Source: Alphaproteobacteria bacterium
Lineage (GTDB): Bacteria; Pseudomonadota; Alphaproteobacteria; GCA-2731375
Reading direction: 5' to 3'
DNA length: 64,000 nucleotides
Assembly: GCA_965225945.1 (NCBI GenBank)
Contig: CBDDBZ010000033.1
Location: 192,001 to 256,000 of the forward strand
The notes beneath the pieces were generated by a model, which made no database searches, was not told the DNA's origin, and was given only the letters and a program-made list of their open reading frames with translations. The translations under genes were made by a program, and so were the position numbers. This document shows, one piece after another, positions 1 to 64,000 of this stretch. How positions within the stretch are numbered: position 1 is the stretch's first letter; every line of letters begins with the position of its first letter.

Positions 1-591
1 CTCGATCCGCCGGACAAGGCGCTGGTTCTCTCGGTCGACGAGAAGAGCCAGATCCAGGCGCTCGACCGCACACAGCCCGGCTTGCCGATCAAGAAGGGCC
101 GAGCCGGCACCATGACGCATGACTACAAGCGCCACGGCACGACGACATTGTTCGCCGCGCTCGACGTCGCCACCGGCAAGGTCATCGGCCACTGCATGAA
201 GCGGCACCGCCATCAGGAATGGCTGAAATTCCTGCGCCGTATCGACGCCGAGACGCCCAAGAAGCTCGACCTGCATCTGATCGCCGACAACTACGCCACC
301 CACAAGCATCCCAAGGTCAAGGCGTGGTTGGCAAAACATCCTCGCTTCCATATGCACTTCACTCCGACATCCGCCTCCTGGCTCAGCCAGGTCGAACGCT
401 TCTTCGGCCTGATCACCAGCGATCAAATCCGTTGCGGCGTGTTCAAGAGCGTCGCCGAACTCGAAACAGCCATTCAGGAATACCTCGAGCACCACAATGC
501 CGATCCAAAACCCTTCGTATGGACCGCTTCCGCCACCGCCATACTCGAAAAAGTCGCTCGTGGGCGACAGGCGTTAGAGTCGGTACACTAG
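1..591 (+). mobile_element. IS630-family transposase, C-terminal part (runs off window start)
   Basis: [23 protein letters not shown] and TPTSASWL(S)QVERFF motifs; ORF ends at ...GGTACACTAG. Confidence 0.9.
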
Positions 592-875
592 GTGGTATAC
601 GAGCGCATCGATCGCAGGCCATCATCGGGCTGCCGAGCTGAATACGAACGAAGGAGGCGGGAACGAATGAAGCCTGGTCGCGCGAAAGCAGCCGAACCTT
701 CAGTAGACGATTTCTTATCGGATTCGATCTGCATTTCTCTCGTGCTAAGCGACGGTCTTACGTCGGAGGACGTCTGGCGAATTGTTCATTCAGCTCGAAC
801 ATCCATGCGCGTCGTTTCCGGCGCTCGGGAAACATAACCGAACGACGCAAGAGTCGCAGAAGACCGTACTGTTCC

Positions 876-1125
876 ATGAGGCGGGTTTGTCGCTATTTCG
901 GCAGTCTGTTGGCGGCCTATCTGACGCGGCCCTCCGGTTCACCGAGCCTCAATCCGCCCGGCGATCCGGAACGGCTGCGGGCCGCTCTTCGCCCATCCGA
1001 TGCTCTGCTCGTGGACGGCATAGCGCGATTCAGCACGGCGATCATATATCTGACGCAATCGACCTGGTCCCATGTTGCGATATATGTCGGCGGCGTGCTC
1101 GGTCGAGATGAAGATGGCGAGACGT
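876..1125 (+). pseudogene. Truncated YiiX/YebB-like permuted NlpC/P60 protein
   Basis: LRPSDALLVDG...STAIIYLTQSTWSHVAIYVGG, then similarity is lost. Confidence 0.55.
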
Positions 1126-1574
1126 TGTGCCGACAGTCGTCGATTTGTACCATCGGAAAGGCCTTGGGATCGGCGCTGACATCGCTGGTGAAGCGAAAGC
1201 TGAGCACGTTGGCCATGCCGGTACTGGCGATACCGAAACCGCGCACCGACAGCTGGCTCTGGAACAGGCGGGCTATTTGCTCACTGGTCTCGGAGGCGTC
1301 GGGCTTGCGGATGCGAACCGGCGCGCCCCGGGTGATTTCGCCGTAGCCCGTGGCATCGAGCGCACGCAAAAAGCCGGCGCCGACCTGCGCGCCCTTTCCG
1401 AGCACTCGGCGGCCCAGGCTATGGTTTGCCAACTGTGGGAGGCCTTACTGATTGCTCGTAAGCGCCGTCCGGATACTCAGTAACACCAGGAAAGGCCCTG
1501 TGACGCCCGTGGCGATCAGGATCCCTACGACGGCACCAACGGTTGGAAGCCCGGTGAGCGCACCGCTGCCTGAG

Positions 1575-2336
1575 TTACGCCTTGCGCACGCCGATAGCAG
1601 TGTAGCCGCCGTCGATGAAAAGCACTTGGCCGTTGACGTATGAAGCCTGCTCGCCGGCGAGGAAACACGCGCCGTCCGCAATGTCGGGGACAGCGCCGAG
1701 GCGACCAGCGGGGATGAGCTCCAGATAGGCCGCCCGCCCTTCGTCGCTGAGTGCCGCTTCGGAAAGCGGAGTCGATATCGGCCCTGGGCCAATGGCGTTG
1801 GCAGTGATGCCTAGCGGCGCCAGCTCCAGCGCCATTTGGCGGGTGAGACCAATGACAGCGGCCTTCGAGGTCCCGTAGGCGGTTCGCCCGAAGGCGGCGC
1901 GCTCACCGGCGATGGAGGCGATATTGATGATCCGTCCATACCCGCGCTTGACCATCTCGCGTGCCGCGCTCTGACCGCAATGGAGCACGCCCTCGACATT
2001 AAGCGTCATAATCGCGCGGAACTCTTCCGGTGTCGTCTCAAGGAACGGCGTCAACCTGGCAGTACCTGCGCTGCTGACCATGATGTCGAGTTGTCCGTAC
2101 GCTTTGATGCTGGCGGCGACGAGCTGTTCGACCTGGGCCGGATCTGTGACATCGACCGGGACTGCAATTGCCTGACCGCCATCTTGGACGATGCGATCGA
2201 CCGTCGCCTTGGCCGTTTCTTCGACGATATCGGCGCAGACCACCCGTGCGCCTTCTTCGGCGAAGCGTTGCGCAATGCCGCGGCCAATCCCGCTCCCCGC
2301 GCCCGTGACGACGGCGACCCGATTCTCTAACCGCAT
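1575..2336 (-). CDS. SDR family NAD(P)-dependent oxidoreductase
   Basis: TGAGSGIG, NIAS and YGTSK motifs; RBS GAGGGAGG. Confidence 0.92.
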   Translation of the reverse strand: MRLENRVAVVTGAGSGIGRGIAQRFAEEGARVVCADIVEETAKATVDRIVQDGGQAIAVPVDVTDPAQVEQLVAASIKAYGQLDIMVSSAGTARLTPFLETTPEEFRAIMTLNVEGVLHCGQSAAREMVKRGYGRIINIASIAGERAAFGRTAYGTSKAAVIGLTRQMALELAPLGITANAIGPGPISTPLSEAALSDEGRAAYLELIPAGRLGAVPDIADGACFLAGEQASYVNGQVLFIDGGYTAIGVRKA

Positions 2337-2384
2337 CTCTTCCCTCCCTCAGCATCGAGCAATGCGCATACCGAACCGCAGCTG

Positions 2385-2690
2385 AAACCAAGTCCCTGGC
2401 TTGGGGCGAGGGGCACAACGTCGGTGTTGGACCCGAGCAAGCAAAGCAGCTGGGCTACGAGGTTTGCAATCGCGGGGGCGGAGCCGATGACACCACATTC
2501 GCACATTTCGTGGCCCGGCATTCCCCACTTGCCCCTCGGGCTTGGTCATCAGCGTAGCTATCGGGCACCTCGATCACAACGCCAATCCTGGCAAGAAGCC
2601 CTGATGGAACGCTTGGACCTGGGGCACCTCTGAACGTTACCCGGCGATTCCGGACCTGCATCCGATGGACGTCAATTGCTGGGGGCATAG
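2385..2690 (-). pseudogene. Degenerate C-terminal remnant of a xanthine dehydrogenase-family Mo-binding subunit
   Basis: ECGVIGSAPAIANLVA...VPLAP resembles the GE.G.IG.APAIANA...P.TP end of this family; frame is broken. Confidence 0.35.
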
Positions 2691-2729
2691 TCGCCGTCGA
2701 GCGGACATGGCCTCCAGGCTCACTTAGCC

Positions 2730-2887
2730 GAGGCTGTTGAAAAAGTCGGTCAAGCGCCCGCTCGGTGGCGTTCGGCGAAAGAAAAGAATCGGGGGAGGGC
2801 CTGATCTGGTGCCATCTTTCGTCGGGGTTGGCCGGCGCGAATCAATCTTTCGAGCGCGAGGACCCAAAATACTTTTTCAACAGCCTC
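2730..2887. mobile_element. 158-bp MITE
   Basis: Perfect 17-bp TIR GAGGCTGTTGAAAAAGT (2730-2746) / ACTTTTTCAACAGCCTC (2871-2887); 4-bp TSD AGCC. Confidence 0.8.
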
Positions 2888-2968
2888 AGCCAATACTTTC
2901 CATTCGACACTTCTAATGTATCGGTGTGCCTCGACCATCTGAGGTCGCTATTCCTGTGTCTGTTCAGC

Positions 2969-3723
2969 CTTGCCTATCCGGTTATCACCCACACCCACTA
3001 TATGTAGTGTGCACCCATTTTCCTGAGTAAAGCTCGGTGCAGGTCGAAGCGGAGATATCTCCGGCGATGCCGAGCAGGGACTCGGACGGCATTGTAGCGC
3101 CTTTTAGGCGACACTTTAGCGTGGTGGAAATCCTAATCATTGAGTCGGATTTGGCAAAACGCCACGTTGCATAAAGGACCGTCACTTCATTGAAATTTAT
3201 CTGAAATCGGAGGTGAACGACACCGATGGAATATTCCAGGAAATCAGAGCTTCATTGAATTGTAGGATTCGAGTGCCGGATTATTCACAAATAGCTCTGT
3301 GAACTGGTTTTCAAGTTCGCTCAATACGTCATATGAAGTAAACGGATTGAGGATCACGTTCTTGCGTGTCGCTTCGTCTTCGCTGCGACTCAAAACGCGC
3401 AGGAGACTAACAGGCGCGGACGGGTTCTTCGCAACGATTCGTGCCAGCGCGTCGCTTTCTTCGACTAGTGCCGTCAATCGCTCAGACGATGTCGTTTCAT
3501 CAGCAGCTTCCCGTCTGGCCGTGGGTTTCTTCGTTTTTCCCTTGGTCGCCACCGTTCCGTCCCCCGATGTTAAGTACGTGACGTGAATTAAACTCCGGTT
3601 CGGTTTTCAGAACAATCAAGAATTAGCCGGATCGCCTCCTCAATGCGCCTGCGCCGGCCCTTGCCTGCAGTCCAAGGAGACACACTACATATAGTGGGTG
3701 TGGGTGATAACCGGATAGGCAAG
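2969..3723 (-). mobile_element. 755-bp non-autonomous insertion cassette, copy 1
   Basis: 43-bp perfect TIR CTTGCCTATCCGGTTATCACCCACACCCACTATATGTAGTGTG; TSD TGTTCAGC at 2961-2968 and 3724-3731. Confidence 0.95.
3244..3552 (-). CDS. LRV/HEAT-like repeat passenger protein, 102 aa (copy 1)
   Basis: GTG start after G-rich RBS; repeats VAKNPSAP..LL..L, VILNPFTS..VL..L, FVNNPAL. Confidence 0.75.
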   Translation of the reverse strand: MATKGKTKKPTARREAADETTSSERLTALVEESDALARIVAKNPSAPVSLLRVLSRSEDEATRKNVILNPFTSYDVLSELENQFTELFVNNPALESYNSMKL

Positions 3724-3748
3724 TGTTCAGCTTCGCTAGACTTCGCCC

Positions 3749-3812
3749 ATGTCCGAGGGTACGCAGCGCAGGCTAGCGGCGATCGTCTCCGCCGACGTGG
3801 TCGGTTACACGG
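3749..3812 (+). pseudogene. N-terminal fragment of a class III adenylate/guanylate cyclase
   Basis: MSEGTQRRLAAIVSADVVGYT, then similarity stops. Confidence 0.65.
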
Positions 3813-4029
3813 TGCTCCGTGGTCGCGGGAGGGTCGTGGTGGAGCCGGCCGTCTGAACCATCAGGGTGCCGGATGGGCGGACAGATTGAGCCAGCGAATC
3901 AGGTGGGATCCCGGGTACGTCGGGAATTGGGGGTGAACTCTCCGTCGCCAGGCCGTGCCATCCACGCCCGGGTATAGCCATGAGGCGACGCGCATAGATT
4001 CTTCGCTGGCTGTTCGCTAAAATCGGCGC

Positions 4030-4359
4030 TTGCGGAGGATATGGCCGATACTCAGTTCGGTGACAAAGCTGCGTCGCGTCTGGTCTGGCGGATTGCCTCT
4101 CGGCGAGGCGTTTTGGACCTATGCTGTAGTCGGAGGACTTGCCGTCAATCTCATCACGAGCTTGCTGTTCTTGATTCTGGTTTTAGCGGATTGGCTACTT
4201 GCTGCCCTTGTCGTGGGCTATGGCTTGTCCGTGCCGTACAACGTCGTCGCGCTCGTGGGGGTATGGCGGGCTGCGGAGCGCCACGAGGGCGAACCTGCCC
4301 TAGCGGAGTCGGCCCGCATCGTCACGCTCATCGGAATGATCCTCCTGACCGTGACCTAA
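4030..4359 (+). CDS. Small hypothetical membrane protein
   Basis: LRRVWSGGLPLGEAFWTY followed by about 3 hydrophobic helices. Confidence 0.7.
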   Translation: MRRIWPILSSVTKLRRVWSGGLPLGEAFWTYAVVGGLAVNLITSLLFLILVLADWLLAALVVGYGLSVPYNVVALVGVWRAAERHEGEPALAESARIVTLIGMILLTVT

Positions 4360-4464
4360 TAGCAATCGGCGCCCATCTTCGTCGGCCGCATCTTCCATGG
4401 GGTCCGGATGCGCGCCCCGCGCGCGCCTACCTCATCATCGGATCGCCGCTCCAGACCACGTCTT

Positions 4465-4990
4465 AGCGGCGCTGAGCCGACGCATTCCACCGGCTGTACC
4501 GCCTCGCGGACGGCTGGATCTACCTCGCCGCCGACGCGCTGGATCAGCAGGCGGCACTCAGGCACTGGCTCGGGCTGGCAGATCTGGAGTCCGCCGGCAC
4601 CGGGCACCCGGCCGTGTCACCGCACGGTGCGATGGCGAACGCCTTCCAGGGCAGGCGCCTGGCCGACACAATCGCGGGCTTAAAAGCCACCGGCGTACCG
4701 GCAACGGAAGCCCAGGCGGGCGATAGCGAACTGTTCCTCGACGATCCGCATTCGCTGGAGAACCGAATGGTGGCGACGCGCCAACATCCGAAAGTGGGCA
4801 AGATGCGGACGGCATGGAACTACGTCCAGTTCGCCGATACGGCGTCGACGGCCGGGCGCCCGACCCCGCTGCTGGGTGAACATACCCGGGACGTTCTGGC
4901 CGAAGCGGGCCTCTCTCCGGACGAGATAGACCGGCTGTTCGCCGACGGTGCCGCGGTTGCCGAAACCGCGGAACTGTGCACCTTTGGGCC
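4465..4990 (+). pseudogene. C-terminal fragment of a CaiB/BaiF family III CoA-transferase
   Basis: FHRLYRLADGWIYLA and P.LGEHTRDVLAEAGLSPDEIDRL motifs; no N-terminus. Confidence 0.7.
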
Positions 4991-5045
4991 GGCCTTCCCA
5001 AAGGCGACGACCTGTGAAAACACTGGAGTCGAAAGGAGTCCCTCG

Positions 5046-5666
5046 ATGACCGAGTCGGTAACCCTGGAGATCTTCACGGACTACGTTTGACCGTGGTGCT
5101 ACCTCAGCACCGGGCGTGTTGAGAAACTGAAAGAGACGTTCGACATCGAGGTGAAGTGGGTTCATTTCCCGCTGCACCCCGAGACGCCGGCCGAAGGGCA
5201 GTCGCTGGAGCAACTCTTCGCCGGCCGCGGTGTCGACATCGATGCCATGTATCAGCGCATGAAAGGCTTGATGGACGCCGAAGGGCTTCCCTATGGCCAG
5301 CGGACACACACATACAACAGCCGTCTGGCGCAGGAACTCGGCGTTTGGGCGGATTCGCAGAAGGGCGGCGACGCCCTGCATGACGCACTTTACCGGGCCT
5401 ATTTCGTGGAGGTGCGAAACATCGGCGACATCGAGGTCCTGGTCGATATCGTCCAGAGCGTCGGCCTGGACGCCCAGGAGGCCCGCAATGCGCTCGAGGA
5501 GCGGCGTTACAGCGAAGCGGTCGATGCCGACTGGAACCGCTCGCGCGCCATCGGTGTCACCGGTGTCCCGACATTCGCCGCCGGCAGTCATAGCGTGGTC
5601 GGCGCGCAGCCTTACGAGGTTCTGGAGCAGCTGCTCGAGAAAGTCGGCGCGAGCAAGCGCGGTTAG
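5046..5666 (+). CDS. DsbA/FrnE-like thiol oxidoreductase, probable selenoprotein (UPWC)
   Basis: RBS GAAAGGAG, ATG at 5046, in-frame TGA at 5088-5090 in D-Y-V-U-P-W-C-Y; continues in frame to GVTGVPTF...GAQP. Confidence 0.88.
5103..5123 (+). promoter_or_regulatory. Putative bacterial SECIS hairpin
   Basis: Stem CUCAGCAC / GUGUUGAG with G-rich loop CGGGC, starting 12 nt after the UGA. Confidence 0.65.
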
Positions 5667-5797
5667 GCGCCCGTCTCGCCGCCGCGATATCGGAGTCGGG
5701 CAGGGTTGGCCGCCGTTTCCGAAATCATGCCGGCGATTTCCTCGGACGTCGGCGCGTCGCCGACGGAACCGGCTGGGAATGTTCGAAGCCGGGGGCG

Positions 5798-5893
5798 AAC
5801 GGGATCTCGGTGGCCGAGGTGGCGGAGCGGGTAGGCGTGTCGTCGAACACGCTCTACCGCCATCTGCCGGGCAGGCGTGCGGCGGTGGGGTGA
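5798..5893 (+). pseudogene. Remnant of a serine resolvase/invertase C-terminal HTH
   Basis: GISVAEVAERVGVSSNTLYRHLPG. Confidence 0.55.
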
Positions 5894-5938
5894 GCTTACG
5901 CGGCACGGCGAGGGCCACCCATGTCTTCTATCGGGGGT

Positions 5939-7161
5939 CATGGTACACGACGGCATTTACGTAGGACGTTGAAAAGGTTGTAGGATTCCCGATTCACTCC
6001 ACGACGAGTCAAGAGGGAAATCATGCGAGACAACCCGATCAACGCCCTGCGTGAGACGCTACGATGCGGCTTCGCCTTTCGCAAGAGCCGTCTGGAGAGC
6101 CTTTGCGTCTTGGTCTTCGGCGTGTTCGTCGCCCGGACGGTGAACCTCTCTCACTTGGCCTGCCACTTTCCGGGGCGCGCGCGATCCAGCTCCAACTATC
6201 GGCGCCTGCAACGGTTTTTCGAGCAAGTCGATTTCGATTACGATCGCCTCGCCGAGTTCCTGGTCGCGATGATGGGGCTCCAGGCGGGGCCGTGGCGGCT
6301 GACCATGGACCGGACCAACTGGCGGCTGGGTCGCCGCGACGTCAACATCTTGATGATCGGCATCGTCAACCGCGCCATCGCCATTCCCGTGTGCTGGCGG
6401 GTGCTCGACAAGGCGGGCAATTCCAATACCAAGGAGCGGATCGCGATCCTCGAACACGTCCTCCGGCTCTTCGGGGTCGACAAGATCGCCAGCCTCCTGG
6501 CCGACCGGGAATTCATCGGCGACGCCTGGCTGGCATGGTTGCAGGAAAAGGCCATCCCCTTTCACATCCGCATCCGATCCAACATCAAGATCGCCAACAC
6601 GCGTGGTCGCATGGTCAAGGCGAGGGAGCTGTTTCGCGACCTCAAACCCGGGGAAAGCCGCATCCTCTCCAACGCCAGGCGCCTCTCGGAGGCCAGAAAA
6701 CCCAAGGCCAGGCCCGTCTTCGTCGCCGCGCTCCATCTCAAGACCGGCGAACTGTTGATCGTCGTGACCAACGACGCGCCCGAGGAGGCCTTGGCCATCT
6801 ACGCCCAGCGCTGGCAAATCGAGACCCTCTTCGCCGCCTTGAAAACCCGTGGCTTCAACCTCGAAGACACCCACATGACCGACCCGGAGCGCATCTCCAA
6901 GCTCACCGCCGTCCTTTCCATCACCTTCTGCTGGGCGCACAAAGTCGGCGATTGGCTCCACGAGGCCGAGCCGATCCGCCTCAAAACCCACAAAAGGATG
7001 GCAAAATCCATCTTCCGATACGGTTTCGAGTGGATAAGGCGACAGCTCGTCAATCCTATCGACAGGCGTCAAGCCATTGAGCTGATTCGTTTCCTCGTCC
7101 CCGGAAAACCACCAGTCCAGGTGCCCAGGCCAAAGCCAGCATGAACGAGTCGTGTACTGTG
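5939..7161 (+). mobile_element. Complete IS4-family element (transposase 6023-7144)
   Basis: DRTNW, ADREF and YAQRWQIETLF motifs; TIR CATGGTACACGAC / GTCGTGTACTGTG; 9-bp TSD ATCGGGGGT. Confidence 0.92.
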
Positions 7162-7321
7162 ATCGGGGGTATAGTCTCCGTCGGGCCGCGGTGGCCGATT
7201 CGGTCATTGATAGACCCTATGTCCGTTGAGGTTTCGACGCCGGGACCAGGTGTCCGCCTCAGCATGTAGTTTCGAGGGTTGCACGCGTTTACGTGCCTAC
7301 CCTCATACATGGGAGACGGAC

Positions 7322-7533
7322 ATGACGGACGATATCACCTTTGTTGGCTTGGATGTTTCGAAGGAGACGATTTCGGTCGGGATCGCGCCGGGTGATCCGC
7401 GAGAGGCGGTTCATTATTTCGGCACCATCGTGTACCGACCGACGGCGCTCTATTCGCTCTGCAAGAAGCTGTCGCGGGACGGCGCGCGTCTTCACTTCTG
7501 CTATGAGGCTGGCCCGTTCGGCTATTCCCTGCA
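7322..7533 (+). pseudogene. IS110-family transposase N-terminal fragment, cut by IS256
   Basis: FVGLDVSKETI...CYEAGPFGYSL (DEDD domain start). Confidence 0.85.
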
Positions 7534-8873
7534 GATTGAGCAACCTGATGTGTGGAAATTCGGAACGCCGTTGATCAGTCATCCTCTGCTTTCCAAGTGA
7601 TGTAGGGTTTTTCGGTGGTTTCCCATTTCTCGTCGATTTCGACGAGGATGGCGGTGACCAGACGTTCGAGCGAGGCCTCGTTGGGAAAGACCCTGACCTT
7701 TACGGTGCGGCGCTTGATCTCCTGCTGGATGGATCGCTCCATGGGGTTCGAGGTTCGCATGCGCTTTTGGTGGCGCTCGGGCAGGGCGAAGACGGCGAGG
7801 CCCTCGGGGATCGCCGTCTCCAGCCAATCGGCGAGCTTGGGGGCGCTATCGCGGTAGGCCGCCACCAGATGGCCCAGCTCGGCCTCGGCGGCCTTGCCGT
7901 CGGCGGCGTTCCAGACCCGGCGCAGCTCCTTGCCGATGGCCTTTCGGATGGCGAGGTTGGGGGCGTGATGGATGGCGTTTTGAGCCAGATGGTACTGACA
8001 GCGCTGCCAGACGGCGCCGCCGAGGACGGCCTTGCGCGCGGCGCCGAGGCCTGGATGATCATCGGAAACGATATAGGCGACACCGCGCATGCCACGGGCA
8101 ACCAGGGTCTCCAGGAAGGCGCGCCAGTGCACTTCGGCCTCGGAGAGCGCACAGGAAACACCGAGCACCCGGCGGCGCTGGTCGGGGCCGATGCCGATCA
8201 CCGAGAGCACGGCGGCGTCGCGCACCACGCCACCCTCTCGGACTTTCTCATAGCGCGCGTCGAGGAGCAGGTAGCGGATCTCGCCCAGCGGCCGGTTGCG
8301 CCAGGCATCCAGCTCCCCATCCAAGAGCTTGGCGGCGCGGCTGACCTGGCTCGACGACAGGCTCTCCAGGCCGAACTCGCGCATCACCGCCTCGGCGTCA
8401 CGGGTGGAGACGCCTTTGATATACATCTCCGCCACGGCCAGCATGACAGCGCGGCAGGAGCGCCGTCCGCGCTCCAGGGCTTGGGGGTAAAAAGGCGCCT
8501 CATGACCGGCGGTCTTGGGAACCTCGAGCCTCACCGTACCGGCCGGGGTGTCGATCTTCTTGGGTCTGGTGCCGTTGGCGTATCCCCGCCGCTCGGGCGT
8601 GCGCTCATAGTGGCCGGCGCCCAAGAACCTCTCCCGCTCGATCCGCATGGCGAGATTGAAAAGGCCGGCGAAGACCGTCGCCATGTTCTCGCTACCGCCT
8701 TCGATCAATTGTTCCATCAAAGCCTCGACAGCGCTATCCTAGTCTTTCCGCATACTGGTTCTCCATGTTTGTTTGGACGCTTTCACGGATAACCAAAATG
8801 ACCGATCGCCCCGCGCCGGGGTATACCCCGGCGCGGGGCGAAGCCAAATTTCCAGACCTCACGCTACACAAGC
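7534..8873 (-). mobile_element. IS256-family element (transposase 7575-8720)
   Basis: YLLLDARYEKVR, WQRCQYH and RTSNPMER motifs; imperfect ~27-bp TIRs; no TSD; upstream ATG at 8753 is followed by in-frame TAG. Confidence 0.9.
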
Positions 8874-9622
8874 CTCCTTTGCCGATGAGGACGGTCTGCA
8901 CCGCCGTCTTCATGTTGTCGTAGATGCCTCGCCGGCAGGCACCCTGGAACAGCCGGAATGCCCGGTCGTGGGCGTCGAACACCATCTCCTGGCTCTCGCG
9001 CGGATAAGCGCGGACGAAGAACATTCGGCTGTGGCACAGCCGGACGTGCGCGACCTTGACCTTGGTCGTCACCCCCGCCAGCACCACGTACTCGTGGCTC
9101 CAGTCGAACTGATAGGCCTCGCCCGGCGAGAACACCAACGGCACATAGGTCTGCGCCGTCGATGCCGAACGGCGCCACCGCCACGCCTTGGCGTAGCGCC
9201 GCACCGCGTCGTAGCCGCCGCCATAGCCCAGACCCTCGAGGGCTTCGGAGATCCGTAGCAGCGTCAGCCGCTCCCGCTTCGACTTGGTCTCGTTGGCCTC
9301 CAGCATCCGCTCCAGCTCGGCCGTCCACGGCCCCAGCTTCGGCATCGGCTGGACCCGCCGGTCGTAGGTGAACGCCGTCGCCTGCGAACGGATCACCTTG
9401 CGCACCGTGTTGCCCGAGACCTTCACGTCCCGCACGATCTCCTTGATCGGCTTCCCCTTGACAAAATACTCCCGCCGGATCCGCGCTATCGTCTCCACGA
9501 CCAACATCCCCCACCACCTCGTCCGCCCAAAAACGAGGTGACTTGGACTAGCCAGGCTCAGGGGGTCAAATTTGGACGCCGATCACCCCTCAACAGGGGT
9601 CAACTTTGCACGCCGTTCCACA
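8874..9622 (-). mobile_element. istA: Truncated IS21-family element (IstA N-terminal part, start 9507)
   Basis: PGEAYQFDWS and GIYDNMKTAV motifs; left end TGTGGAACGGCG with repeated AAA(G/T)TTGACCCC. Confidence 0.88.
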
Positions 9623-10595
9623 CCCAGAAGGAGATGCCCTGTTTGGCGCAGGTCTTCATGAGGCCGAGGAAGGCGTCGCGGGCCTCGCGGCCGGCCTCGG
9701 ATCGGGTGCCGCCGGAGATCTTGCGGCGGGTCACCTGGCAGCGGATGTCGTTCTCCGAGCCGTTGGTGTTGAGCGGCACCTCGGGGCGCTCGAGCACCAG
9801 CAGCAACTCTTCCTTGTTGCCATGGAGCCGGGCGAGCAGGCGATCGAGGGTGGCGAAGCCGGTGCGCCTGGTGAAGATATCGTCGAAGCGCCGGCGAAGC
9901 TCGCGTCTTCGTCGCCGGCGCGGGTCTTCGCGGTAGGCCTTGGGGTCCGCGTAGAGCCACCAGATCCGGGTCCGGATCCGTTCTTTCGCTTGCGCCTGCG
10001 CCTGAGTGAAACAATCCAGCTTATGGACCAAGCGCTCGGCGTGGACCCAGCAGAGCGCGTGATGGCCGACGTTGAACTGGCCGGCGTCGTCGCTGAGGAT
10101 GACGCTGTCTTTGAGCAGGCCGTGGTCAGTAAGGGAGCCCCAGAGCGCGCCCTCGGTGGCGATCTTGACCGGATCGGGCTGGACCTCGAGGTCCGTGATC
10201 CCCAAGGCCTTCAGGTGGCTCATCCAGATCCTCTCGTCGGCAAAGCGGCGCACCCGGGCCGTTTCCAAACGGGCGACGAGGGGGCCGGCGAGACGGCGTT
10301 CGCGCATGTAGGCCAAGGCCGCGTCATTGACCAGGTAGTCTTCGTGACCGGCCCGCAGCAGTTCCAGGAAGTTCCGCCGTCTCTTGGAAAAGCCGGTGGC
10401 GAACCAGGCGAAATGGTCGTTGCCGATCTGCGTGCACACGCCGTTGCGCGCCCGATGGCGGGCGCCGGTGTCGTCCACGCTGACCCAGGCCGCGGTCTCC
10501 AGGCCGGCGCGCAGAACCGCGCCCGCCTCGCCGGTGAAGCACGCCTGGTCCTCGTTCAGGAGCCGCATCACCTGGCGCTTGGAGATCGCCACCCC

Positions 10596-11350
10596 CTTGC
10601 CTATCCGGTTATCACCCACACCCACTATATGTAGTGTGTCTCCTTGGACTGCAGGCAAGGGCCGGCGCAGGCGCATTGAGGAGGCGATCCGGCTAATTCT
10701 TGATTGTTCTGAAAACCGAACCGGAGTTTAATTCACGTCACGTACTTAACATCGGGGGACGGAACGGTGGCGACCAAGGGAAAAACGAAGAAACCCACGG
10801 CCAGACGGGAAGCTGCTGATGAAACGACATCGTCTGAGCGATTGACGGCACTAGTCGAAGAAAGCGACGCGCTGGCACGAATCGTTGCGAAGAACCCGTC
10901 CGCGCCTGTTAGTCTCCTGCGCGTTTTGAGTCGCAGCGAAGACGAAGCGACACGCAAGAACGTGATCCTCAATCCGTTTACTTCATATGACGTATTGAGC
11001 GAACTTGAAAACCAGTTCACAGAGCTATTTGTGAATAATCCGGCACTCGAATCCTACAATTCAATGAAGCTCTGATTTCCTGGAATATTCCATCGGTGTC
11101 GTTCACCTCCGATTTCAGATAAATTTCAATGAAGTGACGGTCCTTTATGCAACGTGGCGTTTTGCCAAATCCGACTCAATGATTAGGATTTCCACCACGC
11201 TAAAGTGTCGCCTAAAAGGCGCTACAATGCCGTCCGAGTCCCTGCTCGGCATCGCCGGAGATATCTCCGCTTCGACCTGCACCGAGCTTTACTCAGGAAA
11301 ATGGGTGCACACTACATATAGTGGGTGTGGGTGATAACCGGATAGGCAAG
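10596..11350 (+). mobile_element. 755-bp insertion cassette, copy 2
   Basis: Same TIRs as copy 1; TSD GCCACCCC at 10588-10595 and 11351-11358; splits the IS66 transposase at DIGVA|ISKRQ. Confidence 0.95.
10767..11075 (+). CDS. LRV/HEAT-like passenger protein (copy 2)
   Basis: Translation identical to copy 1. Confidence 0.75.
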   Translation: MATKGKTKKPTARREAADETTSSERLTALVEESDALARIVAKNPSAPVSLLRVLSRSEDEATRKNVILNPFTSYDVLSELENQFTELFVNNPALESYNSMKL

Positions 11351-11886
11351 GCCACCCCGATATCGCTGAGCAAGGCCACCAGACGCGCCACCGTGGTCTG
11401 GCCCTGGTGGTAGAGGTCCACCACGAAGCGGCGCAACTCCGACCCGAAGTGGCCCTTCGCCCCCGCTGGCAAGGCCGCTATCACCGTCTCTCCCGACGGC
11501 GTCACCCAGCGTTGCCGGTGGTAGCGCAGGGTATATGGGCGCACCAAGAGATCTTGGACCACGTAGGGCTCGGTGCCCTTGAAGCGCGAGCCCGGCGGAA
11601 CCTCGGCCACAAGGATGCGCTCCTCGTCGATACGCAGCCGCGCGTTCTTCTTGCCCCGGCGGGCCTGTTGGCGCCGTTCCTTGGTCTTGCGTCGTTCGGC
11701 CGCCTTCTTCTCCATGCCGCTCGGCTTGATCTTGGGCCGCCCCTTGAGCCCTTTCAGCCGCGCGATCTCCTCGCGCAAGGCCGCGTTCTCCACTCGCAGA
11801 CGCGCGACCTCCTCCAATTGCCGGAGCACCAACCGCTTGAGGTCGTCCAGGCTCAGGGCCTCAATATCCGGGAGCGATTCGGCCAT

Positions 11887-13337
11887 GGGGATGTCCCGGG
11901 CTCTGTTGAAAAGCTGAAGTAGGCGTCGTCCGCCTGGAGCCGCTAGGCTCTGGGTGCTGATTCCATCAAGGAGAACGACGCCATGACCAAGACTACACGC
12001 AACGACCGTTCCTCGGAACCATCCTGTCGGCTCTTGCCATCGATGCCGGAGGCCTTCGACGATCTGCGCATGAGCGTCGATCGCTTCTGCCTTTTGGCGG
12101 GCCTCGAGTCTTTGAACGAGATGATGTCGGCGGACGCGGAAGCCTTGTGCGGTTCGCGCCACGCCCGCTCGGGCGAGCGCAAGGGCCATCGATGGGGCAC
12201 GACCCGGAGCGAGATCGCCTACCACGGCGGCAAAGTGAAGGTCGAGCGCCCTCGGGTGCGGGACTTCGCGGGTCGGGAGATGAGCCTGCCGAGTTGGGAG
12301 CTGCTGTCGGAACCCGAACTCTTGCAAGCCTGGGCGATGAATCTGATGGTGATCAACGTCTCGACCCGCAAGTATGCCCGCGCGGTGCGCCTGCCGGACG
12401 ATGCGGGCGGCGATCTGCCGGCGGCATCGGGTGACGCAACCTCGAAGTCGGCGGTCTCGCGCCGTTTCGTGGCGTTGACGCGAAGCAAGCTGAAGGCCTG
12501 GCTGGCGAGCCCGCTCGACGATCTCGATCTCGTGGTGCTCCAGATCGACGGGCTCCATGTCGGCGATCACCTGATGGTGGCGGCGATCGGCATCGACACC
12601 GGCGGCGCGAAGCACGTGCTGGGCCTGGCCGAGGGCGCGACGGAGAACGCGGCCACGGTGCAAGCCATGCTCGACAACCTGATCGAGCGCGGTCTCGATC
12701 CCGAACGGCCTCGGCTCTACATCGTCGACGGCGCCAAGGCGCTCTCGAAGGCGATCCGGCGGACCTTCGGGCGGGCGGCGGCCCTCCAGCGCTGCCAGGT
12801 GCACAAGGGGCGCAACATCACGGACCGGCTGGACGAGAGCCTCCATGCCGGCGTCAGGAAGGTCTTGCGGCAGGCCTGGCAGCAGGACGACGCGGCCAAG
12901 GCCGAACGGCTCTTGCGCAACCTCGCCCGCCGTCTGGAGCATGACGCACCCGGCGTCTCGGGCTCGATCCTGGAGGGCCTGGACGAGATCCTGACCGTGA
13001 TCCGGCTCGGCCTCCCGCCGCAACTTCGACACTCGCTGGCTTGCACCAACGCCATCGAGAACGCGATCGGCACCGTCCGGACGGTGCAGCGGAACGTCAA
13101 GCGCTGGCGCAACGCCGAGATGGCGCTGCGTTGGACCGCCGCCGGCCTCTTGGAGGCGCAAAAGACCTTCCGCCGCCTCAAGGCCTACCGCCAGCTCCCC
13201 GTCCTTGACGCCGCCCTGCGGGAGGCGGTGAGAAAGGCCGGAGCAAAGTCCGTCATTGAAGACATCGAGGTGGCCGCGTAGCCTCTCGATCAGACGATGC
13301 CTATCTCGCACTTTTCAACATTGGGCGGGACATCGCC
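11887..13337 (+). mobile_element. Complete IS256-family element (transposase 11983-13281)
   Basis: LQIDG, DGAKAL, QRCQVHK and TNAIE motifs; TIR GG(G/C)GATGTCCCG...TGTTGAAAAG; 9-bp TSD TTCGGCCAT. Confidence 0.93.
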
Positions 13338-13548
13338 TTCGGCCATCGCCCCATTGATTCATACTTCGAGTCCGCTGAGAATCCCCCCGGCTCAAAAAAT
13401 GCCCGGGGTTTTGCCCCTCTTACCATATCTGTGGATAACTCTATGTTTTGAAAGGGGTTTTGTGAATTCACGATAACCACCGTTTTTGATCGCCTACCGA
13501 AACGAGAAATCCAGATAACGACAGTTCCGCGAACTGAATTATTCGTCG

Positions 13549-13837
13549 CTACCTTGGACGAGCATCATATCCATCTGGGAGCCCTTGCCTCAATTTGATG
13601 AAGGGCTGGTACTCGATGTCGCTATGCCAGGCACGGGCGGCCTCCATATTAGGAAATTCGATAATATTGATGGCCGTGATATCTGGCTGCGTGCCTTCCA
13701 ACATCTCCCACGGCGAGTTTCTTGCGCGCGCAAGGTAGCGTCCCCCATGCTTCGCGATCAATGCCGCCACGGGATCCTTGTAGTCTTCTATCCACGATCG
13801 GTCATGCATCTTAAAGACCAACTGCATATGCGACCAT
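13549..13837 (-). pseudogene. DUF1330-domain protein, frameshifted
   Basis: IAKHGGRYLAR...IIEFPNMEAARAWHSDIEYQP; natural start MVAYAVGL at 13837 hits TAA. Confidence 0.7.
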
Positions 13838-13935
13838 GATACCCTCCACCTCTGTGCCGGATCAGATCCTATGTGAGACCAACTGCATATGCGACCATGA
13901 TACCCTCCACCTCTGTGCCGGATCAGATCCTATGT
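13815..13935. repeat. 60-bp tandem duplication (period 61)
   Basis: 13815-13874 equals 13876-13935; covers the RBS and ATG of the DUF1330 gene. Confidence 0.9.
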
Positions 13936-14601
13936 CCAGCCGCACCTCGATGGCAAAACCATCCTCGGTCCAGATCAATGACCAATCTCGAAGATGGTCA
14001 AGTCCGGATTCTGCTGGGAATTTTCTCCGGGGTTGCCTCCGTCGAGGCCTGTTCTGGTAGTTCCAGCTCGGCTTGGTATTCCTGATCGAGTTCCTTCCTG
14101 ACGGCGTCCATCTGGCGCCGCTCGAAGACGGTGACCTTGACTGCTTTCCATCGCTCGGCGGCGCGGCTCATGGCACCGAACATGAGCTTCAGTACCGCCT
14201 TTTCGCCGAAGGCGTTGGGGATGATCTTCAAGCGCCGGCGCTCCTCCCCGAACAATCTCTCCAGCAGGTTGGTGGTGCGGATCGCCCGGCGGTGATTGAC
14301 CGGCATGCGCAGGTGCGCGATGCAGGCCTCGAAATCATCCAGGAAACAGGCCACCGCCGAGGGCAGCTCGCGCTCCCAGTCACGCACCACGCCCTCGGCC
14401 AGATCGCGGGCGATGGCGCGCGAGGGGGCCTGGTAGGCCGCTTGGGCGCGGGCCTTGAACTCCGGCCAGAGATCCTCGGGCACCTTCGCCGCCAAGTTCC
14501 TCATCCGGTGCGCGAGGCAGCGTTGGCGCGCGCTCCTGGGAAAACAAATGGGGATTATGAATGCTACTTGACGCCCTGCGGGAAATCCGCATGATGGACG
14601 G

Positions 14602-14994
14602 ATGTTTGGAACCGAGGCATCCCTCCCCATTACGGTCAAAGAGGTGGGGGCGGTCGTGAGGCGCTTCTTATTAATGCTCCGCCTGCATCGGTGTCCGTGT
14701 TTCGATCGCACTCTCTTTTGGACGTTCTCATGGAAACTAGCGGATATATTTCGAGTTCTCGAAAGTCCTGACGTCTCTCCTGACGGATTTACGCATAATC
14801 ACTACTTGGCAAAACGAGACGTGGAACGCATCACAGGAACGTTTAACATTGACTGTCCTGAAATAGACGCCGACACGGTAAGGATTTGGCTTCACTATAT
14901 GGCGCTGCTGATTGATTCATGTAAAGACGGCAATCTGAAGGTGGCGAGGAATATTATGAGAGATCCCAATCTGAGATTCAGATCAGATGACTAG
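14602..14994 (+). CDS. Hypothetical passenger protein in IS1595
   Basis: AT-richer ORF inside the TIRs; no recognisable motif. Confidence 0.4.
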   Translation: MFGTEASLPITVKEVGAVVRRFLLMLRLHRCPCFDRTLFWTFSWKLADIFRVLESPDVSPDGFTHNHYLAKRDVERITGTFNIDCPEIDADTVRIWLHYMALLIDSCKDGNLKVARNIMRDPNLRFRSDD

Positions 14995-15262
14995 ACCCAA
15001 CTTCGCCAGCGGCCCAGAGCACGGGCAACAAGACGATGGCCGAATGGAGGGCCGCACAATGACCCGAGGCGTCCCTGTTCTCGACCCGGCGGTGCACCTG
15101 AAGGGTGCGACCCCGGAGAAACTGGCGAAGGCGCTCTTTCGCCGAACCGAGCCGCTACCGCCCCGCGTTGGAAAGCCCGTTGCTGGCGACGAGGTCGCGG
15201 TAGAGAAGGTTTCGACCGACGAGCCGGGCAACAGTGTCCCGCATTTGGGCAAGAGTGCCTGA
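14987..15262 (+). CDS. Small hypothetical passenger protein in IS1595
   Basis: GATPEKLAKALFR; converges on and overlaps the transposase 3' end; start uncertain. Confidence 0.4.
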   Translation: MTRPNFASGPEHGQQDDGRMEGRTMTRGVPVLDPAVHLKGATPEKLAKALFRRTEPLPPRVGKPVAGDEVAVEKVSTDEPGNSVPHLGKSA

Positions 15263-17175
15263 GTCGCGGATGTTGTGCTTGCCAGCGAACTCCTGGACGT
15301 AACGGTCAAGATGCTTCGGACTGATCTTGTGGAAGGTTCCTTTGTGGGCGCGCTTGAGCATGCTCCAGAAGCTTTCAATACCGTTGGTATGCGCCATGCC
15401 GTCAACGTACTCGCCAACGCTGTGTTTGACGGTTTCGTGGTCGAAAGTCAGCCCCTTATAGGAGCCATGATCGTCCGTGTAGACCTTGGCATCGGACGCG
15501 GCGTGATCCGCGACGAACCCCTGCAATGTCTGGCCATCTGTGTCGTCAACGACACGGGCCGTCACTTTGTTGCTGTCGCGGTCTTTCATACCAACAACGG
15601 CGGTCTTGCCAACTGCACTACGTCCGGTGCCCGCCAACTCTTTGCGCTTGGCCTTGCTCATGTTCTTGCGCTTGCCGCCAAAGTAAGTTTCGTCTACCTC
15701 GACCGGGCCGTCGAAAGGTTCGCCGTTCTCGCCCGCCCACGCTTCACGGATACGGTGCAACATGAACCAAGCTGTAGGCTGGGATACGCCGATATCGCGG
15801 GACAGTTTCATGCTGGCGACGCTTTTAAGGCTGGTAAGGCACAAGTAGATGGCGATGGCCCACTTGCGAAGCGGGACGTTGGAGCGGGCAATCGGCGTTC
15901 CGGTGCGGACGCTGAAATACGACCGGCAGTCAGAGCACCAATAGGGCATCGGTTTGGCGTTCGGGACTTCGCGCGTCCGAACGCTCCCGCACTTGCCGCA
16001 ATGCCGCTCGCCGTCACGCCAGATAACGGACTCGAACCATGCCGTCGCGGCAGCCTCATCCAGGAACATGTCCATGAGCTGGACCAGCGTAACGCCTTCG
16101 CGATGGGCTTTGCCTGGGGCTTTCTGCGTCATGTCCGTGTCTCCCTTCCAACACCTTGGAATATAGGGAGTCAGTCAGCTAATGTCAAGTAGTCTTTATA
16201 ATCCCCTTTCGAACTCGCTAAGGTCGCGCTTGGCGAAGCCGAGGTAGTCCGCCCAGAGCCGCTCCCCCATCTCCGAGACCGCCGTGCGCGACAGCAGCAA
16301 GCGCCCACTTTCTTCCCTGAAGGCATCTTCGATGTCGCGCACCGAGAGACCGCGCGCCAGCATCTCCACGGCTAAATCCTCCAGGCCCTCGGAATGACCC
16401 TTCAGCTGCGCTCGCAGATCCGAACGGAACGGTTCGTCCGTCCCGGCGACCTGCGGCGCCGCATACCTGATCCGCCCCTCGGCCGTCTTCAGATGACCTT
16501 CGCGCGAACCGTTCCGGTAACCTCGGCCAGGCTCGGAACCGTGCTCGTAATAGTCCCGGCCCAGGGCGTCGCGCACCTCGGCCTCCAAGCCTTCCTCGAT
16601 GATCAACCGCGTCGCCAACCGCACCAATTCACTCTTCGCGTCGACCACGCGGGCGCGCCCTTCGATCAGGTCGTTCAAGGCTTCACGCGTGCGCTCGCTT
16701 CCGGGTAGTCTCTTCGTCATGGAGGTGCCTCCTGTGCTGGGCTGGCGCGCAGCCATGCCCGGGTGGGAATCGACACCTCGAAGGATGCACCTCCTACCAA
16801 ATTCCCAGCAAGTCTAGGACTTCACCGTCGAAGATGCCACGGTGCCCGTGCGCTAAATGACGATAGACCGGACACCACACGCTAGGTTCGTATATCCTTA
16901 CCGAATGGCGTGTAGATAAACCTCTGTTTTGAAACGGGTTTTGACCCCTGGTTACATACCACCGTTTTTGACCGCCCAATTTTTGCTCACTCCCGGCGTC
17001 AAGGACGGCCGTGGACAGATCTTCGCGGTCGTCGAGGTGGCGAATTGCACCTCGTGCCGTCCGGGATGGCGACGAGACGAGATCACCGCGATAGTGCCGC
17101 CGCGCCTCAAAATCACCAAAGAAGAAAAGCGCCGGGCGAACGAACGACACCAAAACTAGTCACGTTCGATCCCGC

Positions 17176-18126
17176 CTAAGCCTCCACCCGAGCCCGCACC
17201 TCGGTTTTGAACCAGTCCATCACCTCGTACGACTCCTCAACGCTGCCTCGGACCAGGTTGACGATCATGGTGGTGACGCCGGCCTCCCCCAGCGCGCGAA
17301 TGTCGCCGGCGATCTCGTCCGCCGTGCCGGTGAGGATGAAGCGCTCGCCACCCTCCAGCGCGAAAGGTGGTGCGTCGAACGGCCAGTTGGCGCAGTAGCT
17401 GCGCGTGATCGTCGCCGGATCGCGTCCGGCCTTCTCGGCCGCCGCCTCCAGCCGCCCGACCCGGGCGGTGTATTGCGGAAGCGTCGCGCACGGGAACCTG
17501 GGATTGGCGCCGATCGGGTACCAGCCATCGCCCAGTTCCGCCGTCCGCCGGAGCGCCCTCGGGCTTTCGCCGCCGATCCAGATCGGAATGGTGCCCTGGG
17601 CCGGCTTGGGCTCGAAGACGATGTCGGCATAGGCGCCGTAGGCGCCGTCGTGACTCGGCGTGTCATCCTGCCAGAGGCTGCGGAAGATCCGGATGTATTC
17701 GTCGGTGACGTCGCCACGGGCCTCGAACGGCGGTGCGCCCAGGGCCTCGAACTCTTCCTTCATCCAGCCGGCGCCGCAGCCGAGCGTCACTCGCCCCTCC
17801 GAGAGGTGATCGATGGTGGCGAGGATCTTGGCGGTGTGGACGGGTGCGCGGTGCGGCACCACCATCACCGAAGTGAGGAGCCGCACCCGTGTCGTCACCG
17901 CCGCGAGCCAGGCGAGCGCCGTCGGCTGGTCGAGCCAGAGGTCGGGAAAGGTCGGCTTGCCGTCGGCGGCATAGGGGTAGACGTGGGCGAAGGACTTGGG
18001 GATCACGATATGGTCCGAGACGGTGAGGTATTCGTAGCCCATCTCCTCGCCCTTGCGCGCGAGCGCCTTGAGCTCCCGCTGGGTGGCCATCGGCCCCCGG
18101 GTCGGCATGCCGAAACCAAATTCCAT
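17176..18126 (-). CDS. LLM-class (putative F420-dependent) oxidoreductase
   Basis: SDHIVIP, LATIDHLSEGR.TLG.GAGW and IWIGG motifs. Confidence 0.9.
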   Translation of the reverse strand: MEFGFGMPTRGPMATQRELKALARKGEEMGYEYLTVSDHIVIPKSFAHVYPYAADGKPTFPDLWLDQPTALAWLAAVTTRVRLLTSVMVVPHRAPVHTAKILATIDHLSEGRVTLGCGAGWMKEEFEALGAPPFEARGDVTDEYIRIFRSLWQDDTPSHDGAYGAYADIVFEPKPAQGTIPIWIGGESPRALRRTAELGDGWYPIGANPRFPCATLPQYTARVGRLEAAAEKAGRDPATITRSYCANWPFDAPPFALEGGERFILTGTADEIAGDIRALGEAGVTTMIVNLVRGSVEESYEVMDWFKTEVRARVEA

Positions 18127-18153
18127 GATCTCTTCTCCTCCTGTTGGTGTAGA

Positions 18154-19110
18154 TCAGGCGCCGACGCGGGGGCGGATCTCCGCCGCGAAACGGCTGATCT
18201 CGTCGAGCGTGGCTTGAAGCGTCGGGTGCTGGAAATTGAACAGCGCCCGGGTGACACCGAGGGCGGCGAGGGCGGAAATATCCTCGGCGATTGCCGCCAC
18301 TTCACCGGTGAAGAGGTGGCGCTCGCCGGCTTCCAGCGCCAGCGGCGGCTCGGTGAACAGCCAATTGGCCCAATAGGCGAGCTCGATCGTCGCCGGATCG
18401 CGCCCCTCCTCGTCGGCGAGCCCGTGCAGCCGCGCCACCCGCTTCTCGTAACGATGAAGCGTGTTCAAGGGAAAGCGCGGGTTGGTGCCGACCGGGAACC
18501 AGCAATCGCCGAGCCGGGCGGTGCGGCGCAGCGCGGCTGCGCTCTCGCCGCCGATCCAGAACGGCACCCGCGCCTGCGCCGGCTTGGGCTCGAAGACGAG
18601 ATTGGCGACCTGCGCAAATTCACCGTCGTATTCCGGCGCCTCCTGTTCCCAAAGCGCGCGGAAGGCCATCAGATACTCGTCGGTGACCCGGCCGCGGGCA
18701 TCGAAATCCGGTGCGCCGATGGCCTCGAACTCCTCCCGCATCCAGCCGGCGCCACAGCCGAGCACCAGGCGCCCGCCCGACAGCACGTCGATCGTGGCCA
18801 GGATCTTGGCGGTGTGCACGGGCGCGCGATGCGGCACCACCATGACGGACGTCAAAAGCTTGACCGTGCGTGTCGCGCTTGCGAGCCAGGCCATCAGGGT
18901 CAGTTGCTCGAGGCAGGCGCCGATCGCCCGGCCGGCCCAGCTGCCGTCGCTCGAATAAGGATAGGTCGAGGCGACCTCGCGCGGGACGACGATGTGGTCG
19001 GGAATGGCGATATATTCGAAACCCAGCGCCTCGCCGTGACGCGCGATCGCCAGGATCGAATCCGGATCCGCGAGCGGTCCCCGCGTCGGAATGCTGAAGC
19101 CGTACTCCAT
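18154..19110 (-). CDS. LLM-class (putative F420-dependent) oxidoreductase, tandem paralog
   Basis: Same motifs; shares LLTSVMVVPHRAPVHTAKILATID with its neighbour. Confidence 0.9.
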   Translation of the reverse strand: MEYGFSIPTRGPLADPDSILAIARHGEALGFEYIAIPDHIVVPREVASTYPYSSDGSWAGRAIGACLEQLTLMAWLASATRTVKLLTSVMVVPHRAPVHTAKILATIDVLSGGRLVLGCGAGWMREEFEAIGAPDFDARGRVTDEYLMAFRALWEQEAPEYDGEFAQVANLVFEPKPAQARVPFWIGGESAAALRRTARLGDCWFPVGTNPRFPLNTLHRYEKRVARLHGLADEEGRDPATIELAYWANWLFTEPPLALEAGERHLFTGEVAAIAEDISALAALGVTRALFNFQHPTLQATLDEISRFAAEIRPRVGA

Positions 19111-19283
19111 GGTGCCCTCTCCCCTCGTTCTCCGCCGCCGCCCGCCATGCTAGCGCGCCCTCGCCCGCTCCGCGATAGAGGAAAAGCGCATAGGGGAGAG
19201 GCGGGCGCATCGTCAAGCCCATAGGAGACGGTAAACTCGTGGAGTTCGCCCCTCCGATTGACGCGCCGAGCAAACTTGGCTAG

Positions 19284-19907
19284 GTGAAAAAAATGGCTAC
19301 CCGGGGGAATGAGGCACTCGATGCCTCGGCTGTGCGACTACTAGAGGCTCGAGGCGAGCTCGATGCTCGGTTATATGGGCCCAGCAAGCGGTTTCCCGCG
19401 CGGGAATTCAATCGCCTGTGGCTGGCATTTCTCGAGTATTCAGCTCAAACGACCCATCGCAATTGGCTGCATGGAGACGTGGCGAGGGAGTTCAGGGATC
19501 TCCCGGAGTATTTGCAACTCGAGATCTTCGATACACCGGGCGAAGCATTGCGGACGGCCGAGCGGATGGAGAGTATCTTGTTTGGCGACCACGACCCCTT
19601 CCCGGAGGATGAGGAACCGCCTGTCCCGGAGAGCATGATAGAAGTAACCGACGACGACTATGGGTGCATTGAAGGCGAATGCGCCGGATGCGGGAACTTC
19701 GGCCGCAACAATGAAGTGGGACTATGCGGCGACTGTTCGGGGAAACTGGAACGCGATTTGATTCGAGATCGAGCTTGGAATTATAGCCTGACCGTGTATG
19801 GCATGAATGATTCTCAGCGGAATGAAGTACGGAACCAAATCTTGCGTAAATACGGCAAGCGCCATGAGTTGATCGTTCCAAACGGTCCGGCCAAGCCGAG
19901 ACGATAA
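19284..19907 (+). CDS. Hypothetical protein with CxxC...CxxC putative Zn site
   Basis: ECAGCG...LCGDC after an acidic linker; AT-richer DNA. Confidence 0.65.
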   Translation: MKKMATRGNEALDASAVRLLEARGELDARLYGPSKRFPAREFNRLWLAFLEYSAQTTHRNWLHGDVAREFRDLPEYLQLEIFDTPGEALRTAERMESILFGDHDPFPEDEEPPVPESMIEVTDDDYGCIEGECAGCGNFGRNNEVGLCGDCSGKLERDLIRDRAWNYSLTVYGMNDSQRNEVRNQILRKYGKRHELIVPNGPAKPRR

Positions 19908-20033
19908 CGCCGGAAGACAAGAAGCGGAAGTAAAGCGGAACGACCGTCGCTTGCCAAGGACAGGTCGTGGTTCGATGCGTTATCAGGTTCTGTAGGGTGA
20001 TGGCAATGGTGTCGTTATCAGAAGGAGTTCGAG

Positions 20034-20681
20034 ATGAAGCGACAGAAAGGCAACAACCACCAACGCAACCGTGCCCTGAAGGAGGCGAGACGAAAAGCCG
20101 CGGGGGCCGTCAAAAAAAGAGAACAAGCGGCGGCGCCCCATTCCGGCCTCCATCTAGCACGGGCCGCCGCTTCGACCTCCGGCGTCGACTATTGCATGGT
20201 GAGCGAAAGCCTCTTCGACGTCGGCATAGGCTGCGTAATTCTCGGGCGTGCGGTTTCCTCGACCAAGATAGCAACAAGCTTTTTCCTCGTCGACGTTTAC
20301 TGCCTGGGGGTCAAGGACGCCTTCTATTCCGAATTGACGAATGGGCAATTCAGGGAGATGATGGATAGCAGTTCCGAAGGCGGATTCTCTCTCGCCGAGA
20401 TCGCTCCGGAATGCGCGCGCAAGATCGTGGAGAGTGCCGTCGCCTATGCAAGGCAACTGGGCTTCAACCCGCATCCCGACTATTCGACGGCCGAGGCATT
20501 GTTCGGGGATATCGACGCCGAAGCCAGCCCGATCGAGTATGAATTTGGCAAGGATGGCAAGCCGTTCTACATTTCCGGTACCCGCGGTACGCCCATGAAG
20601 GTCAGAAAGACATTGCACGCCTTGATCTCGAGGCTGGGCGAGAAAAATTTCCGTTACATCTTGGAGGCCGGCACGTTTTGA
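20034..20681 (+). CDS. Conserved-looking hypothetical protein
   Basis: RBS GAAGGAG; FLVDVYCLGVKDAF, GFNPHPDY and FGKDGKPFYISG. Confidence 0.75.
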   Translation: MKRQKGNNHQRNRALKEARRKAAGAVKKREQAAAPHSGLHLARAAASTSGVDYCMVSESLFDVGIGCVILGRAVSSTKIATSFFLVDVYCLGVKDAFYSELTNGQFREMMDSSSEGGFSLAEIAPECARKIVESAVAYARQLGFNPHPDYSTAEALFGDIDAEASPIEYEFGKDGKPFYISGTRGTPMKVRKTLHALISRLGEKNFRYILEAGTF

Positions 20682-20737
20682 AAGCGCGGTGGCGGTCCCG
20701 ATCGGATCTCGCCGACCGGCTCGAGGAACGTGATCGA

Positions 20738-21256
20738 TCAGCGCCGGCGGCGGGGCTTGCGGAAGGCCTTGTGACAGGCGCCGCAGGCGGCACCCACCGC
20801 CTCGATCGCCGCATCGATCGCCGCCCGTTCCCGGCCCACCGTCGCCTCGGCGAGCTTGTTCGCCGCCGTCTCCAGGTCCTCGGTCATGGCGGCGAATCGG
20901 TCCCACTCCGTCCAAATCTCCGCCTTGGCGCGGGTCCGGGCCGAGGTGTCGTGCTGAAACAAATCGACGAGCAGGGCCGAGAGGGTGCGCACCGCCTGGC
21001 CATGCACCCGGCGGTCGTCGGCGACAAGCTCGATATCGCCCTTCTTCTCGGCCGCCAGCAGGCCCATGTGGATGCTCAGTGCCTGCATCGTGGAGGTGCG
21101 GAAGCGGAGGCCGAATTCGGCGACGCCGTCTGGGTGCCGATGGCCCGGATGCGCCCGGCCCGGGCTCGCCGCCAGAGCCGAGAGCGCGACGATCGCGGCG
21201 ACGAGGCTGAGAGCGAGAGGTTTCACCCCATCGCTGCCCGCCTCGGTCCGCCGCAT
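20738..21256 (-). CDS. Cytochrome c' / c556 (class II)
   Basis: Signal peptide, AKAEIWTEWDRF, C-terminal CGACHKAFR. Confidence 0.88.
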   Translation of the reverse strand: MRRTEAGSDGVKPLALSLVAAIVALSALAASPGRAHPGHRHPDGVAEFGLRFRTSTMQALSIHMGLLAAEKKGDIELVADDRRVHGQAVRTLSALLVDLFQHDTSARTRAKAEIWTEWDRFAAMTEDLETAANKLAEATVGRERAAIDAAIEAVGAACGACHKAFRKPRRRR

Positions 21257-21413
21257 CGTCGCCGCGGCGCGGCGCACAAAACTCGACCCTTGCTTGCCAG
21301 GGCATGGCCATAGGCCACGGACAATGGCTCGAAATTCGATCCGCGTCCTGGCCAACGCTTAAGAGCGGCGCCCGCCAGCGGCGGCCGGAATGGCCGCTTT
21401 ACCCCTTTTGGTC

Positions 21414-22475
21414 TTAGTTCTTCGCCACCCAAACATTCCAGCGCTCGGTCAACTCTTCCTGAAAATCGACCCAGAAGTCCATCGACTCCTTGCTGCCGCC
21501 GAACAGGCCGGTCTTCAGGTTGTCGCCGGCGGGCAGCTCCTTCAACTGCGCCGGAGCGATGAGCTTCGCCGCCGCCACCTTGGTCGGGCCATAGGCGTAG
21601 GCATTGGTGAAGTCGGCCTGACGGCCGGGATCCACGGCGAATTTGATGAACTTGTAGCCCATCTCGGTTTCCGGCGCGCCCTTGATAATGGCCCAGGAAT
21701 CGATCGCGAAGATCGTGTTGTCCCAGATCATCTTCAAATTCTTGCCTTCCTTCTGCGCATTGGTGATGCGCCCGTTGTAGGCGACGCTCAGCTCGACGTC
21801 GCCGGCAGCCAGCCACTCCGGTGCCTGGGCCCCGGCTTCCCACCACTGCACCAGTGGCTTGATCTGGTCGAGCTTGCGGAACGCCCTGTCGATGCCCGCG
21901 CGCTTGGCCAGCACCTTATAGACGTCCTTCGGCGCGACGCCGTCGGCCATCAGGGCCAGCTCGAGGTTGAGCTTGGGGCCTTTGCGCATGCCGCGTTTTC
22001 CCGGCCACGTCTTGGTGTCCCAGAAGTCGGTGAGCTTCACCGGTTCCTTCTTCACCTTATCGGCGTTGTAGGCGATGATCACGGACCAGACGAGCATGCC
22101 GACGCCGCACTCGCTGATCGCGTCCGGCAGGAGTTCCGACTTCGGCCCGATTTTCGACCAGTCGAGGCTCACGAAAACACCTTCCTCGCACCCCCGCATC
22201 AGCTCGGAGGTTTCGACCTGGACCACATCCCATTTGATTTTGCCGGTCTCCTGCATCGCCTGGAATTGGGCCCAACCGCCGAGATAAGTGTCTTCGAGAT
22301 AATTTATGCCCTCGGCTTTCTTGAACGGCTCGAAGTAATACTTGCGCTGAGCCTCCTGGTAGCTGCCACCCCAGCTGGCGATGGTGAAATCCCGAGCTTG
22401 CGCCGTGCCGGCTAGCATCGCGCAGACGGCAACAGCGCCAATTAGGCATTTGATGCCCCAAAACGAGTTCCGCAT
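21414..22475 (-). CDS. ABC transporter substrate-binding protein, polyamine/PotD-like
   Basis: Signal peptide; SWGGSYQEAQ, WDVVQVE and DFWD...PGKRG motifs. Confidence 0.9.
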   Translation of the reverse strand: MRNSFWGIKCLIGAVAVCAMLAGTAQARDFTIASWGGSYQEAQRKYYFEPFKKAEGINYLEDTYLGGWAQFQAMQETGKIKWDVVQVETSELMRGCEEGVFVSLDWSKIGPKSELLPDAISECGVGMLVWSVIIAYNADKVKKEPVKLTDFWDTKTWPGKRGMRKGPKLNLELALMADGVAPKDVYKVLAKRAGIDRAFRKLDQIKPLVQWWEAGAQAPEWLAAGDVELSVAYNGRITNAQKEGKNLKMIWDNTIFAIDSWAIIKGAPETEMGYKFIKFAVDPGRQADFTNAYAYGPTKVAAAKLIAPAQLKELPAGDNLKTGLFGGSKESMDFWVDFQEELTERWNVWVAKN

Positions 22476-22744
22476 GTTCCTCTCCCTCCCTGTAGTGCAG
22501 GCCATTTTCATAACGCCAGTTTCCGGTGCCGCCAATTTCCGGCGCCGCAATGCCACGCCGCGACGTCACTACGCCTTGACCGACATCGCTCCTCCTCGGT
22601 TCACAACTGTCCTCGCGCCTGATCCGAAGCCGACGAATTTCACATTCTCGTGCTTCGCGCCATCATACGCAACGCAAATGTTCTCTCCCCCGCGGGGCCG
22701 CGGGCCACACCGCTCGCCCTCGATCCGCCTCGCCTCGGAGAAGC

Positions 22745-23575
22745 CTATTTACTCGCCTTGGTCAGGAGGCGCTCACTGCGCCAGTGGAGCAGCTCGACGA
22801 CGACCAAGAGGGCGACGGAGACCGCGATGAGCAGGGTCGCGATGGCCACGATGGAGGGATCGAGCTGGTCCCGCAAGCCTGTGAAAAGTTGACGAGGGAG
22901 CGTGAGTTGCCCCGGACCGGTGACGAAGAGGGCGATCACGATCTCATCGAACGAGGTCACGAAGGCGAAGACGGCGCCGAACAGCACGCCTGGAAAAATC
23001 AGCGGAAGGGTGACCTGGAAGAAGGCCCTGAGTGGCGAGGCGCCGAGGCTCTCGGCCGCCCGGACCAGGTTCCGGTTGAAGCCCTGCAAGGTGGCGGTGA
23101 CCGTGATGACGACAAAGGGCACCGCTAAGACGACATGGGCGACGATGAGGCCGAGGTGCGTCTGCACGAGGCCGATCCAGGCGAAAAAGAAGTAAAGCCC
23201 CAAGGCGGTAATCACCAGCGGCACGGCCAACGGCGATATCACCAGCGCGAAGATCAGCGCCTTGCCGGGAAATCTCGCGCCCGACAGGCCGACGGCGGCA
23301 AGCGTGCCGAGGAAGGTGGCGATGATGGTCGTCGCCGTGGCCACGATCAGGCTGTTTTCCAGCGCGAACATCCAGGGGAAGGGGACGAGGATGGCCTCAT
23401 ACCACCGCGTCGAGAACCCGGGCAGCGGATAGCTCAGAAAGCTGCCCGAGCTGAGCGAGATCGGCACAATGACGACGATAGGACCCAGCAAGAAGACGAA
23501 GCCCAGCCCGCAAACGACGCGCAAGCCCACGTACCAGAGGCGTTGACCGCGCGTCGCGTTGACCGGCAGTGCCAT
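22745..23575 (-). CDS. ABC permease, PotC-like
   Basis: TM helices; RAAESLGA loop; SFDEIVIALF. Confidence 0.9.
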   Translation of the reverse strand: MALPVNATRGQRLWYVGLRVVCGLGFVFLLGPIVVIVPISLSSGSFLSYPLPGFSTRWYEAILVPFPWMFALENSLIVATATTIIATFLGTLAAVGLSGARFPGKALIFALVISPLAVPLVITALGLYFFFAWIGLVQTHLGLIVAHVVLAVPFVVITVTATLQGFNRNLVRAAESLGASPLRAFFQVTLPLIFPGVLFGAVFAFVTSFDEIVIALFVTGPGQLTLPRQLFTGLRDQLDPSIVAIATLLIAVSVALLVVVELLHWRSERLLTKASK

Positions 23576-23583
23576 AATTCGCC

Positions 23584-24843
23584 TCAGCTGACCCTTATGC
23601 CGCCGCGACCGACCAGGCCGCGATATATCGGATAGAGCACGGCGACGCTCAACAGCAGCAGAATGGCGATTGCGCTCGACATGCCCCAATTGCCGGTCTT
23701 GGTGGCAAACTCGGCGATCAGGTAGCTCAGCATCTGATCCCGGGCGCCGCCGATCAGCGCTGGCGTGATGTAGAAGCCCAGCGACAAGACGTAGACGAGG
23801 AGGCAGCCGGCACCAAGTCCCGGCAGGGTTTGCGGCAGGTAGACGGCGAGGAACGCCGCCGTCGGTCGCGCCCCTAGCGAGGCCGCCGCTCGCATGTGGC
23901 TGGTGGGAATATTCCTCATCACGGCGTAGAGCGGCAGCACCAGGAACGGCAGCAGGATGTGCACCATGGCGATATAGACGCCGATCCGATTGAAGATCAG
24001 CGCCACCGGCTCGCCGGTCAGCCCGAGGGTGAGCAGGATGGTGTTCACCACGCCTTCGGCCTGCAACAGAACGACCCAGGCGGCGGTGCGCACCAGCAGC
24101 GAGGTCCAGAACGGCAGCAAGACGAGTATCAGCAGGAACCTGGAAAGGCGCTTGGGGGAGGTCGCCATCAGGTACGCCATTGGGTAGCCGATGGCGATGC
24201 AATAGGCCATCACCCAAAAACTGATCCAGAAGGTGCGCATGAGATAGCTGATATAAAGCGTTCGTTCCGGCGGCGCCCAGCCTACGCTGCCGTCCCACCG
24301 CCGCTCGAGGTCGAGCGTCGCCAGCAGATACCGCGTGGTGAAGGGGCCGCTGGAGGCCTTTATGGCGCGCCAGTAGGCGACATCGCCCCAGCGCTCCTCC
24401 ATGGCGATGAGGGCTTCCTTGAAGCGCGGTCCCTCGAGTCGGCGGGCGCGCCGCGCCGAGCGCATGAGCATGCTGCGAAAGCCGCTGATCTCATAGTTCA
24501 GGCGCATGCCGATCAGCGCCGCCGTCTTGGCCTCGTAGGCCTCGGCCAAGTCGGCGGCCAGCGCGGCAAAGACCCTCTCGTCGGGCACGGCCGCGCCATC
24601 CCACGAGGCAACGGCCTGGGCCGTCCGCGGCAGTATCCGCGGCAGCTTCGGGTCGTCGACGCTGTAGAACAGGAGCGAGACGATCGGCAGAACAAAGGTG
24701 ATCACAATGAAGGCGAAAAGGGGTGCAACTAGGCCGAAGGCCTTGAGCTTACGCCGCCGGTCGGCCTTTCGCAGCTTGCCTTCGAGGCTCTCGCCGCCGC
24801 GCATCCCGGCCAGGGGATCGGCCTCGGTGACCGCCGTGATCAT
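23584..24843 (-). CDS. ABC permease, PotB-like
   Basis: LLPFWTSLLVR, RAAASLGA and LGFYITPALIGG. Confidence 0.9.
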   Translation of the reverse strand: MITAVTEADPLAGMRGGESLEGKLRKADRRRKLKAFGLVAPLFAFIVITFVLPIVSLLFYSVDDPKLPRILPRTAQAVASWDGAAVPDERVFAALAADLAEAYEAKTAALIGMRLNYEISGFRSMLMRSARRARRLEGPRFKEALIAMEERWGDVAYWRAIKASSGPFTTRYLLATLDLERRWDGSVGWAPPERTLYISYLMRTFWISFWVMAYCIAIGYPMAYLMATSPKRLSRFLLILVLLPFWTSLLVRTAAWVVLLQAEGVVNTILLTLGLTGEPVALIFNRIGVYIAMVHILLPFLVLPLYAVMRNIPTSHMRAAASLGARPTAAFLAVYLPQTLPGLGAGCLLVYVLSLGFYITPALIGGARDQMLSYLIAEFATKTGNWGMSSAIAILLLLSVAVLYPIYRGLVGRGGIRVS

Positions 24844-25934
24844 GTCGGATCGAGCGCTCGGCAATGCTCGGACGCCCAGCCGACTTCCACCGCCTCCCCG
24901 GGTTGCAGGTCGCGACTCGACGGGCTGATCTCCACCTTGGCGGTGAAATCGTCCGTGTCGGCCAAGGCGATGCGCACCCGCCGGTGATCGCCGAAATAAA
25001 TGACCTCCACGACTTCGCCGGTGAGACGGTTCGCGTGGTCGACGCCGCCGGGATCGATCGCCAAGCGCTCCGGGCGCACCGACAGCGTCGTGCGACCACC
25101 GACCTCCGTGGCCCGAATGGCGCGCGCCATGACGCGTGCGCCCGAGGCCAATTGGACGGTGCAAAATTCGCCGTCGAGGCTTTCGATGGTGCCCTGCAGG
25201 TTGTTGTTCTCGCCGATGAAGTTCGCCACGAACGAGTTGGCGGGGTTCTCGTAAATCTCATGGGGAGTGCCGATCTGCTGGATGACCCCATTGTTCAGGA
25301 CGGCCACCCGGTCCGACATCGTCAGGGCTTCGCTCTGGTCATGGGTCACGTAAACCACGGTCATGCCCAAGGCCTGATGCAAATGCTTGATCTCGAGCTG
25401 CATCTGCTCGCGGAGCTTCTTGTCGAGCGCACCCAGCGGTTCGTCCATCAGCACGAGCTCCGGCTCGAACACGAGTGCGCGGGCCAAGGCCACGCGTTGT
25501 TGCTGGCCGCCCGAGAGCTGGGAGGGACGGCGATCCTCCAAGCCCTCGAGCTCGACCATCTGCAATATCGACAACGCCTTCTCGCGGACCGTCGCTTTCG
25601 ACAGGCGACGTTGCAACAGCGGAAAGGAGACATTCTGAATGACGGTCTTGTGGGGGAACAGGGCATAATCCTGAAATACGATGCCCATGTTCCGCCTGAA
25701 GGGCGGGACGGTCCTCAACGATCGGTCATGGAGCGTGATGTCGCCGGCGGTCGTGGCCTCGAATCCCGCCAGCATCAACAGCGTCGTGGTCTTGCCCGAA
25801 CCGGAGGGGCCGAGAAGGGTGAGAAATTCACCCTGTTGAATGTCGAGGTTCAAACGCTCTACGACGTTGACCTTCCCGTCGTAGGTCTTTTCGACACCTT
25901 CGAACCTGACAATAGGTACGCCATCCGCCGCCAC
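24840..25934 (-). CDS. ABC ATP-binding protein, PotA-like with TOBE domain
   Basis: [16 protein letters not shown] and [10 protein letters not shown]. Confidence 0.93.
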
Positions 25935-26169
25935 CGGTCCACACGCCCTCCGCCGAGGCTATCCCCGCTCAACGCCGATAATGCAACAGCCCTCGTTGCT
26001 CGCAGCCCGCGCATCGTCGCATGGCCACGCTTGCGCCCGCAAGACCGACTCGTGCTGGGTCACGAAGAGACCTTTAGATATGCCTAATGTAGCGGTAAGC
26101 TGTATGGGCAAAGCCGGCGAATCCGGTGTGACGACGGAATTTCACTTCGGATAGCCGATTTCGCGGGGG

Positions 26170-27633
26170 TCATTGCTTGGCATCGTAGAGCTCGCTTTTC
26201 GCCCCCATATAGTCGGCCCAGGCGAACCAATAGGCGACATGGCCGGGCGCGCGCGCCCGGCGCTCGCCGTTCGGGCCTCGCAGGAACGCCTCCTCGATCC
26301 GCCAGACGCCGCCGGGCCCCCTCAATCGGTCGGGCGAGTCGGCCTTGGCGAAGCTGGCCTCGCCCCGGTAATAGGCCCGCGCGCTGCGCGTGGCGTCGTC
26401 GCCGATCAGGACCACCGGCTTGTCGCCGACCCGATCGTTGATCACGGCACCGCCCGCGAAGACGTCGAGCGGCCAGGCCTTGGCAGCGCCGAACTCGCGC
26501 ATACCGAAGACGTAGTCCTTGCGCTTCAGCCGGCTCTCGTCCTGGACCACGACCGGGAACATCAGATTGGGGCTGGCGAAATAGTCGCGATAGACGACGC
26601 CCGAGCCATAGTCGCGCGCGTGGCCCGTATCGAGCGAGAGCACCGTGGTCTTCGGGTGCCGCGCCCGCCAGTCGGCCCACGAGGTGATCAGCACCGGCCG
26701 CATCTTCAATCTGATGCCGCTTCCCCTCAGCGGGCCGTTCACCGGCTCGCCCGTGAACTGGTTCCACAGACTGAACGTGGTGCGGTCGAACATCAGCTTG
26801 TTCGAGCGATAGAGAAAGCCCGAGGAGCCGAAGACGAAGGCGGGCGAGCGGCCCTCGAGCGTGGTCTCGAAAAGGATTCCGGCGCCGCAGAGCGTGCAAT
26901 AGGCGAGCGCTACCGGCACCCCGCCGACGACGTCGTTGAACATCTCGTGCCAGCCCATGATGCGGAGCGGATAGGCGCGCACGTCGCCGTTGATCGCCAC
27001 CCCGAACACGAGATCCTCGTCCAGCAGATAGTCGGCCTCGGCGGCCGCAATCATCGCCGGGCCGTCGAGCGAGGGAATGCCGTCGAAGCGGACGCCGCCC
27101 CAGGCGATCTCCTCCAGCCGGATCTCCATCTTGTCCCGGTCCGAACGATCGCCGCCCAGGAGCACGCGGAAGGCGCGGTCGATGCGATCGAACATGACGA
27201 GCTTCAGCTCGCGGTAGCTGGCGTGCGGGCGAACCTCCGGATGGGCCTGTTGCCAGAGCATCGCCTGGTTCCAGCCGTCGATCTCCTCGCCGGTCACCGC
27301 CTTCAGCAGCCTGAGGAAGTCGCCTCGCATATCCTCGCGAAACCGCAAGCCCAGGATGGTGGTGGCGACGATGTCGGGATTGCCGCGCCGGATCAGCGAG
27401 TCCACCGCCAGCCTCGCCTCCGTGGGCGGGCCGAGGACCAGCGCCCGGCTCGCCGCCGTGACCGGATCGCCCTCGGCCTCGCGCGGCCGATCGAGGGCGA
27501 CCTGCGCCACCGCCGCGATTGGCATGAGCAGCGCCACGAGGACCATGACCAGGATGTTGCGCAACGGAGACCCCTTTCCTTCCGGCCCGAGGGACGGGTC
27601 GCGTCGACCAGAGATGGGCGCCAATTCGCTCAT
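26170..27633 (-). CDS. DUF3179-domain protein
   Basis: WGGV..DGIPSLD, RAYP..IM.WHE..ND, YCTLCG, SG.LYRSNKLMFDR and YWFAW. Confidence 0.82.
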   Translation of the reverse strand: MSELAPISGRRDPSLGPEGKGSPLRNILVMVLVALLMPIAAVAQVALDRPREAEGDPVTAASRALVLGPPTEARLAVDSLIRRGNPDIVATTILGLRFREDMRGDFLRLLKAVTGEEIDGWNQAMLWQQAHPEVRPHASYRELKLVMFDRIDRAFRVLLGGDRSDRDKMEIRLEEIAWGGVRFDGIPSLDGPAMIAAAEADYLLDEDLVFGVAINGDVRAYPLRIMGWHEMFNDVVGGVPVALAYCTLCGAGILFETTLEGRSPAFVFGSSGFLYRSNKLMFDRTTFSLWNQFTGEPVNGPLRGSGIRLKMRPVLITSWADWRARHPKTTVLSLDTGHARDYGSGVVYRDYFASPNLMFPVVVQDESRLKRKDYVFGMREFGAAKAWPLDVFAGGAVINDRVGDKPVVLIGDDATRSARAYYRGEASFAKADSPDRLRGPGGVWRIEEAFLRGPNGERRARAPGHVAYWFAWADYMGAKSELYDAKQ

Positions 27634-27686
27634 TACGAGGTTCGCTCCCCCGGACGTGAACGAGGTTGATCGGCGAGATCGAAGGT

Positions 27687-28796
27687 CTAGGTCAGGGTCG
27701 CGACCGACTTGGCCTCGATCAGCTCAAAATCGATCTCGTAGCCGAGGCCGGGGCCGTCCGGCGCGTGCACCAGGCCGTCGCCGTCGACCACGATGTCGCC
27801 CGCCAGGCCGTATTTCTGCGCCTCGTCGGGCAACAGCACCTCGAAGAACTCGCAGTTCCGGATCGCCATCATCACGTGCAGGTTGGCGACGTTGTTCAAG
27901 GAGTTGCCGCCGTGGTGGACCTCGTAGTTCATGTGGAAGGCCTCGGCCAGGTGCGCGGCCTTGAGGATCGCGGTGATCCCGCCCTTCACCGCGACGTCGC
28001 CGCGTAGGTAGTCGGTCGCCTGGAGCGTCAGCCACGGCGCGTAGGCGGTCAGGCCGCCGGGGGTGTATTCGGTCGCCAGAATCGGGATGTCCAAGCGCTG
28101 CTTCAGCTTGACGTAGTTGGTGATGTCGTCGTCCGCCAGCGGGTCCTCGTACCAGTAGAACCCGAGCTCCTGGATCGCCAAGCCGACGCGGAGCGCCTCG
28201 TCGTAGCGATAGGACCAGGTCGGATCCAGCATCACGGTGTAATCGTCGCCGACCGCCTCGCGGACCGCGCGGCAGACCTCGATGTCCTCGCGCCACCGGG
28301 TCGGCGGGTGGACCTTGTAGGCGGCCCAGCCGTTGGCCTTGAACCCGGCCGCCTCCTCGGCGTAGGCGGCCGGGTCCGCCATCACGGCGGAAGAGGCGTA
28401 GGCCGGAATCGAGGTCCGGTAGCCGCCGATCAACTGGTGGACCGGCAGGCCGGCGGCCTTGCCCGCGAGATCCCACAGCGCCACGTCCACCGCGCCGACA
28501 GAGCGATAGGTCGTGTTACGGGTCTGGCCGATGCAGGCACGATGGATCTTCTCGCGATTCAGCGGGTTTTCGCCCATCAGGCGCGGCTTCAGATAGTGCA
28601 TCAGCGAGGCGGCATCGAACTCGGCGCTGCGCGAGGCGGAGCCGAGGAAGGCATGGCCCTCGACGCCCTCGTCGGTGGCGATCCTCAGCAGCCCGAGCTG
28701 GCTCTTGCCCTCGAACCGGCCGGTGTGCCGGCCGTAGGTGGTGGCGGGAATGTCGTCCCAGGCGAAGAGAGTGAGCGTGACGTCGGTGATCTTCAT
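27687..28796 (-). CDS. Mandelate racemase/muconate lactonizing (enolase superfamily) enzyme
   Basis: AVDVALWDLAGK...PV..L.GG, WYEDP and PDGPGLG. Confidence 0.9.
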   Translation of the reverse strand: MKITDVTLTLFAWDDIPATTYGRHTGRFEGKSQLGLLRIATDEGVEGHAFLGSASRSAEFDAASLMHYLKPRLMGENPLNREKIHRACIGQTRNTTYRSVGAVDVALWDLAGKAAGLPVHQLIGGYRTSIPAYASSAVMADPAAYAEEAAGFKANGWAAYKVHPPTRWREDIEVCRAVREAVGDDYTVMLDPTWSYRYDEALRVGLAIQELGFYWYEDPLADDDITNYVKLKQRLDIPILATEYTPGGLTAYAPWLTLQATDYLRGDVAVKGGITAILKAAHLAEAFHMNYEVHHGGNSLNNVANLHVMMAIRNCEFFEVLLPDEAQKYGLAGDIVVDGDGLVHAPDGPGLGYEIDFELIEAKSVATLT

Positions 28797-29076
28797 GGCT
28801 CGGCGGCTCCCGCTATCGCTGGTCAGGGGTCCGGTCTGGGGCGGTTCCGTCCAGATCGGGAAACTGTCATGTTCCGACGAGATTGTCGTCGGAATCGGGC
28901 GGGAAGCAACCGCGGCTGTCGAGGCGCGCGTCGAACGCCGGCGCCTTCTCGACGCGGACGCCGCGCCCGCTCCCCGCTCGAGGCTACCCTCCCGCGAATG
29001 ACGCATTCCGTCGAGTCGAGCGAGGCTTTAAGCTCGCTCGTCGGAGCGTCGAGGGTCGTGGAGGGAGAGGATTTCG

Positions 29077-31461
29077 ATGGAACAGCCGAAAGGCATCGGC
29101 GCCAGGGTGCCGCGGGTCGAGGACGACCGCTTCCTGCGCGGGCATGGCCGCTTCACCGACGATCTCGTGGCCGACGGCCAAGCGCTTGCCGTCTTCCTCC
29201 GATCAAGCCACGCGCACGCTCGAATCCTGGGCATCGAGGCCGAGGCGGCGCGGGCCGCGCCGGGCGTGCGGTTGGTGCTGACGGCGGCCGACATCCTCCA
29301 AGACATCCCAAATCCGATTCCCTCGCTCTCGAATGCGCCCCCCTTCGACATCGCGCGGCGCCCGGACGGGCCGGCGGCGGAGGCCGATCAATATCCCCTG
29401 GCCCAGGGCGAGGTGCGCTACGTCGGAGAGCCCCTCGCCTGTGTCGTCGCCGACACTCTCAGCCAGGCCCGTGACGCGGCGGAGCTGATCGAGGTCGACT
29501 ATGCGCCGCTTCCGGTGGTGCTCGATATGGCGGACGCCCTCGCCGAGGGCGCGCCCCGGGTCTGGCACGAGAAGCCCGACAACCTCTCCTTCGCCTGGGA
29601 GCGCGGCGACGCCGAGGCCACCGACGCGGCCTTCGCCCGGGCGGCCCACGTCGCGCGGGTCGAACTGGTGAACAACCGTGTCGCCATCAGCTTCATGGAG
29701 CCGCGTGCCGCACTGGCCGAATACGACGCGGGCGAGGACCGGCTGACGCTTCGGGCCGGCTGCCAGTCGGCGCATGGGATGCAGGCCGGGCTCGCCGGGA
29801 TGCTCGGACTGGAGGTGGACCGGCTCCGCGTCGTCGTGCCGGATACCGGCGGCGGTTTCGGCGCGCGCGGCGGAGTTTACCCGGAATTCCCGGTATTGCT
29901 GGTGGCGGCGCGCCGCCTGCGGCGCCCGGTGAAATGGTGCGCCGAGCGGGCAGAGAGCTTCCTCGCCGACAACCAGTCGCGCGACCATGTGCTCAGGGGC
30001 GAGCTGGCGCTGGACGCCGAGGGCGGGTTCACGGCGCTCCGCGTCGCCATCGAGTGGCGCCACGGCGCCTATCTCACCAGCCGCAATATCTGGGTCATGG
30101 TCGCCTATCTGCCGCCGACACTGGGCGGGCCCTATCGCATTCCGCTCGGCCACGTCGCGCTGCGCGGCGTCTTCTCGAACACCGTGCCGCTCGGCGCCTA
30201 TCGCGGTATCGGCCGCCTCGAGAGCAATTACCTGATGGAAAGCTTGGTGGACGCGGCGGCTCGCGTCTCGGGCATCGATCGGATCGAGCTGCGCCGACGC
30301 AACCTGGTGGCCCAAGGGGAGATGCCGTGGGAAACCCCCGGGGGTGCGGTCTACGAGTTGGGCGAATTCGCGACCAACCTCGAACAGGCGCTCGAGCTCT
30401 CGGATTGGGATGGCGTCGCCCGGCGGCGGGAGGCGGCCGAGGCGCGGGGCCTCCTCAAGGGCATCGGCCTGGCCATGTATGTCGAGAACGACGGCGGCGT
30501 GCCGAGCGAATATGCGGAGATCGTCGCCGGCGCGGACGGCACGGTCACCGCCCATGTCGGCACCCAGGACTTCGGCATGGGCCACGCCACCATGTACGGC
30601 CAAATCCTCTCGAGCGAACTCGGCATCGAATTTGAACGCATCCGGGTCGTCTTCGGCGACACCGACAGGATCGCGCGCGGCGCCGGCTCGCACGGCTCCC
30701 GCTCGGCCCGAATCGGTGGCGCCGCCGCCGTCGGCGGCGCCCAGAAACTGGTCGAACTCGGCCGCGAGCTCGCCTCGGAAATGCTGGAGGCCTCGGCGGG
30801 CGACATCGAGTACCGCCGAGGTCGCTTCGTCGTCGCCGGAACCGATCGCGCGGTCGGGCTGGCGGCCCTCGCCGGCTTCGCCGAGGCGCGGGGCGGGCGG
30901 CTCGCGGGCGAGACCGATTTCACCACCGAACGTCAGACCCATGCCAACGGTTGCCACGTCTGCGAGGTCAGCATCGACCCCGAGGACGGCCGCGTGACGA
31001 TCGACCGCTATGGCGTGGTGGCCGACGTCGGCCGGGCGATCAACCCGATGATCGTCGACGGCCAAATCCACGGCGGCGCCGCGCAGGGAATCGGCCAAGC
31101 GCTGATGGAGGAGGTGATCCACGATCCCGCCAGCGGTCAGGTCCTGAGCGGCAGCTACATGGATTACACGCTACCTCGCGCCGATGATCTGGCGAACTTC
31201 GCCGTGGCGCTGAACGAACAGGTGGAAACCGACAACCCGCTCGGCGTCAAGGGCGCGGGCGAATCCGCCACCACGGGCGCACCCGGCGCCTTGATGAACG
31301 CGATCCGCGATGCGCTGGGCCCGGCGGCCGGCCACCTCGACATGCCGGCCACCCCCGAGCGCGTTCGCGCGCGCTGCGGCGGGGCAGGGACCGTCGGGAT
31401 GAAAAGGATTAGCGCGTTTGCCGGCCCTTCGAGGCGGCAGCACGTCTTCGCGAGCCGGTGA
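29077..31461 (+). CDS. Xanthine dehydrogenase/CoxL-like Mo-binding subunit (C-terminus possibly frameshifted)
   Basis: RVEDDRFLRG.G, GGGFG, AYRGIG, GQIHGG..QGIG and NPLGVKGAGE. Confidence 0.9.
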   Translation: MEQPKGIGARVPRVEDDRFLRGHGRFTDDLVADGQALAVFLRSSHAHARILGIEAEAARAAPGVRLVLTAADILQDIPNPIPSLSNAPPFDIARRPDGPAAEADQYPLAQGEVRYVGEPLACVVADTLSQARDAAELIEVDYAPLPVVLDMADALAEGAPRVWHEKPDNLSFAWERGDAEATDAAFARAAHVARVELVNNRVAISFMEPRAALAEYDAGEDRLTLRAGCQSAHGMQAGLAGMLGLEVDRLRVVVPDTGGGFGARGGVYPEFPVLLVAARRLRRPVKWCAERAESFLADNQSRDHVLRGELALDAEGGFTALRVAIEWRHGAYLTSRNIWVMVAYLPPTLGGPYRIPLGHVALRGVFSNTVPLGAYRGIGRLESNYLMESLVDAAARVSGIDRIELRRRNLVAQGEMPWETPGGAVYELGEFATNLEQALELSDWDGVARRREAAEARGLLKGIGLAMYVENDGGVPSEYAEIVAGADGTVTAHVGTQDFGMGHATMYGQILSSELGIEFERIRVVFGDTDRIARGAGSHGSRSARIGGAAAVGGAQKLVELGRELASEMLEASAGDIEYRRGRFVVAGTDRAVGLAALAGFAEARGGRLAGETDFTTERQTHANGCHVCEVSIDPEDGRVTIDRYGVVADVGRAINPMIVDGQIHGGAAQGIGQALMEEVIHDPASGQVLSGSYMDYTLPRADDLANFAVALNEQVETDNPLGVKGAGESATTGAPGALMNAIRDALGPAAGHLDMPATPERVRARCGGAGTVGMKRISAFAGPSRRQHVFASR

Positions 31462-31594
31462 CGTGGATCACTGGTCGAGGTCGACGATATGCCCCATATG
31501 GGAGAGACGGCACGAAACCCCTGCCGGTCGGGCGAGATCGACGCTACCGAGATCGTTAACGGCTTGGCAAAGATGTCGGTGCAGGATGATCGCC

Positions 31595-31795
31595 ATGTCG
31601 TTCACATATGTCATAGAGGAGCCCTCCCCGTTGGCCCCCGCCACCGACTGGCACCGTTTCCTGCGCTTCGTCAGGCACCTGCCTCAGGATGACGACGGCG
31701 TCGCCCTGGCGCGCGACATGGCGGAGCGCCACATCGCCGAACTGGCGAGCCGCACAGGCATGGAAGGCGAGGCCAGCGGCGCCATCGGCGCGTGA
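31595..31795 (+). CDS. Small hypothetical protein
   Basis: 66-aa ORF MSFTYVIEEPSP... after GCAGGA. Confidence 0.45.
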   Translation: MSFTYVIEEPSPLAPATDWHRFLRFVRHLPQDDDGVALARDMAERHIAELASRTGMEGEASGAIGA

Positions 31796-32078
31796 ACGCG
31801 GCCGAGATCACGGGCGACGGCGGCCCCGCGCGCCTGCCCCAGAGGCCGATTTGCCGCCATCAAACGCTTTCCTATGCTCGGATCATGCTCTAGGTTGGCG
31901 GGCGGGAGTGCGACTTGGTCGAGCGCCTGTCCGCCCGGCCCGGCGTCGCCTTTCCGATCGCGGGCTTCGGCGCCAGCGATTGCCGGCGCTGTCCGGCGCA
32001 TCTGTTGCGTCTTCCCTCCGGCTGGACGCTCGCGTGGATGCTCGCCGGGCTCGAGCGATCCGCCACGAACTCGCCGCC

Positions 32079-32573
32079 TCAGCGCGTCAGGTCGATGGAG
32101 GGCGCCGGACCCGGCCTTTCGATCCGGTACACGGTCTCGCCCCGGTCCGTCCACACCTCGACCCGCCGGGGTTTGCTGGGGCCGCGAGACGCGGGACGTT
32201 CGCTCCCAGGCCCACGTCGCTCCCCGCCATTCGGGCGAGATGATGCATGGGACGACCGGTGCTCGACGCGGGAGCCCCAATCGTTGGAGTCGTGGCGTCG
32301 ACGATTTCCGTTCCCATGGTGGTCGTCGCGAGAGCGTCGATGGCCTCGGTGTCCCCGATGTTCGCGCTCTCGATCATCGAGGTCGAACCCAGCGGTACTA
32401 TCGTAACCCAGGAGGTAGAAGATCGGACTGGCACTGAAAAAGCCGTCGAGGCCGGCGCAGACCGGATGCTCACAGGAGCCGTTCTCGTCGTGGATTCTGT
32501 TGCCGGCGTGGCAACCCGCCAGCACGAGGGTAGCGAGAAATATGAGGGGCGTGACGACACGCGGCTTGACCAT
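32079..32573 (-). CDS. Hypothetical lipoprotein, His/Arg-rich
   Basis: RBS AAGGAG; lipobox LAGC; ends PSIDLTR. Confidence 0.7.
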   Translation of the reverse strand: MVKPRVVTPLIFLATLVLAGCHAGNRIHDENGSCEHPVCAGLDGFFSASPIFYLLGYDSTAGFDLDDREREHRGHRGHRRSRDDHHGNGNRRRHDSNDWGSRVEHRSSHASSRPNGGERRGPGSERPASRGPSKPRRVEVWTDRGETVYRIERPGPAPSIDLTR

Positions 32574-32685
32574 GGAATTCTCCTTCCGGCGCGCTGCGTC
32601 GGGCGACCTCGGTTCGCCGTCGTCGAGCGACGACTCGAAACGACCCTCCCGCTCGCCGAGCCCCGAGCCGAGCGGCACCACCCCC

Positions 32686-33251
32686 TCAGCGCGTCAGGTC
32701 GATGTTGGGGCCCGTAGCCGGGCTCTGGAACCGGTAGCGAGGCTTCCGCCGGTCTTTCCGCACCTCTACCCGCCGTGGTTCCGGCGCCACGCGGGCCTCG
32801 CGACGTTGCGCGCGCGACGGTCGGGCGACACATGGGACCTTCGGCGCTCGACCCGGCTCCGCCAAACCTCGGAGCGGGAGCGATGGCGACGCGAGACGCC
32901 ATGGCGGTTGCCACCGTGGCGGCCCTGGAAGTGGGGTTGACGGTGGAACGTGCCACCGTGCCAATGACCGCTGAACCGCCGGCGCGGCCGATGGCCCCAA
33001 CGATGAGGGCGATGATGGCGCTGCACGCGATGTGGCCGCCGGAGACCGGTATCGCCGAAGAAGGGGCGAGGATGGCGATACACGTGATGCGGCCGCCGGA
33101 GGCCGCTATTGCGGAAGAAGATGCAGAGCGGCCGATCGCAGAACGCCACCCCGCCACGGTAGCCCCGGCCACCGTGGCCGCCATCGGCGAGCGCCGGCGT
33201 CGCCAGCAAGGCGAAGAGCGCGAGAATGAGCGGTTTGTAGAACGATTTCAT
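32686..33251 (-). pseudogene. Secreted His/Arg-rich protein, frameshifted before the PRRVEV...IDLTR tail
   Basis: Signal peptide ending ALA-D; the tail lies in another frame, with a (CG)n run at about 32808-32816. Confidence 0.6.
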
Positions 33252-33488
33252 GAACCTTCTCCTTGGCCGGACCCGAGCACGGCTCGGTGTCGATGGCCCG
33301 CACCATGATGCCGGCCGCCTGAACCCAGGCTGAGGCTCGCATTCATTTTGCGTTCATCGCGATCACGATTTCGTGCGAGGACGAAGGGGGCCGGAGATGC
33401 GGGTTTTACCGGCGTTTTTGGCCGCAACCACGCCCGTGCTATATCCTCCCCGGCGCTTGGGGAAGGCCGAGCGCAAGGGGGGTAATCG

Positions 33489-35186
<1,698 letters not shown>

Positions 35187-35306
35187 GCGGGCACCCGGGG
35201 CTCGGCTCGCCGCTCCCGGCGGGCCGTGCATTATGGCCCCCCAGGTCGCACCCCCCAGGTCGGAAGCCCCTTTGCGCCTGATCGCCGAGTGGCTGGCGGC
35301 GGCGCC

Positions 35307-36029
35307 GTGAAGCGGTTCTACGACGCCGTGGCGGTCCAGCCGCTGGCCGACGGTGGCCACGAGATCGCGCTCGACGGCCGGCCGGTGCGCACGCCGCTCC
35401 GCGCCGCACTTCGCCTGCCGACGCTCGCGCTCGCCGAGGCCGTCGCCGAGGAATGGCGTGCCCAGGGCGAGGACATCGAGCCCGCGACGATGCCGATATC
35501 GACCCTCGCCAATACCGCGATCGATCGGGTCGGCGACGACCGCGAAGGGGTGATCGATGCCGTTGCCGCTTATGGCGAGACCGACATGGTGTGCTATCTT
35601 GCGGGCGAGCCTTCGAGTCTCGTCGCGCGCCAGGAGAGGCATTGGCGGCCGATCCGCGAATGGTTGGCGAGCGCGCACGGGATCGAGCTTCTGGCCACTG
35701 CCGGGATCATGCCGCTGGTGCAGGCCCCCGCGACGCTCGCCGCCCTGCGCCGGCTGATCGGCGCGCACGACGATATGGAACTCGCTGCGCTCTCCGAATT
35801 GACCACGCTTTCGGGCTCGCTCGCCATCGCGAATGCGCTCTCTTGGGGCGCCATCGACGTCGAGGCCGCCTGGATCGCGGCCGAGGTGGACGAGGCGCAC
35901 CAGGCCGAACTCTGGGGCCAGGACGAGGAGGCGATGGAGCGCCGCCGGCGCCGCGGCCGGGCATTCCGCGACGCGATGCGCTTCCTGACCCTGGCGCGAG
36001 GTGGACGCAGCGGAGGGCCGTCAGTATAA
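35307..36029 (+). CDS. ATP12 family chaperone
   Basis: KRFY, LDGRPVRTP, AEEW.AQ and ELWGQDEEA. Confidence 0.9.
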   Translation: MKRFYDAVAVQPLADGGHEIALDGRPVRTPLRAALRLPTLALAEAVAEEWRAQGEDIEPATMPISTLANTAIDRVGDDREGVIDAVAAYGETDMVCYLAGEPSSLVARQERHWRPIREWLASAHGIELLATAGIMPLVQAPATLAALRRLIGAHDDMELAALSELTTLSGSLAIANALSWGAIDVEAAWIAAEVDEAHQAELWGQDEEAMERRRRRGRAFRDAMRFLTLARGGRSGGPSV

Positions 36030-36084
36030 GTCGCGGGCCGTGGCCGGCACGGCCGCTTCCCGATGACGATGCAAGCCGCTCGAG

Positions 36085-37362
36085 ATGTTCGATATTCGTT
36101 GGATACGCAAGAATCCGGAAGCCTTCGACACCGGTCTCGCCAAGCGCGGGCTGGCGCCTTTGGCCGCTGATCTGGTCGCGCTGGACGGCGAGCGCCGGGC
36201 CGCGACGACGCAGGCGCAGGAAGCCCGCTCGCGGCGCAACGAGGCCTCGAAGCGGATCGGCAAGGCCAAGGCCGGCGGCGAGGACGCGAGCGCGCTGATC
36301 GCCGAAGTGGCGCGAGTGAAGCAAGGCCTGGCCGACGACGAGGCGCGAATTCGCGAGGTCGAGGGGCGCCTTCGCGAGCTTCTGGTCGCACTGCCCAATC
36401 TGCCGGCCGACGACGTGCCCCTCGGCGAAGACGAGGCGGCGAACGTCGAGGCGCGCCAGTGGGGCACGCCGCCCGCGTTCGACTTCGAGCCCAAGCAGCA
36501 TTTCGAGCTCGGCGAGGCGCTGGGCGAGATGGATTTCGAAACCGCCTCGCGCCTCTCGGGCGCGCGCTTCGTCGTGCTCAGCGGCCGGCTGGCGCGCCTG
36601 GAGCGCGCCCTGGCGCAGTTCATGCTCGACATCCACACCGAGGAATTCGGTTACACCGAGGTGAGCCCGCCTTATCTGGTCCGCGGGCACACCGCCTTCG
36701 GCACCGGCAACCTGCCCAAATTCGCGGACGACCTGTTTCGGACGGAGGAAGAACTCTATCTGATCCCGACGGCGGAGATGCCGCTCACCAACCTGGTGCG
36801 CGAGCGGATCTTGGAAGAGGCGGAACTGCCGCTCCGCTTTGTCGCGCACACGCCCTGCTTCCGCGCCGAAGCCGGGGCGGCCGGGCGCGATACCCGGGGC
36901 ATGATCCGCCTGCACCAGTTCGCCAAGGTCGAGCTGGTCTCCATCACCACGCCCGAGGCCTCAGGGCCTGAGCACGAGCGGATGACCGCCTGCGCTGAAG
37001 CCGTCTTGCAACGCCTCGAACTGCCCTATCGGGTGATGGTGCTGTCGAGCGGCGACATGGGCCCCGCGGCGCGCAAGACCTACGACCTCGAGGTGTGGTT
37101 GCCCGGCCAAGGTCTCTATCGGGAGATCTCGAGCTGTTCCGACTGCGGCGACTATCAGGCCCGGCGGATGGACGCGCGCTTCCGACCCGCCGAAGGCAAG
37201 GGCACCCGCTTCGTCCACAGCCTGAACGGGTCCGCGCTCGCGGTCGGCCGGACGCTGGTCGCCGTGCTGGAGAACCGTCAGACGGCCGACGGCTCGGTTA
37301 CGATTCCATCGGCGCTGCGCCCCTACATCGGCGGGTGGGAACGGATCGACGCCGATGGCTGA
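36085..37362 (+). CDS. serS: Serine--tRNA ligase
   Basis: [27 protein letters not shown] and [10 protein letters not shown]. Confidence 0.98.
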
Positions 37363-38143
37363 CGTCGCCATCCCCGATCTCGGCCAGGCTCGCATCCTCG
37401 TCACCAACGACGACGGGATCCACGCGCCCGGCCTGAAGGTGCTGGAAAAGGTGGCGCGCGGACTTTCCAAGGACGTCTGGGTGGTGGCGCCGGAGACCGA
37501 GCAGAGCGGCGCCTCCCACTCGCTGAGCTTGACCGAGCCGCTGCGCGTTCGCCTGCAATCGCGCCGCCGCTACGCGGTGCGCGGCACGCCGACCGACTGC
37601 GTCCTGATGGCGCTGCACGAGATCCTGGTCGACCGGCCGCCGGACTTGGTGCTCTGCGGCGTCAATCGCGGCGCCAACATGGCCGAGGACGTGACTTATT
37701 CGGGCACCATCGCGGCGGCGATGGAGAGCACGCTCCTGGGCGTGGCGTCGATCGCCTTCAGCCAGTGCGTGGCGCCCGACCATCCGCCCAAATGGTCGAC
37801 CGCCGAGGCCCACGCGCCGAGCGTGATCCGCAAACTGGTGGCGGCCGGTTGGCCGAGCCGGGCCTTTATCAACGTGAACTTTCCCGACGTGCCCCACGCC
37901 GCCGTCACCGGCACGCGGATCTGCCGGCAGGGGAGGCGAGATTTCAACGATCTGCTGATCGATTCCCGGGTCGATCCGCGCGGCCAGCCTTACTATTGGC
38001 TCGGCTTCCGCCGCCAGGATGGCCGCCCGAAGCGCGATACCGATCTCGCCGTCGTGCTGGCGGGCGCCATCGCGGTGACGCCGCTGCAGCTCGATCTCAC
38101 CGACCGTCGGGCGATGAAGGCGCTCGGAGCCGTCCTCGAGTGA
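37355..38143 (+). CDS. surE: 5'/3'-nucleotidase SurE
   Basis: [15 protein letters not shown] and [10 protein letters not shown]. Confidence 0.97.
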
Positions 38144-38778
38144 GCATCGAGGAAGACAAGATCGCGCTGGTCATGACCCTCCGCCGCGAGGGCATCACGG
38201 ATACCCGGGTGCTTTCGGCGCTGGAGCGGGTGCCACGCGGGGCCTTCGTGCCCGACGCCTTTCGCGATCGGGCCTACGAGAACATCGCGCTGCCCATCGG
38301 TCAGGGCCAGACCATCTCTCAGCCCTATGTGATCGCCTTCATGACCGCCGCGCTGGAGATCGGCGTGCGGATGAAGGTATTGGAGGTCGGCACCGGTTCC
38401 GGCTATCAGGCGGCCGTCCTGGCCCGGCTCTGTCGCCGGGTCTACACGGTGGAACGCCATCGCACGCTGCTCAGGGAGGCCGAGGCGCGCTTCCGGGCGC
38501 TCGATCTCCACAACGTCACCACCCGCTACGGCGACGGCCATGCCGGCTGGCCCGAGCAAGCCCCCTTCGACCGGATCATGCTGACGGCGGCGCCCAAAAA
38601 GATACCGGAAACCCTGTTGGCGCAGTTGGGCGAAAATGGGGTGCTGATCGCGCCGGTGGGTCGCCACGGCGATCAGGAGGTGGTGCGGGTGCGTCGCGTC
38701 GACGACGAGTTCGTGCAGGAAAGGCTGCTTCCCGTCCGCTTCGTGCCGATGGTGGCGGGTATCGCCCGTTCGGAATGA
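38140..38778 (+). CDS. pcm: Protein-L-isoaspartate O-methyltransferase
   Basis: GQTISQP, LEVGTGSGYQAAVL and APFDRI. Confidence 0.96.
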   Translation: MSIEEDKIALVMTLRREGITDTRVLSALERVPRGAFVPDAFRDRAYENIALPIGQGQTISQPYVIAFMTAALEIGVRMKVLEVGTGSGYQAAVLARLCRRVYTVERHRTLLREAEARFRALDLHNVTTRYGDGHAGWPEQAPFDRIMLTAAPKKIPETLLAQLGENGVLIAPVGRHGDQEVVRVRRVDDEFVQERLLPVRFVPMVAGIARSE

Positions 38779-38828
38779 GCCCGCCGGTGGCCGTTGCGAG
38801 GACGATGGGCGGCGCATAAGGTTCGCGC

Positions 38829-39890
38829 ATGATTCGTCGCATCCGGGCGCGGGCCTCGATGGTCTCGACGGCGTTCGCCGTCGTTGCGTCGTGCCTTGTG
38901 ATCGGCGCCTGCACGAGCGATCGGCCCGCTCCCCTCGTCGATCGCACGGAACCGACCGCGCCGATACCCGCGGCCCGGACACCCGCAGCCCCGATTCCGA
39001 CGGCGAAGCCATCTCAGCCCTGGCCCGGCGAACGCTATGTCGTGCAGCCGGGCGACACGGTCCATCTGATCGCCCGGCGTTAAGCGGTACCGCTTCGCGA
39101 CCTGTTGGCGGCGAACGCGATTGCCCCGCCCTATCGCTTGGCGGTGGGCCAGACGCTCCGCCTGCCCAGGTCCAAGCGCCATGTCGTCGTCGCCGGCGAT
39201 ACCGTTTCCGGGCTGGCGCGCGCCTACGGCGTGAGCCCGCGACGCCTGGTGGCCGCCAATCGCCTGGTGCCGCCCTATACCATCCACATCGGCCGGGAAC
39301 TGATCCTGCCCTCGACGATTCCCCGCCACGCGGCGCGACGGCCGACGCCAGGAGTCCGCGTGATCGCCGGCGCCCCCCCCATCCCCACGGCCAGGCCGAG
39401 GCGCGAGGCGCCAAGGGCGCGGCCGGCGCCGAAGCGGCCGCGCGAGCGCGCCGGATCGCGTTTCGCCTGGCCGGTCCGGGGCCGGGTGATTTCGCGCTAC
39501 GGGCCGAAGCCGGGGGGCCTCTACAACGACGGGATCAACATCGCCGCCGGCCACGGCACCGCCGTCCGCGCGGCCGAAAACGGCGTCGTCGCCTATGTCG
39601 GCAACGAACTCGGCGGCTTTGGCAACCTCTTGCTGGTCCGCCACGCCGGCGGCTGGATGACCGCCTATGCGCATAACAGCGAGATCGTGGTGAAACCGGA
39701 GGATCGCGTCCGCCGGGGTCAGGTGATCGCTCGGGTCGGCCGCACCGGCAACGTCGGCACGGCACAGCTCCATTTCGAGCTGCGCCGAGGCGAGGCGGCT
39801 GTCGATCCGCTGAAATACATGGCGCGCCGGGCCGAAGCGGGCGTGCGCTTCAGAGCCGCACCCCGCGACGGCCCGCGAGGTCCTGGATGA
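38829..39890 (+). pseudogene. nlpD: NlpD-like LysM/M23 lipoprotein with an in-frame TAA at 39081-39083
   Basis: Lipobox IGAC, two LysM motifs, M23 motifs NDGINI, YAHN and LHFE; same frame on both sides of the stop. Confidence 0.85.
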
Positions 39891-40710
39891 ACTGCCAGGC
39901 GACGCGCCCGTTGCGCCCGCCCCGCGTCATCGACCACTCGATCGCCTCCGCCTCCAGCTCGTCGTCCGGGATCTCGATGCCGTGGTGATCGCGGTAGCCC
40001 CGGATCATCTGGAAAAATTCGTCCTGGCTGCAGTTATGGAAGCCGAGCCAGAGCCCAAAGCGGTCCGACATCGAGACCTTCTCCTCCACCGCCTCGGAGG
40101 GGCTGATCGCGGTCGAACGCTCGTTCTCCATCATGTCGCGAGGCATCAGATGGCGGCGGTTGGAGGTGGCGTAGAAGATCACGTTCTCGGGCCGACCCTC
40201 GATCCCGCCCTCGAGCACCGCCTTCAGCGACTTGTAGCTGGTGTCGTCGTGATCGAAGGAGAGATCGTCGCAGAACAGGAGGCAGCGCAATTCGGCGCCG
40301 CGCATCAGCTTCAAGAGGCGCGGCAGCGAAGGCGTGTCCTCGCGGTGGATCTCGACCAGCTTGAGCCTGCCCGGATACTCGCCCGCGACCTCGGCGTGGA
40401 CCGCCTTCACCAGGCTGCTCTTGCCCATGCCCCTGGCGCCCCAGAGCAGCGCGTTGTTGGCCGGCAGCGCGCGGGCGAAGCGCCGCGTGTTCTCCAGCAG
40501 GATGTCGCGATTGCGCTCGATCCCCACCAGCAGGTCGATCTCGATCCGGCTGACTCGGGCGACGGGCTCCAGGATCTCGCCCTCGGGATGCCAGATGAAG
40601 GCGTCGGCGGCGGCCAAGTCGGCGGGCGCGAGCGGGGGCGGGGCGAGGCGCTCGAGCGCGGCCGCGACGCGTTGCAGGAGGGCTTGATTCTCCGCCGTGG
40701 TTTCCGACAT
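39850..40710 (-). CDS. DUF815 family AAA+ ATP-binding protein
   Basis: LLWGARGMGKSS, FCDDLSF and YATSNRRHL. Confidence 0.92.
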   Translation of the reverse strand: MSETTAENQALLQRVAAALERLAPPPLAPADLAAADAFIWHPEGEILEPVARVSRIEIDLLVGIERNRDILLENTRRFARALPANNALLWGARGMGKSSLVKAVHAEVAGEYPGRLKLVEIHREDTPSLPRLLKLMRGAELRCLLFCDDLSFDHDDTSYKSLKAVLEGGIEGRPENVIFYATSNRRHLMPRDMMENERSTAISPSEAVEEKVSMSDRFGLWLGFHNCSQDEFFQMIRGYRDHHGIEIPDDELEAEAIEWSMTRGGRNGRVAWQFIQDLAGRRGVRL

Positions 40711-40886
40711 GGGAGGCATGGTATCCGCAGTTGCCAGGCGCGCGGAACCTAGCACGGACTCGGGCCCGGTCAACCGCGCGCGGAAGGGGCAATTCATCGG
40801 CCAGGAGCGCCTAAGCCGTTGTTTGCAAATGCCGGGCGGGTCGCTATAGTCCCGCCGCCCCGGGGGCACCACAGGGAGAATTGGCG

Positions 40887-41330
40887 ATGTTCGTTTCCAC
40901 GGCGTACGCGCAGGCGGCCGGTGGCGCCGGCGGGAGCGATTTTCTCCTCCAGATGATGCCGCTGCTATTGATCTTCGTGATCTTTTGGTTTTTCCTCATC
41001 CGCCCGCAGCAGCGCAAGGCGAAGGAACACCGCGAGATGGTCTCGAACCTGAAGCGGAACGATCAGGTTCTGACCGAGGGCGGCATCATCGGCAAGGTGA
41101 CGAAGCTGCTCGACGAAGCCATGGTCCAGGTGGAGATCGCCGACAACGTCCGTGTTCGCGTCGCCCGCGCGAAGATCTCGGAAGTGATGAGCCGCACGCA
41201 GCCCGCCTCGGCCAAGGCCGACTCCAAGAAGGACGACGAGGGCGAGGCCAAGGACGACGGTGCCAAGACGGACGGTGCAAAGGCGAGCGGCGAGAAGAAG
41301 TCGATTTTCAGCTTCGGCCAGAAGAAATAG
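40887..41330 (+). CDS. yajC: Preprotein translocase subunit YajC
   Basis: FFLIRPQQRK and VLTEGGIIG. Confidence 0.95.
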   Translation: MFVSTAYAQAAGGAGGSDFLLQMMPLLLIFVIFWFFLIRPQQRKAKEHREMVSNLKRNDQVLTEGGIIGKVTKLLDEAMVQVEIADNVRVRVARAKISEVMSRTQPASAKADSKKDDEGEAKDDGAKTDGAKASGEKKSIFSFGQKK

Positions 41331-41347
41331 GCGACGGCCCACCCGCG

Positions 41348-42976
41348 ATGCTCTATTTCGCCCGCTGGAAGATCATTCTGGTCCTCTTGATTTGCCTCGC
41401 CGGAGTCGGCTTCACGGGGCCCAACTTCGTCGCCGAACGGACCGCCGAGGCTATCCCTGAGTGGCTGCCGCGCAACCAGATCAGCCTCGGCCTCGACCTC
41501 CAGGGCGGCTCTCACCTGTTGCTGGAGGTGGATGTCGACGCGGTCGTCGCCGAGCGGATGGAGAGCATCGAGGATGCGATCCGGAACGAATTCCGGAGCG
41601 ATCGCATCGGCTATCGCGGCCTCGGCGCCCATGCCGATTACGTCTCCGTCCAGATCCGCAAGCCGGAGCAGTTCGAGCGCGCCCTGGAGCTGGTGCGCGG
41701 CCTCGCCGCGCCGATCAGCTTCAACCCGCTGACCGGGCTCGGCGGCGGCCAGGACCTGGAGATCCAAGAGACGGGTGATGGCGGCATCGAGATCCGGCTA
41801 ACCGAGGCGGCGGTGAGCGAGCGCAAGAGTTCGGCCCTCGACCAGACGATCGAAATCATTCGCCGCCGGATCGACCAACTCGGCACCCGTGAGCCCACCA
41901 TCCAGCGCCAGGGGCAAGAACGGATCCTGGTCCAGCTTCCCGGCCTGCAAGATCCCGAGCGGGTCAAGACCATCCTCGGCAAGACCGCGAAGATGGTCTT
42001 CCGCCTGGTCGACGTCACCACCAGTGCGTCGAGCGTGCGTGCCGGTGGACGGCTTCCGCCGGGATCGCAACTGTTGGAGTCGGACGAACGCGGCCCCGAC
42101 GGCGAGCCGGCCGACTATTACGTCGTGCGCAAGCGGGTGATGGTGAGCGGCGACAAACTGGTCGATGCCCAAGCATCGACGGATTCGCGCACGGGCGAGC
42201 CGGTGGTGAGCTTCCGGTTCGATTCCTCCGGCGCCAAACAGTTCGGCAAGGTGACGCAGGAAAACGTCAACCGCCCCTTCGCCATCGTGCTCGACAACCG
42301 GGTGATCAGCGCGCCGGTGATCCGCGAGCCGATCCTGGGTGGCGCCGGCCAGATTTCCGGCAGCTTCACCTACCAGGAAGTGAACGACCTCGCCGTCCTG
42401 CTGCGCGCCGGCGCGCTGCCGGCCCCGATCAAAATTCTGGAGGAGCGTACGGTCGGACCCGCGCTGGGCGCCGACTCGATCGCCGCCGGCAAGATCGCCA
42501 GCATCATCGGCTTTGTCCTGGTGATGATCTTCATGGTGGTGGCCTATGGCATTTTCGGCATCGCCGCCGACATCGCGCTGATTTTGAACCTGTTCCTGAT
42601 CGTCGGTGCGCTGTCGGCACTTCAGGCGACACTGACGCTTCCCGGCATCGCCGGAATCGTGCTCACCATCGGCATGGCGGTGGACGCGAACGTGCTGGTG
42701 TTCGAGCGCATCCGCGAGGAGATACGGAGCGGAAAGACACCCTTCAACGCCATGGAGGCCGGCTATCGCCGCGCCATCGGCACCATCCTCGACGCCAACA
42801 TCACGACCTTCATCGCCGCCGCGATCCTCTTCGCCATGGGCTCCGGTCCGATCAAGGGTTTCTCCGTGACCTTGGCCATCGGGATCATCACCTCGGTCTT
42901 CACCGCCGTGTTCGTCACGCGGATGATGCTGGTCATCTGGCTGCGCCGCACCCGGCCGCAGACCCTGCCGATCTAG
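41348..42976 (+). CDS. secD: Protein translocase subunit SecD
   Basis: LGLDLQGG, LRAGALPAP and GMAVDANVL. Confidence 0.97.
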   Translation: MLYFARWKIILVLLICLAGVGFTGPNFVAERTAEAIPEWLPRNQISLGLDLQGGSHLLLEVDVDAVVAERMESIEDAIRNEFRSDRIGYRGLGAHADYVSVQIRKPEQFERALELVRGLAAPISFNPLTGLGGGQDLEIQETGDGGIEIRLTEAAVSERKSSALDQTIEIIRRRIDQLGTREPTIQRQGQERILVQLPGLQDPERVKTILGKTAKMVFRLVDVTTSASSVRAGGRLPPGSQLLESDERGPDGEPADYYVVRKRVMVSGDKLVDAQASTDSRTGEPVVSFRFDSSGAKQFGKVTQENVNRPFAIVLDNRVISAPVIREPILGGAGQISGSFTYQEVNDLAVLLRAGALPAPIKILEERTVGPALGADSIAAGKIASIIGFVLVMIFMVVAYGIFGIAADIALILNLFLIVGALSALQATLTLPGIAGIVLTIGMAVDANVLVFERIREEIRSGKTPFNAMEAGYRRAIGTILDANITTFIAAAILFAMGSGPIKGFSVTLAIGIITSVFTAVFVTRMMLVIWLRRTRPQTLPI

Positions 42977-42980
42977 AGGG

Positions 42981-43922
42981 ATGGCCATGCTGCGCGGATT
43001 GAAACTGGTTCCAAGCGACACCAAGATCCCCTTTATGAGCTGGCGGCGCTATGCGGTTCCGGCCTCCCTCGCCCTCGCACTTCTCTCGGTAATAGTCGCC
43101 TTCGTGCCCGGACTCAACTTCGGTATCGACTTCCGGGGCGGCATCTTGATCGAGGTTAGAACGCAGGGCCCGGCCGACCTCGGCCAAATGCGCGCTTCGC
43201 TCGGCGACCTCGGCCTCGGCGAGGTGGCGCTGCAGGAATTTGGCCAGGACACCGACGTGCTGATCCGCATCGAGCGCCAACCCGGCGACTCGGAGGCGCA
43301 GAACGCCGCGGTACAGAAGGTTCGCAACACCTTGGGCGAGGGGGTCGATTATCGCCGGGTGGAGTTCGTCGGCCCCAAGGTCAGCGGCGAGCTGATCGAG
43401 GCGGGCGCGATCGCGATCGTCCTCGCCATCGTGTTGATGCTGGTCTACATCTGGTTCCGCTTCGAGTGGCATTTCGGCTTGGGCGCGGTGATCGCCCTGA
43501 TCCACGACGTCTTGCTCTCCATCGGCTTCTTCGGGGTGACACAGCTCGAGTTCAATCTCTCGACCATCGCCGCGCTACTGACCATCGTCGGCTATTCGAT
43601 CAACGATACCGTGGTCGTCTACGACCGGGTGCGCGAGAACCTCCGGAAATATAAATCGACACCCTTGCTCGACGTCCTGAACCGGGCGATCAACGATACG
43701 CTCTCGCGCACCACCATGACCTCGCTGACGACGCTGCTGGCGCTGCTGGCGCTCTTTCTCTTTGGTGGCGAGGTGATCCGGGGCTTCGTCTCGGCGATGA
43801 TCTGGGGCGTCTTGATCGGCACCTATTCCTCCATCTTCATCGCCGCGCCCCTGCTCATGACCCTCGGCCTGGAGCGCCAGCGGGCCCGCGAGATCGGGGA
43901 GGAGGCCGGCGCGGCCGACTAG
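42981..43922 (+). CDS. secF: Protein translocase subunit SecF
   Basis: GIDFRGG and GYSINDTVVVYDRVRE. Confidence 0.97.
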   Translation: MAMLRGLKLVPSDTKIPFMSWRRYAVPASLALALLSVIVAFVPGLNFGIDFRGGILIEVRTQGPADLGQMRASLGDLGLGEVALQEFGQDTDVLIRIERQPGDSEAQNAAVQKVRNTLGEGVDYRRVEFVGPKVSGELIEAGAIAIVLAIVLMLVYIWFRFEWHFGLGAVIALIHDVLLSIGFFGVTQLEFNLSTIAALLTIVGYSINDTVVVYDRVRENLRKYKSTPLLDVLNRAINDTLSRTTMTSLTTLLALLALFLFGGEVIRGFVSAMIWGVLIGTYSSIFIAAPLLMTLGLERQRAREIGEEAGAAD

Positions 43923-43932
43923 AGCCTGAGCC

Positions 43933-44310
43933 ATGGACATCACCCCGCCCCCCGCCGCCGGCCACCAGGTGATCCAGGCCTACGGCGGCGGCGGCTTCCG
44001 GATCGCCGGCGCGCGACACGAAGGTGCGGTTCTGGTGCTGCCGGAGAAAACCCTTTCCTGGCCCCTCGCGGCACCGCCCGCGATCGACGCCGAAAGCCTG
44101 GCAGCACTTCGCGACACCGACCCTGGCGTCGAGCTGCTGCTGATCGGCACCGGGGCCCGGATGGCGCGGATCGAGACCGAATTGCGCCGGACCGTGAAGT
44201 CCTGGGGCATCGTGCTCGACGCCATGGACACCGGCGCGGCGTGCCGCACTTATAACGTCCTGATGCTGGAGGAGCGGCGCGTGGCGGCGGCGCTGCTGCC
44301 GGTCGACTGA
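43933..44310 (+). CDS. Mth938-like (DUF498) protein
   Basis: LLIGTG and MDTGAACRTYNVL. Confidence 0.92.
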   Translation: MDITPPPAAGHQVIQAYGGGGFRIAGARHEGAVLVLPEKTLSWPLAAPPAIDAESLAALRDTDPGVELLLIGTGARMARIETELRRTVKSWGIVLDAMDTGAACRTYNVLMLEERRVAAALLPVD

Positions 44311-44315
44311 CCGGT

Positions 44316-45167
44316 ACGTCACGGGCGCGGGGCGACGCCATCGCCTTTTGCGCCGAGGCGGCGCGCGAGCACGATCGGGAACGCTGGCTGGCGACCCTGC
44401 TGGCGCCGGCCGAGACAAGGGCGCCCCTCCTGGCCCTTCTCGCCTTCAACCTCGAACTCGCCAAAATTCATGAAATCGCCAGCGAGCCGATGCTGGGCGA
44501 GATCCGTCTGCAGTGGTGGCGCGAGGCGATCGAGGACATCGTCGAGGGTCGGACCCGCGCCCACCCGGTGGTCCAGGCCCTGGCGCCCTGCCTGGGCGAG
44601 GGCGTGCTCGCGGCCCGAACCTGCCAGGCGCTGATCGACGGACGGGCAGCGGATCTGGACGAAGAGGGGCCGACCGACATGGTGGCGCTGGAGGCCTATG
44701 TCGAGGCGACGGCGGGGCGCCTCAACCTGGCGGTGGCGGAGATTTCCGGACTGGAGGCATCGCTTCGCGAGGCCGCGGGCCAGGTCGGACGGGCCTGGGG
44801 ATTGCTCGGGCTGTTGCGCGCGGTGCCGTTCCACGCCAGGGCCGGCCGGGTGATGTTGCCGGGCGAGGAATTGGCCGCCGCCGGCGTCGCCCGGCGCGAT
44901 GTCGTGGACGGGCGCTTTTCCCCGGCCATGGGCATGATCGTGGCCCTGGTCGCGGCGCGCGCGATCGAATGCCTGGAGGAGGCGCGACGCCTCGCGCCGC
45001 GGATGCCGCCCCGGGCCCGAGCGGCCTTGCTGCCGGCGCCGCTGGCCCGGGCGCATCGCCGGGCCCTCGCAGGCGTGGGCGACAACCCCTTCGCGCTTCG
45101 TTCCGAGCCGGCGAGCGCCGTGGCGCCACTTCGCCTCGCCTGGCACGCCCTACGTGGCCGCATCTAG
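44316..45167 (+). CDS. Squalene/phytoene synthase-like (NDUFAF6-type) protein; canonical start missing
   Basis: HDRERW...AFNLELA...EPMLGEIRLQWWRE in one frame from about 44316; ACG where ATG is expected. Confidence 0.8.
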   Translation, partial: TSRARGDAIAFCAEAAREHDRERWLATLLAPAETRAPLLALLAFNLELAKIHEIASEPMLGEIRLQWWREAIEDIVEGRTRAHPVVQALAPCLGEGVLAARTCQALIDGRAADLDEEGPTDMVALEAYVEATAGRLNLAVAEISGLEASLREAAGQVGRAWGLLGLLRAVPFHARAGRVMLPGEELAAAGVARRDVVDGRFSPAMGMIVALVAARAIECLEEARRLAPRMPPRARAALLPAPLARAHRRALAGVGDNPFALRSEPASAVAPLRLAWHALRGRI

Positions 45168-45306
45168 ACGACCTCTGTCCACGGCGGTTTCGCATTTGCC
45201 TTATGACCCGACCTCGCCGAACATTCGCCGAACGGCAAGGAGGGCCGCGGATGTCGGATGACGACATGGTGATCCCGCGACGCCGCGCGATCCGGTGGGC
45301 TCGGCG

Positions 45307-46311
45307 ATGAGCGGCGGCGGACTTGTCCCCGGCAAGCTTCCCGCCGCGTTGTTGAGCCGGCTGTTGCGGCGCCACGCCCGCGCGGAGCGCGATGTCAAGC
45401 TCGGTCCCGAGATCGGGGAGGACGCGGCCGTCATCGACATCGCCGACGGTGCGCTGGTGGTGGGCGCCGATCCGATCACGCTCACCGGCGGCGAGGTCGG
45501 CGCGCTCGCCGTCCGCGTCAACGCCAACGACGTCGCGGTCATGGGCGTGCGCCCGCGCTGGTTCCTCGCCGTCGTGCTGCTGCCGCCGGGGACCACCGAG
45601 GCGGAGGTCGAGGCGATTTTCGCCGCCATGGGCGCGGTGCTCGACGAGATGGGAATCGCCCTGGTCGGCGGCCACACGGAGGTGACGGGCGCGGTCACGC
45701 AGCCCCTCGTCGTCGGCCAAATGCTGGGCTGGCGGGCCGACGGCCGCTTCGTCGCCACCGGCACCATGAGGGCGGGAGACGCCGTCCTTCAGGTCGGCAT
45801 GGCGCCGGTCGAGGGCGCGGCGGTGCTGGCCGCCGAGGCCGCCGGGCGGCTCGGCGAGCTCGACCCGGAAATCCTCGATAGTGCGTTGCGGGCGGTGGAC
45901 GATCCCGGCATCTCGGTGGTCGAGTCGGCGCTCTTGGCGGCCGAGCTCGGCGCGACGGCGCTTCATGATCCGACCGAGGGCGGGCTTTCCGCCGGCCTGC
46001 ACGAGCTGGCTGCCGCATCGGGCCTGGCCATCGAGATCGATCCAACCGCCGTCCCCTGGTTCCCGCCCGGGCTCGCGATCTGTCGCGCGCTCGATGCCGA
46101 TCCCTGGGGCACGCTGGCCTCCGGCGCGCTCCTCGCCGCCTTCCCGCCGGATAGGGTGGAGGCCGCGCGGGCGGCGCTCGCGGCCGACGGCCGGCCGGCG
46201 GCGATCATCGGGCGGGCGCGGGCGGGCGCGGGCGTGCGGAAAAGCGATGCCACCCCCCTCCCCCGCCACGAACGGGACGAGGTTTCGCGCATTCTGGCCA
46301 CGATTCTGTAA
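45307..46311 (+). CDS. AIR synthase-related (PurM/HypE-like) protein
   Basis: GKLP, GEDAAV, DPIT, NANDVA, GGHTE and HDPTEGG. Confidence 0.88.
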   Translation: MSGGGLVPGKLPAALLSRLLRRHARAERDVKLGPEIGEDAAVIDIADGALVVGADPITLTGGEVGALAVRVNANDVAVMGVRPRWFLAVVLLPPGTTEAEVEAIFAAMGAVLDEMGIALVGGHTEVTGAVTQPLVVGQMLGWRADGRFVATGTMRAGDAVLQVGMAPVEGAAVLAAEAAGRLGELDPEILDSALRAVDDPGISVVESALLAAELGATALHDPTEGGLSAGLHELAAASGLAIEIDPTAVPWFPPGLAICRALDADPWGTLASGALLAAFPPDRVEAARAALAADGRPAAIIGRARAGAGVRKSDATPLPRHERDEVSRILATIL

Positions 46312-46343
46312 TAATGGCGGGAAGCCGAACGGAGGATTCCACC

Positions 46344-46832
46344 ATGTCGAATGTCGCCGAAGCCACCGACAGCCACGAGGAGAAGCGCGACGCGTTGCGC
46401 CGCCGCTACATTGGCGAGCCGGCGCCGGACGCGGAGCCCGTGGCGACCGGCGGCGTCGACCACCTGGCGCTGATCTGTTCCGACATCGCGGCCACCATCG
46501 ATTTCTACACCGAGGCCGTGGGGATGCGGCTCACCAAGGTGGTCCAGAATCGCGACGAGCCGACCTCGACCCACATCTTTCTCGACATGGGCGGCGGCAA
46601 TCAGCTCGCCTTCTTCGACTTTCCCGAGCACGGACCGGCGCCGACGGTGCGCGGCATCGGCAGCATGCACCATGTCGCGCTGAAGGCGACGGCGGAGAAC
46701 TACCAGCGAATCGTCCAGGGCCTGAAGGCCCAGGGGATCGATCACTCGATCCACGGCTCCGAAGCCAAGGGAAGCGTCTATATGCGCGATCCCGACGGAA
46801 TCCTGGTGGAAGTCACGACCGGCTATGACTGA
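46344..46832 (+). CDS. VOC/glyoxalase family protein
   Basis: GVDHLAL, MHHVAL and SVYMRDPDGILVE. Confidence 0.9.
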   Translation: MSNVAEATDSHEEKRDALRRRYIGEPAPDAEPVATGGVDHLALICSDIAATIDFYTEAVGMRLTKVVQNRDEPTSTHIFLDMGGGNQLAFFDFPEHGPAPTVRGIGSMHHVALKATAENYQRIVQGLKAQGIDHSIHGSEAKGSVYMRDPDGILVEVTTGYD

Positions 46833-48271
46833 GTCCCGCCGAGCGCCAGGCTGAGCGGGGCGATCTCCTCGGCCGTCCGGCGCGCATAGTCGAGCTCGGG
46901 GACCAACTCGATCATCCGCGCCTGCGCCGCCTCCAGACGGCCGGCGGCATCTTGCGCATCGAGTTCCAGGGCCTTGCCGCCCGCGACGACCCGTCGTCCA
47001 TCGACGTAGACCTCGACCACGGCGCGGTCGGCGGCGTGATAGATCAGGCTCTTCAACGGATCGCGCACCGGCCGCATCGCCGGATGAGCGAGGTCGACCA
47101 GAACGATGTCGGCCTTGCAGTCGACCGCGAGCCGGCCGAGATCGTCGCGCCCCAAGGCGCGTGCCCCGCCGACCGTCGCCATGTGGATCAGATCGCCGGC
47201 CGTCGAGGCGTGCACGTCCTTGCTCGCCACGTGGCTCAAGATCAGGGCGAGGCGCATTTCCTCCAACAGATTGTGGGGTGCCACGTCGGTGCCGAGGCCC
47301 ATGGCGACGCCGGCGCGGAGGTAGGCGCCGACATCCTCCAACTTGTCGCCGTAGCGCGCGAAGGGCGAGGGGCAATGCGCCACCGTCGCCCCGCTTTCCG
47401 CCAGCAGCGACAGGTCGCGCCGGCCATGCCAGCGAAGCGAGGAATGGCTGTCGATGAACAGGCAATGGCCGAGGATCGTTCTCGGGCTCAGGATGCCGAG
47501 TTCGTGGGCGAACTGGACCGGCGTCTTGCCATGGCGGCGGACGATCTCGTTGAACTCGACCACACTCTGCGAGATATGGGTGGTGAAGGGCCGCCCGCCG
47601 GTTTCGGCGAGGTCGAAGGCCTCGCGAAACAGCTCCTCGCTACAGGTCTCGATCTGGGCCGGAAAGACGATGCCCGAAAGCCGACCCGAGGGGTGGCGCT
47701 CCGCCGCCTCGATCAGCCGCGACGCGGTCTCCAAGCCCTGCTTGCCCACCGCCTCGTCCCAATCGAAGCATAACTCCCAGGCATTCTCCAGGCGCCAGCG
47801 GGCCGACTGGAAGGCAGGCCCGACGACGGCGCGGAGACCACTTCTCGCCAACAGGTCGAGCCAACCTTCCATCGGCGCCGAAAGCTCGACCAGCGTCGTG
47901 ACGCCCGAACAGAGGAGATCGGCATAGGCGAGCTCGGCACCCGCCCGCCGGCCCTCCTCGTCGAGCCGGAAGGCCTGCGACCGCTCGTAGAGGCCGGTCA
48001 TGTACTGCTCCGGCACGCCGTGCTCCTCGCGGATGCCCTTGTAGGCCGGCTCGGTCTGCGGGTGGCTATGGAGGTTGATCAGGCCCGGCATCACCAGCCG
48101 GTCGCGGCCGTCGACGATCGCGTCCACGGGCCCGTCGTGTCCGGCGCCGACATGGGTGATGACGTCGTCGGCGAAGACGACATCGACGTCACGCGCGTAG
48201 ATCTGGCAACCCGCCGCCGGGTCCCAAAGCACGGCCCATGCCGCGTTCTCGATCTTGGTGGTTCGAGACAT
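46823..48271 (-). CDS. Amidohydrolase (chlorohydrolase/deaminase-like)
   Basis: PGLINLHSH, LGTD, ATVGGARALG and ADIVLVD. Confidence 0.9.
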   Translation of the reverse strand: MSRTTKIENAAWAVLWDPAAGCQIYARDVDVVFADDVITHVGAGHDGPVDAIVDGRDRLVMPGLINLHSHPQTEPAYKGIREEHGVPEQYMTGLYERSQAFRLDEEGRRAGAELAYADLLCSGVTTLVELSAPMEGWLDLLARSGLRAVVGPAFQSARWRLENAWELCFDWDEAVGKQGLETASRLIEAAERHPSGRLSGIVFPAQIETCSEELFREAFDLAETGGRPFTTHISQSVVEFNEIVRRHGKTPVQFAHELGILSPRTILGHCLFIDSHSSLRWHGRRDLSLLAESGATVAHCPSPFARYGDKLEDVGAYLRAGVAMGLGTDVAPHNLLEEMRLALILSHVASKDVHASTAGDLIHMATVGGARALGRDDLGRLAVDCKADIVLVDLAHPAMRPVRDPLKSLIYHAADRAVVEVYVDGRRVVAGGKALELDAQDAAGRLEAAQARMIELVPELDYARRTAEEIAPLSLALGGTQS

Positions 48272-48495
48272 TCGCGTTCCTCCCCATAGAGTCTGGCCAG
48301 TCCGCGCGCAAGGGGCGGGTGGTCGAGAAAATGTCGGTTGCACTGCTCCCCGGTTTAGAGCGATGCTGTGGCGGCTTCAATATCCTCGGGCCGCGCCTCG
48401 GAGGTGCTCCATGCGCCGCCAGAGGATCGATGACCGGGGGGTACCGTGACCGGATTGATCCTTGGAGCCTCGTCAAACAGGGGGGGAGACTCTTC

Positions 48496-49641
48496 ATGAC
48501 CACGGATACCACCAAGAAAACAAGCAGCAGCCGCCGCCGGTTCCTCAAGAGCGCCAGCGTCGCGAGCGCCGGCGCCGTGGCCGCCGTGGGGACGGCGCAG
48601 ACACTCGGCTTCCCCTATATTCGCGACGCGAAAGCCGCCACGACCACCACCTGGAAAATTCAAACCTCATGGCCCGGCGGCATCGGCCTCGAGCTTTTCA
48701 AGGACTGGTGCAACGGCATCAAGGAGAAGTCCGGCGGCGAACTGGCGTTCAAGCCCTTCGGGGCCAAGGACGTGGTCGGCGAGTGGCAGCTGTTCGATGC
48801 CGTCAAGAACGGCGTCCTCGACGCCATGAATCCGTTCACCCTCTATTGGGCGGGGCGGATGCCGGCGTCCGTGTTCTTCAGCTCCTATCCGCTGGGGCTG
48901 CGTACGGAGGGCGAGTGGGACACCTTCTTCTACGGCCTCGGCGGCCGTGAGATCGCCCGCGAGCTGTTTGCCAGGTTCGACATGTTCTACGTCGGGCACA
49001 TCCAGCACGGGCCCAACATCATCCACTCGAAAGTGCCGATCCGCTCCATCGACGACTTCAAGGGCCGCAAGATGCGTGTCCCGGGCGGCATGGTGGCCGA
49101 GCTGTTCTCGGCGGCGGGGGCCAAGACGACCCTGCTTCCGGGCTCGGAAATCTTCGCCGCGTTGGAGAAGGAGACCATCGACGTAGCCGACTACGTGGGC
49201 CCGGCCATCAACTACGCGCTGGGCTTCCATCAGGTGACCAAGTACATCTCCATGGGCCCGGCGGGCTTCATGTCGATTTACCAGCCGGTCGACCTCATGG
49301 ACCTGACGGTGGGCATGAAAAGTTGGAACGCGCTGTCTCCGCGGATGAAGGAGTTCGTGGAATGCGAGGTGCACTCTTACTCCGACCATCATTTCGCGGG
49401 CATCCAGAAGGCCGACCAGGACGCCTGGAAGAAATTCACCGAGGCGGGCACGGTGGTGACCCGTCTGTCGGGGGATGACGTGGATGCGTTCACCAAGCTG
49501 GCCGTGCCGTTGTGGTTCAAATGGGCCAACAAGGACAAGGACGCGGCCCGGGTGTTCAAGATCCAGCTCGATTACATGATGTCGGGCAGCCTCGGCTACG
49601 TGACTCCAGACATGATCAAGGGCCACACGCTCAAACTGTAA
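48496..49641 (+). CDS. dctP: TRAP substrate-binding protein with Tat signal
   Basis: SRRRFLK, WKIQTSW and KGRKMRVPG. Confidence 0.92.
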   Translation: MTTDTTKKTSSSRRRFLKSASVASAGAVAAVGTAQTLGFPYIRDAKAATTTTWKIQTSWPGGIGLELFKDWCNGIKEKSGGELAFKPFGAKDVVGEWQLFDAVKNGVLDAMNPFTLYWAGRMPASVFFSSYPLGLRTEGEWDTFFYGLGGREIARELFARFDMFYVGHIQHGPNIIHSKVPIRSIDDFKGRKMRVPGGMVAELFSAAGAKTTLLPGSEIFAALEKETIDVADYVGPAINYALGFHQVTKYISMGPAGFMSIYQPVDLMDLTVGMKSWNALSPRMKEFVECEVHSYSDHHFAGIQKADQDAWKKFTEAGTVVTRLSGDDVDAFTKLAVPLWFKWANKDKDAARVFKIQLDYMMSGSLGYVTPDMIKGHTLKL

Positions 49642-49680
49642 GGAGCGCGGTATCCCCCAGGGTCGGAGACCCACAAATCC

Positions 49681-49710
49681 GGGGGGGGGCGCCCATTGCG
49701 GCGCCCCCTT
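49681..49710 (+). terminator. GC-rich stem-loop after dctP (attenuator or mRNA stabiliser)
   Basis: GGGGGCGCC...GGCGCCCCC inverted repeat; weak U tract. Confidence 0.5.
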
Positions 49711-49748
49711 CGTTATGGGCGCGCGGGTGACTGCCCGGGATCGGTGAC

Positions 49749-50879
49749 ATGCCAAGCCTGACGTTCATCCTGCCCCACTGGCTGTACTGGTCGGGTCTTC
49801 TGTTGTTTCCGTTGGCCGCCATGTTCATCGTGCGGCGCCAGGTGGCGAAGCCCGAAGCAAAGACCGTGACCCTTCCCATCGCCTATCTTCTGTGGCTTTT
49901 CGGCGGATTCGTCGGGCTGCACCGGTTTTACCTGCGCAGTTTCCTGGGCGCGCTCTACATCCCGCTCTTTGTCGCCATCCTTTTCGGCAACGTCCGCGGG
50001 CGCGAGGCGCGGAACCGGATATCCGGCGCCCGCAACGACCTCATGGGCGCCGAGTTCGACGTCGAGCGCTTCCAAAAGGCCGTCGAGCAGGGCAAGGACG
50101 CGGCCCAGGCGATGCTCGCCAAGGCCGAGCAGGCGCTGGCCGCGATGCACGACCTCTTCGCGGCGGCGAGCGCCAGCTTCGAGCAGTGGCAGACGGTTTC
50201 CGGCGGGTTCGCCATCGCCATCGCCGTGCTGCTGCTGATCGATGCCGTCCTGCTGCCCCGGCTGGCGCGGGCTTGCGCGGAACGGGAGGAGGAGGCGGCA
50301 AAGGTGGCCGGCAAACGGCCCGCCGAGGTGATCGAGGAGGTCACGGGGCCGGCGGCCGACGTCGAGCAGGCGCGGGAGGTGCATGACTACATCACCAACG
50401 CCATCGACAAGATCAACGGCTTCTGTGGGGAGTTCGTCTGCTACTGGTCGGTGATCGCGGTGTTCGTCTACTACTACGAGGTCATCGCCCGCTACGTCTT
50501 CAATTCGCCCACCAATTGGGCGCACGAAAGCATGTTCCTGATGTTCGGCATGCAGTACCTGCTGGCCGGTGCCTATGCCCTGCGCGAGGACTCCCACGTG
50601 CGCGTCGACGTGCTTTACCTCCTGCTCTCCGATCGCGCCAAGGTGATCACCGACATCACCACCTCCGTCTTCTTCTTCCTTTTCACCTCCACCCTGCTGG
50701 TCACCGGCTGGATCTTCTTGATGGACTCCATCGACGTCATGGAGGTGTCCTTCACCGAATGGGCGGTCCAGTACTGGCCGATCAAAATCTCCATCGTCCT
50801 CGGGGCCGTGCTGATCATCCTTCAAGGGCTCTCCAAGCTGATCAAGGACGTCCGGCTGCTGACCCGGGCGGGGGCGTAG
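49749..50879 (+). CDS. dctQ: TRAP small permease with an N-terminal TM2-like extension
   Basis: AYLLWLFGG..GLHRFYL plus YEVIARYVFNSPTNW and HVRVD. Confidence 0.85.
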   Translation: MPSLTFILPHWLYWSGLLLFPLAAMFIVRRQVAKPEAKTVTLPIAYLLWLFGGFVGLHRFYLRSFLGALYIPLFVAILFGNVRGREARNRISGARNDLMGAEFDVERFQKAVEQGKDAAQAMLAKAEQALAAMHDLFAAASASFEQWQTVSGGFAIAIAVLLLIDAVLLPRLARACAEREEEAAKVAGKRPAEVIEEVTGPAADVEQAREVHDYITNAIDKINGFCGEFVCYWSVIAVFVYYYEVIARYVFNSPTNWAHESMFLMFGMQYLLAGAYALREDSHVRVDVLYLLLSDRAKVITDITTSVFFFLFTSTLLVTGWIFLMDSIDVMEVSFTEWAVQYWPIKISIVLGAVLIILQGLSKLIKDVRLLTRAGA

Positions 50880-50882
50880 CCC

Positions 50883-52247
50883 ATGGGCCTCGAGATCGAC
50901 ATCGGCTGGCTCACCCTGCTCATGTTCGGGTCGCTGGTGATCCTCTTGCTGGCGGGATTGCCGCTGGCCTTCGTGACCGGCGGCCTGGCGTGCATTTTCC
51001 TCTTCGTGTTCGGCGACGCGCGGATGCTCAACATCCTGCCGTCGCGCATCTACCCGTTCATGACCGACTATCAGCTGTCGGCCATCCCGCTGTTCATCTT
51101 CATGGCCTCCATGCTCGAGCGCGCCGGCCTCATCGAAGAGATGTTCGACGTCATCTACAAGATTCTCGGCGGCCTCAAGGGCGGCCTGGCGGTGGCGACC
51201 ATCATCGCCTCGACCATCCTCGCCGCGATGGTCGGCGTCATCGGCGCGGCCGAGGTGACCATGGGCATCATCGCGCTGCCGGCCATGCTCAAGCGCAAGT
51301 ACCACCCGGAGCTGGCGTGTGGCTCCATCCTCGCCGGCGGGACCCTGGGCATCCTGATCCCGCCGTCGATCCTCGCCATCCTGTTCGCGGTCGTCGCCCA
51401 GCAATCGGTGGGCGAGTTGTTCATCGGCGCCGTCATCCCGGGCCTATTGCTGTCGGGCCTCTATATCCTCTACGTGATCGGGCGCAGCTACCTCGACCCG
51501 GCGGTGGGGCCGGCGCTGCCGCCCGAAGAGAGGATCGGCTCGCGCGAGAAGGTCCGCCTGCTAGGGGGCATGATCCCACCCATCATTCTGGTGATTCTGG
51601 TGCTGGGCGTGATCTTCACGGGCGTGGCGACGCCGGTGGAGGCGGCTGGCATCGGCACCTTCGGCGCCATCGTCGTCGCCGCCTTCTACCGGCGCCTGTC
51701 GTGGAGCGGGCTCCGGCAAGCATCGCTGACCACGCTCAAGGCGACGGCCATGGTGCTGTGGATCATCTTCGGCGCCTCGATCTTCGTCGGCTTTTACATC
51801 GTCAGCGGCGGCCAGCAGTTCGTCACCGACAGCCTGCTCGGCACCGGTCTCGGCTCGTATGGCATTTTGCTCATCATGATGATCATGCTGGTGATCCTCG
51901 GCATGTTTCTCGACTGGGTCGGCATCCTGCTGCTGGCGGTTCCGATCTTCGCGCCGATCATGCTGACGCTTCCGTGGGACGGCGTTTTCGGGCTGCCTGG
52001 AGTGGCTCGCGAGGACGTGCCGCTGTGGTTCGGCGTCGTCTACATGGTCAACATGCAGATGTCGTTCCTCAGCCCGCCCTTCGGATACGCGCTGTTCTAC
52101 CTGAAGAGTGTCGCCCCGCCCGAGATCACCATGGCCATCATCTTCCGCTCCGCCATCCCGTTCCTCATCCTCCAGGCGGTGGGGCTGGCGGTGTGCATCA
52201 TCTTCCCGGATATCGTGCTGTGGCTGCCGCGCCAGATTTACGGCTAG
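50883..52247 (+). CDS. dctM: TRAP large permease
   Basis: AIPLFIFM, GGTLGILIPPS and SPPFGYALFY. Confidence 0.93.
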   Translation: MGLEIDIGWLTLLMFGSLVILLLAGLPLAFVTGGLACIFLFVFGDARMLNILPSRIYPFMTDYQLSAIPLFIFMASMLERAGLIEEMFDVIYKILGGLKGGLAVATIIASTILAAMVGVIGAAEVTMGIIALPAMLKRKYHPELACGSILAGGTLGILIPPSILAILFAVVAQQSVGELFIGAVIPGLLLSGLYILYVIGRSYLDPAVGPALPPEERIGSREKVRLLGGMIPPIILVILVLGVIFTGVATPVEAAGIGTFGAIVVAAFYRRLSWSGLRQASLTTLKATAMVLWIIFGASIFVGFYIVSGGQQFVTDSLLGTGLGSYGILLIMMIMLVILGMFLDWVGILLLAVPIFAPIMLTLPWDGVFGLPGVAREDVPLWFGVVYMVNMQMSFLSPPFGYALFYLKSVAPPEITMAIIFRSAIPFLILQAVGLAVCIIFPDIVLWLPRQIYG

Positions 52248-52258
52248 AGCACGGCGCC

Positions 52259-53023
52259 TCACATCAGCGACTGGGCCTCGTCGATCGCAATGACCGAGCC
52301 GGTCATGAAGGCGGAGCGGGAGGAGGCCAGCAACAGCACCAGGCCGTCGAGATCCGAGGGCTGGCCGAGCTTTCGGGCCGGAAAACGGCGGATCAGCGCC
52401 TTGCCGCTCTCGCTCTGCCAATGGGCGCGGTTCATCTCGGTCTCGATGTAGCCGGGGCAAATGGCGTTCACCTGGATCGAATAGCGGATCCACTCGATCG
52501 CCATCGCCTTGGTCATCTGCGCGATCGCCGCCTTCGAGATGGCATAGAGCGCGAGTTGCGGCAGCACCTTCAAGCCCAAGAACGAGGACATGTTGATGAT
52601 CTTGCCGCCTTCGCCGCGATCGATCATGCGGCGCGCGACCGCCTGGGCGGCGAAGAAGGCGCCCTTGACGTTGGTGTCCATCACCCCGTCATAGTCCTGG
52701 ACGGTGCAATCGATGGCCGGCTTGGTCACGGCGATGCCAGCGTTGTTGAGCAGGATATCGATGGCGCCCAGTCGGCCCGCGGTAAGTGCCACGCCCGCCT
52801 CGATCGAGGCTGGATCCACCACGTCCATTTCGACCGCCAAGGCGGTGCCGCCCCGGGTCTCGATCCGAGCGGCCAAATCGTCCAGCCGATCGCGCCGGCG
52901 CGCGGTGATTGCGACCCGCGCGCCCGCCGCCGCCAGGGTCGTCGCCAGATGTTCGCCGAGGCCGCTCGACGCGCCCGTGACCAACGCCACCTTGCCGGCG
53001 AGCTCGCCCGTCTCCCTACTCAT
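52259..53023 (-). CDS. SDR family oxidoreductase
   Basis: TGASSGLG, NNAG and YAISK. Confidence 0.92.
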   Translation of the reverse strand: MSRETGELAGKVALVTGASSGLGEHLATTLAAAGARVAITARRRDRLDDLAARIETRGGTALAVEMDVVDPASIEAGVALTAGRLGAIDILLNNAGIAVTKPAIDCTVQDYDGVMDTNVKGAFFAAQAVARRMIDRGEGGKIINMSSFLGLKVLPQLALYAISKAAIAQMTKAMAIEWIRYSIQVNAICPGYIETEMNRAHWQSESGKALIRRFPARKLGQPSDLDGLVLLLASSRSAFMTGSVIAIDEAQSLM

Positions 53024-53161
53024 AGCCGCCTTCCTCCCCCGTCCGACCGACCGAGGGGACCATCACGGCCCGCCAGCGCTCCGGTCGAGGGCGTCGCCGC
53101 GCGAACCACTCCTTAACCGATTCAGGGTAGCATCCGAGTCGAAATTCGAGGAGTTCCCTAA

Positions 53162-54490
53162 ATGAACGTCACTGCGCGCGTTCTCGTCGTCGCCCCGCGC
53201 GAGGCTTACCCGGACATCGGGACGCAGCTCGAGGCGCAAGGCTATGCCAGCCGGACGGCGCACGACTTCGAGGAAGCGCGAGCTTTGAGCCGCGAGACGC
53301 CACCAGACATCGCCATCGTGGCCGCGATGGGTCCCGATGATCCGCGACCGGCGAACGTGGGGTGGGCGCTCGGGCGAGGTCCGGACGACGACCCGCTGCC
53401 GATCCTCTATATCGCCGATGCCGACACCGGCGGCGAGGCACCGCTCGACGATGGTTTGACCGAGTACCTCTCGCCGAGTTTCTCCGAAATCGAGCTGCTG
53501 GCACGACTTCGCGGCCTGACCCGGCTCGCGACGATGCGCGAAGAACTCAACCGGCGCGCCGCCACGACCCGCAGCTACGGCGTCCAGGGACAAGAGGCGT
53601 CTCGGCCGCCGACCACGGTGAGCGACGCCCGATTGCTCCTGGTGGCGGAGAACGACGTCAACGTCGCCCCCTTCCACGCGACGCTGGGTCGCGAAGCGGC
53701 GTTGGCGCTGGTACCCGACCGGGAAGAGGCCGTCCAGCGCCTCGAGCGCGATTCCTTCGACGCGCTGCTCGCCTTCGCCGTCGACGGCGCGGGCAAATGG
53801 CTCGACCTGTTTCATTCGATCCGCGGCAACTCCCGCCTCTACAACCTGCCGATCCTGGTGATCACCAAATCCGCCGACGAGGCCTTCAAGGCCGATGCCT
53901 TCGCGGCCGGTGTCAACGACGTGCTGGCCCAAGACGCCCCGCCGGAGGAAGTCGCCTTCCGCGTGACCAATCAGGTGCGACAGCAGCGCTATCGCTTGTC
54001 GATGCAAGCGATTTACCGCGAGGCGCGCCACCTGGTGACCAGCGATAGCCTGACCGGCCTCTACACGCGGGGTTTCCTCCAGGCCCATCTCGCCACACAA
54101 CTGGCCGAAGCGGAGGTCTCCGAGAAACCGCTGACGCTCGCAATCATGAAGCTGGAAACGCTTTCCTCGGTCAATCAGACCCTGGGCTATGCGGCCGGCG
54201 ACCAGCTTCTTCGCCAGGTCGGCGGCATGATCGGCACGCTGGTCCGGGGCGAGGATCTGGCAGCGCGCCATCGCGGCGATACCTATGCCGTCGTCATGCC
54301 GGATACGATCCTGGCGGACGCCCGAATCGTCACCGGAAGGCTTTGCGGGGTAGTCAACAACAGCAGCTACGCCTTGCCCGACGCCGCCTCGCCCGTGACC
54401 ACGCGCCTCACGACCTGTTGCGTCGAGCGGGTTTCGGGCGACAGCGCCGATACCTTGCTCCGTCGCGCCCGCCTCGGCCTGAAAGGCTGA
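53162..54490 (+). CDS. PleD-like REC-REC-GGDEF protein with degenerate active site
   Basis: DSLTGLYTR, N...G..AGDQLL; GGDEF position reads RGDTY. Confidence 0.8.
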   Translation: MNVTARVLVVAPREAYPDIGTQLEAQGYASRTAHDFEEARALSRETPPDIAIVAAMGPDDPRPANVGWALGRGPDDDPLPILYIADADTGGEAPLDDGLTEYLSPSFSEIELLARLRGLTRLATMREELNRRAATTRSYGVQGQEASRPPTTVSDARLLLVAENDVNVAPFHATLGREAALALVPDREEAVQRLERDSFDALLAFAVDGAGKWLDLFHSIRGNSRLYNLPILVITKSADEAFKADAFAAGVNDVLAQDAPPEEVAFRVTNQVRQQRYRLSMQAIYREARHLVTSDSLTGLYTRGFLQAHLATQLAEAEVSEKPLTLAIMKLETLSSVNQTLGYAAGDQLLRQVGGMIGTLVRGEDLAARHRGDTYAVVMPDTILADARIVTGRLCGVVNNSSYALPDAASPVTTRLTTCCVERVSGDSADTLLRRARLGLKG

Positions 54491-54575
54491 GACCAATCGA
54501 GGTGAGTCCCGGCCGTCCCGGCCGCGCGGGCGAAGCCCCTTAACGTCCGCGTCGGCTCGGGGTAAAGTCCGAGCC

Positions 54576-55241
54576 ATGATCGCCATCGACATCATCTCCG
54601 ACACCGTCTGCCCCTGGTGCTATATCGGCAAGCGACGCCTGGAGCGAGCGCTCGCCGCTCGCCCGAACCATGACTTCAAGATCGACTGGCGGCCGTTCCA
54701 ACTGAACCCGGATTTACCGTCCGCCGGCATGGACCGATCGCGCTATCTGGAACTGAAATTCGGCGGCAAGGATCGCGCGAGCCAGATTTACGATCGGGTG
54801 CGGGAAGCCGGCGCGAGCGAGGCCATCTCCTTCGACTTCGAGGCCATCGTGCGGCAGCCGAATACCGTCGATTCCCATCGGCTGACGGGCGAGAGGGGTG
54901 TCCAAGACGCGCTGGTCGAGGACCTGTTCCAGCGCTATTTCCTGAGGGGCGAGAACATCGGTGATCGCGATGTCCTGCTCGAGGCGGCGGAGGCGGCCGG
55001 GATGGACCGGGAGGTCGTGCGCGAAAAACTGACCGCCGGGGAGGACACGGACAGCGTGCGCCTCGAGGAACAGACCGCGCGGCGCATCGGCGTCACGGGT
55101 GTTCCCTGCTTCATCATCGGCGGCAAATACACCGTCTCCGGTGCACAGGACCCCACCGTGTTGGTCAATATGATCGATCTCGCTCAGGGCGACGACAACG
55201 CCGGCGTTCAGGCCGCCGAGGGGGGCGCCGCCGAGGCCTGA
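54576..55241 (+). CDS. DsbA/FrnE family oxidoreductase (Cys form)
   Basis: SDTVCPWCYIG, PFQLNP, GVTGVPCF and GAQ. Confidence 0.92.
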   Translation: MIAIDIISDTVCPWCYIGKRRLERALAARPNHDFKIDWRPFQLNPDLPSAGMDRSRYLELKFGGKDRASQIYDRVREAGASEAISFDFEAIVRQPNTVDSHRLTGERGVQDALVEDLFQRYFLRGENIGDRDVLLEAAEAAGMDREVVREKLTAGEDTDSVRLEEQTARRIGVTGVPCFIIGGKYTVSGAQDPTVLVNMIDLAQGDDNAGVQAAEGGAAEA

Positions 55242-58200
55242 GCGATTCCGGCCAGGCGGACCAGCAGGTCGCGCGCCCCGCGCAATCGCAATTCCGGCGT
55301 TTCCCACTGTCTCCTGAAGACCAATCGGTGGTCGGGCCGGAGCTTGGCAGTGCCCGCCTGGGAATTGATGAAGGCGACCAGGCCCGCCAGGTTCGCATAG
55401 TCGTTGTCGCGGAAGGCGACGGTGGCGCCACCCGGCCCCGCCTCCAGCTTCTCGATATTGGCCTCGCGGCAGAGCCGCTTCATCTCGACCACCTCGATCA
55501 GATGCGAGACCTCCCGCGGCAATGGGCCGAAGCGGTCCACCAGCTCGGCCGCGAAGGCATCGATCTCGGCGGCTTCCCGCAATCGGCCCAGGCGGCGGTA
55601 GAGGCCGAGGCGGAGATCGAGATCGGCGACGTAATCGCCGGGGATCAGCACCGCCATGCCGAGGGCGATCTGTGGCGACCAATCGCCACGCTCGACCTCG
55701 TCCATCCCCTCGCCATCGCGCGCGCGGGCCACCGCCTCCTCCAGCAATTGCTGGTAGAGCTCGAGCCCGACTTCCTTGATATGGCCAGACTGCTCCTCGC
55801 CCAAGAGATTGCCGGCGCCGCGAATGTCGAGGTCGTGGCTCGCCAGAGAGAAGCCGGCGCCGAGCGTGTCGAGCGCCTGCAGGACCTTCAGGCGTTTCAT
55901 CGCGTTGGCGCTGGGGGCGCGGCGAGGCGGCAGGGTGAAGTAGGAATAGGCCCGCTTCTTGGCCCGCCCGATGCGGCCGCGCAACTGATAGAGCTGGGCC
56001 AGGCCGAACATGTCGGCGCGGTGCACGACGAGGGTGTTGGCGTTGGGAATATCCAGCCCCGATTCGATGATCGTGGTGGTGACCAATACATCGAACGCAC
56101 CGTCGTAGAAGGCGCTCATCACCTCCTCGAGCTCGCCCCCCGACAGCCGCCCATGCGCGGTCACGAACTTCACCTCGGGGATGTTGTCGCGGAGGAAGGT
56201 GGCGGCGTCGGGAAGGTCCTGGATGCGGGGGCAGACGTAGAAGCTCTGTCCGCCGCGATAGTGCTCTCGAAGGATCGCCTCGCGCACGATCACCGGATCG
56301 AACGGCAGGACGAAGGTCCGGACCGCCAGGCGGTCGACCGGTGGCGTCGCGATCAGGCTCAACTCCTTCACGCCGCTCATCGCCAGTTGCAGCGTCCTGG
56401 GGATCGGCGTCGCGGTGAGGGTCAGGACGTGGACGTCCTCCCGCAGTTGCTTCAGCCGTTCCTTGTGCTTGACCCCGAAGTGTTGCTCCTCGTCGACGAT
56501 CAGCAGCTCGAGAGCCTTGAAGCGGATACGCTTGGCGAGCAACGCGTGGGTGCCGATCACGATATCGACGCGACCGCTCTCCATGTCCGCCCGCGTCGCC
56601 GCCGCGTCCTTGGTGGCGACCAGGCGGGACAGTTGACGGATCTCCACCGCGGAATCGCGAAAACGCTCCGCGAAGGTCTCGAAGTGTTGGCGCGCCAACA
56701 GCGTCGTCGGCGTCACCACCGCGACTTGGCCCCCGGCCATCACCGTGGCGAAGGCGCTTCGAAGTGCTACCTCGGTCTTGCCGAAGCCGACGTCGCCGCA
56801 GATCAGGCGGTCCATCGGCCGGCCGGCCGCCAGGTCGGCCATCACGTCCTCGATCGCGCGGCTCTGATCCTCCGTCTCCTCGAAGGGGAAGCGGGCGCAG
56901 AATGTGGCGTAGAGCGGATCGTCCGCGTCGATCTTGGGCGCGGACTTGAGCGCACGGGCCGACGCCACCTTGATCAAGGCCTCCGCCATGTCCTCGAGGC
57001 GAGACTTCAGCCGGGCCTTGCGCGCCTGCCAACCGGCACCGCCCAGGCGGTCGAGGGCGACGCCCGCCTGCTCCGAGCCGTAGCGGGACAGCATCTCGAT
57101 GTTGACCACCGGAAGGTAGAGCTTGTCGCCGCCGTCGTAGCGCAGGTGCAGGCAATCGTGCGGCGCGCCGCCGACGTCGATCGTCAACAGCCCTTCATAG
57201 CGAGCGATCCCATGTTCCGCGTGGACCACCAAGTCGCCGACGCCGAGCTCGGTGGCGCTGGTCAGGAATTCTTCCGCCCGGCGCGATCGCCGGCCGGCGC
57301 GGCGCATGCGATCGCCCAGAATGTCCTGCTCGCCGACGACGACCAGATCGTCGGTCTCGAAGCCGTGCTCCAGCGCCAGCACGATCAACGCCAGCCGGCC
57401 TCGCGCCAGGCCCGCCAGCGCCGGGCCGTCCGCGACCACGCTCGCGTCGTCGATCTCGTAATCCCCGAGCAGCGTCGCCAAACGGTCCGCCGAGCCGGGG
57501 GAGTAAGCGGCGATGGCGACCCGGCGCCCAGCCGATACATGGGCTCGAAGGTGATCGCGAAGGGCGCCGAAGACGTCGAGCCCGTCGTGCTGCCGCTCGG
57601 CGGCAAAATCGCGCCCGCGCCGGCCACCGAGGTCGATCACGCTCTCCGACGGCGGCGCCCGAAACGGCGTCAGGGCCAGCGCGGCGCGCGCCGCCAACAC
57701 CTCGTCCCACTCGCCCTGGCGGAGATAGAGTCGCTCCGACGGCAGCGGATTGTAAGGCGGCGCCTCGTCACCGCGCTGGGCGACATGGTCCTTGCGGGCT
57801 TCGAAATGTTCCTCGATCTGCGACAGGCGGGCGACGACCGCTTCCTCCACCAGGGGGTCGAGAGCGATCCGTGCCTCCGGGAGGAAATCGAACAGGCTTT
57901 CCAGCCCCTCGTGGAACAGCGGCAACCAGTGCTCCATTCCAATGTGACGGCGGCCGGCGCTGACTCCGTGATAGAGCAGGTCCTCCCCGGTCACGGCGCC
58001 GAAGGCGCGGCGATAGCCGGCGCGAAAGCGGTCGATCGAGGCCTGGTCGAGCGAGACCTCGGATACCGGTCCCAAGCGAAATTCCACGGCCTTGCCGGTG
58101 GTGCGCTGGGTCAGCGGATCGAAGAGGCGGATACTCTCCAACTCGTCGCCGAAGAAGTCGAGCCGCATCGGCGCCTCGCCCCCCGGTGGAAAGATGTCCA

Positions 58201-58714
58201 GCAGGCCGCCCCGCTGGGCGAATTCTCCCGGCTCCATCACCGTGCCGGATCGCGAATAGCCGTTTCGCGCCAGAAACGCGCCCAGGGCGTCGAGCGAGAC
58301 CGCGCCCGCGATCCGGCCCTCGAACACCGTGCCGGCGAAGCTCGCCCGCATCGGAACCCGTTGCAGGGCGGCGCTGACGGTGGTGACGAGGATGTGCGGA
58401 CGCCCGGCGCCCGCCCCGGGCTCGGCCAGGCGCGAGAGCATGTCGGCGCGCCTGGCCGCCACCTCCGCGTTGGGCGAGGCGCGATCGTAGGGCAGGCAGT
58501 CCCACGCCGGAAAGCACCAGACCTCGAGCCCGGGATCGAAGAAGGCGAGCGCCTCGGCGAGCGCCATCATCCGTCCCTCGTCCCGCGCGACGTGGAGCAG
58601 ACCACCGTCGAGCCGGCGGGCGAGGCCTGCGAGAAATTGCGCGTCGACCCCCTCCGGCGCGCCGGCGAGCGTCAGGCGCCCAGGCGCGCCGACAACCTGC
58701 TCGATTCCGTTCAT
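55208..58714 (-). CDS. mfd: Transcription-repair coupling factor
   Basis: FPAWDCLPYD, GDVGFGKTEVA, DEEQHFGV and QLRGRIGR. Confidence 0.98.
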   Translation of the reverse strand: MNGIEQVVGAPGRLTLAGAPEGVDAQFLAGLARRLDGGLLHVARDEGRMMALAEALAFFDPGLEVWCFPAWDCLPYDRASPNAEVAARRADMLSRLAEPGAGAGRPHILVTTVSAALQRVPMRASFAGTVFEGRIAGAVSLDALGAFLARNGYSRSGTVMEPGEFAQRGGLLDIFPPGGEAPMRLDFFGDELESIRLFDPLTQRTTGKAVEFRLGPVSEVSLDQASIDRFRAGYRRAFGAVTGEDLLYHGVSAGRRHIGMEHWLPLFHEGLESLFDFLPEARIALDPLVEEAVVARLSQIEEHFEARKDHVAQRGDEAPPYNPLPSERLYLRQGEWDEVLAARAALALTPFRAPPSESVIDLGGRRGRDFAAERQHDGLDVFGALRDHLRAHVSAGRRVAIAAYSPGSADRLATLLGDYEIDDASVVADGPALAGLARGRLALIVLALEHGFETDDLVVVGEQDILGDRMRRAGRRSRRAEEFLTSATELGVGDLVVHAEHGIARYEGLLTIDVGGAPHDCLHLRYDGGDKLYLPVVNIEMLSRYGSEQAGVALDRLGGAGWQARKARLKSRLEDMAEALIKVASARALKSAPKIDADDPLYATFCARFPFEETEDQSRAIEDVMADLAAGRPMDRLICGDVGFGKTEVALRSAFATVMAGGQVAVVTPTTLLARQHFETFAERFRDSAVEIRQLSRLVATKDAAATRADMESGRVDIVIGTHALLAKRIRFKALELLIVDEEQHFGVKHKERLKQLREDVHVLTLTATPIPRTLQLAMSGVKELSLIATPPVDRLAVRTFVLPFDPVIVREAILREHYRGGQSFYVCPRIQDLPDAATFLRDNIPEVKFVTAHGRLSGGELEEVMSAFYDGAFDVLVTTTIIESGLDIPNANTLVVHRADMFGLAQLYQLRGRIGRAKKRAYSYFTLPPRRAPSANAMKRLKVLQALDTLGAGFSLASHDLDIRGAGNLLGEEQSGHIKEVGLELYQQLLEEAVARARDGEGMDEVERGDWSPQIALGMAVLIPGDYVADLDLRLGLYRRLGRLREAAEIDAFAAELVDRFGPLPREVSHLIEVVEMKRLCREANIEKLEAGPGGATVAFRDNDYANLAGLVAFINSQAGTAKLRPDHRLVFRRQWETPELRLRGARDLLVRLAGIAQASAAPPSAA

Positions 58715-59329
58715 ACCAACCGCCAAAAATGGCGACTCCCCGGCCGCCCCGCTCCCGGTTTTCTCCCCTGGCCAAACCCCATAGGATAATTCCGACGGCC
58801 GCTCTCCCGCGTGTTTCATTGGAGAGCGGCCGTGGTTGAGTATGTCGGAGGGAACGAATCGAGGGAAGAGACGGCGAATTGCATCAAGGACGCGTCGGGC
58901 GCGGTGTTGTATCGGGCAAGGTGGCGAGGAGGTCGACGAGAGAATTGGAATGAAAAGCCGTGTTGGCTCGGCGCGAGACGACACCCCCGAGGCCAGGGCC
59001 GGCGATCCGAGCGGGCTCGGGTTCACCAAGGGCAAGGGGCCGCCTTCCCCTCTCCGCCACCGTCGCTCGCCGGGCTAAGTTGCGCGGTCGTTCGAACCCC
59101 GATCTAATGTTCGATATAGTTCGGCGGACGCGACCGTCGACGCCATGGGAACCTGTCCTGGAGCGAGAGAACCATGAGCGATCGCCCGCTTGAGGATAAG
59201 GTCTCGATGTCGGCGGGGGAGAAATGAGGCGTGGCCGCGCAATGGTGACGGTTCGGCTAGCCACGATCCTACTCGCCTGGTGCCTGTCGTTCGCGAGGTC
59301 GAGAAATAGTGTACTCTCCCCCGAAACGG

Positions 59330-59458
59330 CGAATTGAAACGCCGCGAGCAGGAACTGGCGGAGAAGGAAGCGCAACTCCGGGTCGCGCTGGACAATATGC
59401 TGGGCGGCATGATGCTTGGCGATCGAGAGCTCGACTGGGTGCTCTTCATTGCGCAGTA
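59330..59458 (+). pseudogene. Fragment of a PAS-domain sensor
   Basis: QELAEKEAQLRVALDNMLGGM resembles LSEKEAQLRLTLNRMPGGI in the downstream kinase. Confidence 0.5.
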
Positions 59459-59594
59459 AAGCGGGTTGCACGATTGCGATGGCGTTGACGCCAGCCGTCG
59501 TGGATATTCGAGGTTCGAGGATAATTTTATCGCCTGCGGGTACGACGTGTAAGTCGCGAATCTGAGGGAGGAACGAACGAGGGAGAATTGAACG

Positions 59595-60375
59595 ATGCGT
59601 CGCATGCTGACCTGCTTGGTCGCTTCATGGATCTTAATCCTCGGTTGTGGCGTGGCTGCCGCGCAGACGTCGAAGACCATCCGCCTGACCAACGGCGAGT
59701 GGCAGCCCTATCTCTCGAAGGACACGCTGCACTACGAGTACGCTTCGCACATCGTCACCGAGGCCTTTGCCCTCGTCGGCGTCGAGGTCGAAAACGGTTT
59801 CTTCCCATGGAAGCGGTCGTTCAAACTCGTAAAGGAAGGAACTTGGGACGGCACCGTGGTCTGGCTCTACACCGACGAGCGCCGAGAGCATTTTCTTTAC
59901 TCGCAAGGGGTCGTCCAAACGAAGTATGCGTTCTTCTATCTGAAAGGTTCCGATTTCGATTGGAATAGCTACGAGGGATTGAGAGGCATCCGTATTGGCG
60001 GGACGTTGCAATACACATATGGCGAGGGATTTGACGCCGCAGAGAAGGCCGGCATTATCAATACGAATCGGGCGCCAAGCGACGAAATCGGACTCAAGAA
60101 GCTGCTGAAGGGCCGAATCGAAGCGTTTCCCGGCGAGGTCAAGGTGACCTACGCGCAGATTCGCGACACCTTCTCCCAGGAGGACGCGGCGTTGTTCACG
60201 CACCACCCCAAAGCCATAAACGAGGCCCCGATGCACCTCTTGCTGAGCAAAAATGTCGCGGGGAACGAGGCGATGCGCGATCTGTTCAACGAAGGACTGA
60301 AGCGCCTCAAGGTAAAGCGGGCGGTATGACCAGATCATCGCCGACGCTCTGGCCGGCAAGTACGCCAAGCCGTGA
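59595..60375 (+). CDS. Family-3 periplasmic solute-binding protein; probable frameshift near the C-terminus
   Basis: Signal peptide, NGEWQPY, PWKR, FNEGL; tail SGRYDQII is out of frame after about 60315. Confidence 0.8.
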
Positions 60376-60380
60376 CGAGG

Positions 60381-60629
60381 CGCGAGAAGAGACATATCAA
60401 GCGGATAACTGGCGCGGCTCTCATGTAGCGCGTCGTGATCGTGATCTCAATGGGGGTGCGAAACATGATTAGAGAGTCCGGCTTTCTTTCGTTCAACACG
60501 ATCCGGGCAAAGTTTCTCGCGAGAAGAGACATATCAAGCGGATAACTGGCGCGGCTCTCATGTAGCGCGTCGTGATCGTGATCTCAATGGGGGTGCGAAA
60601 CATGATTAGAGAGTCCGGCTTTCTTTCGT
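60381..60629. repeat. 112-bp direct duplication (period 137)
   Basis: 60381-60492 equals 60518-60629; spans the RBS and ATG of the kinase gene. Confidence 0.9.
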
Positions 60630-60802
60630 CATCCCGCTTGTGTTGCTTTCGACGATCGCCGTCTTCGGGCTGTTCGAGTTCGATGCCCGCCGGGACGCAA
60701 ACCGCATGCTTCAGGACAAGCTCGACAAGCTGGTCGCCATCCAGAGCGCGGTGGTCGCCAAATCGCTGTGGAACGTCGCCGACGAGCAGATCAAGTTGAT
60801 TC

Positions 60803-61557
60803 CTTGCCTATCCGGTTATCACCCACACCCACTATATGTAGTGTGCACCCATTTTCCTGAGTAAAGCTCGGTGCAGGTCGAAGCGGAGATATCTCCGGCG
60901 ATGCCGAGCAGGGACTCGGACGGCATTGTAGCGCCTTTTAGGCGACACTTTAGCGTGGTGGAAATCCTAATCATTGAGTCGGATTTGGCAAAACGCCACG
61001 TTGCATAAAGGACCGTCACTTCATTGAAATTTATCTGAAATCGGAGGTGAACGACACCGATGGAATATTCCAGGAAATCAGAGCTTCATTGAATTGTAGG
61101 ATTCGAGTGCCGGATTATTCACAAATAGCTCTGTGAACTGGTTTTCAAGTTCGCTCAATACGTCATATGAAGTAAACGGATTGAGGATCACGTTCTTGCG
61201 TGTCGCTTCGTCTTCGCTGCGACTCAAAACGCGCAGGAGACTAACAGGCGCGGACGGGTTCTTCGCAACGATTCGTGCCAGCGCGTCGCTTTCTTCGACT
61301 AGTGCCGTCAATCGCTCAGACGATGTCGTTTCATCAGCAGCTTCCCGTCTGGCCGTGGGTTTCTTCGTTTTTCCCTTGGTCGCCACCGTTCCGTCCCCCG
61401 ATGTTAAGTACGTGACGTGAATTAAACTCCGGTTCGGTTTTCAGAACAATCAAGAATTAGCCGGATCGCCTCCTCAATGCGCCTGCGCCGGCCCTTGCCT
61501 GCAGTCCAAGGAGACACACTACATATAGTGGGTGTGGGTGATAACCGGATAGGCAAG
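60803..61557 (-). mobile_element. 755-bp insertion cassette, copy 3 (passenger ORF 61078-61386)
   Basis: Same TIRs and ORF; left flank GTTGATTC. Confidence 0.95.
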
Positions 61558-61867
61558 GCTTCAACCTCGAAGACACCCACATGACCGACCCGGAGCGCAT
61601 CTCCAAGCTCACCGCCGTCCTTTCCATCACCTTCTGCTGGGCGCACAAAGTCGGCGATTGGCTCCACGAGGCCGAGCCGATCCGCCTCAAAACCCACAAA
61701 AGGATGGCAAAATCCATCTTCCGATACGGTTTCGAGTGGATAAGGCGACAGCTCGTCAATCCTATCGACAGGCGTCAAGCCATTGAGCTGATTCGTTTCC
61801 TCGTCCCCGGAAAACCACCAGTCCAGGTGCCCAGGCCAAAGCCAGCATGAACGAGTCGTGTACTGTG
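61558..61867 (+). mobile_element. 3' 310-bp fragment of the IS4 element
   Basis: Matches 6852-7161, including the right TIR. Confidence 0.9.
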
Positions 61868-61911
61868 CAATCTGACATTAAGTGCACTGTCACCTAATGC
61901 TGTCGATCACC

Positions 61912-61958
61912 GATTGAGCAACCTGATGTGTGGAAATTCGGAACGCCGTTGATCAGTC
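61912..61958 (-). mobile_element. 47-bp terminal fragment of the IS256 element
   Basis: Matches 7534-7580. Confidence 0.85.
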
Positions 61959-62713
61959 CTTGCCTATCCGGTTATCACCCACACCCACTATATGTAGTGT
62001 GTCTCCTTGGACTGCAGGCAAGGGCCGGCGCAGGCGCATTGAGGAGGCGATCCGGCTAATTCTTGATTGTTCTGAAAACCGAACCGGAGTTTAATTCACG
62101 TCACGTACTTAACATCGGGGGACGGAACGGTGGCGACCAAGGGAAAAACGAAGAAACCCACGGCCAGACGGGAAGCTGCTGATGAAACGACATCGTCTGA
62201 GCGATTGACGGCACTAGTCGAAGAAAGCGACGCGCTGGCACGAATCGTTGCGAAGAACCCGTCCGCGCCTGTTAGTCTCCTGCGCGTTTTGAGTCGCAGC
62301 GAAGACGAAGCGACACGCAAGAACGTGATCCTCAATCCGTTTACTTCATATGACGTATTGAGCGAACTTGAAAACCAGTTCACAGAGCTATTTGTGAATA
62401 ATCCGGCACTCGAATCCTACAATTCAATGAAGCTCTGATTTCCTGGAATATTCCATCGGTGTCGTTCACCTCCGATTTCAGATAAATTTCAATGAAGTGA
62501 CGGTCCTTTATGCAACGTGGCGTTTTGCCAAATCCGACTCAATGATTAGGATTTCCACCACGCTAAAGTGTCGCCTAAAAGGCGCTACAATGCCGTCCGA
62601 GTCCCTGCTCGGCATCGCCGGAGATATCTCCGCTTCGACCTGCACCGAGCTTTACTCAGGAAAATGGGTGCACACTACATATAGTGGGTGTGGGTGATAA
62701 CCGGATAGGTAAG
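61959..62713 (+). mobile_element. 755-bp insertion cassette, copy 4 (passenger ORF 62130-62438)
   Basis: Same element; one TIR mismatch (T at 62710); right flank GTTGATTC. Confidence 0.95.
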
Positions 62714-64000
62714 GTTGATTCTCGCCGCGCTGGCCATCGATCCCGACGTCGAGAGCGCCGCCGTATACGACGAGCGGGACCAGCTCGTCGGCTTTACCGG
62801 ATCGGCCGATGAGATCGAGACACGGCCGTTCTTCGCGTCGAAAGAGATCGTCTACGTCTATGACGAGAAGCCCGAGGTCATCGGCCGGCTGACGGTTGCC
62901 TTGACCGACGCGCGTCTGCAATCCGCCGCACGGGAGCGCATGTTCCTGGCCGGCGTTTTGGCGGCCATTCTCATCGTCTCGGTCGTGTTCAGCGCGTTGC
63001 TCGGCAACCGTCGCACGATCGGCATCCCGCTCGAGCGGCTGCTCGCCTCGATCGACCGTTCGCGCGAGGGCGGCAAACGCCAAGCCGTCGATTGGCGGAG
63101 CAACGACGAGATCGGCGCCGTGGTCTCGGCGTTCAACGAGATGCAGGAACGCCAAAAGGCTTACGAGCAGGATCTCGAGGCAACGCGCGACATGCTCGAG
63201 CGCCGCGTCGAGGAGCGCACCCGCGAGCTCGCCCATCTCGCCCGGTTCCCGTCCGAGGACCCGAGCCCGGTGCTCAGGGTGATGCCCGACGGCGCCGTGC
63301 TCTACGCCAACGATGCCGCGATTGCGGTCAATGGGCTGCTCGAGGGAGGCAGGAAGTCGACGCTCCCGCGCGACCTCGCCGGGGTTTGTGCCGAGGCGTC
63401 TCGCACCGCCGAGGTCCGGGAGAGCGAGTTCGAAAGCGGCGATTGCGTCTTCGCCTTGTCGATCGCACCGGTCGCCGACGAGTCCTACATCAATATTTAC
63501 GGCCGCGACATCACCGAACGCAAACGGGCGGAAGCGGACCTGTCCGAGAAGGAAGCCCAACTCCGTCTGACGCTGAACCGTATGCCCGGCGGCATAAGGC
63601 TTGTCGATAAGGACAGAAATTACGTATTATTCAACTCGCGATACTCCGAATTGTACGATTTTCCCGAAGGACTTCTCAAAGTCGGCGATTCCAGCCGTGT
63701 CGAGAATCTTTACCAGGCCCGACGCGGCGACTTCGGCGACGGCGATCCGGAGACGCTGGTCGATGAATGGCGAAACGAAATTCCGGTGCAAACCGAACCC
63801 GCGAGTTGGGAACGAAGAACGGTTGGCGGGAAAACGCTTCGGGTCCGCACGGCACCAACGCCGGATGGCGGTTTCGTGAATATTGTTACCGACATCACCG
63901 CGCACAAGCGCGCCGAGGAAGCGTCGCGCGAGGCGCGCGACTCCGCCGAATTGGCGACGCAGGCCAAGGCGGCGTTCCTCGCCACAATGAGCCATGAGAT

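Follow-up and report, generated by a model that had tools for sequence, protein, structure and literature searches.

The 755-bp unit that is present in four copies in the 64-kb window (the whole stretch of DNA analysed) is very probably a non-autonomous mobile insertion cassette (MIC) that derives from an ISAcr1-like element of the IS1595 family and would be moved in trans. A BLASTN search of the window with the segment 2969–3723 returned four full-length matches, three of which were identical at 755/755 positions and the fourth at 754/755 (Table 1); the sole mismatch, in copy 4, is a G to A change at position 4 of one terminal repeat. The two termini of every copy were scored as perfect 43-nt inverted repeats (43/43). 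With up to three mismatches allowed, the window contains the 21-nt terminus eight times, as against 0.00 expected from 100 shuffles, and all eight occurrences are cassette ends. The same 102-aa ORF was found in 4/4 copies. The G+C content of the cassette is 51.0%, as compared with 64.6% for the window, and the ORF and both spacers each have values of 50–55%. According to the ORF list and a Pfam scan, there is no transposase gene inside the cassette; only the last 31 codons of one are left, at equivalent positions in 4/4 copies. None of the four copies is itself interrupted. These results bear out the initial annotation, which had described four uninterrupted 755-bp copies with 43-bp terminal inverted repeats, an identical 102-aa ORF, AT-richer DNA and no transposase, and they add the C-terminal remnant to that description. 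An Rfam scan of the segment 2900–3800 (E ≤ 1) revealed no RNA family, and a promoter/terminator scan gave one promoter-like and one terminator-like site, which is no excess over shuffled sequences.

Table 1. Coordinates in the window of the cassette copies, their component parts and the associated duplications.
Feature	Coordinates	Strand	Remarks
Cassette copy 1	2969–3723	+	755/755; intergenic; right end 25 bp upstream of ATG at 3749
Cassette copy 2	10596–11350	-	755/755; within IS66-family transposase gene
Cassette copy 3	60803–61557	+	755/755; left half of composite pair
Cassette copy 4	61959–62713	-	754/755; right half of composite pair
Left 43-bp terminal inverted repeat	2969–3011	+	perfect partner at 3681–3723; 39/43 vs ISAcr1 end adjoining transposase stop
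ISAcr1-like transposase remnant, last 31 codons	2988–3080	-	tblastn, ISAcr1 residues 308–338; 67.7% identity, E 1e-8
Passenger ORF, 102 aa, GTG start	3244–3552	-	same ORF at 10767–11075 (+), 61078–61386 (-), 62130–62438 (+)
Target-site duplication of copy 1, TGTTCAGC	2961–2968 and 3724–3731		exact 8 bp
Target-site duplication of copy 2, GCCACCCC	10588–10595 and 11351–11358		exact 8 bp
Target-site duplication of copy 3+4 pair, GTTGATTC	60795–60802 and 62714–62721		exact 8 bp
Composite transposon, 1,911 bp	60803–62713		copy 3 + 401-bp IS4-like fragment + copy 4; one outer duplication
Cargo: 3′ end of IS4-like DDE_Tnp_1 transposase gene and end of that element	61558–61958	+	401 bp; identical to 6851–7161 and 7534–7580

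Each of the four copies had initially been credited with an 8-bp target-site duplication. The exact 8-bp duplications TGTTCAGC, GCCACCCC and GTTGATTC are indeed present, but copies 3 and 4 share a single one at their outer flanks: GTTGATTC precedes copy 3 and follows copy 4, and neither copy is singly flanked. Because these two inverted copies share one outer duplication, the four copies represent three insertion events, one of them that of a composite transposon. When we removed the segment 60803–62713 together with one octamer in silico, a stop-free frame of 490 codons was obtained, which is cut by the window end; it starts with an N-terminus that is membrane-anchored and continues into the ORF with PAS_7 from 62715 on. 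The outer-only duplication and the restored sensor frame indicate that the pair moved as one 1,911-bp unit into the sensor gene. The segment thus displays what is expected of a composite transposon, namely inverted copies bracketing 401 bp, a single outer duplication and a frame that is restored upon excision, and the two cassette copies have in this way also moved the enclosed IS4 fragment. One report (PMC12561309) describes 8-bp repeats and pseudo-compound transposons for ISApl4, a member of the IS1595 family. In-silico excision of copy 2 likewise left no stops across the junction; the left part of the joined IS66 reading frame matches the DDE_Tnp_IS66 domain, and the right part has no Pfam match. 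Reading frames were therefore restored at 2/3 sites, the third site being intergenic.

Just upstream of the broken sensor gene, and overlapping its start region, there is a tandem duplication of 137 bp (60381–60629) in which two units of 112 bp are identical. Internally, the IS4-like 3′ end is not the same in its two copies, as 372 bp at 7162–7533 stand against 44 bp at 61868–61911; the 372-bp block includes the apparent start of another transposase ORF.

Near-identical copies in a region that is dense in other insertion sequences (ISs) might also be produced by misassembly, or spread by homologous recombination or gene conversion instead of transposition. We regard this as exceedingly unlikely, given that every insertion site has distinct flanks and an exact 8-bp duplication, that in-silico excision restores reading frames and that relatives elsewhere obey the 8-bp rule (21/30, among the 97 loci listed; see below). 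Transposition is thus the reading that we retain, and the near-identity of the copies, together with their being uninterrupted, supports the recent activity proposed at the outset. The cassette had also been placed in one of the youngest layers of the IS-rich region. This placement is supported: one copy sits inside an IS66 transposase gene and two surround an IS4 fragment, and an element that interrupts or carries other ISs while no copy of it is interrupted fits a young layer.

Positions 1–17000 of the window are packed with nested ISs (IS4-like, three of the Mutator/IS256 type, IS66, an rve-type fragment and IS1595), and the rest of the window contains ordinary housekeeping genes. Within the IS-rich region, a 60-nt stretch is repeated in tandem at 13815–13935 with a start-to-start distance of 61 nt, and a 36-bp perfect palindrome lies at 8806–8841.

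The ends of the cassette point to its parentage. Over its first 68 nt, it has 83.8% identity with ISAcr1, an IS found on Acidiphilium and Acidithiobacillus plasmids, for which the RefSeq annotation reads ‘IS1595-like element ISAcr1 family transposase’. A DNA search of the plasmid collection returned 11 records, in which the ends alone match and none of which covers 80% of the cassette. The terminal 15 nt are the same as those of both ISAcr1 ends (15/15), and the 43-nt repeat agrees with ISAcr1 at 39/43 positions at the end containing the transposase stop codon and at 35/43 positions at the other. In the locus L001, ISAcr1 is 1,080 bp long and has CAATATAT on either side as an 8-bp duplication, and the CDS of its 338-aa transposase stops inside one terminal repeat. 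The cassette resembles this element, as it occurs on the Acidiphilium cryptum JF-5 plasmids, in the terminal 15 nt, the repeat, the 8-bp duplications and the stop-in-repeat layout with the matching 31 codons. They differ in length (755 bp for the cassette and 1,080 bp for ISAcr1), in G+C content (51% and 61%) and in that the cassette has perfect repeats and an LRV_2 gene, whereas ISAcr1 has imperfect repeats and the transposase. In the cassette, the transposase gene apart from its last 31 codons has given way to AT-richer DNA encoding the LRV_2 protein.

The assignment to the IS1595 family made in the initial annotation is upheld on new grounds. It had drawn on general rules for ends and duplications, including the end consensus of the ISSod11 group, said to fit the cassette ends. 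In place of these rules, the affiliation now rests on the homology of the ends to ISAcr1 (15/15, 39/43 and 35/43) and on the IS1595 transposases that lie between such ends. The DDE transposase with an N-terminal zinc ribbon that defines an IS1595-family IS is absent from the cassette but encoded by relatives whose ends are of this kind, so the cassette is a derivative and not an IS. A tblastn search with the ISAcr1 transposase detected no ISAcr1-like transposase in the 64-kb window beyond the 31-codon remnants.

The window does encode an IS1595-family transposase of its own (15158–16132), which might move the cassette in place of an ISAcr1-like enzyme. It is a bona fide member of the family (Pfam DDE_Tnp_IS1595, E 9e-41; NF033547, E 7e-58) and is located 4–12 kb from copies 1 and 2. 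However, its identity to the ISAcr1 transposase is only 30%, the ends of its element differ from those of the cassette by eye, and no sequence like the terminal repeat lies beside it, as the search with the 21-nt terminus (≤3 mismatches) found the eight cassette ends only; moreover, the transposase remnant in the cassette is of the ISAcr1 type. We therefore consider its involvement very unlikely, and an ISAcr1-like enzyme remains our preferred agent. This second, unrelated IS1595-family element is itself situated inside an IS256/Mutator-type transposase gene, whose halves are at 14001–14711 and 16199–16756.

To place the cassette among elements with similar ends, we scanned a collection of genome contigs with a degenerate pattern of the repeat. 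At least 98 stretches were obtained, and 97 loci, nearly all from alphaproteobacterial isolates and metagenome-assembled genomes (MAGs), were analysed. After de-duplication, these 97 listed loci yielded 31 distinct end pairs, 21 of which enclose a near full-length transposase (332–338 of 338 residues aligned) and 10 of which enclose no transposase or a short remnant only. Both of the two transposases scanned out of the 21 match NF033547, DDE_Tnp_IS1595 and Zn_ribbon_IS1595. A full-length IS1595 transposase between the same terminal repeats had been suggested as something to look for; transposases are found between such ends, but the ends are not the same, since the closest transposase-bearing ones among the matches listed agree with the cassette repeat at 40/43 positions (L053), with about 79% identity over the first 110 nt. 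The compilation of target-site duplications at further elements, another suggestion of the initial annotation, gave a favourable result: among the loci listed, perfect 8-bp duplications flank 21 of the 30 assessable pairs, 15/20 of those with and 6/10 of those without a transposase.

The 10 transposase-less end pairs indicate that ISAcr1-like ISs regularly spawn non-autonomous derivatives. Among the loci listed, these include miniature forms of 260, 288, 297 and 298 bp. Two larger transposase-less cassettes, of 1,340 bp (L054, 1499–2838) and 670 bp (L057, 1499–2168), both have 50% G+C, ISAcr1-type ends and perfect 8-bp duplications; their ORFs are unrelated to the LRV_2 ORF and have no Pfam or PADLOC match. 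L011, whose content is a fragment of an AcrB-type transporter and whose duplication is imperfect, may consist of two solo ends and not be a cassette. In L031 (39–147), two ISAcr1-type ends are 109 bp apart, and the octamers beside them (GAATAATG / CATTATTC) are reverse complements, which is not what a normal duplication looks like. The ISAcr1-like elements of L026 and L070, which reside on different MAG chromosomes, have the duplication GATTGAAC in common. Many duplications in the set look like half-palindromes of the form GTT..AAC or GAT..ATC, a hint that certain targets are preferred.

The terminal repeats of the autonomous ISs are imperfect, matching at 29–37 of 43 positions in the eight examined, whereas those of the cassette match at 43/43 and resemble the stop-codon end. 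This symmetry suggests that one end was copied across when the cassette was formed; specifically, the IS end adjoining the transposase stop may have been copied onto the other side. In the mechanism that we propose, an ISAcr1-like DDE transposase encoded elsewhere in the genome would bind the 43-bp repeats and move the cassette. Three points suggest such mobilisation in trans: the ends are homologous, the 8-bp rule is common to both, and MICs and miniature inverted-repeat elements (MITEs) use a cognate transposase.

MIC231 of Bacillus cereus is a cassette of IS231, an element of the IS4 family. Cassettes of the MIC231 type resemble the present one in that IS-type inverted repeats enclose coding DNA without a transposase; the differences lie in the parent family (IS4 as opposed to IS1595), the host group and the passenger. 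Two reports describe MICs as modular elements in which IS-type inverted repeats surround passenger coding DNA that lacks a transposase, movement being presumed to occur in trans (PMC3281130, PMC3129680); according to one of them, a cognate transposase can activate both MICs and MITEs (PMC3129680). Judged from its sequence, the cassette has every feature of a MIC: its terminal repeats are homologous to those of ISAcr1 and of 21 other transposase-bearing elements (among the loci listed); it lacks a transposase gene; it contains coding DNA, the LRV_2 ORF, which is assumed to be unrelated to transposition; and its duplications have the length of those of the parent, 8 bp at 3/3 sites as in ISAcr1. 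It shares with bacterial MITEs the non-autonomous nature, the multiple copies, the IS-derived ends and the target duplications. MITEs, however, are non-coding elements of a few hundred bp, for which the cassette, with 755 bp and a conserved ORF, is too long and is coding. In the literature searched, we found no description of the cassette, no paper on ISAcr1 and no report linking a leucine rich repeat variant with a transposable element.

The passenger is a stand-alone LRV_2 helical-repeat protein. The 102-aa sequence matches Pfam LRV_2 (PF25591) with an E-value of 2.6e-8 and a score of 34.1 bits against a gathering cut-off of 27. The AlphaFold model is all-helical, with eight helices, at moderate confidence (pLDDT 71.8, pTM 0.59); residues 5–19, which form a lysine-rich N-terminal tail, have pLDDT values below 50. 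A Foldseek comparison with the PDB gave 14 matches at E ≤ 10 and none at E ≤ 0.001, and a sequence-profile search of the PDB gave a single weak match (E 0.7). The protein has no match in NCBIfam or in the PADLOC defence-system library, and Pfam, NCBIfam and PADLOC revealed no catalytic or DNA-binding family. The passenger may be a module that binds proteins through its helical repeats and has an N-terminal tail that is basic and disordered.

When 1.84 billion representatives were searched with a profile, 5,174 relatives came up (E ≤ 0.001); most of the top-ranking ones are 400–2,200 aa long and have 5–18 matched stretches. All of the 15 large relatives that were scanned are proteins of LRV plus LRV_2 repeats, and the protein atlas points to the same LRV/LRV_2 family. 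The N-terminal ~100 residues of these large LRV-repeat proteins (PF01816, PF25591) align with the entire 102-aa protein, which is, for instance, 37% identical to residues 34–126 of P0149. The large proteins contain 5–18 repeat stretches, as compared with which the cassette protein amounts to a minimal module that stands by itself.

The cassette family also occurs outside the source genome, as the protein has 234 relatives (E ≤ 0.001, out of 251 candidates) and belongs to Pfam LRV_2. Among the best 120 of the 234, the identities range from 74 to 99%, 85 proteins are exactly 102 aa long and, by manual count, 64 have a longest contig shorter than 1 kb. The many homologues on such short contigs are what would be expected of a repeat that breaks short-read assemblies and collapses in them. 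The exact 102-aa protein is encoded on 44 contigs; the 90% cluster to which it belongs comprises 278 members. Aligned for 72 of the members, the sequences have a mean column identity of 84% and include Leu, Asp, Asn and Arg positions that never vary, a conservation that looks higher than it really is because intact ORFs alone enter protein databases. The plasmid collection, searched by protein, contained three cyanobacterial records, all with less than 60% identity.

At the DNA level, the exact 43-nt repeat was found in two of the 97 loci listed, L020 and L087, which are situated at the ends of contigs from two MAGs and have 99% identity with the cassette along 140 and 248 nt, respectively. 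ISAcr1-like ends also occur in the L087 MAG, one of them (L024) accompanied by the first part of a transposase gene; among the loci listed, this is the only MAG in which the cassette and an ISAcr1-like IS co-occur. A Rhodoplanes MAG contig (L019) starts with the 23 3′-terminal codons of a related ORF at 79% nucleotide identity and has an ISAcr1-type repeat within about 25 nt after the stop codon. This version lacks the ~200-bp spacer bearing the transposase remnant, so that at least two architectures exist, and the ORF running into an ISAcr1-type repeat indicates that the linkage of gene and repeat is old and modular.

Linkage in two architectures and in different hosts raises the question of whether the passenger itself serves transposition or maintenance, for instance as a binding partner of the transposase, of a host factor or of DNA, which would make the cassette semi-autonomous. 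The 234 relatives with their fixed length and short contigs, the patterned conservation (invariant Leu, Asp and Asn; 84% mean column identity) and the lysine-rich tail modelled with low pLDDT speak for such a role. Against it, the protein matches neither a catalytic nor a DNA-binding family, other cassettes with such ends carry unrelated ORFs, the conservation is inflated by the recording of intact ORFs alone, and an N-terminally shortened 77-aa form with an internal start codon is found on 40 contigs. We thus find this role unlikely; the passenger would be kept by selection and not be needed for movement. The 77-aa form shows the intact ORF to be dispensable for spread and so weakens the further proposal of selection at the level of the element, in which the LRV_2 gene would be a helical-repeat adaptor helping the cassette to exploit ISAcr1-like transposases or host factors. 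We hold that proposal, too, to be improbable; if true, it would explain the lasting linkage of the 102-aa gene to the repeats across many alphaproteobacterial lineages as well as the high copy numbers. The N-terminal peptide of one variant resembles an in-frame reading of the terminal repeat, which would mean a nested insertion.

The kind of element is ordinary; its passenger is unusually well kept, and the conservation and spread of the passenger are what is most worth following. The cassette offers a clean and datable case of an IS that sheds its transposase, gains a gene and keeps moving; in the present case, it has disrupted a gene for a sensor kinase and turned another IS into part of a composite transposon. 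A fixed-length 102-aa LRV_2 protein in more than 200 sequence clusters, with many repeat-sized contigs, suggests a widespread gene-carrying repeat family, which is at present annotated merely as ‘hypothetical protein’. Recognition of this LRV_2 cassette family would improve the annotation of repeat-rich alphaproteobacterial genomes and MAGs, in which it disrupts short-read assemblies.

Follow-up and report, generated by a model that had tools for sequence, protein, structure and literature searches.

By what route did a 1,911-bp unit, composed of two cassette copies and the 401 bp between them, come to lie inside a sensor gene? The unit is located in a 64,000-nucleotide stretch of DNA, the whole of which was analysed and is referred to below as the window. 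A sequence-only reading of this stretch had described cassette copies 3 and 4 as mutually inverted, devoid of target duplications of their own and enclosed together by a single pair of 8-bp repeats. Comparison of the copies and their flanks confirmed this arrangement, whose parts, in order, are:

60795-60802, no strand: left 8-bp target duplication, GTTGATTC, from the flank comparison
60803-61557, plus strand: cassette copy 3 (c3), identical in sequence to copies 1 and 2, with its transposase-relic end pointing outward
61558-61867, plus strand: first part of the cargo, a 310-bp IS4-family 3′ end, 100% identical to window positions 6852-7161
61868-61911, no strand: second part of the cargo, a spacer of 44 bp (45 bp with the G at 61912 counted)
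61912-61958, minus strand: third part of the cargo, an IS256-family end of 46-47 bp, of which 61913-61958 is 100% identical to window positions 7535-7580, the preceding G being common to both
61959-62713, minus strand: cassette copy 4 (c4), inverted relative to c3, relic end also pointing outward
62714-62721, no strand: right 8-bp target duplication, GTTGATTC, from the flank comparison

Copy c3 is flanked by GTTGATTC on its outer side and GCTTCAAC on its inner side, and c4 by GATCAGTC on its inner side and GTTGATTC on its outer side. Since the inner flanks differ from the outer one, neither cassette has its own duplication. Among the four cassette copies of the window, the outer GTTGATTC repeats are common to the c3/c4 pair only; a match of eight out of eight positions between one given pair of flanks is expected by chance once in 65,536. 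Both inner junctions lie within other insertion sequences (ISs), one in each, and the inner flank found at either of them is a complete 8-mer with the pattern G......C. The unit thus has the features of a composite transposon: two copies of an element enclose unrelated DNA, the duplication surrounds the whole and nothing less, and removal restores the target. A search of the plasmid collection with the whole unit gave no match, and no known RNA families were identified within it at E ≤ 0.1.

The cassette is present in four copies in the window, each of 755 bp, and its terminal inverted repeats extend over 43 bp without mismatch. Two copies are simple insertions:

2969-3723, plus strand: cassette copy 1 (c1), with its own 8-bp duplication TGTTCAGC at 2961-2968 and 3724-3731
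10596-11350, minus strand: cassette copy 2 (c2), with its own 8-bp duplication GCCACCCC at 10588-10595 and 11351-11358

A C-terminal fragment of an IS66-family transposase directly adjoins c2 on its left. The sequences of c1, c2 and c3 are the same; c4 has a single mismatch in 755 positions, located at window position 62710, i.e. position 4 of its outer terminal repeat (CTTACC versus CTTGCC). Because this substitution is private to c4, that copy is more than a reused repeat sequence. The occurrence of four near-identical copies with fresh duplications implies recent movement.

Judging by its termini and coding content, the cassette derives from an ISAcr1-like insertion sequence of the IS1595 family and is non-autonomous. 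A 1,080-bp element at locus L004 has termini of the cassette type; its 341-aa product combines the Zn_ribbon_IS1595 and DDE_Tnp_IS1595 domains, scores 202.6 bits against NF033547 (cutoff 75) and shares 95% identity with the annotated ISAcr1 transposase (eight plasmid records). ISAcr1 is an IS1595-family IS of Acidiphilium (plasmids NC_009468.1, NC_015181.1 and CP084173.1). All three inspected copies are 1,080 bp long, start with CTTGCCTATCCGGTTG and, like the cassette, have 8-bp duplications. The first 15 terminal bases, CTTGCCTATCCGGTT, are common to ISAcr1 and the cassette. Moreover, the ISAcr1 transposase gene overlaps the terminal repeat with its 3′ end, of which the cassette retains a relic composed of 32 C-terminal codons (66% identity to the transposase C-terminus, E 1e-10). 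ISAcr1 is autonomous, with an annotated transposase gene of 338 codons, whereas the 755-bp cassette carries an LRV open reading frame (ORF) instead and, unlike ISAcr1, has ends that are both perfect copies of one repeat. With respect to the hallmarks of the IS1595 family, terminal repeats and 8-bp duplications (of c1, c2 and the composite) are present, but an encoded DDE transposase is lacking. Since the 32-codon relic is all that is left of an IS1595-family transposase, and LRV_2 is the sole Pfam match among the cassette ORFs, the element is non-autonomous, as the sequence-only reading had proposed, and a derivative, not an IS. The G......C form is seen in four of the six confirmed duplications of this element family. 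For ISApl4, another member of the IS1595 family, a direct repeat of 8 bp has been reported as well (PMC12561309).

The interrupted gene was distinguished as two pieces:

60465-60802, plus strand: 5′ part of the sensor gene, aligned to homologues; contains a frameshifting 103-bp duplication
62714-64000, plus strand: 3′ part of the sensor gene, with a PAS_7 domain; continues past the window end

When the unit and one repeat (60803-62721) are taken out, ...DEQIKLILAALAID... is restored, identical in three of the four intact homologues compared; the resulting frame is open, contains no stop and reads ...WNVADEQIKLILAALAIDPDVES... The segment DEQIKLILAALAIDPD is found exactly in homologues P0124, P0141 and P0144, and P0125 has DGQIKLVLAALAIDPD. 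In all four, residues 25-78 are covered by the 5′ piece and the alignment of the 3′ piece begins at residue 77, the two-residue overlap being a duplicated LI encoded by the 8-bp repeat. The 5′ part additionally carries an ectopic, frameshifting 103-bp duplication at 60522-60624; with both lesions removed there are 504 open codons, aligned from residue 1 of the homologues. The earlier statement that a kinase frame is restored therefore stands as far as the restoration is concerned, which is exact against the homologues, but a kinase is not shown by the window itself: the frame leaves the window at position 64000 before any output domain, and the C-terminal outputs of the homologues vary, being HisKA/HATPase (P0125 and P0144), a guanylate cyclase domain (P0124) or a PP2C-type phosphatase domain (P0141).

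The cargo (61558-61958) is made up of an IS4-family 3′ end, a unique spacer and an IS256-family end. Its description as an IS4 end, a 44-bp spacer and an IS256 end was borne out by 100% identity to the intact copies of both elements in the window:

5939-7161, plus strand: intact IS4-family element of 1,223 bp with the 9-bp duplication ATCGGGGGT, uninterrupted at GCTTCAAC (6852-6859); reference for the first part of the cargo
7534-8864, minus strand (right boundary approximate): IS256-family element, uninterrupted at GATCAGTC (7573-7580); reference for the third part of the cargo

The G at 61912 may belong either to the IS256 piece or to the spacer, whose length is hence 44-45 bp; no second occurrence of the spacer was found across the window. 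The copies of GCTTCAAC at 61558-61565, where the first part of the cargo starts, and of GATCAGTC at 61951-61958, where the third part ends, are presumably leftovers of the duplications once made by the first and the second cassette, respectively. The complete identity of the cargo to the resident IS copies points to its having arisen recently in this genome. As the cargo consists of IS debris only and holds no gene, the unit has no phenotypic payload.

These features are probably best explained by a single transposition event, in which the unit entered the sensor gene through its two outer cassette ends with a transposase supplied in trans. For the donor arrangement and the source of this enzyme we infer the following course. 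Outside the window, an IS4-family element and an IS256-family element next to it would each have received a cassette, the former at GCTTCAAC and the latter at GATCAGTC, with 401 bp left between the two cassettes. A cognate IS1595-family transposase, encoded by an autonomous element at another genomic site, would then have paired the two outer cassette ends, and not the ends of one cassette. Finally, the 1,911-bp unit (cassette, 401 bp, cassette) would have been inserted, by cut-and-paste or copy-and-paste, into the sensor gene, with a single 8-bp duplication, GTTGATTC, as the result. The joint move of two cassettes by their outer ends, already suggested by the sequence-only reading, gains support from the full-length inverted copies, the 8-bp duplication confined to the whole unit, the exact restoration of the target and the inner junctions in IS4 and IS256 sequences. 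Its prerequisite, two independent cassette insertions 401 bp apart in the donor, looks improbable unless the copy number was high or hopping was local.

The IS4 and IS256 copies of the window are uninterrupted at GCTTCAAC and GATCAGTC and lie 373 bp apart, not 44, so neither can be the donor. A donor inside the window was rejected, since these are the sole copies of the two elements, intact at both 8-mers, and the spacer is unique. The donor locus that the earlier reading anticipated was likewise not encountered among the public-genome matches listed, where none of nine loci matched the flanks or the cargo. Nor did further paired cassettes with shared outer duplications emerge: paired terminal repeats occur in L003, L005, L007 and L009, without matching 8-bp flanks. 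An IS4 transposase cut at GCTTCAAC and bearing a cassette-encoded tail was absent from the eight near-identical partial proteins among the 120 matches listed, although the clustering at 90% could hide members.

Within the window, no cognate transposase for the cassette ends was identified. The only IS1595-family transposase encoded in the window (15155-16132) belongs to an element that is an unlikely helper, because this enzyme shares 30% identity with its ISAcr1-like counterpart and the element has different ends; of the first 24 positions of the cassette end, about half agree with one end of the element (compared by eye), and a second end of this element was looked for and not found.

The transposition event proposed above leaves room for an intermediate stage, with the 1,911-bp unit as an established multicopy composite that had moved several times, so that the copy in the sensor gene would not derive straight from the primary IS4/IS256 locus. 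Nothing speaks directly for such a stage, which we regard as unlikely, although cassettes of this family are abundant, with 234 protein clusters found for the ORF. The cargo and spacer have no second copy in the window, none of the nine loci listed yielded a cargo match, and the cargo is still 100% identical to the resident IS copies, which favours a recent origin.

Could the composite instead be a product of the assembly? The true structure would then be a single cassette in the sensor gene, with other cassettes in IS4 and IS256 elements elsewhere, and the assembler would have taken a wrong path via the 755-bp repeat. The material for such an error exists, since the unit consists of repeated sequence throughout (in the window there are four cassettes, and two occurrences each of the IS4 and IS256 pieces), and the cassette reaches a contig end in four of the nine public loci listed (L001, L002, L006 and L008), i.e. 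it does break short-read assemblies. In this window, however, four 755-bp copies and a 1.2-kb IS are contiguous, which suggests reads longer than the repeats, and c4 carries its private substitution. A wrong path would also have to restore the frame and the 8-bp repeat exactly, but since a true single cassette at the site would be expected to give both, this argument favours neither side. Taken together, a misassembly seems very unlikely.

A history by homologous exchange earns slightly less credence still. A single cassette would have made the GTTGATTC duplication and later exchanged with a cassette-401 bp-cassette pair elsewhere, through crossovers in the cassette body and in the 43-bp repeat. 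Copies that are 99.9-100% identical offer ample homology, and, the 43-bp repeats being perfect, a single cassette and an inverted second copy have the same right end. This course nevertheless needs the same donor pair plus a crossover inside 43 bp, and is less parsimonious than the use of two outer ends, a route documented for TIME-COMP elements (PMC4133298). In addition, an allele with a single cassette is not known to exist. In-situ replicative intramolecular transposition of one resident cassette, a reaction whose expected product is inverted duplicate copies like those seen here, was rejected as next to impossible, since it would invert the intervening chromosome and split the original duplication between the copies. 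Here, the two halves of one gene lie outside in unchanged orientation, with the 8-bp repeat direct, and the 401 bp inside derive from other ISs.

With transposition by the two outer ends retained as the preferred explanation, the passenger gene of the cassette deserves attention. In the two copies bounding the unit it is located as follows:

61078-61386, minus strand: 102-aa LRV_2-domain ORF (Pfam) of c3
62130-62438, plus strand: 102-aa LRV_2-domain ORF (Pfam) of c4

The score against LRV_2 is 34.1 bits (cutoff 27), and this is the only cassette ORF recognised by Pfam. Its homologues fall into the 234 clusters mentioned above, and the protein is conserved: an alignment of the window ORF with 13 homologues (14 sequences in all) shows a single gap, one residue long. 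The search for related solved structures gave no significant match (best E 0.91), and no description of an LRV-protein cassette family was found in a literature search that was not keyed to LRV or ISAcr1. A further point of interest is therefore the cassette family itself, which is abundant and encodes a small, conserved LRV protein. It is conceivable, though distinctly improbable, that the 755-bp element represents an undescribed, widespread ISAcr1-derived mobile insertion cassette whose LRV protein aids its spread, e.g. by binding or modulating the borrowed transposase. In that case, environmental Alphaproteobacteria would have in cassette pairs a general means of capturing chromosomal DNA, and the window would show a fresh instance of such capture.

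In structure the element is a mobile insertion cassette: IS-type inverted repeats (43 bp, perfect) surround a passenger gene and no transposase is encoded. De Palmenaer et al. reportedly described such a cassette in 2004, MIC231 of Bacillus cereus, with IS ends around a passenger gene, no transposase and dependence on that of the cognate IS. The work on MIC231 is cited in PMC3281130 and PMC3129680. MIC231 differs in its IS4-family (IS231) ends and its passenger gene, and the paired composite arrangement is what the present case adds.

The closest counterparts of the composite are TIME-COMP1 and TIME-COMP2, caught on trap plasmids, in which two non-autonomous elements, inverted or direct, bound a unit with one duplication around it (2014, PMC4133298; also PMC13367494). 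Like the present unit, TIME-COMPs hold unrelated DNA between two non-autonomous copies and have a single duplication around the whole; they are served by a transposase in trans, as is presumed here; the flanking copies of TIME-COMP1 even differ by a single nucleotide, as c3 and c4 do. In contrast, the TIME elements, as described there, belong to the Tn3 family and are 262 bp long, without an ORF and with 5-bp duplications, whereas the cassette belongs to the IS1595 family, is 755 bp long, carries a passenger ORF and makes 8-bp duplications. Their mobility was demonstrated by trap-plasmid capture, while the present unit is known from sequence alone. The earlier proposition, mobilisation of arbitrary DNA by elements without a transposase, is accordingly correct, yet not new, having been shown experimentally for TIME-COMPs (PMC4133298).

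Class 1 integrons of Acinetobacter flanked by MITEs (Zong 2014, PMC3934969) also have identical miniature non-autonomous elements at both ends, and their mobilisation into an ORF was deduced from sequence context, as here. Those MITEs are 439 bp long, lack an ORF and carry a resistance integron, whereas the present cargo is 401 bp of IS debris without a gene. The pseudo-compound transposon Tn7560 (PMC12561309) is described as two copies of ISApl4 around a mobile segment, and thus has, as in our case, bounding elements of the IS1595 family, which makes 8-bp direct repeats; its bounding copies encode their own transposase and its cargo consists of resistance genes, neither of which is true of the present unit.

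Because TIME-COMPs and MITE-flanked integrons are earlier examples of composites with non-autonomous elements at their borders, the present case is tidy and not surprising. Its value is that of an example of how such composites arise: a clean natural record of a transposase-less IS1595-family cassette that pairs with a second copy and carries the DNA between them to a new site, where the composite unit has knocked out a sensor gene. A mechanism known from Tn3-derived and other miniature elements is now extended to a gene-carrying cassette of the IS1595 type.

Four copies of a 755-bp cassette lacking a transposase gene, designated c1 to c4, are present in the window, each carrying a 102-aa ORF with an LRV_2 domain (the LRV ORF).

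Copies of the cassette (755 bp each) and of its LRV ORF
2969-3723, + strand, c1; LRV ORF at 3244-3552, - strand
10596-11350, - strand, c2; LRV ORF at 10767-11075, + strand
60803-61557, + strand, c3; LRV ORF at 61078-61386, - strand
61959-62713, - strand, c4; LRV ORF at 62130-62438, + strand

Three of the four copies are identical, and c4 differs by one base (62710, at position 4 of the terminal repeat on its outer side). A perfect 43-bp terminal inverted repeat beginning CTTGCCTATCCGG was found on every copy, and motif searches allowing up to three mismatches revealed only eight cassette ends in the window (none expected by chance). The G+C content of the cassette is 51%, versus 64.6% for the window. 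Copies c1 and c2 are ordinary insertions, flanked by their own 8-bp duplications (TGTTCAGC and GCCACCCC, respectively). For c3 and c4, the sequence-only reading had proposed a single shared outer repeat and no individual duplications, and the flanks agree exactly: the inner ones differ (GCTTCAAC and GATCAGTC), while both outer ones are GTTGATTC (60795-60802 and 62714-62721).

A scan of public genomes for exact matches to a 24-nt piece of the terminal repeat identified at least nine loci. One of these, L004, contains an element of 1,080 bp whose ends are those of the cassette; it encodes a 341-aa protein with IS1595 zinc ribbon and DDE domains, and this protein shares 95% identity with the ISAcr1 transposase annotated on 8 plasmid records. 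All three ISAcr1 copies inspected are 1,080 bp long, start with CTTGCCTATCCGGTTG and are flanked by 8-bp duplications (ATATATTG, GAATCAGC and GAACGTTC). The cassette retains a transposase relic at positions 20-115 (32 residues with 66% identity to the C-terminus of the transposase; E 1e-10) and carries the LRV ORF in place of the transposase gene. Judged by these sequence features, it is therefore a non-autonomous, ISAcr1-like mobile insertion cassette (defined in PMC3281130 and PMC3129680) of the IS1595 family. The same terminal repeats also bound other derivatives: two miniature elements consisting of repeats only, about 110-145 bp long (L003 1724-1868 and L007 2302-2411), and a variant of the cassette measuring about 1,028 bp (L005 4023-5050), whose LRV ORF is interrupted by about 257 bp of additional sequence; at the assumed boundaries of these three, no matching 8-bp flanks were found.

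The LRV protein has 234 homologous protein clusters (roughly 74-99% identity, most exactly 102 aa). Alignment of the window ORF with 13 sampled homologues (n=14) spans 102 columns, 34 of them invariant, with one one-residue gap. The cassette thus looks like a widespread, multicopy element with a maintained gene. Contigs encoding the homologues are mostly 0.5-3 kb long (92 of the 120 listed are on contigs of ≤3.2 kb). Among solved structures, none is related to the LRV protein by sequence.

Copies c3 and c4, together with the 401 bp of cargo between them, form a 1,911-bp unit within a sensor gene. In silico removal of 60803-62721 gives an open frame (...WNVADEQIKLILAALAIDPDVES...), as had been noted. 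Four full-length homologues (P0124, P0125, P0141 and P0144) were taken from a search that used the gene's 3′ piece as query; DEQIKLILAALAIDPD is exact in three of them and P0125 has DGQIKLVLAALAIDPD. Each of the four matches the 5′ piece at residues 25-78 and the 3′ piece from residue 77 onwards; the two residues covered twice (LI) are encoded by the duplicated GTTGATTC. These results indicate that the unit and one 8-bp repeat constitute a single precise insertion. The target had been called a kinase, which is likely, its output domain lying past the window end; homologues with the same sensor part terminate in histidine-kinase, guanylate-cyclase or PP2C-phosphatase modules.

The sensor gene holds a second lesion, a frameshifting 103-bp insert (60522-60624, in region 60381-60629) after codon 19. 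The inserted sequence duplicates 60385-60487, a stretch that runs from the upstream region through the first 7 full codons into the eighth, and it has the microhomologies CGCG and TTCGT at its borders. Without this insert and the composite, the gene has 504 open codons and aligns from homologue residue 1.

The make-up proposed for the cargo (an IS4 end, a 44-bp spacer and an IS256 end) was confirmed, both IS ends matching copies in the window perfectly.

Cargo of the unit
61558-61958, whole cargo, 401 bp between c3 and c4, in three parts
61558-61867, 100% identical to 6852-7161, the 3′ end of the IS4-family element
61868-61911 (or -61912), spacer of 44-45 bp, with no second copy anywhere in the window
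61913-61958 plus the shared preceding G, 100% identical to 7535-7580, the IS256-family element end

The reference elements lie in an IS-dense nest spanning about 3.7-16.8 kb.

Other insertion sequences in the window
5939-7161, IS4-family (NF033591, 264 bits, cutoff 152; 9-bp duplication ATCGGGGGT)
about 7171-7534, IS110-like 5′ fragment, assigned from its translated N-terminus (no Pfam or NCBIfam match)
7534-8864, IS256-family (NF033543, 305 bits, cutoff 150)
8734-9507, IS21-family fragment
9600-10676, IS66-family transposase C-terminal fragment, adjoining c2 on the left
11983-13281, second IS256-family gene
13998-14711 and 16196-16756, Mutator-type fragments on either side of an IS1595-family gene
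15155-16189, second, distant IS1595-family element (325-aa transposase; one end at 16189, CTTGACATTAGC..., matching second end absent from the window)

A low-G+C stretch (about 14700-15150) lies downstream of the IS1595-family gene (15155-16132). Two diverged direct repeats (76% identity) occur at 17645-17881/18623-18859, inside two tandem, paralogous luciferase-like monooxygenase genes, and at 32074-32173/32681-32780, in a region without Pfam match.

The unit most likely arose by compound transposition, which is the simplest account. Two cassettes would have inserted 401 bp apart, one interrupting a copy of IS4 at GCTTCAAC and the other a copy of IS256 at GATCAGTC. The reference elements are uninterrupted at these sites and 373 bp apart, so the donor would be another locus that has further copies of both. 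A helper, i.e. a cognate transposase acting in trans, would then join both outer ends, and the entire unit would relocate by a cut or copy mode, leaving one new 8-bp duplication. In support of this account, the outward-facing end of both c3 and c4 is the transposase-relic end; either end should serve because the repeats are perfect over 43 bp. The window encodes a single IS1595-family transposase (15155-16132); it shares 30% identity with the ISAcr1-like protein, and the ends of its element are different. The helper would thus have to lie elsewhere in the genome. Both inner flanks (complete 8-mers) and four of the six confirmed duplications of the cassette and ISAcr1 have the form G......C, which hints that the inner flanks are real former target sites; the pattern may reflect a weak target preference. 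Among the public loci (L001-L012), several flanks known from one side also begin with G and end with C.

Misassembly through the shared cassette repeat is less likely, given the substitution private to c4 and the several identical repeats that the window carries contiguously. It is also unlikely that an existing pair converted a lone resident cassette by homologous exchange; this would need the same donor as compound transposition plus a crossover inside 43 bp. In-situ replicative inversion conflicts with the outer repeat being direct and with the gene halves not being inverted.

Literature searches, not keyed to LRV or ISAcr1, found no account of an LRV gene carried by an IS1595-type cassette, or of a composite built from such a cassette. 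Composites bounded by non-autonomous elements are already documented. TIME-COMP1 and TIME-COMP2 are reported as trap-plasmid captures with one duplication around each unit, the flanking copies of TIME-COMP1 being inverted and one nucleotide apart (PMC4133298), and integrons flanked by MITEs have been described (PMC3934969). Within the IS1595 family, ISApl4 is reported to have 8-bp repeats and to build a pseudo-compound transposon (PMC12561309).
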